NCBI GenBank assembly: GCA_964057225.1
Contig: OZ059898.1
Coordinates: 14,570,001 to 14,634,000 of the forward strand
DNA: 64,000 nt
DNA from: Auanema rhodensis
Taxonomy: Eukaryota; Animalia; Nematoda
Direction: 5' to 3'
The notes beneath the pieces were generated by a model. The model made no database searches. It saw only the letters and a list, made by a program, of their open reading frames with translations, and was not told the DNA's origin. The position numbers and the translations under genes are program-made. This document shows, one piece after another, positions 1 through 64,000 of the stretch (positions are counted from its first letter, which is position 1; every line of letters begins with the position of its first letter).

Positions 1-1257
1 TCAATTTTTATTTTGTTTGCAATGATTTTATTGGCAATCTCTCAATTTCTTAGACCAATTCTTCAAGTTTTCTTCTCTTTCTTTTGAAAAAAAATTGTCT
101 TTGGGACATGCTAAATAAATTTATTTTTTTAAAAGCAGAATTATTTCCTACGTAGTCTGGAAAGTTAGAAAAAAATCTTTTCTCTTGAAAAATAGCCAAA
201 TAAGACAAAAAAATAAAGAGAAATAGAAAGGGTTCGATGCCTATCTTTAGATATTTTGTATTGTATAATTAAGCTGGTTCAGGAAAATGGCTAGTTCTAT
301 TCCGGATCACGCACATCCCTTCTATCTTGTTGTCACTCAGCATTTTTCGTTCCAAGCAAGAACACTACTATACATATGCATTAGAAGTTTGCATTAAAAT
401 TTCCTTTTTCAGCTAATTTGCTCCGAAACACATATTTAAGGAAAAGCTTGATTTAGTATTGTTTCGCATCATCTACTGCCGTACCTCATATACTGCTACG
501 AAATACTTAATTAAACTTTTGTGAAATGATGCTGTATGCTCTTTGATGAACTCTTTTTGAATTTAGTGAATAGAAATAGAATCCGGATGGGTGTTCCCAA
601 TACAATTGCGAAGATCAAAGACAGCTGCTAAAGTCTGGATCAAACGAGGAGGGAAGTGGAAGAAGAAGAAGACGGGAAAGTGAGGACAAGAATGAGATGA
701 AGAGGGGATGAGATGAGTGAGATGAAGACGAACAGTTCAAGAATATAGAGAGATAAGACTATGAAAGTCAGAGAGACGATAGCAAAGCAAGATTGGAGAC
801 AATTTGTGCTGAAAGTAAGGTCACAGAACAACAGAGAAGTGATACGATAGAGATTCGCATAGAGAAATACTTCACAATTTGAAAATATAAGAGAATGAGA
901 AACATAAATGTTGAAAAAGTGAGAGATAAAGAGTAGGGGGAACTGGGATTCTTTACCTGAAGCTTTGTCAGTGAATCTGGCCTCTCACCCCCTCCTCCCC
1001 CCCGGCTTCCCGGCATGTCGCCTTGCCGTTTCCTGCTCCCCTCAACTCACCTCTCCCACATTCACACTATTGGGGCTCTCTCTCCTTTTCTCCTCCTTTT
1101 CTCTCTATATCACCACCTTCTTTCGTTCCATTCAAACTTGTCTATACTGGCTATCTATCCATATCACCTAATCCTTCCTCTCTTATTGAAACCACATTAC
1201 TATCTCTTTCAATTTTCTCTTTCTTTGCATTCTCTTCAAAGCCTATTATCATCAACG

Positions 1258-1292
<35 letters not shown>
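1258..1292. repeat. (TCA)n microsatellite
   Basis: About 11 perfect TCA units read directly; produces spurious poly-S/poly-I ORFs. Confidence 0.95.
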
Positions 1293-1294
<2 letters not shown>

Positions 1295-1958
1295 CAGATG
1301 AAGTGAATTTTTGAACAATTGTTCAATCAATATGTATTGAAGGTTGCTTGACTAGCTGGCAAGTCAGTCACTCTGGCAGGTTACTCTTAGTCACAAAGTT
1401 TGATGATAAGGTACTACATGCCACAATGCAGCCATGCATCCTCCATAATCTCAAACATCCTCTATCTCTTTCATATTCTCTTTTTCTATAATTTTTAGTC
1501 TTTCTTTCTCTTTTCTCTATCTCTCTACAGCTGATTTTCAAGCAATACAGTTACAACATTTTGAACTTCAATCTTCAATATAAGCCCAAAATTATGTAAA
1601 AAATTAGATCAAAGTTAAAATCATTTTTGTGGCCATTGTGTATTGGCAATCTAGAGGTGCTGGTCTTCAACACCAGCTCGTCTTGGCCCACAACAGATAT
1701 ATCAAGCCAACATTGCTGACGTCAATTATGACGAGTGAAGATGAGCTAAACGGACTGGCAGAAGTAAGGATTAGCGAAAGCCCAGGAGGAAGATGTGAAT
1801 GATGACAGTGAGTCGGAAAAAAAGGTTACAATGATGAAAACGGTCAGAAAAAGCCGGAACTTGTGGTCTAATTATTGTTCAGAGGTGAGAATAGGCGGGG
1901 CTCTGATAGAATGATGCTCATGACACTTGTAGTATTCTCATATGTGGATTAGTAATAC

Positions 1959-1994
1959 AGATAGATAGAGAGAGATAGATAGATAGATAGATAA

Positions 1995-2039
<45 letters not shown>
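1959..2039. repeat. (AGAT)n/(AG)n compound microsatellite
   Basis: Read directly. Confidence 0.95.
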
Positions 2040-2041
<2 letters not shown>

Positions 2042-4135
2042 AGAAGCCAAAGATGAATATGATGCAATGAAGCTTTATGTGTTATTATATAAAACAAATT
2101 ATAATGAAATAGAAGATTATACTTTGCTATCTTAAAATTGAAATATGAAGATTGTGTCCTTAAGAGCTTGTGAAAAATAAATTTTTGACTAAAAATAAAA
2201 GAAAAATCTGGTAAAAGTAGAAGAAAACAAAGAAAAAAAACACTTAAAACGAAAGATATTCTTGTAGCATTTTACGTTAGTTACGATAATAAAAACGAGT
2301 TTAATGAGAGAAAATATTGTAAAATGAGAGAGGTTAACAAAGTTTTTGTCATTGAAATTACAATAAATAATATGAAAATAGATATAGATATATAATATTT
2401 AATTATATAATTTTACAAAATTAATATATGGAAATGAATATATGGCTAAATACTCATCAGATTGACAACAAGCTGACTCGTGAATGACATTTTGAGAGAA
2501 AGATCTGCCAAATTCAGTGATTGACGATGACTCTAGACAAGGAGCAACACATATTATAATCCAAAGACCAGCTTTCATATAATAAAAAAAGATATAATAA
2601 AAGAAAAATTATTAAAAATAAAATAAAAAATTCAAATAAATGGATAGTAAGTTTTGAAACAAGTTGTAAGTTTGAAGAGATAGAGAAGGGACTGAAATGA
2701 TCCTATAAACTTGAATGTACAGCCTTTTTTGAATTTTTCAAATATTATGAGACGATTGAAATTCCCATATAGTGATATATACATTCTCTCTCTCTCCACC
2801 TCACTCCCTCTTTCTCTCTCTCTCTCTCTCACTCTGCGCCCCGTCCCTCATCTCGTTCTTTTTTACATCTTCTACAGGCCAGCGATGTGATGGCCATGAA
2901 AGACTTCCACATCGATGACGAGGATTCCAAGTTTATAGAAGATCGAAAAGGATGGTGATAGAAGGGGGGGGGAGTAAGCTGAGGAGGAAGAGCATCATGT
3001 GGTCTGGTTGTCTCTTGTTCAATTCTCCCTCTTTTACATTCGTTTTCTCTCTATATCTCTGAAGTTTATGGTTTCTCTTAGGCATTTCCTTGATCCAAAA
3101 TAACATTTATTTCCAAAAAAAAATGAATTCAACATATGAAAATATTATTTTTTAAAGAAAATAAATTATTTTGAACTTTTATTTAAGCTGCTTTGTTATG
3201 GATTAGTACTATATGAGACTTTTATTAGTACTAATACATATAATACCTTATACTATATGATATAGTTAGGAAAAAGTACGAGAAAAGTGAAATTCTTATA
3301 TGAAAACATGTAACAAACTATCATATTTTTTATAAAAATAATTTATTTTTAATTAAATTCTTCAAGTTTTCAAGTTTTCAAAATAAAAACTTTCCAATTG
3401 GATATAAAAGTATAGACTGTTGCTGGAAAGTAGGTGGCATGAGACGATCAAAAAATGAATTTATTGTCTTAAAAATGGAAATATACTTCAATTCAACTAA
3501 TAGAAAATAATAGTTAAAATTGAAAATAACTATAAACAAAGTTATAAAGTTGAGCTGGATGACCAATAAACATGTGAAAGATTGTACGACATGATCACTC
3601 AGTTTTGTGGCTTCAAAGTCAAATGTATTTCGAGATAAGATGGCATGGATATAGCATTTTGAAGAAAATGATTGCCTGAAGTTCAAACAGAACGTTGAGC
3701 TATATGAATATGAAGACATTGAAGGCAAATGAAGATCTTAGACATTGCACGGCAACTAAACCCCTTCCTCCCTCTCCCTCTCTCCCTCTCTCTCCCTTTT
3801 CTGCCGTATCTTCGTATTTCTTTGTGATTCACTCGGATTCCAGACAGATAAAACAAGAGGAAAGACAAAAATTTGAACGGAAATAGATTTCTTGATGAAA
3901 CGACAAGGGCAGAAGCAAAAGAGCAAATGTCTTGTTCCGTTTAGTGTCATCGGTATTCGGATTGAGGATCAGAAAACAAGATAGAGACGGCCTTCAAGAA
4001 ATTACTGGGCATCGAGTTGATCATTGTAAGCTTGATTTTGAACAATGGATCTTGGAGCCACACAAGCTTAAAGATTGGAGCTTGATGTCGTTTGTTGTTA
4101 TTCAAGCTTTTATGGCACGAAAAACGGGAAAAATG

Positions 4136-4141
<6 letters not shown>

Positions 4142-4177
<36 letters not shown>
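4142..4177. repeat. (AG)n microsatellite
   Basis: Read directly. Confidence 0.95.
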
Positions 4178-4180
<3 letters not shown>

Positions 4181-7100
4181 TTTCTATCTTAGCTAATTCA
4201 ATGTGTTTCATATAATTTACTAATGAACAACTTCAAAAAAATTATCACAGAACTAATAACAATAAGTTTTCTGAGGACAGATAACGTCAATGAGACGTCG
4301 AAGTGCGATGATGAGATAGGCAGATCAAATATCATAAACAAAACAAAGACAACGAGAAAATAAGACAAATCTATTTATAAAAATTATCTTCAGTGTCAGA
4401 TATGTATCAGATGTCATCTGACGTAGTGTTTTTTTAATTCATTACGTCACAATTTGCTTGTTTCTATTGCCCTTCTTCCATCACACATCTAAACCACCAC
4501 CCTCCCCTCTTCGCACATACTCCCCCTCTCACTTTTTCTCTATCTTAATCTCTTTCTCTCTCCTTATCTTACTCTCGTAATTTGAAACAGCTGAAAGTAT
4601 GAGCGGTCAGATTTAACTCAGGTTAGTTGCAGAAACATATCTAATTATTAAAGTCTTTTTCAATTTTCATAATTTTCAATATTATTTAATATTTCTGCAT
4701 GAAAATTTGAGAAAAAACACGACAATTTGGTTTTGAATCATAATGATCAAAATGTTTTTTTTTGTATTTCACATCAAACAGTAGTAAATAATATTCAGAA
4801 TACTGAACAACATCATGATGTGAGGACTGATACATGTATATACCAGAAGATGCTACAGCCATCAGGAGCGTTTACTGAGACAGAACAAGAGCAATAAAGT
4901 AGAATTAAAAGCTTCAACTATTAGCATTCTTTGAGTAAAGTTGTCTTTTAAGCTTATTTATTAGTCGAAATTTTAAAAGAGAAGCCTAATAAGCATTTCG
5001 GAAGAAAAGTTGTAAAGTGAATGGAAAGTAGAAGAGCAATTTGCATAACACAGAGGCGATCATGTTTGCCGACGACATCGACGATGCCTATGACGACAAC
5101 GATAACTAGGACAAAGAGGATGAAAATGGTGATGTTTCACATGAGATCCTAATGAAAAAACATAAATTGACCAGCACAAAGAGTATAATATTGTCAAATG
5201 AATATCTCCATTTTAGATGAAAACTCATTGTTTTTCGTTTGTAAAATAAGGAAACAAAAAAATTTAAAGAGGGTCAATTGAAAGAGATGAGAGAATGAGA
5301 GAGAATTATAAAATAGAATCTTCCTAACTCCCTCTCGTTGTCTTTCTTCTTTTTTTCTTCTCTAGTATCCTCCCTCGATTCCTCCCCCCTCTCTCTCAGA
5401 AGATTCCTTTGAAGCACACGCCAACACATCCAGATTCGGTTGAGAAGCTCACCAAAGAAAACAAAACAGATGTTAAACAGAGCACGCACTGCCTAAGGGA
5501 TGGAGCAAAAGGAGACAAGAGTGAATATTAAAAAATTAGAGAGAGAGTACCAAAACAGAGAGATAGAACGAGAGAATAAGAGCAAGTAAATTAGACAAAG
5601 TAGGCAATTCAGAAAAGACGAAAGTGAAATTCACGAAAATTGTCCAATACTGAGCACAAAATGGCTGAAGACTACGAGAAGAAAAAAATGCGAAACAACC
5701 ATGTGTGAAAGATGCCGTCAATTGGTGCTTGTCTTCAAGCTAATTGTCTAGTAGCAATGCTTTCATTCAGGCCTTGCCTTAAAGGAATAAAAGAAGACAC
5801 ACTCACAATGTAATTTCTATCATACATTTGAAAAGAGGATTGAGGGAGTAGGAGGAGCAGAATTGAAACAATCATCATCGTGCCAGCATTTAAAAAATGT
5901 TTTTTGCCCTCTCTACCACATCTTTCACACGTGTGCTGCTCAATTTAGCTAATATGCAGCAATAGCTAAACTGCTTGACCCAACAGCAGCCTAATCAAGA
6001 ATGAATTCAATTGAAATTCTAATTTTCTTTTTCGTCTCCTTCTCCATCTTGTTCTTCTCCTTCTCTTATATGATTTAACACTTCACGAAATTAGCATATT
6101 CATTTGGGAGGCGCGCGTGTAAATTCACGTCAGAAGCAAATTTATTTCAAATTTTGCAAATAATGTGAACGGTTGTTGTTATTAAATCAGTTAAAACTTT
6201 CTTATTTTACTGTTATGTAACAAATTTGGGAAGTGTAAGTAAAAAAAATTTCAATATCATTGTCAATAGTAAAAGTTGAAAGTTGAAATATCAAAAAATC
6301 AATAAAATTAATACTAAAGCATATGTCAAGTTATATGTAAAGATAATTATGTGAAAATAGAGGTAGAAAATAGAATATATTTGTTATAATACATGGTTCG
6401 ATTGTTATTTATGAGCTCTTTCGTAAGATGTTTGGGTATTCATAAGTAATGTTGTCAGAAATATGTATATTTATATGTAAATTCAGCTATTTATTGTCAC
6501 CACTATTCAAATATGTAAAGTTTCTTTAACATTATATCAAAGAATATATATATATATATATACCTCATGATGTTTATCAGATTTATAATAAAACAAATTT
6601 ATTGAAATAGTACTTTTTCAACTCTTTCTCTCTCTTTAAAAAAAGAAAAGAAGAAAAATCGGAAAACAACGAGCTGGAGTTAGCTCCTATTCATAGAAAC
6701 TGCTGGATCGTGTTTGAATTGAAATAGAAACCTCGACCAGATATCTAGAACGAACAGACTATGATCGAAATGGTGGCAAGATGAACGAACATGCCATCCG
6801 ACATTGTTCATAGAAGGAGGTGGAACGAGAACATGGAAGAGAGGCTGGAGGCGAGAGGATACTCCTCTGAGCTATGTGTTAATGTATCCGGTGATGTGTC
6901 CCAGAACAAAGCTTTGTACTTGTGCAATAATATCAGAATCAACTATATATATTCACGTCACACTCACATGTAACTTAGACATCATAATCTATCAGGAAGT
7001 AATTGGGACGGAAAGAATAATTTGTATGTTTCAAATAGTATACATATATATTAAAAGCAAATGAAGAAACTATAATATCTACGACTTCTTTAAGAGAACC

Positions 7101-10100
7101 GAAACTGTGGATTGGGTTGGAGGAAGTAAATTTCTTCTCTTCTTCTCTCCTAATGATACCTTATCTTCAGAGAGAACGTTTTCAACCAAAAAAATGTCTG
7201 CGCTTAATTGCAAAACAGCTTCCCACGAATGAAAGCAAAAAAACTTGAAAAACCGCAAAAATGCCGGGGCAGCAAATGTAGATAAATGACTTGAGGAGCA
7301 GGTTGCTCTCAAACAAATCATACAATATATCAATTGAACTGATGAAGCGAACCAGAAGAAAATGTAAAAGTCTTGTCTTGAGCCAATCGGCAATCCAAAA
7401 ACCTACCTAGACACAAGGATTAAGATTAATTAGCCAGTATAACAGCTTATCACACACACACAGACATACACACTCTGGCATACACATGCACACTCAGGAA
7501 CATTCCCAACCTCTCAACCAACTCATTGATGGGGTAAAGCCTGTTCTGAACACGTTTGAATAGCTCTTCTTATTACAGAACATACTCTTATGTTTCCATA
7601 TATGGAGTACAACTAAAGATTAAGACGGAAACATTAACACAGGGTCAGAACGTGGGATGTGTCAGCACGTGGCTAAGCTTCAAACAAAAGAAAACATTCC
7701 ACATACTTTTGTTCTCAAGTACTTTGCAGTTGATTTGATGATGATGATCAATCAATCTAGATAAGATCTCCGAAAAAAGATGCAATGTTCGTAATTTCGA
7801 AAAAATGCTCTCAGACGTCCTGTGAGCAAGTCCAGAATCATGTAATATCAGATTAGACAAGTTAAAATCAAATCCGAAAAAAAATGATCGATAATCGATC
7901 CTCTACTATCGTTTCAGCATTCTCAGCTAAACATGTTGATAGTCAGATCTCAATGAAAAAAATAATTTGTATCAGGCAGCATAGACTAACAGACTCGAAT
8001 TCTTGCTGTATTGCATATTCTATCAGCTACGTGCACATTGAAATAGTTTCTAACGAACATATCGTGGTAATCTGAGCCGTGAATGACCTCACAGGCGTTG
8101 TCACCTCTGGCAAATACAAACGTGGTGGTCAAGCTTTAGGGCAATTCCAAAATTATCATTAAATCAAGACTAGTTTGCTTGACCGACGTCAGACGATAAA
8201 GACAGAGACACAATAAGATTGTGATAGACAATGAAGAAAATTGTTCTAGAACAAATAGTTTAAAGAATTCGCAACTCAAAAGAAGTAGGAAGATTGTGGA
8301 ATGAATACGATATGTAGATCAAAGCTGGAATTCCTAATAAGGACACAATATTTCGGAGGCAAAGCTAGTTCGAAGCTTTGAGAGGCAAAACGACGAGAAA
8401 AAGTCGAAGAAGTGTATGATGTGGAATGGAGAGAGCATAATTGATAATAGAGTGATGGGGCTGGGCAAAAGCTGGCAGCCGGGTGAACGGAGAGGCTCTA
8501 GGAGAAGCACAACTGTCGCCACGCGGCGCCCGGATGGACATCGAGAGCTCAGAGCAACACTAACTCCCCTTGAAGCAGGGGGCAATAGCATACACACAGC
8601 AGTGAGCAGCTAAGAGAACAAAGACAACCCGTTGCGAAATGCTGATTTGTCTAAAGTTTTGGAAAAAAAAGTAAACAAATTGATATGTAAGGTGTATTCC
8701 AAGAACTTACGTAATTTGGAAATTAGCGCCGGAAATAAATGACAATATGCTAATTAGATGACGGTTGAACGATTGGAGCTTATTTCCAGCGCAGTTTTCG
8801 CCTCGATCGGTTGTTTATTTATGAAGAAAATGACGCATTTAACTCATGTCTGATGATATATTTCCCATTTTGGAAAATATGAAAGATTAGAAGAAAAATA
8901 AAATAAATCAAATAATCATTGAATACATTAGAATTAATAGAAAAAATAAAATTAAAAATTCATTATTTCCTGTAGTACATTTATTGAGAAGAAAGGCTGC
9001 TTCATCTTAATTTTATGTCCTATTTTCGTGTATATGAATCTAATAGACCTTGCTCTTCAGAAACGAAAAAGTGCTTCACGGAATCGAAATTTTGGTGTTC
9101 CCAGAATGTTCTGAATCCATCAAACGATTGAAGATTAGATTGTAGCTGATGAATGAAAGTCTCAATCATTCATATTCTACAATGAAAATATGAAATATTT
9201 AAAATTCATTTATTTAAAGATAATGAGCTGTTTTTTTCGCAACAAACAAGACAAAATCTGAGTCAAAATAAATGTCACATCCCGTCTGGTTATGATTGAG
9301 AAGTAAGTTTTCATCTGCACGATATTATCTTGTCATTTCTATTTCACCGTTTTTGCCTATTAGTGTGTTTATGTTAATTTACAACGAAGACTTCAGAATC
9401 TCTTCACTTTTCACCATCTCGTTTCCTCTCTCTTTCTTTTCTTCTCGGTCTCTCGGTAATTCTCTATTTTTCAATTTCCCTCTCAACGTCACTCTTTCAG
9501 CTGTGCCCTATCATTCTTTTTCTCTATATCTCTAATCCTCCCATTCTTCTAATATTGATATCAGTAATCACTGTTATCGCTTTCCACCTCCTTACACTCT
9601 TTACGTCCAGAAATTGACCGCTGGTCATTCATTCGTCTACTCTTTTCATCTTCTTATCAACTTAGCTCTCTATTTTCACGCCAACCTAATCCTCACTTCA
9701 GCTTAGTTACTTAGACCAGGTGGTATGAAGTAAAAAAAACTAAAAAGTCTTCAAAAGAATATGGAGAAAGGGAAGAAAATATATCCACAAAGCTCTATGA
9801 GCCTACAACTCCTAACTTCCTCGTGTTTTGTCTACCAGGGGCAGTCAAAAACTGGTAAAGATAATTGAGAATAACAAATTGCCTCACAAGAGACTCGTTT
9901 TAAGAACATTAAAAAATTACAGCCACTGAACAGGCTGACTTTCTTTCCATTCCTGTGCTTTTTCTGCTGGCCAATCGTTTTAACCTTGCAGATCCATTCC
10001 ATTCGAGTGAAATATTACGCTGTAGTCTGTCGGGTTTGACTCGTCAGCCATCGGCTATCCAACATCAACATCCCACTATCCCCTTCTCATAGATTATCAT

Positions 10101-10376
10101 TTGGATTCATTAAAGCACTGACAACATAAGATAGCTAGATCAACAAATCAACATTGCGATTCATTATTCTATCATTCATTTACATTTATAAACTTACACA
10201 TTACAATAAGCTTGTATTTAAAAATATAGAGAGAACGAAATAAAAAGGTAAAGCTGGTGAAACCGTAAAAAACTAATACTTATTCAACTCATCATTCATC
10301 AATTAGGACTAGAAATTAGTATTTGACTATGCATAAAAGCAGCATTTTCACTAGACTATAGTTGTATAAGCTCGCA

Positions 10377-11967
<1,591 letters not shown>

Positions 11968-12229
11968 TTCCCCTAGAATAATTACATTTCAAAAAGAAAT
12001 CGGCAATTCTTACACAGATATTGAATCGATAATCAAATTCAAAAAATTAAAAAAAAAACATTAAAAACTACGCTTCATCAGTTAGAATAATAAGTAACAA
12101 CATGACTAGACATGGAAAATAAAGCCAACATATGTGATCTAACCCTGCAAAGATTGAGAATGGCAACGTAAGAAAAAACAAGTAACATATAATAACTATA
12201 ACTATCTACACATTAACAGTTCTTCTATT

Positions 12230-14366
12230 CTAGTTTTGACTAGATTTCTTTAACAACAATGGAGTGCACAATCTAATGGCGAATGCGCCAATTGGTGCAG
12301 TTGTTATAATACTTAGTACGGCTACTGTGAACAGGATTATTCCGTTATCCGTGTACACAGCAGGCAGATCTGATCTCGATCTAGCAATATCAAGTGCCAG
12401 AGGAGCTAATGCAGCCTATAAACAAAACTTTACAAGCATGATCTCATTGTATAATTAATACTTGTACTGTAGCTTTGGGAAGCCAAGCTATAGCTACAAA
12501 AAGTTGTTCCTTTTTGTTGAGTCCTGCAGAGTAAACAGACAGGAAAGAAACAGTAGCACGGACTGTGAGACCGAGAGCCAGAACAAGCAGGCCCCAACCA
12601 ACGATGGACCAGCTTACCTATAAACATGAACATCTGATTTCAACCCTTCTGCTAAAACAAAATTTACCATATCGAATGTGAGCTCGAAACCAATTAAACC
12701 AAACAAACAAGGCTCAAAGAACAGATTCCATAATAAAGCCAGATGATCTTCCATCGGTAAATGTCCTTCTTCTTTCCAAAATGACCCAGCTACAAACGCC
12801 ATAACCAGAACTGTAAGTTCACGTAAAAATAGAATATTTTGATCAGTGGTCAAAGTTATTTCACATATTCATGAACTGGTGAGCGGTTGCAAAACGAATC
12901 AATTGTAGATAAAATAATAAAAATGAAATTTATAGAACAAGAAGTAACAATTTGGAAGTAGAAGGAAAAGAACATACCTGCGATAGCACCAATAGCATCC
13001 ACCTTTAGAGCAATGGTTCCGAATAACCAAGCAAGAGACATGGTGAACAGTAAAGCAAACCTTATCATATTTTTATTTTTCAAGCTTTTATGTGGAAAGT
13101 AACAAAGTATTATTCCTAAATTCATTTATATAGTTGAATTAACAAGTGAAACTGCTAACCACATAATACTCCGAATAATACACCACTGATTACTTCAACA
13201 GGAGCGCGAATAACTGTTAGCCAAATATTATCACCTACAGGAATACCGGTGAGTTGAAGCTTATTATTTAGATCTCTCAAATACCTGTAGCGAACAAAAT
13301 GGAAAGCATAATACTGAACATGGTAATAGCATAGACATCGTCTAAACTAGCAGCAGCAACTACGAGTGAAGGAATTCCTACATCTACGCCGTATCCTGAG
13401 TACAATGATATAAGTGATTCGAAGCATATGGATTAAAACCATTGCTACGAGCTTCAACCATTGTTGGGACAACTACGGCCGGTGATACAGCAGCTAATAC
13501 AAACCCCAGTGTAAATCCGAATACAAGATCCATTCCGAATAAAAATTTACTGGCAATGGCAACCACAACTGCCTCAAAGGTACAGGGTAAGAAGCATAAA
13601 CGCATACAAGCACCCTAAACACAAATGATACAATCAAATCAACAAGCATGTGCTAGTTAAGGTTACCTTCAACTTCTTCAAAGCTTTTCCATCTAAAGAT
13701 AATCCACCCCGCAAAAGAATCACTACGAAGGCTGTACGACGAAGAACGACACCTAAAAACGCTTAAATCATAAAGGTTTATGCTAATTAACCCCACTCCA
13801 TGCAGGAAAAACGAAGAGCGATTCATCAAAAGCATTACGAAGACCAATTCCAACTATGAGAATCCCTGAAAACCCAAGTAAATTTGAAGTTTTGATTTTA
13901 AAAAAAAACCTAATAGGCCAGGTAAACGACATTTTTGGGCTAAGAAGCCACAAACAATACCGCAAATTACAATAAACAAAAGTGAAAAAGTAGAAGCAGC
14001 GAATAACTCAGTTGCATTGTTTATAGCAGTGTCATTGGAATGACTTTCGTTTAATGGCGCAAGGAAATGTTTATGAAACACAGATATATAAACCAAATAA
14101 ATAGATAAAGATGTGATCAAAAATGAGATACAAGCATTAATCTGAAAGCAAGCAGCAAGGTTATAATGCCGAACTCCAAAACTACTTACTTCACCACTTG
14201 GAGTGATTTTGTCTAAGAAAGTCAACTTGTTGTTACGTTGATTTTCTGGTTCAACCACTAAGAAAGGTTCAGTTTGAATCTAGAACAAGAAATAACTTTG
14301 TTCCAAAATATGAAAAACCTTTGTATCCTGAGAATCAATCTCATCACAAACCACTCCAATGGTCAT
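12230..14366 (-). CDS. SLC9B/NHA-type (CPA2) Na+/H+ antiporter, multi-exon
   Basis: LPGLLG.LIVGIGLRN, GFVLAAVSPAVVVPTM, GIPSLVVAAASLDDVYAIT (NHA DD motif), LWNLFFEPCLFGLIG, AWLPKATVQAALAP, ITTAPIGAFAI; ATG at 14366 directly after ctttag acceptor; stop at 12230. Confidence 0.9.
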
Positions 14367-14567
14367 CTAAAGTTTGTGTGTAAAATGTATTATGATTGAT
14401 TGTTCAAAGCATTTTTATAAGGAAATCCATTTCACGATGAAGTAAGACAGATAATTCACGATTCTTTAGTCAAGGATTGCATGGAAAATTGGAACAGTTA
14501 TTAACAATGAAAAATATAAGACGTAATTCGACCCGCAAAGATAACAATCTAAAAGTCAGTAACCAAA

Positions 14568-17166
14568 TTATTCGTATAATCCTAAGTTTTGATAATAAGA
14601 TGTATTATCCGATTGCTTCTGATTTTTAGAAATGTACAGCTTAGTCTCGAAGCCATTTGACCGATCCACGCCATCCCATCTATATCCCGGACGAATACCA
14701 AATCGATTTGGTGGGAAAGGCTTATCATAGGTTGGATAAACTGAAATCAAATAAAATGAAAAGTTTGCTGAGAAGCATCTTAAACGAACCTAATTCTCCC
14801 ATATCGATAGCCTTTGTTGTTCTGTTTTGGCGAATAACCTTCTTCATAGGATCCTCTTCATGAACGAGATGTTGCAGATATTTGTTCATGGCAGCATCAT
14901 CAGCTGGCCGAGCCAATGGTTCTTGAGCAACTCTAGCCATTTCTTGCAATTTATCTTTCCTCTACAATTATTTTAAATCAAAAATTGGGAATTACTATAG
15001 AATATGAATACCTCTTGAACTTGATGAACTCCTTTGTTCCAACTATTCTTGTAAATTTCTTCAAGTTCCCTCTGCTTCCGTTGTTCACGTTCTTTCTTCT
15101 CTTTATCTTCGGGATTATCTTTTCCTATAAATTGAATACATTTGTATAAAAATTTTAATGTAACGTTCACACCTTTTCTAACTTGCTTATCACGATGAAC
15201 AGTAGCAGCATCTCGACCACTTGTGGCAACATCCATTTCATCAAACATCTAAGGATTTGCTCCATAAATATATAGAAAAAACTTTAATTTTTACCAGTTT
15301 TTCTTTTTCTCGGAGCTTTTCTGATTCTTTTCTAAGATCTTTTGCGCTTTGTAATCCAGCTACCTTTCCATCAAGTGTTTTAGCTTGTTTATCTATTTCA
15401 GGAGATGCTATACGCCGACGTGTTGAAGGAGCATCAGGATCAGTTTTTATTTCTATATTTAGACATTAGAGAAAGTAAGTTCATCAATAACATACCTCGA
15501 CGCGGTGGTGATTGATCTCTATCAGTATTGCGTTTATTGCCCCTTGGTGGAGACGAATCTGTAACCGTTAGAGATACAAGTTGCAAGGAGACAATTATAA
15601 AAGGTACCTGAATCTTGACGATGACGTTTTCTTTTAGGAGACTCATCTGTAATGAATAAAGATTATGAAAAATCAAAAAATCAAGAATCATACCGGAATC
15701 ATAACGATTTCTTCGTACAGGAGAGTTATCTAGAACAAAATAAAAAGTATGAAGTCATTACTAATTATAGAAACTCACCAGAATCATGCCTAGTACGTCT
15801 AGGAGGACTCTTATTTCTAGATGAATTACGGTTGTCGTTACGTCGAGGTGGTGATTCGTCTAAAAATTAAGACAAGAAATAAAATCATAGAGCTTGAATA
15901 ACATGCCTGAATCATGTCTTCTACGTTGTGGTGGAGAACGATTATTAGAACGGCGCGGGGGTGAAGCATCTGAAGATATGGAAATTTAAAAATTTATATT
16001 CATGTCAATGTTAACCTGAATCATGCCTAGTTCGTCGTGGAGGAGATTTATCACGGTTAGAGCTAGTGTGTTTTCTAGGAGGTGATTCATCTGTAACATT
16101 ACTTTTATTTTTCCTAATATTCAAGTCTAAATTTCAAAATCTTGGAAGCAGTGTTACCTGAATCGTATCGCTTTCGACGTGGAGAAGAACGATCATTGCC
16201 CTTACGCTGAGGAGAAGCATCTAAAAAGGAAAAAGTATGCGAAGAATGTAAAACGGAAGCAATTACCTGAATCGTGCCTAGCTCTACGTGGAGGAGACCT
16301 ATCTCTTTTAGAATCATTACGTCTCGGAGGGGAGGCATCTGAACAACACTTCACATTAACTAACATTTAGTTTTCAAATACCAGAATCATGTCTTGTGCG
16401 ACGAGGAGGTGATCGGTTTTCTCGACCTCTAGGAGGTGAGGCATCTACAAAATAAAAATAATGATCACCATATTTTGAAACTTTTAAAACATACCTGAAT
16501 CATAACGTTTTCTTCTTCTTGGTGGCGAATCTCCTAAAAAAAATATTATTTTTCATCGTATATATAAATATAATACCATCGGAATCATGGCGACGTCGTC
16601 TAGGTGGAGAGCAATCTGAGGCTCGACTTACTCGGCCATTAGAATTAACTTCTTCCTTAATTTCCGGCCGATTTTCCTTAGATTTAATTTGAAAAGACAC
16701 TCCTTCATCGTCTGACAGGGGTTCTAAAAAACAAAAAAGTTCATACTTATAAATCTCCTTATAGACCTTGTTTTATTTCTTTAATTTCATCATCATTCTC
16801 AGTAGTCATAAATGTTTTTTTAAATCGAGGACCGCGTAGAGCCTGAAAATAATTTAAAAGTTTAAAGATTTTACTTGAAGAAAAATAAGGTAACCTTTTT
16901 TTTTAATTCTTCTATCATTCTTATTTCTTCCTCATCTTCCGAATCATCAGACTTAGCTTCTGTTTTAACAGTAATAAACGCTTCATCTTCGACTATTTTC
17001 ATTCTAAATTTTATAAACTAAAATTATAAGATGAAATCTTAGATGTTGCTTACCCAGAATTTTTACTATATTTTTCTTTTTCCTTTCTTTTCTTTTTTCT
17101 TTTCTTCTCATCGTCAGCTCCCGATAAATACTTTTTTAAATAATCAGCTTTAGAAAGTGAGGCCAT
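14568..17166 (-). CDS. BUD13: BUD13 homolog (RES complex splicing factor), multi-exon
   Basis: [15 protein letters not shown] start; many DxSPPRRxRHDS repeats; C-terminal Bud13 domain [23 protein letters not shown]. Confidence 0.95.
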
Positions 17167-20100
17167 CTGGAAAATTGATTCTTTATATATAATCTTTATA
17201 ACATAAATGAGTAGTGTAATATTTAAGATATAATTTTAAATGTAATTAGTTATATATGTGCTATCAAAATAGTTATATGATAAACAGATAATAATACGAA
17301 AATTTCAAATCGTTGCGAAATACGTAAAATGACGTTTATATTTCAAATAAAATGCACTACATTTTAAGATTTAGCATGTTGCCGTACGGTTGTTCTGCCT
17401 TCGACCTCAGTTACTTATTTCATAAAATCTTACAAATAGTTGAAATACGGGTTCCTCGTGATACTACTGATTATCCTAATATATGGAAACATTCAATTTC
17501 AATGTTATTTGAGACTAGAAGTTTTCATTGCATTTAAGAGTTTCTTCATAAACAGACAAAAATCTCGTATTTCTCCATGAAACACATACGAGAAATAGTA
17601 ATTGTAAGAAGTATAATTTAATTATTTATGATTAATCTATAAACAAAATGATCTATCAGATATCAGAGATACATTGTTCCCGTTCGTTCAAAGAATTTAA
17701 CACTTGTGATAAACTTTTTGACTTTTTCATGGACTGTCAACATTCATTCAACATGTTTATTATTTGAAATGATTTTATATATTAAAAACTATTTAAAGAA
17801 TGAGCTTTTTTATATTTCATAAGAACTGCTATGAATAGAATAGGATTCTAATATTATAAAATGGAGATATCTAAATGATAATTATAGAAAGTTCTATAGC
17901 TCATTGATTGGTCAATTTTTGATCTATGATTCAGATATATTCTCATGTAGAAGTTTATATGTTTTCATATTGTCTGGTTGATAGTTCTTATGAAAATCAT
18001 GTATTGTTTGATTTTTTAAGGATTTATCATTCATTTCCTTTGTTTTGAGTTGAATATAATAATTGGTAGAAAGTTAAAAAACTTAAATCAAACTTAAAGT
18101 ATATACTTTGATGATAAATCACAGGATGTTCGTCTTAAAATAGCTAAATCATAGTTTCCTTGAAAAATTCGAATTAATTAACTATCTTCTTCCATAATAT
18201 GATTGAAAACTTCCTGTTCCTTCTTAAAAAATTCTTAAAAATTGCTACGATTGTCTATAGTGCTCTTTGAACAACACCCACAATCACACTTCATACAATA
18301 TACTAAAGTTCTTCGCTATATTGGGTAAGAATAAGGAAAATATAATGTTATTTTTACGGGGTTAAGGCGTGCCAGAGATATATTTATTTATAGCGTTTTT
18401 AAAAGATTTTGTTTAAAAAATGTTTTTTTTTAATATAAATAGAAATTGAATTGTTTCTCTCTTGGGTTCTTCGCTTAAGAAGCTTTTTATCACTAAGAAA
18501 TGAAGCATATATAAATATTTGAAATAAACTTGTCAGCAACTTTACGATCTAGTTCCTCCTTAGGAATATTTTCTTCATTTTTGTTTTCTAAAGACTGTCC
18601 CCAAGAAGGATGTTTAAAAATTGAAGAAAAACGGAAAGCGATCGGCTGAAGAAAGAGATAGAAATTTCGTATCCTCATGAAAATCTTTACTTGATCATTT
18701 AGTTCTTTGAACGAACTTTTATAATATCTATATGTGATCTCTACTATATGGATGATGATGATGTTCTCAACGGTCGTTTTGGCCTGTTTCCAATCACAAT
18801 ATCTTCGAACTCTATTTCTTTTTGGATTTTTTCATGAACAAGACACTGTGTACTGCCACGTGATGTGGACAAGAAATCATAATCATATGAAGTGATGGTT
18901 GACGTCTTCCCAACACTAATCCATCATTCATTTCTTCTTACCGTTGGTCCAACCATTTTGGTTTTCAACAGATGTTGTCGTTTGGCTGTTAGGAGCTTCA
19001 GATTTTCGTCTTCGTTCAGATGACGACATATCTCGGAATATGACGGTATCAGATGGATAAGCGGATGATGATAAACCTCGTTTGACTTCGACAAGAACTT
19101 CGTTGGCGTTGACGCCCATCATCCTCTCTCTCTTTCTCTATCACCCTCTTCGTTATGCAGTACCTCTTGATAATTCTTAAATTTTCTTTTTTTTCTCGCT
19201 TTCTTCTCTTAGCTTTCTCTCTCACTCGTCTCCATCTCTTTCTCATTTTGTTTTTCAATAATATCTAGTTGATAGTATCAGGCCATATTTGGTAAGAATA
19301 GAAAGATGATGGTATTTAGATTCGAATCTTCCGATTTCCTTCTCCTTACTACTAGAATGCAGGTTCGACAGCAGCAACCGCAACAAACAACAACATTTTG
19401 AAGTTTTTGACACTAAATCTCAGCCAAGTGCGAAATGAAACTTTTCGAAAGAAGAAACAAGAAGTACGACTTCATTGAACACTCATTAGATTCACAATGT
19501 CAAAGAAATTAGTAAAATAGGGGAAAATCATTTTTTTGCACGTCGGATGTAGAAGACGGATGGACGGACGGAAGGAAAGTGGAGGGCATGATAGGGACAT
19601 CTTGATGATTCAGAGAGATATATGATTTCATATATCGCTCGTGCCATCACTATCGTCATTATGATTATCAGGTAGCATATTCTTCTTGTCCAAGGAAATA
19701 TTTAGTCATAAAACGACATATACAAACAGCATATGCATCATGTGCAACTCACATGAACGATCAGCTCATCTCGTTTTCTGAATAAGGATATGATAGTTTG
19801 GTAATGATTGCATCATCCTGATGAGGTCGGCTACATCCCTATATAAACGAAGGATCGTCTCAAATAGATACTCTTTCATAATTCAAATTATTGTCAATGA
19901 ACTTAAGAAACTTTATAGTTTAATACTCGTTACTGTCATATTCTATATTTCAAATTACTTATGATGTCGGTGTCTTTGAAGTTGAATCACTTCAACCTAA
20001 CTATCTCCCTTCACGTTCTTCTTCTACGTAGCAAATACATATATCAAGTGTTATGTGATTATGATGATTAACGTTCCCGAACTGGGCACGTTTCAGTTGT

Positions 20101-22876
20101 TCGTTTTCTTTTTTTGCTTTTTTAGTCATTTGACTCTTCATACCATCTGATATTGTATGATCTTCAGATGGTAGTTCAGGGCATATTTCCATTCACAGCA
20201 AATTGAACAAATCAAACTTGAAAGTCACAACGCTATTATCATCATCATCACTATTGTTATTGAAAAAAAAGATGAAAGGACATTAATTTGACCGAATGGT
20301 TAATAATGGTCATTCTGATGCAATCTTTCGCTATTTTCAACGTCGTTCGTACTCATAAATTATTGTTAGAACACATATGTCCATACTATCATGATTCTGA
20401 TCGGATTTCATCATGCTGACTGCTTCCCCCTCCATTTTTAGACACAACTATATCCATTTCGAACTATCTGACCAAAGGCGATACAACAGGAATCCAAATG
20501 TGTTGACGAATTGGGTACAGACCCGAGAGAAGTGAAAAGGGGGGGATTGGTGTAGGGCTCGTTTGTATTCTCACGTGCACATGACCTACTGATCGCACAG
20601 AGATCAGTGACTATGGCACTGATTAGACTCATGTGTTTTTCTACCTATTTGTTTGTTTGTATTGAAAAAAACTTCTTAAACTCATCATACATTGGAAAGT
20701 TTAATCTTTTCTCAGTTGGTTTGACAACTAATCAAGTCACATGGCGTACAAGCTTGGCGTGTCTCGCTAGTCCATTTCAATTATACAGAAGACTCTTTCT
20801 TTCTGTTTCTTCAGTTTTACGTCTTTTTCTAAATGGACATATCGTAATTAGAAATAGTGGTGATTCTTGTTGTTAAAAGTAGTCAAAATGGAATCCATCG
20901 ATACAAAGAGAAACCTCTGATTATCACCTGTTTTAAGTAAAATAGAAGTGAAAACAATGCTTTTGGCAACGTTTCACGAAGGTTGTATGCCCACTTGTGA
21001 CAGTTTTTTATGCGTCTGAATAGATTGAATCCCGTTCAAAATCTGTCTTCCTCCTGACGTTCTCTCTGCCAGTCAGCATCTATCTCCATGTATCTCTCAT
21101 CTACTCTCCCAGCTACAAGAAGCGCTCTCATCAGGTGACGTTATCAATCGCCGAACTATTTTACATCAAACTTCCTATTAACGGTGTGTATATGTGTGTA
21201 TGTGTGTGTATATGTGTTTGTTAGTGAGCTGGGCTAGTTTCCAAGAAAAAATCATGATCCAAAGGAACCTATTCATCAGCTATAAATAACTTTTCTTGTC
21301 GTCGAAAAAGATTGTTTCACATCTTTGAAAATCATTAAGATGGCTGTTTGGCCGTGGCCTGTCTTCAGTATAAAAGACGATGACCTTTCACGATTTCAAC
21401 GACTTCTTGTGTATGTGTGGTAAACAAGCATCCATCAGCCTCCTGTCAGCATCAATATCTGTAAAATATTATTTTCATATCGTTATGATCTTAAAGCAAT
21501 GTTTCATTAAATGCATATCTGTAGCCAGCATAGACATTATTGTGCCTTGGGCAATTTTCAGGATACGTTCCAATGTACCCTCTCGTCGTACCTTCTTCGA
21601 ACAGTGCAGCCTTTTTATCAACTATTTTCTTAGACCGGATTCTTCTTCCAAAAATTTCAGATTTCAACATATACTTGATAGTTATAAATAGCTTGTCACA
21701 GTATATATAGTTTCTTCTGTTTCTAGTTATATATATACGTACACATCTGTACATGTATGCATATACACAAAACGCCAAATAAACCTGATATTATGCAGAC
21801 GCTCATCAAAGATCCAGAGCTAGATCAATTAGCTTGTGTGCTTTATAAGATCGTAGATTACCGGAAATAATCATTTATATTCTTTAATATATATATATAT
21901 ATCATTGCTTCCCTCTCTCTCTCTCTATCTCTCTCTTTCTCTCTTTTACTGTTTATTGAGGTGTTGTTTTCTGTTTCAATATTATAGGTCTTCTGTTGCA
22001 GTCTTCAAAGTCCTTCCTCTATTTATACTCCAAAGTTACATCAGAACATGCTTCTGATATCTGAAGTGACCAATTTTTCTTTGTAATCGCCATCTCTATC
22101 GTCTACTGAAGCCATAGTGTCGTTGAAACGTTCTTAACGACATGTCGTCTTCTATATAAAGAAGAAGATTCGTTGTGGGCCGCAAGTCTGAACTACCAAG
22201 TTCAGTGGTTATCATGAACCGATCCCGCTCCATCCGTCCTTCAAGATTAGCGCCTTGTCTGAGCTTCTTATGCAGCTCAGCCTCAGTAATTTAGTGATTT
22301 AAAACTATCAGTCGCACTTCCTGTTTATTTTGTACCCTGCTAAAGTTGCTCCATATCTTTATATGCCCTTTGTTTAATAACAAAAAACTATAAATCATAT
22401 AATTAAGAGAATTCTAATCCTTTTCTCACGTACTATGTACAAAAATTTTAAGGCGCTGAGTCACGAACGAACCTGTCAAAGCTCGTTTTCATGTTTCACC
22501 CTAGATGATAGTCACATGCCAACCATACAGTACACGCCCATTTCTTATAGATATATGATCAACTTCAACATCATTTTTAAATTCAGATCATCAGAATTAT
22601 TGTCAAAGGACATACTTAATGTCTTTTCATCTTCAATCTTATCGTAGTCAATGCTTTTCCTTGTTCTCTCTTTTGGCATCTTCCATTAAACTTTTCAATT
22701 CTCTCCTTTATTCATTGACTTTTATTCTCTCGAACTTGCGTTCACAAAACGTCGCTCAAAGAATAGATACTGTATTCGGTATATAAATTCTTTGGCTTAT
22801 CGTCTTCTTTCAAATTTTATTCGCAAAACCATCGTCAATACCTTTTTCATTATTATTTCTTTTCAGACTTACAGTA

Positions 22877-25291
22877 ATGATCATGTTGAAAGAATATCTC
22901 GGCAAAAAAGAGCTTCAAATAGCTCTTGAGCTAACACAGGACATACCTGAATTGTTGTTCATCCATCACTCTATCAGAAACTACTACTTGAATCGTTACC
23001 CATGCAATGAACTTCGCATCTTCTCCTACCCATTTGAAAATCCAATCTACTGGTTTTTGGTGGACCTCCAGAAAAACGCTTGGTAAATTCAAGTTTTCAT
23101 TTTTAAATTTAAAAAAAAAACATAATTTATTGAAAGTAATTAAACCAGATTGTTTTTTTTTTCAATTTTCTCTACAATATATCAATTTCTCTCCTTTTTG
23201 TTAGCCAATTAACCTTAAACTGATACAAATAGTTCCAAAAATTATAAAATGTTTTTCTTATTCTCGAACAAAAACGTTTTCGTCTTAAATAAATTAAAAA
23301 TATGAAGATCTTTTTGTCAACTAAAATTGATGCAATCGCTCAGTTAGTTCGAAAATTAGAAATAAAGTAATTCACGTGAAACAGTAGAATCCACGTGAGA
23401 GAGTAGAATCCACGTGAAAGAGTAGAATCTACGTGAAATAAATTGCAATGGTCCCCCAAAATGCAAATGTACGTATATTTTGACCTTTGGCCAAAATGGA
23501 GTAGAAATATTAATTTGATTTGGCCAATGATTATGCGCGGAACAACTGAAAGGTTCAAGATTATCAACTTGATAAGTCTTTTGTATAACTAATGACATTT
23601 ATTATGGTATATGTATATCATAAAACGGAATCTAGTTGACCTTTAAGTCTTTATAAATACCCTGTATAAATGACAGCTGAAATCGTCTAACATACACATA
23701 CGCACACACATATGTACATATCTTATAGTTTATATACTCATCGCCCAGAAAAGAATTATGTTTATCTCTTTTACTCACGATTAAATTCTTGATGAGAACA
23801 AGAGAAGAAGATGCATTCCAATTAAAATATTTGAAAATATTGTGAAGACATGAAAAAGTTTTGAAATGAAATCAAGAGCTTAATTCATCCTTTTCAGCCC
23901 TTCTATTCACGTCGCTCAGAATAGTGATTTCCATGACAGTTTCGTCTTTCTTACTGCTGTTTCACAAGTTCTTTCTGAAATTGACATGCTAATTGATTAT
24001 AAGAAAATCAACATATCAACTGAACTTCATCTTATTCACGATGTGAGTTTGATCACTTAAACTTGAATCCTTGATATCTAACATTTGTTTGTTTGAACCA
24101 TCGAAAACCTAACGTCGACTTTCGTGAAATTTAAAAAAATGCCCGTTGACAGTTTCTTCGAACTGATGTCATTACGCTCATCATATTACGGTTGATGAAC
24201 AGTTTTGAAACTACTATGGTTTCTGCCATTATATGATATGAATACATCACCAATAGTGATAATAACGAATTTTAATAAGATTTATGCCACCAAATTTATT
24301 AGAATACAAACTTTTTGATGCATTTTTTCCTTATATCTCCCTTTCAGTTATCACCTATGCTACATGAATTCTTTTCTGACCATCAGCCGGTATCACGCGC
24401 CCCCTTTACCGTATTTTACATGTCAGAAGAACAGATGGAAGACTGTAACAAGGTAATTTCTTTAGAAACATTTCTTAATATATGTTCAAAACCTATTGAA
24501 ATTGGCTCTAGTATAATGCTCTAGTATCCGTCCCTGATATAAAAAGAAGGGATGATCACTTGACAAACTCAACCTCCATTAGAAATGTACCGCAATCCCA
24601 ATATTGTTTACATGCTTTTCATGATTTATCATTAGTGATCCAGCTGTTTCTATTTATGTGGGTCAGAACTGAATTGAAAAGACAATAGCACGAATGTACA
24701 TATTGGAAATACCGGCTATACCGTAATTGTTGCAGCTTGACGTCAGTCTCCCATATGGGTTCAACTTCTCCAAACTTGAAGCGAATGAAGCCGTGAAACT
24801 GGTTCACGGCAAAAACAATGAGGATTCGGTATCTTTGATTGGGTATATATCAACTTATGAGAAGAAATAAGTTTAATGTTTCTATTTTACAGTGATCGTA
24901 TCCGATATTTGCCATCGGTATGCATTCGTAACACAAGCACAGCTGAAATCGTAACTCATGAGCTCTGCTCATCCAGAGGAGATATGTTGCATCTTTTTAC
25001 CCATCCAGATAATCGTCGTCAAGGACTTGCATCAGCTGCTGAAATCAAGCTAGCTCAACAGATTATCAGGTAAATATTCGACTTACTTTACTTTATATTC
25101 ACATACTAAGCATAAGCACAGCCACCTTATTATTGGTTCTTTTTTTCAGAGAAAATGGAATTCCATTCAAAGCGGTTCCAAACCATCTTACATCCATAAT
25201 CTTGAGTTCTGAAGGATCCCCTTTCTGGACCATCTGGACTAGAAATTCTCTTCCCGTCCAATTTACAGTAACCTCGTTTGAAAAAAATTAG
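22877..25291 (+). CDS. Glycine N-acyltransferase-like (GNAT) protein of the nematode-expanded family, about 6 exons
   Basis: MIMLKEY..ELQIAL start after tttcag; GNAT motif A HLFTHPDNRRQGLASAAEIKLAQQII; last exon NGIPFKAV..SEGSPFWTIW..*; exons approx 22877-23082, 23898-24042, 24348-24452, 24736-24828, 24893-25069, 25150-25291. Confidence 0.8.
23372..23438. repeat. 19-bp minisatellite (about 3.5 units) carrying CACGTG E-boxes
   Basis: AGTAGAATCCACGTGA(A/G)AG units; CACGTG at 23373, 23392, 23411 and TACGTG at 23430. Confidence 0.9.
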
Positions 25292-25985
25292 GTAGGGGTT
25301 CGGTATCCACCATTCCGTGCTGTACATAGAAGTTATAATGGTCCCCGATTGTATGTAGTCAATGTACGCCAGGCGCAGTTTCCAATATTTATTTTTATAG
25401 TTTCATTAACTTGAACTGTTGAAAGAGAAAAGCAGCATAGCATCATAAGCCTCATATCCTTTCACGCATTAATTTCCTTGATACCCATTATGTGATACTC
25501 ACTTTAAACCATAATATTCTATAACAAAACATTTTTATTTTTTAAAAAAAATTTATGTAGAAAGATATATATATATATATAAATGAATATATTTGTTTAA
25601 TAAATGCTTTTTTTTCAATCTTTGAGGTACATAGAGGTACATAGATGTTATTTGGATTATTAATAGTGGCACTAATGAGCATGAAAACCGGTATGAAGTC
25701 AAAACATAGATAACAACCATATAAAGCATGGCTATCTTTTAAGGATCAACCTTTTAAACAAAGCTATAAAATATGAAACATAAGTACAAACAAGGAAAAA
25801 AGTAAAATACTAAGAAACAATTATCACACTTAAAGAAATACTCTGTGAAACAAATTTCCCGTTATAATGTATATGAAACAGGGATTCAAAAATAACTTTC
25901 AATAGAAATATGAAAAGTTCTCTAAAACAATTTGAAAATATACAAAAAAACAACAACTAAACTACTTTGCTATTGAATTGATATA

Positions 25986-27827
25986 TCATTCTGTTAAATT
26001 TAAAGGTGATTCAAGAGCACTAGTGCACCTTGAACTACTGAAAAACAAACTATTTTTCAATAAATTGTATGAAGTTAATACCTGTACATGCTGGCAGATT
26101 CTGACACAGAATCAAACATGGAGTCTGCTGTATAATCACTCTGAGTACGTGACTTAGTATAACTTGCTTAAATATATTATTGAAAATTCAAATAAAAGAT
26201 CAAATAAATACCAAAAAATTTCAATTCTTCATCCCAGTTGATTTCATTTGTTTGTTGGTCAATGAGAGCTAACTTATCTCTGACCTAAAATAGGAGATGG
26301 TATTCTTTGTTCTCAAAATTAAAAAAGACCTGTACTAAAGCTTGTGGAACATCCCCGTTTACACGAGGTACATCGATTCCTACGGTTCCGAAGAGATTAT
26401 AAATTTCAACGTCATGTGATATGGGCTGCAATAAACATATACGTAGCGAAAAGGTAATGACGTGCACCCACCTGATTTCTTTTTTCTATTTTTTTGATTT
26501 TTGATTGATTAACGGTTTTCTTAGAGATCTTGGGTACAGCTCTGGAGGGAGATGAAACTGACAAATTTTCGAAAGCTGCAGGAAAATCATCAGCTGAATC
26601 GTTATCATCCTAAAATTGCTTTTAAATATGAGGAGAAACATATTTTAATCTTACTCCACTATCAGCTTTAGTAGTTGATTCTGCTTTAGATAATTGAGTC
26701 TTCTCTATACGCTCCAAATAATGAATCAAACGACGACAATCCCGCTTTTGCTCAAAAAAGGGCTCCAGCTCCTGATCATCAATATATTTGGCGGCTATAA
26801 GTATTTTAATGAATCCAGCAACTTTCATAGATGAACATACATGTTCGGCGAAGGCGAACAGGAAAAGATGCAGGATAGGAAGAATTGGTTGATAATACGT
26901 CTTTCTAATAGAATCGCTCATAATTAAGAAACAAAAAAAAAGAGACACTTACCTTATTTTTCTTAGCCCATTCCGTATATGCTTCTTTTTGGAAATTATA
27001 TCCACCAATGAGACTTTTACGATCTACTCCAAAACCCTTTATATTACTTTGCAAGGTTTTAATTTCTTTGATTAATTCACATTTTTTTTGGCGATAAGAA
27101 TTTCTTTTATTCTTAAGTGGTTCCGTACACTTTTTGAGCTGCTGAAATTATTGCCAATTTATAACAAATAAGAAAATTAATTTTACCTGATTTTGCTCAT
27201 TGATCAGTTCTTCCATTGCAATTTTATCTTTTTGTAGATCACGCAAACGGCTAAATAATACAGGATTATTTCAAAAATTTAAAAGAAAGAACTTGCATAA
27301 GTCTTGTTCTATTTCGTTTCAATAAATTAATTTCATTTACAAGTGTATGCTCAGAGCACCTATTCAATTGAGTATCATTGTATTCCTTTTCTTTTAACAT
27401 CAGCTGTTGTTCAACCTTATCCAAAGAACGTACCACACATTCTTGTAGCAACTCAAACTGCGATTTTTTCTAAAACACAGAAAAAATCAATAGATCAACA
27501 AAAAGACTTTCGAACCAATTCTATTAATTTTTTTTTATAATCGGAAATGTTTTTTTTATAGGGTTCCGAAACCATCTGCAACTCTAGTTCTATTGCTCTT
27601 ATGCAATCTTCAACAATTTTTATATTTTGGCAAGCATTGTTCAACTAAAAGAATGAAATTGTATTATGAAACTGTTATCGAACCCAAACCCTAGTACGTC
27701 CGACTTGAATTGAACTATTACAATGTTCTAGTAAATTTTGAAATTCTTTTCTATTTGGTAATGAGGGCACACTTTCGTCATCATTGTCTGCTAGTTCAAC
27801 TACAGCTCTGATCTCCTCATGAACCAT
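25986..27827 (-). CDS. Uncharacterised coiled-coil-containing protein, multi-exon
   Basis: ATG after ttctag acceptor (MVHEEIRAVVELAD..), consistent GT-AG short introns, coiled-coil-like exons (LDKVEQQLMLKEKEYND..EINLLKRNRTRLMQ), last exon ..ALESPLNLTE*; no family recognised. Confidence 0.65.
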
Positions 27828-28127
27828 TACCGCACACCTAGAATAGGTAATGATAACGAAGAGGAAAACAAAGTGATGAATCGATAGGACAAGAAACTTT
27901 AAAAAAAAAATGTTTTGTATTATGAATCATATATATAAGAATCATATATTATTTTATCGAATTTGAGTCTATTCAAAAAAAAAGATCATTTCTAGACGAG
28001 TAATAGTTCGAAATGTTTCGAAACACTGGGGCAGTGCACACAGATGGTTTATTACAGATTCTTAGACAGGAAAAATCTGGACATGTGCCAATTACTACCG
28101 TAACCGACCGCGTCGCAGACCGCTTCG

Positions 28128-28400
28128 CTCTATTTTCTGTGCCGGTTCATTCCGTTTGCAATAGGGTGAAGAATCCGACCTCACGCGACCTGGCCTAAAT
28201 AAAGCATTCTTCGCGGATTTTCCCGACCGACCCCTTGTGACTTTGTCCAACAGGGTCTAAAATCCTTGTCCTGCAATATACTGCTCAAAAACCCCATAAA
28301 AATTTGAAAAAAATCAAAAACCCATAAAAAATATAAAAGTTTCAAAAATCCAAAAAGAAACATCGCCTCCATCAACCTCATTACCAGTATCATAAGAAAG
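28128..28400 (+). promoter_or_regulatory. Putative non-coding first exon/5' leader of pab-1 with A-rich autoregulatory-like tract
   Basis: Pyrimidine start CTCTATTTTCT, no ATG in about 270 nt, eight A4-A7 runs at 28287-28360, donor AAG|GTTAGT at 28400/28401, acceptor TTTCAG ending 28635. Confidence 0.55.
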
Positions 28401-28639
28401 GTTAGTTCGGTTTCTTATTGTTATTTTGTTTATATGACGTTTTTCACGTAAGATGCTAATGTTAAGTTTTTCATTTTTAATTACGGCACGCGTCGTGCTT
28501 AGTTTTTGGCGCCTATTAGAATTTTGCACTTTTCGTTATCTTAAATTTATTTTATTAGTAAAACGTTGAAATGTCTCTAAACGGAATTGCATCTTTTCAT
28601 ATTTTATAATCAGCTCTCTCAAAATACTATTTCAGTTAA

Positions 28640-30910
<2,271 letters not shown>

Positions 30911-31339
30911 GAGTCGTGCCGTTACAGGTGTTTAATACACCTACTTCCTATTTTGTTCCAAGGCGTAGCCATTCCTTACGTTGTTTTGTTTTTTGAAAGA
31001 TATATCCGTCGGCTTGATTCCATCGTTGTTTGTTTGTTTGCCGAATAAATAGGAAGTGTTATTTTTTTTCTATATTATGGTTGGCCTGCTGACATAGCCA
31101 TTTTATTAATCTTCTCTTTATGGCTTACTGTTGCCATGCCACTCATTAATGTTTTGTGTTTATTTTTATTTTAATAATAGTTTTGTTGTTCTTTTTCGAG
31201 TACTAACGATGGGGATTTGGTGTTGGTTGCCTGGAACATAATAAAATTCGAACATTTTATGTAGAGAATCTAAAATTGTTGGGCATAGCCGTAAATATTC
31301 TAAAGACTTTCATAACCTGAATGACATGCTTTTCAGGGC

Positions 31340-32176
31340 ATGTGGGAGAGTGACATAGAGGCACAGGAGGGGTCTGAATTCAATGAGGAAGCTTTAAGGA
31401 TTGGGGTTAGGAAAACATCTATATTTCTAAAAAGTATTGTGACAACCAACATAAATCACTTACCACTTCCAATATTGACTGCTTGGCAGATGAAGCGAAC
31501 TCAAATGAGAGGATTCGAGACTACAGTTCGTATAGAGAATATTGACAGTAATGTAAATACATAATTTATAGGAAGAGAAGCTGGTGTGTCCTCATTGCGG
31601 ACTCAGTTTTAGATCAAAAAGGACTTTTAGTTTGAAAATCAAGATTTCAAGGTTGTTGAAATTTTTGTGTTCCACTATTGCTTTCTTGACTTTTCAGCGG
31701 AAGAAGGATACTACAAGGAAAGTGCAATGGATGTGACACGCCTATTCATGTAGGAAAAATGAGAGATTTGAAGACGGAAGATTTTGATAGTTCGTTCAAT
31801 ATATAAAAATAGATATAGATATTCTTTCTCAGATACTTTTCATGATCGGACGAGAAATGAAATAATGAACGAGAGCTTTATTAAGAACATATCACCCATG
31901 CTTGCTTCGACGCCACTTCCTAAATCGCCTATGAAAACTCCAGGAAATACATCAAAAACAAAATCTTTCCCAAAAACACCGGGGAACAATACAGTAGTTT
32001 TACCAAATCTGTCAGTTGTTGCAGTTTCTATTACATGATAAAATTATGATATTAATTTTAGATCAACGACGAAATCAAAAAAGAAAAAGGGATCTGCGTT
32101 AGCAAGATTGTTACAAGAAGAGGAATCCGAATCAGATAGATCCTTAAATTCATTTTTAAGCTCATTTTCTCAATAA
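31340..32176 (+). CDS. Zinc-ribbon protein, C18orf21/RMP24 (Rpp21/Snm1-related)-like, about 6 exons
   Basis: Spliced reading gives LVCPHCGLSF...LQGKCNGCDTPI (CxxC..CxxC), a TP-rich linker and C-terminus KKKKGSALARLLQEE..SLNSFLSSFSQ*; family call is from remembered architecture only. Confidence 0.55.
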
Positions 32177-32273
32177 ACGGGTTAAAACTTTCATTATTTA
32201 AATATACTTCAAACCATTCTCATAAGTTGAGTGAAATTAATAAATTTGATTAGTTCTACAATTTGTATTATAT

Positions 32274-33072
32274 TCATAGAAGCGTTTGTTCAACTAAGAT
32301 TTCATCAAATCCACTTGGAGCATCATACGCGAAATTCTTGAACTTGACGTCTAAAATTGCAGATTCGTCGACATATATCAGTGGATAAACCTTAATAAAT
32401 AAATATGATGATTTTCACAAAGTGAATCAAATTTTACCGGGCTTTTAACATTAGTTACAGTAGGCTGAGCTTCTTCACCATTGATTAGAAATTTCAGTTC
32501 GATGTGATCATAACAAATACCCTTAAAATTTAAGTTAATACAAATGTTAAAAGTAAAATAATCATGGTAACTTACAATGCAATCCCCTTCATCCACTACT
32601 TTATCAAGTTTTCCAATGACTTCGCCATTGGCCACAACTTCTCCATTTTCCCGCAATCCCCAGAAATTTTCAACTACAGGAGTGGTATTCAAATTAGCAT
32701 TCTTGTTTCCGAGTCCAATACCCCAATTTCCTAATTTATTCATCTTTAAAATTCTTAATTTTTCCAATACCTGTTTGTTGCAAAGTTACTTGGAAGTAAG
32801 CTTTATTTTGTACAATTGGAACTGTTCCAAGAGCTCCACCAGTTCCACATATTCTCTCTCCTTCTTTTAGCAGTACAACATCCTTTCCTGAATAAGTTAA
32901 TATTTTCAACGCTACTTCCATTTATTTTACCCATATGTCCAACATCTAAACGAACTGTAGGAGTAATAGGTGTGGTGAAATTACTATACGAAGCAGTGCC
33001 CATAAAGCTTGGCCCTTGAACACAATCGAGACAGCTCCGAAAACATGGGAAACAAGATGTTATAAAGCTCAT
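32274..33072 (-). CDS. SPRYD7: SPRY domain-containing protein 7
   Basis: Cys-rich N-terminus MSFITSCFPCFRSCLDC; VRLDVGHMG-KDVVLLKEGERICGTGGALGTVPIVQNKAYFQV; YDHIELKF; YVDESAILDVKF..PSGFDEILVEQTLL*. Confidence 0.93.
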
Positions 33073-33429
33073 ATCTAAAAATTTAAAATTCCATAGGCAA
33101 TAAAATGAAAATAGCAATAATGCGACACGACTGACAGAAAAAAAAACTGCACCATGTGACCATATGATTACAAACATTAAAAAAAATGAGCTAATAGGGG
33201 AAAAGTGGATTCACATAGGATATTCACATATTTTCCGTAGGTGAGTTTCTAAATAGATTGTTCGTTTTATGAAACATAAATTCCCTAGCTTCTTATCTAT
33301 CTTGAATTACCGCACTATGGCTGAAATTTTTGCGAAAAAAGCGCATTAATCGATTTTTGAAATGCATATCGGAACATCAAAAGTGGCATAAATAGTTGGA
33401 CCGCATAGTTTGACCCAAAAATCTTATCT

Positions 33430-33770
33430 TGGTCTTTTCCTAGTGAAGAGGTTGCTTGTATCACACCTAACTGAATGCGCAGATTACATCTTACGGGATC
33501 ACACGATTGTAGCAAATCAACAGCATATATGATCACGTATAAGATCATATATCTGTCCCTTGAGAAAGATGTCAGGAATCGGGACCATCGATATTTCCAA
33601 AGCTAGTGTAAGACTAACAGATGGTCAGCGTAAATCCTTTGATCAGGATTTGGCAAGCACTGCGTCAGTACGCAAATCTAATCACGTACAACGCGCCAAG
33701 ACGTCTGATTCCTGAGTTCGTTCTTAGGAAACCTCAGGATCCCACAAATAGTCTTGATTAAAGAACGTGT
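33430..33770. ncRNA. Candidate structured non-coding RNA, class unknown
   Basis: At least 8 nested or adjacent complementary helices in about 340 nt, more GC-rich than flanks, no convincing ORF (see findings). Confidence 0.45.
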
Positions 33771-34562
33771 GAGAAAATAATCTGATTGCACACTTGTATC
33801 ATTTTCTGTTTCCATTGCATCGCAATAGTCAGATTTTCTTTAAATTGTTTGAATTTCAATTAAAAATACCTACAATATTTGAATTTAATGATTGATACAA
33901 TTGTTCTGTCTAGTTAATTGATAATTATAATATTTTATACTAATTATACTGTGTTCTTTTATCTGCCTATCAGAGTATCTTCGATGCAATTTAATTAAAA
34001 TGTAATAATTTTAAAATAACTATGCTGCTCACTCATAATGGGTTAAAATAGTAAAATTGAAAACAAATGAAGAAAAGGAATATATAAAGTGCAGTATGAT
34101 TTGTTATATTATTGTGAAGTAAGTTGCTCAGAAGTGCCTTTAGATCCAACCTAGGTCTAACATAGCCTCAATGATCACCGCAATTGCGTATAAAACGTTC
34201 TACGAAAATTCAAAGCGCCTAGCGCCATAACCTCCTTGTGACGCTTGTGACCTTGCTGTCTCTTCTAGGCTGTTTCCTTTATAAAAAGAAACTCTTCAAA
34301 CATCATAACGTGATATACATTCATTTATTAAACGATTTTTAGTTATATACTTCTGTATAATTGAAAATTTCCTGCTACGGTTTGTAATTTACCGTACTGT
34401 TTAATCAGTCTTATCTGTATTTTGCTCCCTTTCCGTAGTTTTCTGATTGAGGAATGAAGCTAATTTTTTTTGTCTCTGTATACTCTAAAAATATCCTATT
34501 CAATTTACTATTGTCATTTTTTTCTAACATTTGAAACTGAATTCACTTCAGATTTCTGTTTG

Positions 34563-35947
<1,385 letters not shown>

Positions 35948-36358
35948 TTTTAACGTACAGTATTCGATTTGAATAGGAGAAAAATTGAATGTTCTTTCTT
36001 AAACCATGGCATTTTCAGAAATCTCTTTCCTTAATATTCGTATCTCATTGTTTACATGTATCTCACTCCATCGTATTAATCATATCTGCTTCTTATCCAT
36101 TCACTTACACTTGTTATTCATTTAATAAAAGTTCTAAGTTTTAGATATGTATATGTATGCTATATAGAAAGACTTTATTAAATACAATTTGTGTATAAAG
36201 TGAAAAAATAACCCGATGAATGAAAATGGGAGACTAAATTGTAAAGCGAAAACAAACAGAGATCTAAAAGATCGCAATTTCCAAAAGTTCTACCATTTTA
36301 AATGGTAGAGGATGCAACCGGATGTAAAAACATTTTGAACAAAAACTTTCATTGGGTA

Positions 36359-39300
36359 TTATTCGTCGATAGGTTTACCCCAATTTAGTTTGGACATTTC
36401 GTGCCGGTTACCACGTATGATTAGATTACGCGGTGAGCTACTATGGCAGAAACATAGGGGGTCCTGGCAATCTCCAGACATATCTGCTGATGATGATATT
36501 TCCTCCTGAAGGAGTACTTCGTTCAGAGAGGACGACTCACTGAGATCCCACGAAAAGTTCACCGGTTCCGTCGGGAGTAGTTGCTAAAATTGGGCGGATA
36601 AGATCTGAGATCACAGCTCAATTGCACAGCAATGGAGGATTTGCAACAAAGGAATTGACAGGAAAAACTAATAAAAAAATCCTGAGATCTAAGGAACATG
36701 CAATAACACAAGATGGCCGCACCAATAACACAACACATGACGAACACGAAACCGAAGCCGAATTGTTTAGAACTTTACCCCTGGAATAGGTAAACAATAC
36801 CAATAATGAACTTAAGGAACTGATGATTGCAAAGTTTAAAACGTACTTCTCTAGCAGATTTAACGTTATTATTATCCTCTTCTTCTTGATTTGTACCGTG
36901 GTCTTTTCTCAAGCTGGGAGGAGAACTACTACCTAGCATAGGCCATGGTCGTGCGGTACCCATGTCAATTGTACTAATGTAGTCATTGGCTGTATAAATC
37001 GTCCCCAAACGTTGAATTTTTTCTGCTGTAACTTTCAAAAAAGGATGAATAAGATACATTTAGAGTACAACCTTCGCTTTCAACTTTCCAGGGTTTTTTT
37101 CGGTCTGTACTATCGGTAAGACGTCCGCCAACTGGATGTTGGTTTGCTCTGCAGATAAAGATTGTAAATGAGGTTTTTTTCAGAGAAAAATCACTTCTTC
37201 TCAGCCTCTTCTCGATCTAAGCTTTCTTGTCGTCGCTGTCTCGAACGATCAGTTAATCGTTTTACTTCTTCTCCGTTTGTTGGTACCGGAAGGCTTGACC
37301 TAGTACTACTTCTACTACGAGCTGTATTTGAAGGATAAGCTCCATCTAAATCTGAAGATTAAACAAACATACTTAGGAGCTTATAAGAACAAACCTGTCT
37401 CTTCTTCGGTCATTGAAGATACTGTTTGTTGTGTTTCTGACTGTTTCTGACCAAAAACAGTATTTTCAGAGTTATTAAAAGGAGATGAGGGACCAGGAAG
37501 GGCACTCTGAAATAGGGCAAGGTCGAGTGCGAAGTAGCGCGCTTAAGATAGGAGGTCATAGGTTCGATCTCTGGCAGTGCCAAAAACGTCGATGATGGTT
37601 GTTTCAAGACGGGAATGACAAGAGAGAGATTATAAATGAACAGCTGAGACAAACTTTTTCTTGAACTAATGGGGAAGAAAGTAAATGCCTACAAACCTGT
37701 GCGGAAAAGTTCAGTGGATGCAACGCGTTTCGTGCTGAATCAATCGAGTGTTGGCGATAAGATGATACATTATTTTGGCTTGAGCTTCGAATTCGTCTTG
37801 CTGAAAGAACACTATCCAATTTTGGAACTTCTATCAAATACTTACCAGTAATTATGTCATCAGCACTAGGCCCATCAATTCGTTTGATTTCAACATGATG
37901 AATGCGTTCATTCGATGGTTGTTTTTTGAATTCTTGTGCTATAATTAAAGAAGAGTGATATGTGAAGCTAATTAATAGATATACTTGATGATTCATAACT
38001 TCGGCTCAGGAAGCTGGAAGCATCTCTATTTTCGTGTAGTATAGGATTTTCAGAAGAATTACTACAAAGATTAAAACATTTTTTTAAATCTAGAAACTCA
38101 TTACCTGATAGCATTACTACTGCTACGATTTTCAATTATGGTTTCCCTTTCCTCAGTAATTTTCTTGCCGATAATTGTATCTTCATTATAAGGTAAAACA
38201 GGCCGTTGCATAAACTCTTGAATCCCTTGCACCGTTGCTAAAGGAGAAGCAGAACGTCGGTCGTGAGAGGGAGCAGCTAATGAGCTACTAGCTCCATTCA
38301 AACTCGAAACAGGTCTAGAAATAAAATAAGGTAACATTGGAAAAAAAACAACGTTTTTACCTTTGTAGACCGGCAAAAGAAGTGGCCGTGCTTAGAGAAG
38401 GTGTATTCCAACTCCCAAAACTGGTCGTTGATTCTGAAAAAGAGATCAAATAAGAAAGAAGAAGAAGAGCTATCATATTTACCAGGCTTTTCTACAGTTG
38501 TGACATTATCTGGAGTTGCTCCGAATGTTGTTGTCATATGCTGCTTAGGTATTAAACAGCTCGTGTTTCCAGTATTACTATTAGTAGCAATATTTTTGTA
38601 TGGTTTTGAAACTACTGTGTAAGTGGCACCATTGATAGGTTCAGTTCGTTCCAAAATATCCGAAGACGATCGGAAAGGATTCAATTGGTGTGTCACCGTA
38701 GTTGTTACTGTTGCTGGAGAAACAAGACGAGACGTCGTTGATGGAATAGCTCCGTTTTGATGTTCACCTATAGGTGTTGAAGAGCGAACATCGCCTGGCT
38801 TTATGTTACTTCGATCAGGAATAGGGGAAGTTGGAGGAGGTGGCACAAAGTCAGTGGTAGTCACCGAAATTGCAAGATCTCCAAAAGTTGGAACAATAGG
38901 CTCAGGGTTATTAACAGGCGGATTATTTGGATTCAATTGAGAATATGTAGTACTACTCGCATCCCCAACCTAAAGTTTAAACATTCAAAGTTACATTTCA
39001 ACATGTTGACAACATACTGTTTCATACTCGTTTCCTATAGTTGAATAGTAGTGTTCTCGAACCGGCGGTCCCAATCCTCCTTGTTGACGTAATCTCTCTC
39101 GAACAACCTTAAACGAAAAAAAGTAAATATTGAACGAATTGAGTTAAGTTTACATCGGCACTTTCCCTAACAGTAATATAGCGATATGAAGGTTCCCTAG
39201 AGGCTACTGACTGAGCATCAATCTAAAGCATGCTTATTGTGAGAATTTTCCTCGGTAAATGAGAATATATATATACAAACCTGAGGTGGAGATATATCTA

Positions 39301-40957
39301 TAAGAGGGTCTTCCCCGATTACATCATTCATGCTAACATGAGACGGTCCTGGGGGTGAAGTAGAGCTATTTCTATCATGACTATGACGACGAATCTTTAA
39401 AAAAATTTAAATTACGGATACACCTGGAAATTAACGTTACCTTCGAATACAATTGGTCAAGTTCTCGCTCAGTTTTTTCAATTCTTTCTAAACGCTTTGG
39501 ATCCATTCCGTTTGGATTGACCTAAAATTACATAATGTATACAACACAAATTAAAAACAAAACTTTTCAAAATATAAAAAAAACAAATTGAACTAACCTT
39601 GGCATAGCCTGGGTCATAAGCACTACTTGTATCACCATCAATTGAGTTAGAAACCATACGAGAATCCGATGTAATTGAACTATAAAAACATAAATAAATC
39701 TTCTAGAATTCCTAATGAAAGAATAAAATTTCTAGAATACTATTACGTGAACACCACTGCAAACAAATCGTGCTCTGCTCTACTTCAACTCAAATTACCA
39801 TCGGCAATAAGCCTCTTTGTTATATGGACGAAAAGGATGAATGACTTGAGGTTTCACTGAAAACCGAACAAGCCTTCGAGCTGACAAAGGTTGTTCACAA
39901 AAAAGTCCACGTCTAGCGATATTCGAACGAGCCGAAAAAAGATTTTGAGAGCCGTACCTATAAGGATCTTCACTTCCAGGTCCGTAAATTTGCGAAGCAC
40001 TTTGATACAACATCTATAATAGGTATGAATTACACGATACCAATATTCACTAAAACATACATCTCCTGATGGTTGTGTGGATAAACCTGATGTTTCTCCT
40101 TTTCTTCCCGAAAAGATAGGATAATCATATCTACGTTCACGCTTGGCTACACGAGCTTCCCCAACCTGAATATTCTTTATAAAAAAGTATCTAATAATTC
40201 AAACTAACTTTAGAATACAAAGGATCAATAATGCTATCAGCGTCTGGATCAATTGATTCATATGTTGGGTTGACTCCTTCATCCGCAAAGCGAATATCAT
40301 CTTTTCTAGTTTTATCTATAGCTGAAATAGAGAAAAATGAATATAGAAATCGAACAACGAAAAAATCAAGAAGCGCCAAATTTAAAACTTACCAGTATAA
40401 AGGTCTGCAGGTAACTGTGGGAGTGCTCGACCAGGAGCTGACACTCGAGAGGAATTAAAAGCTGTAGTACAACTCTGAAAGTTTGAAAAAAATAGTTATT
40501 TTGAAATTGTATTATTTACCTTTCCAGCAGGTTGAGAATGCCTTTCAGTTATTGTTTGAGAGGTTGATTGTGTTCGGAAATGTACTGAATGTGAGGTCAA
40601 TCCTTCTCCCGAAGTGACAGTAACAGCGGCAGGGTTTACAACACCATAAACATCGTCGGGATCCCTTAAATGGTGAGAATATGATTCATGTAATATATAT
40701 ATAGCAATATTGATTTCTATATCCCTTTGAAGATCCGCCGAATTATTCCGCGCTTGTCAAATGCACACCGATGACAAGTAACAATTTTGTAATTTAGTTA
40801 ATCAAACACACCTGTTTTTAACTTTACGTTGACAGCAGGTGCACATACTTAATACAGTGATCATGCAAGCTACAGAAGCCAACGTGAGCACAATGCTTGT
40901 CGGATCGAACAGACTGATGGCTTCAGAAGCCGCAGGCAGACTGCCGATGGCAGGCAT
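36359..40957 (-). CDS. Single-pass palmitoylated membrane protein with long tyrosine-motif-rich disordered tail (PAG/Cbp-like adaptor architecture)
   Basis: MPAIGSLPAASEAISLFDPTSIVLTLASVACMITVLSMCTCCQRKVK (short ectodomain, TM, CxCC, basic); many short GT-AG exons with YESI, YSKV, YAKV, YSKI, YETV, YSSI; alternative ends at 36775 or 36359. Confidence 0.75.
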
Positions 40958-43900
40958 CGTGGCTCTTCGGGATACTCCCGTTCACTTGCCGTACTGGTCT
41001 GCAAAAGCCGAAAGTTATACGCGGCATAAAAAAAGGAGAAAGAAAAAATCATAAGTTTGATAGATAACACCACAAATTATAAGAAAGAATAACCTATAAA
41101 GAGAGACAATAGAAAAATAACAATGAGTCATTTACTTTGGGGGCAATCAAAGATTAACGCCGAAAATAGGAGAAGCTTATTTGCATATGCCTCATTAACA
41201 TATCACGTGTAAGAGGTTATCTTGTGCGCAGACTTCCACTTTATATTTTATTTTTCACTTTTGAAGACACGAGAACGGTTGTATTTATGTAATTAATTAA
41301 AAATAAATATTAAAGCTTCGAAGAATACTGTCATTTTCAGTACGTAGTTAAACATATTTTAATCAGTTTCGATTTGTAAAATAGTTTCCAAGATAAACCC
41401 GAGTTATATTGCTCAGTAGAGCAGATAATGGTCATGAGTAATTAATTAAATAGACAAAATGATTCGGAAACGAAGATCTAGAGTGGCCGAATGCAAGTTT
41501 TAAGAACAGAGTTGAAAGGAATGAAGAATAGATAAAAGGAAAATGTTGAAAAGATGGAGAAGCTTCCTCATGGCGAATTACTATCAATTCGTGTTCATAA
41601 AAAAGGTTTTGTCAATTTCCTCCTTCATCATAGCTCATTCGTGATATTCCATTTCAAGGGCGTTCAAAGGAGGAAGGGGTCAGCTAATTTGGCAATCCTC
41701 CAAGACTCCGCCCCCATACTACCCCGCTACCACATACGCTCTCTTTTAGTCAGAGCGTGCTAATCGTTCGATAAAGGAACAGAGGTTAACGACGGTCGGA
41801 TAGACTAGAACAAGCAGTACATACTGAAGAAAGAAGAGACACTAGAGAATGGTTTGGTAAAAGACTAGACAGATTGGAATGGCAGTGCAGAGGTTAGAGG
41901 TTCGGAATAAGAAAAGTCAACGGCCAGCTGAGCGATGAGTGGCCAAGCGTGCTCTCCACCAGGCATCAAAGTCTGTAATCCTTAATTGTCCCAACAGACT
42001 ATAACAAGCGCAAAAGTAAAGAGTTTAACATGTTTAGTTACTATAAACGGAATGTAAATGAACAAGTTCTTGTATCTCGAAGCCGACACACCCGCGAGAA
42101 CGACAAGGACAGCTACTACAGAGTCGGAATGATCGAACACAACGTCGACGATGTAGACCACAAAATAGTCGGAGACGTCGGAAACGTCAACGCAATTCAA
42201 TTGCGCTGAACAAACGTGTCAGCGTTGTCGTACGTGCTGAAAACAGGCTAAGGACCGTTTGATTCTACCTATTTCATTGTGTTCAAGTTGGCTCTCGATT
42301 TATGTCTACAACTTCCCGTCGATTTTTTTCATGAAAATGTGGTCAATTTCATGACATTGCTAATCTTGCATGTATAGAAAAGGGCAAGTATTAAGAGAGT
42401 ACCGAGAAATTATAATCGAATCACGCTGAAAAACTGTTTAAGTTTGACAAAAATTGATAGCCTTGGAAAATCTTTGAGGAAAATTATCAAAATTCCGGTT
42501 GCATTACGATCTCAAGGATTCTATTTGCTTATATTTGGTCAAAAAGATGAGGAGAAAAACAAATTTTTAGAAGATTTAAATGAAGAATCTTCAGTATTGC
42601 CTGGAAGTAGGAATCGGAAAGGCGTGGACAGTTTGAAGAATTAGAGTAATTGCCTAATAAGGTAAAATGATTAATGAAGCTACATGATGAATGTGTGAGA
42701 GAAACGAAAAAAAAAGAAACTGAGTGTAGAGTAGATAGAGACGAGCATTGCGAGAAGTAAGGGGTGTGACACACATAGCGGAGATAAATTTCATTGCTCC
42801 AGTGCCTCATGAAAACGGGAGAACTGCGGACAGCAAGAAAGATAGAAAGATGAAGACACATCAAGAGAGAGAAAGCGAGAGAGATTAAGAGAGAAAGAGA
42901 GTGAGAAATTTTGTGTTTGTGAACCAGATGATGACCGAGAAGAAGACTTGGAGGCCAGGACTCAGCCGACAAGAAAGAAGATGAAGTAGATGGAAGACGG
43001 AGAGATGAGCATGTGGACACCGACGATGACCCAGCTCCCAGATCTGGTTTCGCGACAGACTGTGGGCTTCTTCTTCGTCTTTTGTCCGTTTTATCCTCAT
43101 CGTTTCTTTAATATCATTGAGTTCCGTCGACAGTGAGCCGACGACAAATGAAGGCTATCAATGAGCTTTGGTTTTGTTCAAATCATTACATTGAGTTGTG
43201 AGAGCATAGTGACGCATGAGATTGAAGAAAATAGAACATCAATTAAATATGATGACATAACAATCATAACAATTATGAAATCCAAAGAATATAAAATCTT
43301 ATCTGTTCTATTGAAAGTATTTGATATCAAGTAGAATTATGAATAAAAAACTATATGAAATACAGAGTGTATCACTGAAAACAACATTTAAGTTGATAAC
43401 TTAGGCATAGACATCGGCTGTTCAGTAGAGTTGGGGGATTGAAAAGGCAGATTGAGATGGTCGTAGTACAATGCCTGTTCCAATTTCTTTTTTTAGTCGG
43501 AAAAATTTAATGTTCTGTTCTAAAACCTAGTCGAATGCTGCAGCACACACTACAAGCAATGAGAGGTATTCTCGTCTTCACGGCAGCATATTTCCTGCTT
43601 CTGATGGCGTCTTTCCGTTCCCAGACGTTTTTATCCTCAAAAATATGTTGTTCATTTGAGAAAGAATGTCTGCTCTCTTCTGCTGTACAGTTCTTTTTTC
43701 AGCTTTCTTTTCTTTTTTTTTGAGATTTTTTCCGGATGAAAAATCTCTACTGAGTCTCATCTCTCTTTCTTCACTTTCTGCAATATTTTTTTTGTTCCGT
43801 CGGAGAAGTTTCAGAGACGGCCTACTGCCTGCTGTTGTTGGACAAGCTGTTGTGTCCAGTTGTGATATATGTAAGAAAACAGGAAGGACGTCATCAGAAT

Positions 43901-45836
43901 TGTTCAAATATGGGAAAATTGAATATAGAACGATGAAGTAGTGAGACTGAAGAAAGCGAACAAGATGAATAAGCCGAATATAAAGAAGATGATGAAGTAG
44001 TTAAAGAAGAATATATAATCTAATATAAATTACTAAGGAATAGCATGAATAAGACATGAATAATGAATCAGCAGAAGGCTTGTGACATGATTGAGTGTTC
44101 ACAGAAAATGAGTCAAAATTGGCGCCAAACTTATAAGAGATTTCATTTTGATGTAAAGATGAAATTTCGTTTTGTATTTGCCCATCGAAGAGGGAAATTT
44201 AAGAATTGATTGTCTAAGTTTTTCATAAAAAATGCTTAAGTCGGATTTAAGTTGAAAACTCTAAAGCGCAGAAAGGCTGAAATGTGTGAATGAACGCTTT
44301 GAAGACATAGAAAGAGTTATGTCCCTCCCACTGAGAGACTAGAAGAATAAGAATAATGGAAATTTAGTTGAAGCTCTTAGCGCATTCGCTTATTTATGCT
44401 CAATCAAAAGTTCGTATGTTCTTGTACGTTAAATCACTAATTTCGTGTAAAATTCTTCAAGGTTTCTGGTGAGATGTAAGAAATGCCTAAGAGAAAACGT
44501 ATGAATAGAAAAGAAAAAGTTTTCCCGCAAACAAAGACAACACATGGTTCAAAACATCTATTTTCGTTATAATTTTGGACAAGTATAAGTTCGGAAAGGA
44601 AATCTGGAGGAAGGGAAGAGAAAAAAGTTTGAAGAATAGTCCGCAAATCGAGACAATGCTGTAAGATCATCATGAATCATTCAATTCACTCAAAAGGATC
44701 ACCTGAGTTTTCCTAAGAAAACAAAAGAATTGTTGGTGGAAAGCATAAAAACAGTCGCATTCTGACTGACAGACAGGAGAATTGCAAATTTTGAATTTAC
44801 ATGAAGGGGAAGAGGAAAGGAAGGATAAAGCTCGTGAAGCTGGCGGATGAATGATGAAGGACTGTTGTAGATGGTTATAGTCAGTCGTGATGAAATGACA
44901 TCTCGACAAATCGAATGTCCAATCAGCTAAACACACAAAAAGCATAAGAGAGGCATATATAGATATAGAGATGGAAGAGAAGGATATGATGAGAGAGAGA
45001 AAACGATACAAGGAGAAGCAAAAAGAAAAAAAATTATATGATTTGACAACATTTTGAAACAATTTTCACTGAAATGTGGGCCGGATACTGCCAGTTTTTG
45101 AATGAAAGAGTGACAACTCTTTCAATTTCCAGGCTTTTCTGCTCAGAAAGCTTACTTTGAGATAATTTTTCTTGTAACTACGCACGAAATGTCTTATGTT
45201 GAAATAAACTTCAATTTGTAAATGTGATGAATGAAAAAGCATAGAAAATCTTCATATAAGCTCTCGAAGAAACATAAATTTACAGATATTATCACACTGT
45301 CATAAAAAAATACAATGTTTTTCAATTTGACACTTATGATATTGATAATCATAATGTTGATTATAAAATTAAAATAAAACAAACGTTGTGTTAAAACCAA
45401 ACAAAATAAATACAAAAGAAAAACATCGAAACCAAACTTAAATGAGAAATAATAATTAGTTTCATACAACATGATTGTCAGCAATTTTGAGATCTGCATT
45501 GCAATTAAACTTCAATGGCGAAGAAAAGGGCTTTTTTTGTTGAACTGATTATAAAGAATAAAGATTATCATGATCGTAAGTAATATGATTACAAAAGATG
45601 GAATTTAATTAATCGAAGGAAGTGATCGTGTTCAGCAAGACAGTTGGAGTGTTTTGGCTTTAAAGTTTACGAGTTGGATTAATTTTAAAATTCAATTTCA
45701 ACGAATGAATGAAAGGCATGAAGCACATGAACTTTATGTCTTTTTATTATATTTTGACGCTATTTAAAAAAAGGAAAAAGGAGTGTGTGAGAGAGAGAGA
45801 AAGAGACAAAAAAATAATGGTCCTAAAAGGAATATA

Positions 45837-48688
45837 TTATTGGACACAATCCTTTGTTACGGGTAACATATAATATTTGGTGCATTGTAATAATGTATTA
45901 CTTAACACTACATTTCTTATGAGGTAAGATAAAAATATTATATTTGCTAATGCTAGTGGTATTGTCATACAAACTCGAACTCCAAATGTAGGGACCCAAG
46001 CTAGAACAATCCATGTACTGCCAATTGCGGTCAAACAAAGTGCCATGCAGCACAGAAGCCGCATAGCTCCTGTTGTTCGCCCTAATCGTATTGTTATGTA
46101 GATATCTGATATTAAGAAGTTGAAAATTACCTGAAAATATGAAAAATATTAAATTTGAAAACGAATGGAAGTTTAAAGGTTGTCAACAGAGAAAGAGAGG
46201 GAGAGAGAAATAAAAGATCAAGAGTTTGGCTGTCTTGTGTACGATGTACAAATGGTTTATGGGATGTTAAATCAATTTCATAAAACTCACTAAGCTGAAC
46301 GAGAAGAAAAACCAGGATGGTACAGGATGGGCAAAACCTGGAGTAATAGCAAAGGCCAATCCAAGTGAGAAAGCTGTCACTACGTAAGGCAAGTACTTAT
46401 ACTCACATGTTGTAATTTTTTCTTTTCGGCTAACTGATTGTGTGGCGAAGAGCACAAACTGAAGATTTTATATTTTTCATTAACGATTAAAGAAAATCAA
46501 CAATTACCTCTCTAAAGGCAAACATAAACGCTGCGACAGTTATTCCACTCAATAAGAGATATTTAGCTGCATCAGGTTCTTTGTATAGTTGTTCCATTTG
46601 AAGACTAAAATTATTTTAAAAAATTGTAAAATCATGTTCTATTATTGCTGGATGTACCGTTCGGATAACCACAAATTATTCAATTCAAATAGTGGATATG
46701 TCCACCATGTCCAAGGCTTGATAGGTCCTAATGTAAAGTGAACGATCTTCGGCTCCAATAGGGTGTGTCCGCCATTAAGATAGTACATACCGATGTCATA
46801 GTTGTATGCAGCAGAAAATCTAAAATATTGAATGTTCAAGTCTTTCTAATTTTTAAAATTTAAAAAGAAAAATTGAAGAGGTATGTGGGTTACCTTCTAA
46901 TATTTGCTTCATATTTTTGTACTCTCGGTGTCTTATCATTGAACATTGGAGCATATTTCAACTCATCAAAATATGAATTGAAAAATCCTTGGTCACCACC
47001 ATCGTATGATTCCAATTTCGATACTTTATCCAATAAGTCCGTATAGACCTATAAATCAATTAAAGTGTTCAAATAAATATATTAAAAGGCCATTTAAAGT
47101 CCAATATATTAACAATAGAAAGCGATTTGACGTATTATTTGTGGATTAGCTTTGCTCAAATTTACTTTTCCATTTCACCACGCAATTTTTCACAAAAAAA
47201 GAAAAGGAATCATGCTGCCTCGCGATGCTATTTCTCTGGCATGGAATCATTAAACTTTCTTCGAACTCATGAAACTAAAGTAAATAAAAACAAACAAGAT
47301 ATATAGGTTCATTCTTTTTTTTCCTTGGCAAGTTGCTCATACTAAAATGAATTTATGAGACATTGTTAAGTGAGTTTCTACACTTGAGTATGTGATGGCT
47401 CTCGGTGTTTCAGATACACGAGTTAGAAAGTAGTTTTTTTTCTGATTTTATCTATTAATCTAATATAAATGTAATTCGGTTATGGTGATATTTTGCTTAA
47501 AAAGAAATATTATGGCACCATATTCTATTGTGCGTCATCATGATAGGAACATGAAGATCAAAGAGTGAACAGATTTTATACTACATAAGTATAAATCTTG
47601 CAAAGAGTGCTGTAATTGAAATTTGAGTTAGAACTTCCTATATGGATGTGAAACATAGATGCGAAACTTCACATGAAAACAGTTGATTTAATTAATTTCG
47701 AACATTTTTCGTTGTTAAACAAGCAGACTTTTGCATTTACTATCTTTCCTTCTAGCTTTTTTCAAATATTATGACGTTTATAGTCCCCCCCCCCCTCTAA
47801 TAATCAGAGAGTTAACATTAGAGCGCGAGAGATGAATTGATTATTGAGTTCTTCCTGAGCAAAACGAAAATTGTTATGTGTTAATTATATATAATATAAC
47901 CAAATTATAATTATTTTAACTTTAATGGTTAAAATTGTCAGAAAAACAAGGAAAAGATTGAATTTTTCAGAGAAATAGCAATTAAGTATTATCAGAGAGA
48001 ATGAGATATTTGGAAATGATAGTATTACGCTTATCAAAAAAAGAAAAGGAGATAATATTTTTGAAAAAAGATGTACCGTCATATTTGGTTTCATAACGAA
48101 GATTCCAGCGTTAAACTTGTCTGAATGGCGGAATGTAGCACAGAAAGAACCGCAGTTGAATGCTGGAGCAAGATCTGACATAGGTAATGTATCGAGATCG
48201 ATGTGGAATAAGGCATCGTATTCGATTAACGACCATAAGCGAATTTTTGTGTACTGTAATAAGATATATCATATATAAAAAGAATGACTAAGCTGTAATT
48301 TACTTGAAACTTAGCTCCAGCATGATTACTCATGTATGGGGAATTGATTTTATGAATTTGGATAACATCCACATCTCGTTCTTTTAATATGTTTATAGTA
48401 GAGTTAGATACATCTTCTGTGGCTAGAATAACGAAAGGAATACTGGGATTAATAGTTTGTAGCCGATAAGCTGAAAACATAAAATTAATGCTGACTCTAA
48501 GCTTCATAAGTTAGGAAATTAGTTTATTGAAAATGAAATTGAAATGGACGGATAAACGAACCTACAACTTTTGCGGGAAGTAAGAAGTTATCACTCGATA
48601 ATATAGAGATGAAAGCATTTTTTGAGCACGTAATTGTGGAAAAAGAACAAAAAATTAAATAAAAATGAAAAATCCTCCACGTAACCAT
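45837..48688 (-). CDS. GT8-family glycosyltransferase, IPUT1/PGSIP6-like with C-terminal TM segments
   Basis: Signal anchor; YTKIRLWSLIEYD, DLD (DxD), FCATFRHSDKFNAGIFVMKP, SYDGGDQGFFNSYF, YNYDIGMY, IVHFTLGPIKPWTWW; hydrophobic C-terminus ending PVTKDCVQ*. Confidence 0.88.
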
Positions 48689-51600
48689 TTACTACCCTTA
48701 TTTCTGAAACAGTAAACAGTAAGTAGGATGAAGCTTAGAATTCTAGACAAGTAATATAATAGACCAATGAATGAAATAGATAAAGAAGATATATAGAAGA
48801 ATTTGTGTCTTTAGTTTCTTACGAATGATATTATCAAGAGATTGATATGTATTTAGGCAAGCATATATAGATGAAGCCAAAGATAGTAAGAACGGCCAAT
48901 CAAACAATATTATTCATTCGCCCATCCTATATTCAAAAGCTATCAAAGTTATATGGAAAGGTGTAATTTTTCTTTCCTTTTTCTCTTCTTTCTTCTATTT
49001 CTTATTCCTCCATTCTCTCTGCTCTTTCTGCCTATCTATCAATCTATTTATATCTAAAGGTATCTTTGTGAACTTTTCCACTGAAAAATTTAACGGCTTG
49101 TCATCATTCAAAGTGTACGGAATGTTGAAGATTACAAGCAAAACTCTCTGATAAACTTCATCTCAATCGTGATAAGAGGAATATGAAAAACGGAGTTTAT
49201 ATGCTGTTAAGAGTTCCTTCTTTCATATTTGGGAGATGAGATTATGGATGATAAGGAAAAATGAATCAATACGAGAAACAAGAGTATTAGAGTTCAGAAG
49301 TAAAATAGCGCAATGATTTAATCAAATTAAGATTTTCACCACGAAGCTCATTTCTCTCAAAAAATTATCAATTGACGGTATACAATCGTATAGTGCCTTC
49401 AGCCATTGAGTCATCTTGTAGTCTGCACAGGCAACTAGACTTCCGCAAACGTTGAGCTTTCATCGTGAAAAGTTCTGGATCAAAATGTGTCATGTGCCGC
49501 GTGAACATTACTAGCTTCACGAGTGCGTGAACAGTCTGCTGCTCATAAGTGATGAAAAATCAAGATGAGATAATAGAAACACTGATGAAATCATCTGGTA
49601 CAATGTTAATAACTAGCTTAAACTTAAGTTTTATATATGATTAGAGAAACATGTAATTAGTTAATGATGACGAGTAAAGATTTTTTCTGTCTTAGTAAGC
49701 AAAATATGAATGAATCACGAACTGCTCACGACACACAAGCTCTAACACTAACTATACTATGCAATTGAGAAGGAGAGATAGAGCTAGCTAGAGAGAGAGA
49801 GAAGGAGACAAAATTTGAGAGAAAAAGACTAAGAAAAACCAAAAGTCAAGTAAAATTCATTTCAGACTTATGTGGGTGCATGTAGAATGAAATAGTTGTT
49901 TAGCACATTTTAAAGATAACAGAATATAAATACTGATCATATAAGAATCAATGTACATCTTAATAAACTCAAATTATATGAAAATAACAGAAATAAAAGA
50001 ATGAAAGACGAGAAATAGACAGTAATTTGGAAGCAGATTTGTTCATAATTTCATAAGTTGTTTCGTCCTTTTTTTAAGAAAAACTAGTAAACAAAGCAAG
50101 AAATAGAATGGTGAGAATTTGAATTCAGAATATAACTAGTTGTAGACCTTTATATTAGTATATATATAATGAATAAAAATATAGATTCTTGCATAAAGAT
50201 TCACAAAAAAAGTAGAAAATATGGAATAATTTGAGGAAACATTCAGTTCAAATAGTTTGAGCTATACATTTACTAGAAGGTGCGAGGTTAGGAGTTGGAA
50301 TGGGAATCAGAATTTTATGGAAAGTGCTGATCAGAATAGAATAGTGTAGAGGTGTCGAAGATATGAAACTAATAGAGTTAAGCTGTCTTATTGATATCCA
50401 AACAGAATCAAGCACAAAATCAAATAGGAAGAGAGAATAGGGTGAGGAAAATAGGCTTTTGCAGCCTTTTTTTGTGCTTGAATTGAGAACGAATGTGTAG
50501 TCGGCATGTCGACTTCAAGGGCAGGTTTTCAGGAATAAAATATTTGTTTTAGAAGATTTGTACTTAAAAGAGAAAAATTTTGAAAAAATAAAAGTTTTAT
50601 AAATGGTATAAAATGAAAAAAAACTAAGATAGGAAAGAGAGAGAGAGAGAAGTAGAGAAGGATTGAAGACATTCTTCTGAATGAAATTGGCGATATGAAT
50701 GTTGGAGAATTGATTTAAAAAATTAATTTTTCGCAAAAAAAAAACGATAGGTGTTTGAGATGAAAGAGACGACTTTGTTAATAAATAAATCAAATAATCA
50801 ATGTTATACTTAAAGAAGGATTTTATTTCTATAAATATATTACCAAGCTATTCTATTGATTACTGATATTCAAAGAAAATAGATACATATGAATGTATGT
50901 ATGTAAGTACGCAAGATGATGGTTGATGATGGCTGATTGATGAAAAGAAAAAATGTTTATATTTACTTTTGCTGGAAAATAGTTTATGAACGAAATAGAA
51001 AAGATTTTTTTTTGGACTTTGTGAAGGGGTTGAACATGAAAAGGAGCAAAGAATCTGAATACACAAGAGCAACAGGACAACCACAGACGAACGATTTTAT
51101 GAGAAAAGAGGAACTGATCCAGAGGGCACTCAACGGCCGATGGCTGGTCGTTAGGGCTTAAAGAGAGAGAGAGAGAGAGAGAGAGAGGGGGAGGGGGAAA
51201 ATAAGTAAAATATTGACGAAACTGTGGAGTACAAGGAGGAAGAGTCTAAGGGTAAAAAAAGGAATAGCAACAGACAGCATAGATTATAAGAATGACTCAT
51301 CGATATGGTATAGAGAAAATAGTTTCCTATCAAAACTCCTCTCTTATAAATTGCTCTTACTCTGTCTCTCTCTCTATCTATCTATCTACTTGCACTAGTA
51401 TTGTACTGGTTCACATGTATTCGCACCTTCTAGACGGTATAAATGAGTCTTATGAGCACCATAAATAGATATATTCTTGTTTTTTTCCTTAAAAGACGAC
51501 TATTGATTGACTGAAATATGTGATTTATAGCAGATTCTATGTATATAAGTGACTAATCTAACAATTTTCATGAATCAAACCTATGATTGAGGTCTCATCA

Positions 51601-52833
51601 ATGAATTAATGGTTTAGGTTTTTCGTTTTTCTATTTATAAACATAATGATTTCACAATTATTTCTATTTTCAAGCAAAAAAAGTAATCTTATCACGTAAG
51701 CAAGGAACAAATAAATAACTGGATTTGAAGAGTGAAAAGAATCAAGTTAAAACAAAGTATTTATAGGTTATATAGTTAAGAAAATTATTAATATTCAATG
51801 AAAAAAGGATTATTTCAATCATAATTCTTAAGTGAAATAATTTATTTGAAGTGCTTATCGTCAATATTCAACGACCAAACAAAGCGAATGAAAAATGTGT
51901 GAACTAGTGTATGATACACATACGCATACCAGCATACAACTAAGGAAATATAAGAACTTGCTGACGAGAAATGGAGAGAGATATGGAGAGAGAGGGAGAA
52001 TAGTGTGAGCGAGCGAGTGAAATGAAGCAATCGTGAGCTATTAAGAGAGTGATAGGTTAGAGTTGAGACTGTCTAAACCGGAAACAGACTGAAAGTCAAT
52101 GAACATTTTGTTTGGCTGAGACAAAATAATTTTTTGGAGCCTTACGTACATTGAATGCAACTTGTTGCTCTTGAACCTGAACATAGTGCATTATGGTTGA
52201 GGTGAAATTCAAATAAACGTCAATGGTGCGACAATACTGCGGACAAGCAGTCTACTGTTCTAGGTTGAAAAGAAGTTTTTACATGAGCAACAATGACGTT
52301 GTGTCGAGAAGAAGGGGTTGAAAGGTTGAAAAGAAAAGTGGTTGTTAGGTCATATGGATGATCTAATATGCGAGAGATTAGATGAAGTACAAAGGTAAAT
52401 TCAATTAATGTGTGTGTGTTTTTGTTGAAATAAGCAATGCTGCAGAAGGGAGATAAGATGAATTCCAGCAGTATCTGCTTAATTTGTTCAGAAATCAATG
52501 TAACACACAATAATATCAATGAGGAATGTGCGACAGAGTTTGAAGCATTTAAAGTCGTTTCGGACGCTTCTCTGTTTTCATCGTTCTCTCTATATATTCG
52601 TTCGTTGTCTCTCCCTCACTTCGTGCCCTCACATTCTCTCTGTTTTAGTCATTTCTTGCTTTCAACAAACATAGTATCAACATGGCGACAACGAAATAAT
52701 CGTCTCCCTCGACTACAGTCATCTTTACCATCTTATGTTTCTCATAGATCACCTATGAATCAGTTATATCAGAAGCTTATAAATTATTTTAAAAGATAAA
52801 TGGACAGATATTTATACGAATTTAGAAAGAGAG

Positions 52834-52836
<3 letters not shown>

Positions 52837-52872
<36 letters not shown>
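52837..52872. repeat. (AG)n microsatellite
   Basis: Read directly. Confidence 0.95.
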
Positions 52873-52875
<3 letters not shown>

Positions 52876-54975
52876 ACAGCGAGAGAGAGATTAGGTTAGA
52901 TAGACTATAGAGCAAGAAAGATATTATCGGAGAAAACCAAATGAAATTCGAAGTAGTATGAGCGAGAAATACGAGAAAATTACATAAAGATTAAGGTAAA
53001 CGGTACGGAAGAATAAGCTATTGTTAAGATGGCCGAGAAGTAGTTGTTGTTGATAATGAGGAACTATTTGCCTGATGCCCATTGTAACAAATTGATTTTC
53101 AAATAAAAAAAAAGTGTGAGAGAAGTGATTTTCTATTTCATTTTCGTTCACAAAAGTATTCATAGACTCCATAAATAACATAAGGTATAATCAATAATCG
53201 TATCTATGTATCAATATAAAAATAAAAAAAAACTAAAGATGGTATTGCTTTCCAAGAAAAAATAAATGTTTGATCAATAAAAAATGAGGAAGAAAGATAT
53301 TAATTTGATTTGCTTTGAAATAAAAAGCATATTAATAGGAATAATTGTAAAAATTAGAATATTTCAATTAGCATATAAGGTCCACGAGCTCAATTGACGT
53401 TTTATTTTTAAATTCAATTTTGATGAAATCGGTTGTTTATATGAAATATATTGCTTAAATTATAAATACATATAAAAATATAATATAATGAATAAAATTA
53501 AAAATATATCTTTATAAAAATTAAAATAAGCAGAAAACGTAGTAATAATGTAATGTGCATCATAAACATTTGTAATACATATACACATGTAGTTTGAAAT
53601 ACAGATTATTAAGATTGATTGAATGAATGAACTTAATATTTACTATATGTATATATTACCAGTCATTCGTTTTGTTAATTTAAATTTAAGCCAATATACT
53701 TATGATGGGAAAAGTATGGGAGAAATATCACGACAAATGGCTTCATGTTTCTTGGTTACAACATCTATCTCCCCTAGCAACAGAAGCATGAATTAAATTG
53801 AAAAATAGAGTTTTTCATGAAAATTTGAGTGATTGCCTTTTTAACTTTGATATTTTGTTGCCTTTTGCTATTGAAAATTGTCAGGAAACGAGTAGCAACA
53901 TGAATTTTAAATACAAAAAGAATAATTGAACTGATGAAGTGTGCTAAAGCTTTTTTAAAAATATAATAAGTATATAGAATATAATTTTTTAATTTTTCAA
54001 AATATAAAATGAAAAAAAAATGAAAGTTGAAGGCTTAATATTACATCGAAATTCATCTACATATGCTTAAGGAAATTCAATATGATTAGGTAACAACATA
54101 CATAGATGACGTGAGTGAGAATAAATTATTTATTTATAAATATTGCTCTGAATTTTAAAAAAATCAAGGATATACATATGTATACGCATAGTATATTAAA
54201 GTATAATATACTTATTAGAGTTTGAGTATATTGTATGATTTAAATGATGTTTTTATACTTGTGAATTATAAAATTGTATAAAAAAGATAAAAATAGTAGA
54301 AAAGAAGGAAATATAGAGAAATGAATTATGGACGAACCGATCTTTAACTGATGATATTAAAGTGCCAGAGGAGTATACGTGCTTTGTGCGGACACTCATT
54401 TGATATGAGAGGGTATCAAATGATAACAATTGAACAGTAATATATATCAAATTTTGAATTTTCCTTTGATTATATTACGTTTTCCTACTATCTTGTCAAA
54501 TTTGTCATGGATTGTTATTTAAAAAATATGGGAATTAAATATGATCAGCTAGATTTAACATCAAACTAACGTTATATGTGCATGTTTTATAAGAACATTT
54601 TGAAAAACTACGGTTTTAATATGATTTGAAACTTTAGATATGAAATGATTTGTTTAATAGTCATGCACACAGGTGCTGGTTCATTGCGTTCCCTTATCAT
54701 CAAGTACTATCAGAGAGTCGATGATGAAGACTCACGTAGGTAGGAGAGGGAAATCCAAACAAGAGTGAGAACAACAGGGTATGAGGAAGAGCGAGGAGGA
54801 AGTAATTACTTGAAAACCACCTAAATTTATTAATTTTAAATTTTCGTACACTTTAAGCTAATTTTATATTTTTTTAAAAATTACGTGTCTTTTTTATTAA
54901 ACTGAACTGCTGCGTTTTGCAATTTCAAATAATATACATCAGAGCGTCATGTGGCTCGAAGATAAATGAAACAGG

Positions 54976-55047
54976 TCCCATGTGGTCTAGTGGTTAGGAT
55001 TCGTGGTTTTCACCCACGCGGCCCGGGTTCGATTCCCGGCATGGGAA
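54976..55047 (+). tRNA. tRNA-Glu(TTC)
   Basis: TCCCATG/CATGGGA acceptor stem, A-box TGGTCTAGTGG, anticodon arm CGTGG-TT TTC AC-CCACG, B-box GGTTCGATTCC, TTTT terminator just downstream; unique 5' flank. Confidence 0.97.
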
Positions 55048-55240
55048 GCCATCTTTTGGCATCTTCTCTTCTGAATTTCCATATTTTGAAATCAGCTCTC
55101 TTCTAAATCTCTTTTCTGCTTTTAATCGTTTTGTTAGAAGATAATACGGGACCAATTCATCGTTGTTACTTCCTTTGTTGCTTATTCACTTCCTTCAGGA
55201 AAATGATAGAAGAAGTAGTATCATAAGAACAGTTAACGTG

Positions 55241-55312
55241 TCCCATGTGGTCTAGTGGTTAGGATTCGTGGTTTTCACCCACGCGGCCCGGGTTCGATTC
55301 CCGGCATGGGAA
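55241..55312 (+). tRNA. tRNA-Glu(TTC)
   Basis: Identical 72-nt copy. Confidence 0.96.
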
Positions 55313-55505
55313 ACCATATTTTGGCATCTTCTCTTCTGAATTTCCATATTTTGAAATCAGCTCTCTTCTAAATCTCTTTTCTGCTTTTAATCTTATTGTT
55401 AGAAGTTAATACGGGGCCGATTCATCGTTGTTACTTCCCTTGTTCCTTACTCACTTCCTCGAGGTAAATGATAGAAGAAGTAGTATCATAAGAACAGTTG
55501 ACGTG

Positions 55506-55577
55506 TCCCATGTGGTCTAGTGGTTAGGATTCGTGGTTTTCACCCACGCGGCCCGGGTTCGATTCCCGGCATGGGAA
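55506..55577 (+). tRNA. tRNA-Glu(TTC)
   Basis: Identical 72-nt copy. Confidence 0.96.
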
Positions 55578-55713
55578 GCCATCTTTTGGCATCTTCTCTT
55601 CTGAATTTCCATATTTTGAAATCAGCTCTCTTCTAAATCTCTTTTCTGCTTTCAATCTTATTGTTAGAAGTTAATACGGGACCAAATCATCATTGTTCCT
55701 CACGTGGTGCAAC

Positions 55714-55765
55714 TCCTTGTTGGCCTAGTGGTTAAAATTTTTGTTTTGCCCTCACGCAGACCGAG
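55714..55765 (+). pseudogene. Decayed tRNA-Glu-like relic
   Basis: TCCTTGTTGGCCTAGTGGTTAAAATTTTTGTTTTGCCCTCACGCAGACCGAG aligns by eye to positions 1-52 of the array tRNA; no intact B-box. Confidence 0.6.
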
Positions 55766-56099
55766 AAACTTTGTTTTCGCTTTACCTGTTCTTGGTTTTT
55801 TTCCATTTTGAGCTTTCGTTCCTCTTAGATCTATCAGATCAGCCGTAACGAGGAATGGACCTAAACACCATTCTCTATACGAAGTTTTGATATCTTTCTT
55901 TCGCATACAAATATTTGAAAATATTTCATAGTCAACGATTGAATATTCTAGAAAACATCTTATTTGTATTAAATTTTTCATAGAGTAAGCGCAAATGATT
56001 AAAAAAGGTTAAACATGAATTAGTATGGTAATTACAATTTGAAAGAGAAAATTGAAGTAGAATTATCCAGAAATTAAAAAACTTATTACCTTTCATATT

Positions 56100-57854
56100 T
56101 CATAAACAAAAATATTTTAGATGTACAATAAATGATACGAAAATTGTATAATAACTGTCATATATTTGAAGCATACAATTTATGATTGTGATTTGACGGA
56201 ACTTGCTCTGAAATATTAAAACTAAATGAAAATATATGAGAATACTATTGAAAAAATACTGAATGTTCAGAACACTATTCTTTCCAGAAACAAAAGAATA
56301 CATAGTTGTTCGATGATTTTTATCTAATATCAAATATGCTATTGTATAGAAACTGGTACTTAATCCAAATGAAGCCAATAATATCTGGTAAGCAACTTAA
56401 AGATTCATTTTTTATAAGCAAATAGTTTTTATAAACAATCTATTATATATAAGTTACTTTTTGGTATTTCATAATATTGATTTAAATAATCGGCCACATA
56501 ACGAAGACTAAAACATGTCATTGTTATAAAGGTCTTAAAATATAAATTATGGACCGTATTGTTATTATAAACTACTTGACAAAACAGTGATTTTAAAACT
56601 CTAAGATGATGATTATTAGATGATGTTGAACTAATTGACTGTTTTCTTTTGATAGCACGAACAATAAGAACAGTACATACTAATATCATCTAAATTATAA
56701 AATTTAAAAAATAATATTTAGGCGTTGATACACTTTTGTCACAACCCCTTTTCCTCCCCCCACTGTATATTAGCATTTGGGCATGCTTTAAATTTTTTAA
56801 GCATGAACCAGCTTGCATGTCTCTAACTTGGTAGTTCAGGAAGTGCTATCCTACTTATGCAAAAAGATTGAAGAAGAAAATGAAATTTCTAGAGAATTTA
56901 TTTCAAACGTAATGTCTTATTTGGATGATGAACACCAAGCCGAGTAATTTTTTAAAATTAACTTTTGCGCCCAAACTTATGATGGGGGCAATAGGGCAGG
57001 AAGTTCGGAGTAAAAGTGTACCAACTCCTATAAATATATAATATGTAAATATACATTTAAACTTACAAATATAGTTAAAGCTGGTGAGGCAAAGAGTAAT
57101 AAATCCCGTACTTTACCAATATTAGTGTCAGTATTAAGAATGAAATATGATCTCTGTTCAAAATATTTAATTTGTGATTGCGTAAACTAAAGTGAAACAA
57201 TAATTTTTAAAAAAATAAATCGATAATCTAACATTATATTTCATATATTCAAATGTTTTATCATTATCAATTGATAATGAGGCCATAGCACAAGGTGTTA
57301 TTGTATCAAATAATAATAAAATAATAAAAATAATATAAATTGAATACTTTTTCTAAAATATAATTAATCTAAGGATTATTTATATAAAATTATTGGTATA
57401 CGTTGATGATATGTTCTGTACTTGATACAGCTTGTAGACGATATACAAATGATAAATTGAGAAAATCTTGAAACAAACCAAGAAAAAAAGAAAAAAATAG
57501 AAAAGCTGTTTGACATGAACAACCAATCAGATAAATATATCCCTCACAATAAACTATATCATATTTAATTTCAGGGTAAAATTTACTAAAATATGACCAA
57601 GTGATCGCTAGAGCAAACAGAGAAAGCTTCAACTTTTCAATTAAATTTAAAACTTGAATTAAAACTTGAATCACCTGTTGACCGTATATGGATACTTTAT
57701 ATCGACGTACTTCATGAGTTTTAGGCGTTTTTAATGAAACAAAGATAAATAAGCTTATAGTTAATGTATCTAGCAGTGAAACTGTATTTTGCAAAAATAT
57801 ATAAAATGAATTAGCGGGTATAGTATTGCCTCTAGTATATGTATCAGAAAACAT
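56100..57854 (-). CDS. Nematode 7TM chemoreceptor (Str superfamily, Srh/Sri-like); possibly pseudogene
   Basis: Hydrophobic exons with ..FVSLKTPKTHEVRRYKVSI, LSFVYRLQAV, HHLRVLKSLFCQ, TM7-like YYTIFVSFIVHLKY followed immediately by TGA at 56100. Confidence 0.65.
56719..57030. mobile_element. Degenerate MITE-like inverted-repeat element in chemoreceptor intron
   Basis: Left end TAGGCGTTGATACACTTTT vs reverse complement of right end TAGGAGTTGGTACACTTTT (17/19); TA at both ends; weaker internal mirror (CCCCC..TTTGGGC..GCTTG). Confidence 0.65.
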
Positions 57855-58184
57855 TCAACTAATTTATCGAGGGGATCTTTTTGCTATAGGAATTTTTCAT
57901 ATTTTTCAACATCTCGTTCAAAACCATGTAAACGGATTTGATGAACAACAATAATTTTTTTCGCAAAACAAATACAAATTCTATTTTTTATGGAAAATGA
58001 ATTATAACACATAACACATGCAGCTATATGTATTATGATTTTCAATCTGAATGCATATATAATTGATAGAATTTCTATCCTCATCATAAATAATACAATG
58101 TTTCCAAACAAACTGTTCTTTTCAGTTTTATCCCCTCCCATCCCTTCTGAATTCGAGTCCTTAATAGATGCTTATAATTCGGTA

Positions 58185-58221
58185 TGAAAACCACGAATAC
58201 TAACCACTAGACCACATGGGA
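58185..58221 (-). pseudogene. Inverted 5' half (nt 1-37) of tRNA-Glu(TTC)
   Basis: Reverse complement of TCCCATGTGGTCTAGTGGTTAGtATTCGTGGTTTTCA, with 44 nt of the unit's upstream spacer also inverted (58222-58265). Confidence 0.9.
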
Positions 58222-58467
58222 CACGTTAACTGTCCTTATGATACTACTTCTTCTATCATTTACCTGTATGGGAAGTCATCTTTTGGCATCTTCTCTTCTG
58301 AATTTCCATAATTTGAAATCAGCTCTCTTCTAAATCTCTTGTCTGCTTTTAATCGTTTTGTTAGAAGTTAATACGGGACCAATTCATCGTTGTTACTTCC
58401 CTTGTTCCTTACTCACTTCCTCGAGGTAAATGATAGAAGAAGTAGTATCATAAGAACAGTTAACGTG

Positions 58468-58539
58468 TCCCATGTGGTCTAGTGGTTAGGATTCGTGGTT
58501 TTCACCCACGCGGCCCGGGTTCGATTCCCGGCATGGGAA
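58468..58539 (+). tRNA. tRNA-Glu(TTC)
   Basis: Array copy. Confidence 0.96.
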
Positions 58540-58732
58540 GCCATCTTTTGGCATCTTCTCTTCTGAATTTCCATATTTTGAAATCAGCTCTCTTCTAAAT
58601 CTCTTTTCTGCTTTTAATCGTTTTGTTAGAAGTTAATACGGGACCAATTCATCGTTGTTACTTCCCTTGTTGCTTACTCACTTCCTCGAGGTAAATGATA
58701 GAAGAAGTAGTATCATAAGAACAGTTAGCGTG

Positions 58733-58804
58733 TCCCATGTGGTCTAGTGGTTAGGATTCGTGGTTTTCACCCACGCGGCCCGGGTTCGATTCCCGGCATG
58801 GGAA
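58733..58804 (+). tRNA. tRNA-Glu(TTC)
   Basis: Array copy. Confidence 0.96.
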
Positions 58805-58997
58805 GCCATCTTTTGGCATCTTCTCTTCTGAATTTCCATATTTTGAAATCAGCTCTCTTCTAAATCTCTTTTCTGCTTTTAATCTTATTCTTAGAAGTTA
58901 ATACGGGGCCGATTCATCGTTGTTACTTCACTTGTTCCTTACTCACTTCCTCGAGGTAAATGATAGAAGAAGTAGTATCATAAGAACAGTTAACGTG

Positions 58998-59069
58998 TCC
59001 CATGTGGTCTAGTGGTTAGGATTCGTGGTTTTCACCCACGCGGCCCGGGTTCGATTCCCGGCATGGGAA
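58998..59069 (+). tRNA. tRNA-Glu(TTC)
   Basis: Array copy. Confidence 0.96.
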
Positions 59070-59262
59070 GCCATCTTTTGGCATCTTCTCTTCTGAATTT
59101 CCATATTTTGAAATCAGCTCTCTTCTAAATCTCTTTTCTGCTTTTAATCTTATTCTTAGAAGTTAATACGGGGCCGATTCATCGTTGTTACTTCCCTTGT
59201 TGCTTACTCACTTCCTCGAGGTAAATGATAGAAGAAGTAGTATCATAAGAACAGTTAGCGTG

Positions 59263-59334
59263 TCCCATGTGGTCTAGTGGTTAGGATTCGTGGTTTTCAC
59301 CCACGCGGCCCGGGTTCGATTCCCGGCATGGGAA
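59263..59334 (+). tRNA. tRNA-Glu(TTC)
   Basis: Array copy. Confidence 0.96.
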
Positions 59335-59527
59335 GCCATCTTTTGGCATCTTCTCTTCTGAATTTCCATATTTTGAAATCAGCTCTCTTCTAAATCTCTT
59401 TTCTGCTTTTAATCTTATTCTTAGAAGTTAATACGGGGCCGATTCATCGTTGTTACTTCCCTTGTTGCTTACTCACTTCCTCGAGGTAAATGATAGAAGA
59501 AGTAGTATCATAAGAACAGTTAGCGTG

Positions 59528-59599
59528 TCCCATGTGGTCTAGTGGTTAGGATTCGTGGTTTTCACCCACGCGGCCCGGGTTCGATTCCCGGCATGGGAA
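59528..59599 (+). tRNA. tRNA-Glu(TTC)
   Basis: Array copy. Confidence 0.96.
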
Positions 59600-59792
59600 G
59601 CCATCTTTTGGCATCTTCTCTTCTGAATTTCCATATTTTGAAATCAGCTCTCTTCTAAATCTCTTTTCTGCTTTTAATCTTATTCTTAGAAGTTAATACG
59701 GGGCCGATTCATCGTTGTTACTTCCCTTGTTGCTTACTCACTTCCTCGAGGTAAATGATAGAAGAAGTAGTATCATAAGAACAGTTAGCGTG

Positions 59793-59864
59793 TCCCATGT
59801 GGTCTAGTGGTTAGGATTCGTGGTTTTCACCCACGCGGCCCGGGTTCGATTCCCGGCATGGGAA
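59793..59864 (+). tRNA. tRNA-Glu(TTC)
   Basis: Array copy. Confidence 0.96.
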
Positions 59865-60057
59865 GCCATCTTTTGGCATCTTCTCTTCTGAATTTCCATA
59901 TTTTGAAATCAGCTCTCTTCTAAATCTCTTTTCTGCTTTTAATCTTATTCTTAGAAGTTAATACGGGGCCGATTCATCGTTGTTACTTCCCTTGTTCCTT
60001 ATTCACTTCCTCGAGGTAAATGATAGAAGAAGTAGTATCATAAGAACAGTTAACGTG

Positions 60058-60129
60058 TCCCATGTGGTCTAGTGGTTAGGATTCGTGGTTTTCACCCACG
60101 CGGCCCGGGTTCGATTCCCGGCATGGGAA
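60058..60129 (+). tRNA. tRNA-Glu(TTC)
   Basis: Array copy. Confidence 0.96.
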
Positions 60130-60322
60130 GCCATCTTTTGGCATCTTCTCTTCTGAATTTCCATATTTTGAAATCAGCTCTCTTCTAAATCTCTTTTCTG
60201 CTTTTAATCTTATTCTTAGAAGTTAATACGGGACCAATTCATCATTGTTACTTCCCTTGTTCCTTACTCACTTCCTCGAGGTAAATGATAGAAGAAGTAG
60301 TATCATAAGAACAGTTAACGTG

Positions 60323-60394
60323 TCCCATGTGGTCTAGTGGTTAGGATTCGTGGTTTTCACCCACGCGGCCCGGGTTCGATTCCCGGCATGGGAA
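60323..60394 (+). tRNA. tRNA-Glu(TTC)
   Basis: Array copy. Confidence 0.96.
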
Positions 60395-60587
60395 GCCATC
60401 TTTTGGCATCTTCTCTTCTGAATTTCCATATTTTGAAATCAGCTCTCTTCTAAATCTCTTTTCTGCTTTTAATCGTTTTGTTAGAAGTTAATACGGGACC
60501 AATTCATCGTTGTTACTTCACTTGTTCCTTACTCACTTCCTCGAGGTAAATGATAGAAGAAGTAGTATCATAAGAACAGTTAACGTG

Positions 60588-60659
60588 TCCCATGTGCTCT
60601 AGTGGTTAGGATTCGTGGTTTTCACCCACGCGGCCCGGGTTTGATTCCCGGCATGGGAA
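60588..60659 (+). pseudogene. tRNA-Glu(TTC) variant, probably non-functional
   Basis: G10>C at 60597 (A-box/D-stem) and C56>T at 60642 (B-box GTTCGA>GTTTGA). Confidence 0.75.
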
Positions 60660-60852
60660 GCCATCTTTTGGCATCTTCTCTTCTGAATTTCCATATTTTG
60701 AAATCAGCTCTCTTCTAAATCTCTTTTCTGCTTTTAATCGTTTTGTTAGAAGATAATACGGGACCAATTCATCATTGTTACTTCCCTTGTTCCTAACTCA
60801 CTTCCTCGAGGTAAATGATAGAAGAAGTAGTATCATAAGAACAGTTAACGTG

Positions 60853-60924
60853 TCCCATGTGGTCTAGTGGTTAGGATTCGTGGTTTTCACCCACGCGGCC
60901 CGGGTTCGATTCCCGGCATGGGAA
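60853..60924 (+). tRNA. tRNA-Glu(TTC)
   Basis: Array copy. Confidence 0.96.
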
Positions 60925-61117
60925 GCCATCTTTTGGCATCTTCTCTTCTGAATTTCCACATTTTGAAATCAGCTCTCTTCTAAATCTCTTTTCTGCTTTT
61001 AATCTTTTTGTTAGAAGTTAATACGGGGCCGATTCATTGTTGTTACTTCCCTTGTTGCTTATTCACTTCCTCGAGGTAAATGATAGAAGAAGTAGTATCA
61101 TAAGAACAGTTAACGTG

Positions 61118-61189
61118 TCCCATGTGGTCTAGTGGTTAGGATTCGTGGTTTTCACCCACGCGGCCCGGGTTCGATTCCCGGCATGGGAA
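61118..61189 (+). tRNA. tRNA-Glu(TTC)
   Basis: Array copy. Confidence 0.96.
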
Positions 61190-61382
61190 GCCATCTTTTG
61201 GCATCTTCTCTTCTGAATTTCCACATTTTGAAATCAGCTCTCTTCTAAATCTCTTTTCTGCTTTTAATCTTTTTGTTAGAAGTTAATACGGGGCCGATTC
61301 ATTGTTGTTACTTCCCTTGTTGCTTATTCACTTCCTCGAGGTAAATGATAGAAGAAGTAGTATCATAAGAACAGTTAACGTG

Positions 61383-61454
61383 TCCCATGTGGTCTAGTGG
61401 TTAGGATTCGTGGTTTTCACCCACGCGGCCCGGGTTCGATTCCCGGCATGGGAA
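61383..61454 (+). tRNA. tRNA-Glu(TTC)
   Basis: Array copy. Confidence 0.96.
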
Positions 61455-61647
61455 GCCATCTTTTGGCATCTTCTCTTCTGAATTTCCATATTTTGAAATT
61501 AGCTCTCTTCTAAATCTCTTTTCTGCTTTTAATCGTTTTGTTAGAAGTTAATACGGGGCCGATTCATCGTTGTTACTTCCCTTGTTCCTTACTCACTTCC
61601 TCGAGGTAAATGATAGAAGAAGTAGTATCATAAGAACAGTTAACGTG

Positions 61648-61719
61648 TCCCATGTGGTCTAGTGGTTAGGATTCGTGGTTTTCACCCACGCGGCCCGGGT
61701 TCGATTCCCGGCATGGGAA
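61648..61719 (+). tRNA. tRNA-Glu(TTC)
   Basis: Array copy. Confidence 0.96.
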
Positions 61720-61912
61720 GCCATCTTTTGGCATCTTCTCTTCTGAATTTCCATATTTTGAAATCAGCTCTCTTCTAAATCTCTTTTCTGCTTTTAATCT
61801 TATTCTTAGAAGTTAATACGGGACCAATTCATCATTCTTACTTCCCTTGTTGCTTATTCACTTCCTCGAGGTAAATGATAGAAGAAGTAGTATCATAAGA
61901 ACAGTTAACGTG

Positions 61913-61984
61913 TCCCATGTGGTCTAGTGGTTAGGATTCGTGGTTTTCACCCACGCGGCCCGGGTTCGATTCCCGGCATGGGAA
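61913..61984 (+). tRNA. tRNA-Glu(TTC)
   Basis: Array copy. Confidence 0.96.
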
Positions 61985-62177
61985 GCCATCTTTTGGCATC
62001 TTCTCTTCTGAATTTCCATATTTTGAAATCAGCTCTCTTCTAAATCTCTTTTCTGCTTTTAATCGTTTTGTTAGAAGTTAATACGGGGCCGATTCATCGT
62101 TGTTACTTCCCTTGTTCCTTACTCACTTCCTCGAGGTAAATGATAGAAGAAGTAGTATCATAAGAACAGTTAACGTG

Positions 62178-62249
62178 TCCCATGTGGTCTAGTGGTTAGG
62201 ATTCGTGGTTTTCACCCACGCGGCCCGGGTTCGATTCCCGGCATGGGAA
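62178..62249 (+). tRNA. tRNA-Glu(TTC)
   Basis: Array copy. Confidence 0.96.
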
Positions 62250-62442
62250 GCCATCTTTTGGCATCTTCTCTTCTGAATTTCCATATTTTGAAATCAGCTC
62301 TCTTCTAAATCTCTTTTCTGCTTTTAATCTTATTCTTAGAAGTTAATACGGGACCAATTCATCATTCTTACTTCCCTTGTTCCTTATTCACTTCCTCGAG
62401 GTAAATGATAGAAGAAGTAGTATCATAAGAACAGTTAATGTG

Positions 62443-62514
62443 TCCCATGTGGTCTAGTGGTTAGGATTCGTGGTTTTCACCCACGCGGCCCGGGTTCGAT
62501 TCCCGGCATGGGAA
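62443..62514 (+). tRNA. tRNA-Glu(TTC)
   Basis: Array copy. Confidence 0.96.
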
Positions 62515-62707
62515 GCCATCTTTTGGCATCTTCTCTTCTGAATTTCCATATTTTGAAATCAGCTCTCTTCTAAATCTCTTTTCTGCTTTTAATCTTATTC
62601 TTAGAAGTTAATACGGGACCAATTCATCATTGTTACTTCCCTTGTTCCTTACTCACTTCCTCGAGGTAAATGATAGAAGAAGTAGTATCATAAGAACAGT
62701 TAACGTG

Positions 62708-62779
62708 TCCCATGTGGTCTAGTGGTTAGGATTCGTGGTTTTCACCCACGCGGCCCGGGTTCGATTCCCGGCATGGGAA
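62708..62779 (+). tRNA. tRNA-Glu(TTC)
   Basis: Array copy. Confidence 0.96.
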
Positions 62780-62972
62780 GCCATCTTTTGGCATCTTCTC
62801 TTCTGAATTTCCACATTTTGAAATCAGCTCTCTTCTAAATCTCTTTTCTGCTTTTAATCTTATTCTTAGAAATTAATACGGGACCAATTCATCATTCTTA
62901 CTTCCCTTGTTCTTTATTCACTTCCTCGAGGTAAATGATAGAAGAAGTAGTATCATAAGAACAGTTAACGTG

Positions 62973-63044
62973 TCCCATGTGGTCTAGTGGTTAGGATTCG
63001 TGGTTTTCACCCACGCGGCCCGGGTTCGATTCCCGGCATGGGAA
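62973..63044 (+). tRNA. tRNA-Glu(TTC)
   Basis: Array copy. Confidence 0.96.
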
Positions 63045-63237
63045 GCCATCTTTTGGCATCTTCTCTTCTGAATTTCCATATTTTGAAATCAGCTCTCTTC
63101 TAAATCTCTTTTCTGCTTTTAATCTTTTTGTTAGAAGTTAATACGGGGCCGATTCATTGTTGTTACTTCCCTTGTTGCTTATTCACTTCCTCGAGGTAAA
63201 TGATAGAAGAAGTAGTATCATAAGAACAGTTAACGTG

Positions 63238-63309
63238 TCCCATGTGGTCTAGTGGTTAGGATTCGTGGTTTTCACCCACGCGGCCCGGGTTCGATTCCCG
63301 GCATGGGAA
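63238..63309 (+). tRNA. tRNA-Glu(TTC)
   Basis: Array copy. Confidence 0.96.
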
Positions 63310-63502
63310 GCCATCTTTTGGCATCTTCTCTTCTGAATTTCCACATTTTGAAATCAGCTCTCTTCTAAATCTCTTTTCTGCTTTTAATCTTTTTGTTAGA
63401 AGTTAATACGGGGCCGATTCATTGTTGTTACTTCCCTTGTTGCTTATTCACTTCCTCGAGGTAAATGATAGAAGAAGTAGTATCATAAGAACAGTTAACG
63501 TG

Positions 63503-63574
63503 TCCCATGTGGTCTAGTGGTTAGGATTCGTGGTTTTCACCCACGCGGCCCGGGTTCGATTCCCGGCATGGGAA
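63503..63574 (+). tRNA. tRNA-Glu(TTC)
   Basis: Array copy. Confidence 0.96.
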
Positions 63575-63767
63575 GCCATCTTTTGGCATCTTCTCTTCTG
63601 AATTTCCATATTTTGAAATTAGCTCTCTTCTAAATCTCTTTTCTGCTTTTAATCTTATTCTTAGAAGTTAATACGGGGCCGATTCATTGTTGTTACTTCC
63701 CTTGTTGCTTATTCACTTCCTCGAGGTAAATGATAGAAGAAGTAGTATCATAAGAACAGTTAACGTG

Positions 63768-63839
63768 TCCCATGTGGTCTAGTGGTTAGGATTCGTGGTT
63801 TTCACCCACGCGGCCCGGGTTCGATTCCCGGCATGGGAA
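63768..63839 (+). tRNA. tRNA-Glu(TTC)
   Basis: Array copy. Confidence 0.96.
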
Positions 63840-64000
63840 GCCATCTTTTGGCATCTTCTCTTCTGAATTTCCATATTTTGAAATTAGCTCTCTTCTAAAT
63901 CTCTTTTCTGCTTTTAATCTTATTCTTAGAAGTTAATACGGGACCAATTCATCATTCTTACTTCCCTTGTTCTTTATTCACTTCCTCGAGGTAAATGATA

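Follow-up and report, generated by a model that had tools for sequence, protein, structure and literature searches.

The window, which is the whole 64,000-nucleotide stretch of DNA that was analysed, is gene-bearing over its first 54 kb, where an RRM protein, a phosphomannose isomerase exon and a snoRNA were found, and carries a tandem array of tRNA genes over the remainder. ARAGORN detected 24 tRNA-Glu(ttc) genes in the window, all on the + strand and all within 54976-63839, and Tandem Repeats Finder gave a repeat period of 265 bp with 0% indels. Each unit contains a full tRNA gene and the units are arranged head-to-tail, as in tandem tRNA gene arrays. With the Rfam model RF00005 (threshold 29), 23 of the copies scored 64.1 bits, as compared to 56 bits for the one at 60588; all 24 formed a cloverleaf above the covariance-model threshold with an assignable anticodon, as nuclear tRNA genes do. 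The data confirmed the preliminary description of 24 full-length tRNA-Glu(TTC) copies, 23 of them identical, on a 265-bp pitch in an array exceeding the window. The possibility of a tRNA-derived SINE or a decayed tRNA-derived satellite was rejected, as 23/24 copies are identical, full length and score 64 bits. In the gene-side flank, most exon-sized open reading frames of the window had no Pfam match, a word search for sister-species synteny of the exon closest to the array gave no candidate, and a glycosyltransferase-8 gene, guessed by eye at 46.6-48.7 kb, had no Pfam support.

The same locus had been described as one array. The tandem repeat is real but not continuous, since the stretch 55698-58267 (2.57 kb) is out of register with the 265-bp repeat. 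Three gene copies are followed by about 2.6 kb of non-repeat sequence ending in an inverted unit fragment, and then by 21 further copies (Table 1). The two blocks are mutually out of phase, the genes flanking the interruption being 2962 bp apart (11 x 265 + 47). The first unit of the left block lacks upstream spacer and, with 11 differences from the consensus, diverges more than any other complete unit; the last unit of this block is broken off at unit position 192. A founder flank was sought in the 200 nt 5' of the first tRNA, which scored 18 against the spacer as compared to a shuffled mean of 17.8; being no more spacer-like than shuffled sequence, this flank shows that the first copy does not display an ancestral spacer.

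Table 1. Coordinates of the tRNA-Glu array, its parts and the sequences interrupting it (positions in the window)
Feature	Position	Strand	Details
Left block, 2.7 units	54976..55697	+	Three intact tRNA-Glu(TTC) genes: 54976-55047, 55241-55312, 55506-55577
AT-rich non-repeat stretch dividing the array	55698..58184		About 26% GC; unique within the window
Decayed tRNA-like relic	55720..55763	+	About 72% identity to tRNA positions 7-50; 22 nt past the breakpoint
Inverted 82-nt unit fragment	58185..58266	-	Unit 221-265 and tRNA 1-37; break in the anticodon loop
Main block, 21.6 units	58268..64000	+	Begins at tRNA position 66; 21 tRNA-Glu(TTC) genes; continues past the window end
Reference unit	58468..58732	+	tRNA 58468-58539; A box (tRNA 8-18) TGGTCTAGTGG; B box GGTTCGATTCC
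Variable spacer core (one example)	58574..58677	+	Unit 107-210; 15/16 shared polymorphisms
Variation-poor zone (one example)	58678..58838	+	Unit 211-265, tRNA 1-72, unit 73-106; single shared polymorphism (unit 261)
Only variant tRNA copy	60588..60659	+	G10C in A box and D stem; C55T, the invariant C of B box GGTTCGA

We compared the window with independent short-read assemblies of two runs, X15 and X9, which come from two studies. Unique DNA runs into the first tRNA by 7 and 23 nt in X15 rec4 and X9 rec21, respectively, with zero differences. The junction 55697/55698 is likewise spanned without differences by X15 rec5 (55624-56685) and X9 rec22 (55654-56147), and X9 rec25 (57874-58229) passes from the insert into the inverted fragment, which shares 96-98% identity with array units and directly adjoins the main block. 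The word depth of the insert equals that of the gene-side flank, and its sampled words were all present in seven runs of two studies; an eighth run contained 99% of them, and an independent run 92%. Pfam and Rfam searches of the insert gave no match. As it also has no terminal inverted repeats beyond its tRNA-like ends and no other copies in the window, its identification as a transposon was rejected. The tRNA-like relic inside it is no longer recognised by Rfam; its local alignment score of 31 exceeds the maxima obtained from 2000 shuffles (29) and from 407 genomic segments (22).

RNA polymerase III (Pol III) genes of this type have the consensus TRGYNNARNNG for the A box, at positions 8-18, and GGTTCGANTCC for the B box. 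The internal A and B boxes of the array tRNA match these forms, and the boxes earlier reported for each copy are readily read in the sequence. A T4 run lies 7-10 nt 3' of each tRNA, with three further T4 runs in the next 66 nt; in the reference unit, the first is at 58546-58549 and the others are at unit positions 109-112, 137-140 and 145-148. The anticodon loop of the tRNA itself contains a T4 run. Hence, of the T4 terminator assigned to each copy, the presence of T4 after every gene stands, but T4 is not an absolute stop here and the strength of termination is uncertain. The spacer is 60% pyrimidine, in agreement with its description as pyrimidine-rich. The sole altered tRNA copy carries changes in both promoter boxes and, judged by these substitutions, is probably dead.

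Variation among the units was concentrated in the spacer, as had been noted earlier: it contains 31 of the 33 unit positions that are polymorphic, and diversity was 0.0023 in the tRNA as compared to 0.035-0.039 in the spacer. Polymorphic sites common to two or more units numbered 0/72 in the tRNA and 16/193 in the spacer (Fisher p = 0.008). Within the spacer, 15 of these 16 shared sites were confined to a single 104-nt arc (circular permutation test, p about 1e-4), leaving a variation-poor zone of 161 nt in which the tRNA is flanked by 55 nt on its upstream side and 34 nt on its downstream side. Variants reaching at least 10% in the read sets, in contigs over the left-block units (54976-55697), were located only in the central spacer, at unit positions 153, 155, 158, 187 and 205 in X15 and X9, which derive from this organism; variants at positions 176 and 179 reached 10% in X17 (organism D) only. 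The 23-24 units carry 18 spacer haplotypes, and identical neighbours occur only in short runs, for example at 58998-59792 (three units) and 60853-61382 (two units). A higher-order repeat was not recognised, the mean difference between units showing no cycling with distance.

Assemblers have difficulty with near-identical tandem repeats, and the array might be a few true copies inflated in this way. The depth of the unit argues against this. Summed word depth over the array was 1.2e5-6.7e5 in X15, as compared to about 235 for unique contigs, and 4.5e3-4.6e4 in X9, as compared to about 12, so that the unit stands hundreds to thousands of times above unique DNA in two independent studies, about 1000 times as a rough value, summed contig depth being equivalent neither to copy number nor to the share of cells. 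In X15, 2546 distinct contigs fell on the array stretch. In addition, the unique junctions recur without a single difference, and collapsed or duplicated reads would not yield 18 spacer haplotypes. We therefore regard an assembly artefact as extremely improbable; the outcome of only a few copies, named beforehand as the sign of assembly expansion, was not obtained, and the copy number of the array is roughly of the order of a thousand. A different explanation is that the array forms the start of a germline-restricted block which body cells discard, as the preliminary description had also proposed. The Auanema rhodense preprint counts arrays of several tRNA loci among the eliminated DNA (10.64898/2026.08.27.747507), and gene-bearing DNA does stop where the array begins. 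We scanned for 29-nt odd palindromes with GGC-N3-GCC and related cores, a motif taken from its published description rather than from an A. rhodense matrix, and for telomere repeats. No good GGC-N3-GCC palindrome with matching arms was present in 44-64 kb; the best palindromes in the whole window, with 9/14 arm pairs, were at about 5.77 kb (GGC-N3-GCC) and about 40.9 kb (GCC-N3-GGC), both far from the array. Telomere repeats were not found near the array, and the loose ends listed included none with TTAGGC, those of X15 being library adapter. Unique contigs had depths of 201, 179, 287 and 272 on the gene side and 203, 217, 246 and 284 inside the array in X15, and of 6.5-19 and 11-19, respectively, in X9, the comparison inside the array covering its first 3.3 kb. 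The border thus showed no break motif, no new telomeres among the listed ends and no lowering of whole-worm depth in the first 3.3 kb, where unique DNA within the array and on the gene side had equal depth in both studies. The left edge of the array is no programmed-DNA-elimination boundary, the elimination reading is not supported at this edge, and we consider a germline-restricted block highly unlikely. The array would lie in an arm of the chromosome that is retained in the soma, a placement for which gene content forms part of the basis.

The explanation that competes most directly concerns activity. A tRNA gene may have been caught in a repeat expanding by replication slippage and unequal exchange, giving a silent tDNA satellite held in repressive chromatin, with little or no contribution to the tRNA pool, whose copies would look intact owing to the youth of the array and its constant homogenisation. 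About 19,500 tRNA genes in the genome are far beyond the need of translation, and the preprint argues that repeats accumulate where selection is weak (10.64898/2026.08.27.747507). Moreover, in Arabidopsis, tRNA genes in clusters are silenced although their boxes are intact (PMC10701932), so that intact signals are no proof of use. The spacer was not found in any run recorded as RNA; one 295-nt contig of depth 4, from a run whose RNA nature is a guess, reads spacer-tRNA-spacer, and the same would be expected from trace DNA of a repeat with 1000 copies. However, homogenisation alone should spread tRNA variants in the same manner as spacer variants, in contrast to the 0/72 and 16/193 shared sites observed. 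Shared variants avoid the 161-nt zone around the gene, and for the left-block units the array copies sampled from two independent read sets show the same avoidance. Silence, together with the origin it presupposes, is therefore a possible but rather unlikely explanation in our estimation.

We consider it probable, on balance, that the locus is a very large head-to-tail tRNA-Glu(UUC) array of a rhabditid nematode, probably Auanema rhodense, homogenised by exchange, with the gene and its flanks kept by selection, and retained in the soma. Each 265-bp unit constitutes a complete RNA polymerase III gene, with A and B boxes, a T run 7 nt 3' and back-up runs. The array may have grown by tandem duplication, with unequal crossing-over and gene conversion preserving the likeness of its units; exchange between units is suggested because the spacer variants are mosaic and the edge units are the most diverged. 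Selection would then purge any unit whose gene or flanks are damaged. The variation-free zone corresponds to the region where TFIIIB and TFIIIC would be expected to act and transcription to terminate, and the absence of variation from about 55 nt upstream through about 34 nt downstream suggests that the copies are kept transcribable. The pattern of variation fits selection preserving every RNA polymerase III unit. The earlier proposal of a dosage-amplified Pol III locus is therefore sustained in part: the intact boxes, the T4 runs and the variation-free zone agree with it, but about 19,500 tRNA genes oppose an adaptive need for dosage. Given that number, selection on a single copy must be very weak, and the variation-free zone may reflect something other than tRNA supply. 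The body cells of A. rhodense discard nearly all tandem repeats. A bolder reading, to which we give little credence at present, is that this thousand-copy tRNA-Glu array is nevertheless retained in the soma, kept transcription-competent by selection, and is a working Pol III super-locus, neither eliminated junk nor silenced; its role would be either that of a bulk tRNA source or that of a chromosome-organising block of TFIIIC sites.

The array is real and well preserved. In itself it is not a discovery, as tandem tRNA arrays are known in several eukaryotes and have been outlined for this species. In Entamoeba, units often contain several different tRNAs together with short tandem repeats, and almost all tRNA genes lie in arrays; here there is a single gene per unit, and in an animal. 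Entamoeba histolytica likewise has long head-to-tail tRNA arrays with short units, for which, in what PMC2888827 relates of Clark 2006 and Tawari 2008, there is no clear function and a structural role has been suggested. The clusters of Arabidopsis thaliana also resemble the present array in their tandem units, intact A/B boxes and terminators, copy change by whole units and a border pseudogene (PMC10701932; Hummel 2020 cited there), although their copy numbers range from 4 to a few dozen, as compared to about a thousand here, and DNA methylation and histone marks have been shown to silence them (PMC10701932). Zebrafish, stickleback and Nematostella have thousands of tRNA genes, mostly clustered, with independent origins in many eukaryote lineages (PMC2888827); their clusters are mostly of mixed tRNAs, whereas this array consists of one isoacceptor at a strict pitch.

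Apart from the Auanema rhodense preprint of August 2026, our literature search gave no publication dealing with tRNA arrays in nematodes. The preprint, probably on the same genome as the window, counts 19,554 tRNA loci, of which only 215 are pseudogenes, places tandem blocks of several tRNA loci, with units of 167-504 nt, among the germline-restricted repeats, and holds that repeats accumulate where somatic selection cannot see them (10.64898/2026.08.27.747507). Its arrays are mentioned in one sentence, without isoacceptor, unit anatomy or variation pattern. Unlike those germline-restricted arrays, the tRNA-Glu array shows no elimination boundary at its left edge and is probably located in retained DNA. 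If it does lie in a retained arm, then at least some tRNA arrays of this genome are not confined to the germline, a point of relevance to the preprint's view of repeats. The sharp footprint of constraint matches the region expected for Pol III pre-initiation and termination, and could offer a simple sequence-based way to tell functional arrays from decaying ones in the genome.

Twenty-four tRNA-Glu(ttc) genes were located by ARAGORN between 54976 and 63839, on the + strand throughout. The Rfam tRNA model (threshold 29) matched 23 of these copies with 64.1 bits and the copy at 60588 with 56 bits. Tandem Repeats Finder returned a period of 265 bp with 95-97% matches and no indels, and unit-by-unit comparison revealed an identical tRNA sequence in 23 copies, with G10C and C55T in the remaining one, at 60588. 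The gene count, the number of identical copies and the period reported in the preliminary description were thereby confirmed. The tandem array does leave the window as described earlier, but its split into two blocks had been omitted. Phase is not kept across the split: the left block ends at unit position 192 (position 1 being the first nucleotide of the tRNA) and the right one resumes at tRNA position 66, which rules out a simple insertion as an account of the split.

Each unit comprises a 72-nt tRNA, in which the A box (TGGTCTAGTGG) and the B box (GGTTCGATTCC) were read from the array tRNA sequence, and a 193-nt spacer of 36% G+C. The spacer was earlier called pyrimidine-rich, and pyrimidines indeed make up 60% of it. 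The T4 terminator described earlier is also present, as a first T4 run 7-10 nt 3' of the gene, and three further T4 runs occur at unit positions 109-112, 137-140 and 145-148. An extra T4 lies inside the tRNA, in the anticodon loop (positions 32-35). Therefore, T4 is no absolute stop in A. rhodense (A. rhodensis), and termination is probably spread across the back-up T4 runs. The 24 units (54976-64000) showed zero indels although substitution diversity in the spacer is 3.5%, and the unit length itself may be constrained.

Features of the array, its interruption and the neighbouring DNA (window coordinates)
Feature	Position	Strand	Remarks
Phosphomannose isomerase exon	near 11.2 kb		
RRM exons	near 29.5-30.1 kb		
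C/D-box snoRNA sn668	37587-37651	+	Rfam RF01162, 44.6 bits, threshold 40
Left block	54976-55697	+	2.7 units
Interruption	55698-58267		2.57 kb, out of register with the repeat
Decayed tRNA-like relic	55720-55763	+	about 72% identity to tRNA positions 7-50
Inverted unit fragment	58185-58266	-	82 nt, unit 221-265 and tRNA 1-37
Right block	58268-64000	+	21.6 units, continues past the window end

We compared the 52700-58600 stretch with Logan contigs of four public sequencing runs (X15, X9, X17 and X18), of which X9 belongs to a study separate from that of X15 and bears an organism label differing from the source species. The transition from unique DNA to the first tRNA was covered by contigs with zero differences in X15 (54756-54982) as well as X9 (54716-54998). 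Zero-difference contigs also spanned the left breakpoint (X15, 55624-56685; X9, 55654-56147), and an X9 contig (57874-58229) joined the interruption to the inverted fragment. The array junctions are real. Summed word depth, a coarse figure taken from contigs that conveys an order of magnitude and is not a copy number, was 1.2e5-6.7e5 on the array as compared to about 235 on unique contigs in X15, and 4.5e3-4.6e4 as compared to about 12 in X9. On the examined stretch, 2546 distinct X15 contigs were found. To an order of magnitude, the DNA holds hundreds to a few thousand copies. The array of intact tRNA-Glu(UUC) genes, arranged head to tail and with its left edge at 54976, is real and reaches a very high copy number.

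The other two runs gave faint signals. The contigs of X17, labelled organism D, were confined to 55363-55657; they are short and unit-like (113-212 nt, 2-4 differences, depth 4-15), with none on the flanks, a finding that points either to a relative with a low-copy unit or to carry-over DNA of a thousand-copy repeat. A single 295-nt contig with spacer-tRNA-spacer structure (55359-55652, depth 4) was obtained from X18, a run guessed to be RNA that had no contig on unique DNA; the single contig could represent read-through transcription or trace DNA of such a repeat.

Nearly all variation had been assigned to the spacer in the preliminary description, and counting bore this out, with 31/193 polymorphic sites in the spacer as compared to 2/72 in the tRNA (Fisher p = 0.003) and a nucleotide diversity of 0.035-0.039 as compared to 0.0023. 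Sites common to at least two units numbered 16/193 in the spacer and 0/72 in the tRNA (p = 0.008). One 104-nt arc (unit 107-210) contained 15 of these 16 shared sites (circular permutation test, p about 1e-4), and the other 161 nt, made up of 55 nt upstream, the gene and 34 nt downstream, held only one shared variant. A constraint footprint thus surrounds the gene. When left-block units (54976-55697) were compared with reads, variants reaching at least 10% were found at unit 153, 155, 158, 187 and 205 in X15 and X9, both runs of this organism, and at unit 176 and 179 only in X17. All seven lie in the central spacer and the array tRNA genes are free of them; thus, the pattern within the window extends array-wide in two samples.

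Among 23 comparable units there were 18 spacer haplotypes, which combine one small set of variants in mosaic fashion, and identical adjacent units occurred only in short runs, as exchange between units would yield. Private changes were present at the edges, in the unit at 54976 and the partial one at 58268, where homogenisation should be least effective. In the sole altered tRNA copy, the changes affect G10, which belongs to both the A box and the D stem, and the C that is invariant in the B box; judged from its sequence, this copy seems to have drifted after loss of its promoter.

Just past the left breakpoint lies the tRNA-like relic, with an alignment score of 31 as compared to a maximum of 29 in 2000 shuffles and of 22 in 407 background segments of the window; an Rfam scan of the relic gave no tRNA model match. 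It is followed by about 2.4 kb of AT-rich DNA, which occurs once within the window and gave no match in Pfam and Rfam searches. The interruption ends with the inverted fragment, which shares 96-98% identity with array units and has its break in the anticodon loop. The interruption is therefore flanked by opposed tRNA 5' halves, one old and one fresh, and may tentatively be read as a rearrangement at the array edge, either an inversion or a fold-back.

Genes populate the first 54 kb of the window, and apart from the tRNA genes Rfam matched only sn668 in the window, a snoRNA indicative of a rhabditid nematode. ORFs of the 50000-54000 region had no Pfam match, and a protein word search with the exon nearest the array as query gave no candidate. 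This region, within the 5 kb preceding the array, has a strong positive GC skew (0.22-0.31), and (AG)n microsatellites are present at 51162-51187 and 52824-52890.

A preprint on A. rhodense (10.64898/2026.08.27.747507) reports a germline genome of 180.9 Mb, 61% of it eliminated, with 28 break sites, a 29-nt palindrome at each, and 97% of genes in retained DNA. The preliminary description had suggested that the array might mark the edge of a germline-restricted block. However, unique-contig depth in X15 was 201, 179, 287 and 272 on the gene side and 203, 217, 246 and 284 inside the array, that in X9 was 6.5-19 and 11-19, respectively, and neither run showed a depth step at the array edge. The loose ends listed included no telomeric ones, those of X15 being library adapter, and a search around the array found no telomere repeats. 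In the related Oscheius tipulae, the break motif is built around a GGC-N3-GCC core, and no such palindrome with matching arms exists in 44-64 kb of the window. The array left edge gives no sign of an elimination boundary. The best GGC-N3-GCC match in the window (5770-5778, 9/14 arm pairs) lies inside gene-bearing DNA, distant from repeats, and is probably due to chance; GCC-N3-GGC near 40.9 kb scores equally. Since the first 54 kb bear genes, the region fits retained DNA, and the array is probably retained in the soma.

We consider it somewhat probable that the copies are kept able for Pol III transcription. The array would have grown and been homogenised via unequal exchange, with selection maintaining Pol III competence of the copies. 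With so many copies, selection on each must be weak, and hence what left the footprint may instead be selection acting at the level of the whole array, or on the binding of factors. The main rival, possible though distinctly less likely, is a silent satellite in which a tRNA gene is present by chance; it would fit the excessive tRNA gene number of the genome and has a precedent in Arabidopsis, where tRNA clusters with intact boxes are silenced (PMC10701932), but gives no reason for variants to stay clear of the gene and the DNA flanking it. That the array edge is an elimination edge is improbable, given the level depth and the lack of palindrome and telomere repeats described here. Assembly expansion of a few copies, considered earlier, is hardly credible, as junctions were reproduced in X15 and X9 and array depth was high in both.

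Large tRNA clusters arose independently in many eukaryotes, and Entamoeba, zebrafish, stickleback and Nematostella possess them (PMC2888827), as do Arabidopsis and A. rhodense. The preprint counts 19,554 tRNA loci in A. rhodense and, in one sentence, places arrays of 5S, several tRNA and U2 loci among germline-restricted repeats; we found no other literature on nematode tRNA arrays. The present array is one more example, well preserved, of a type already known, from a species whose tRNA arrays the preprint has already outlined. To this it adds, modestly, the anatomy of an array edge, a constraint footprint, and evidence that no elimination site bounds this array and that its probable location is in retained DNA.
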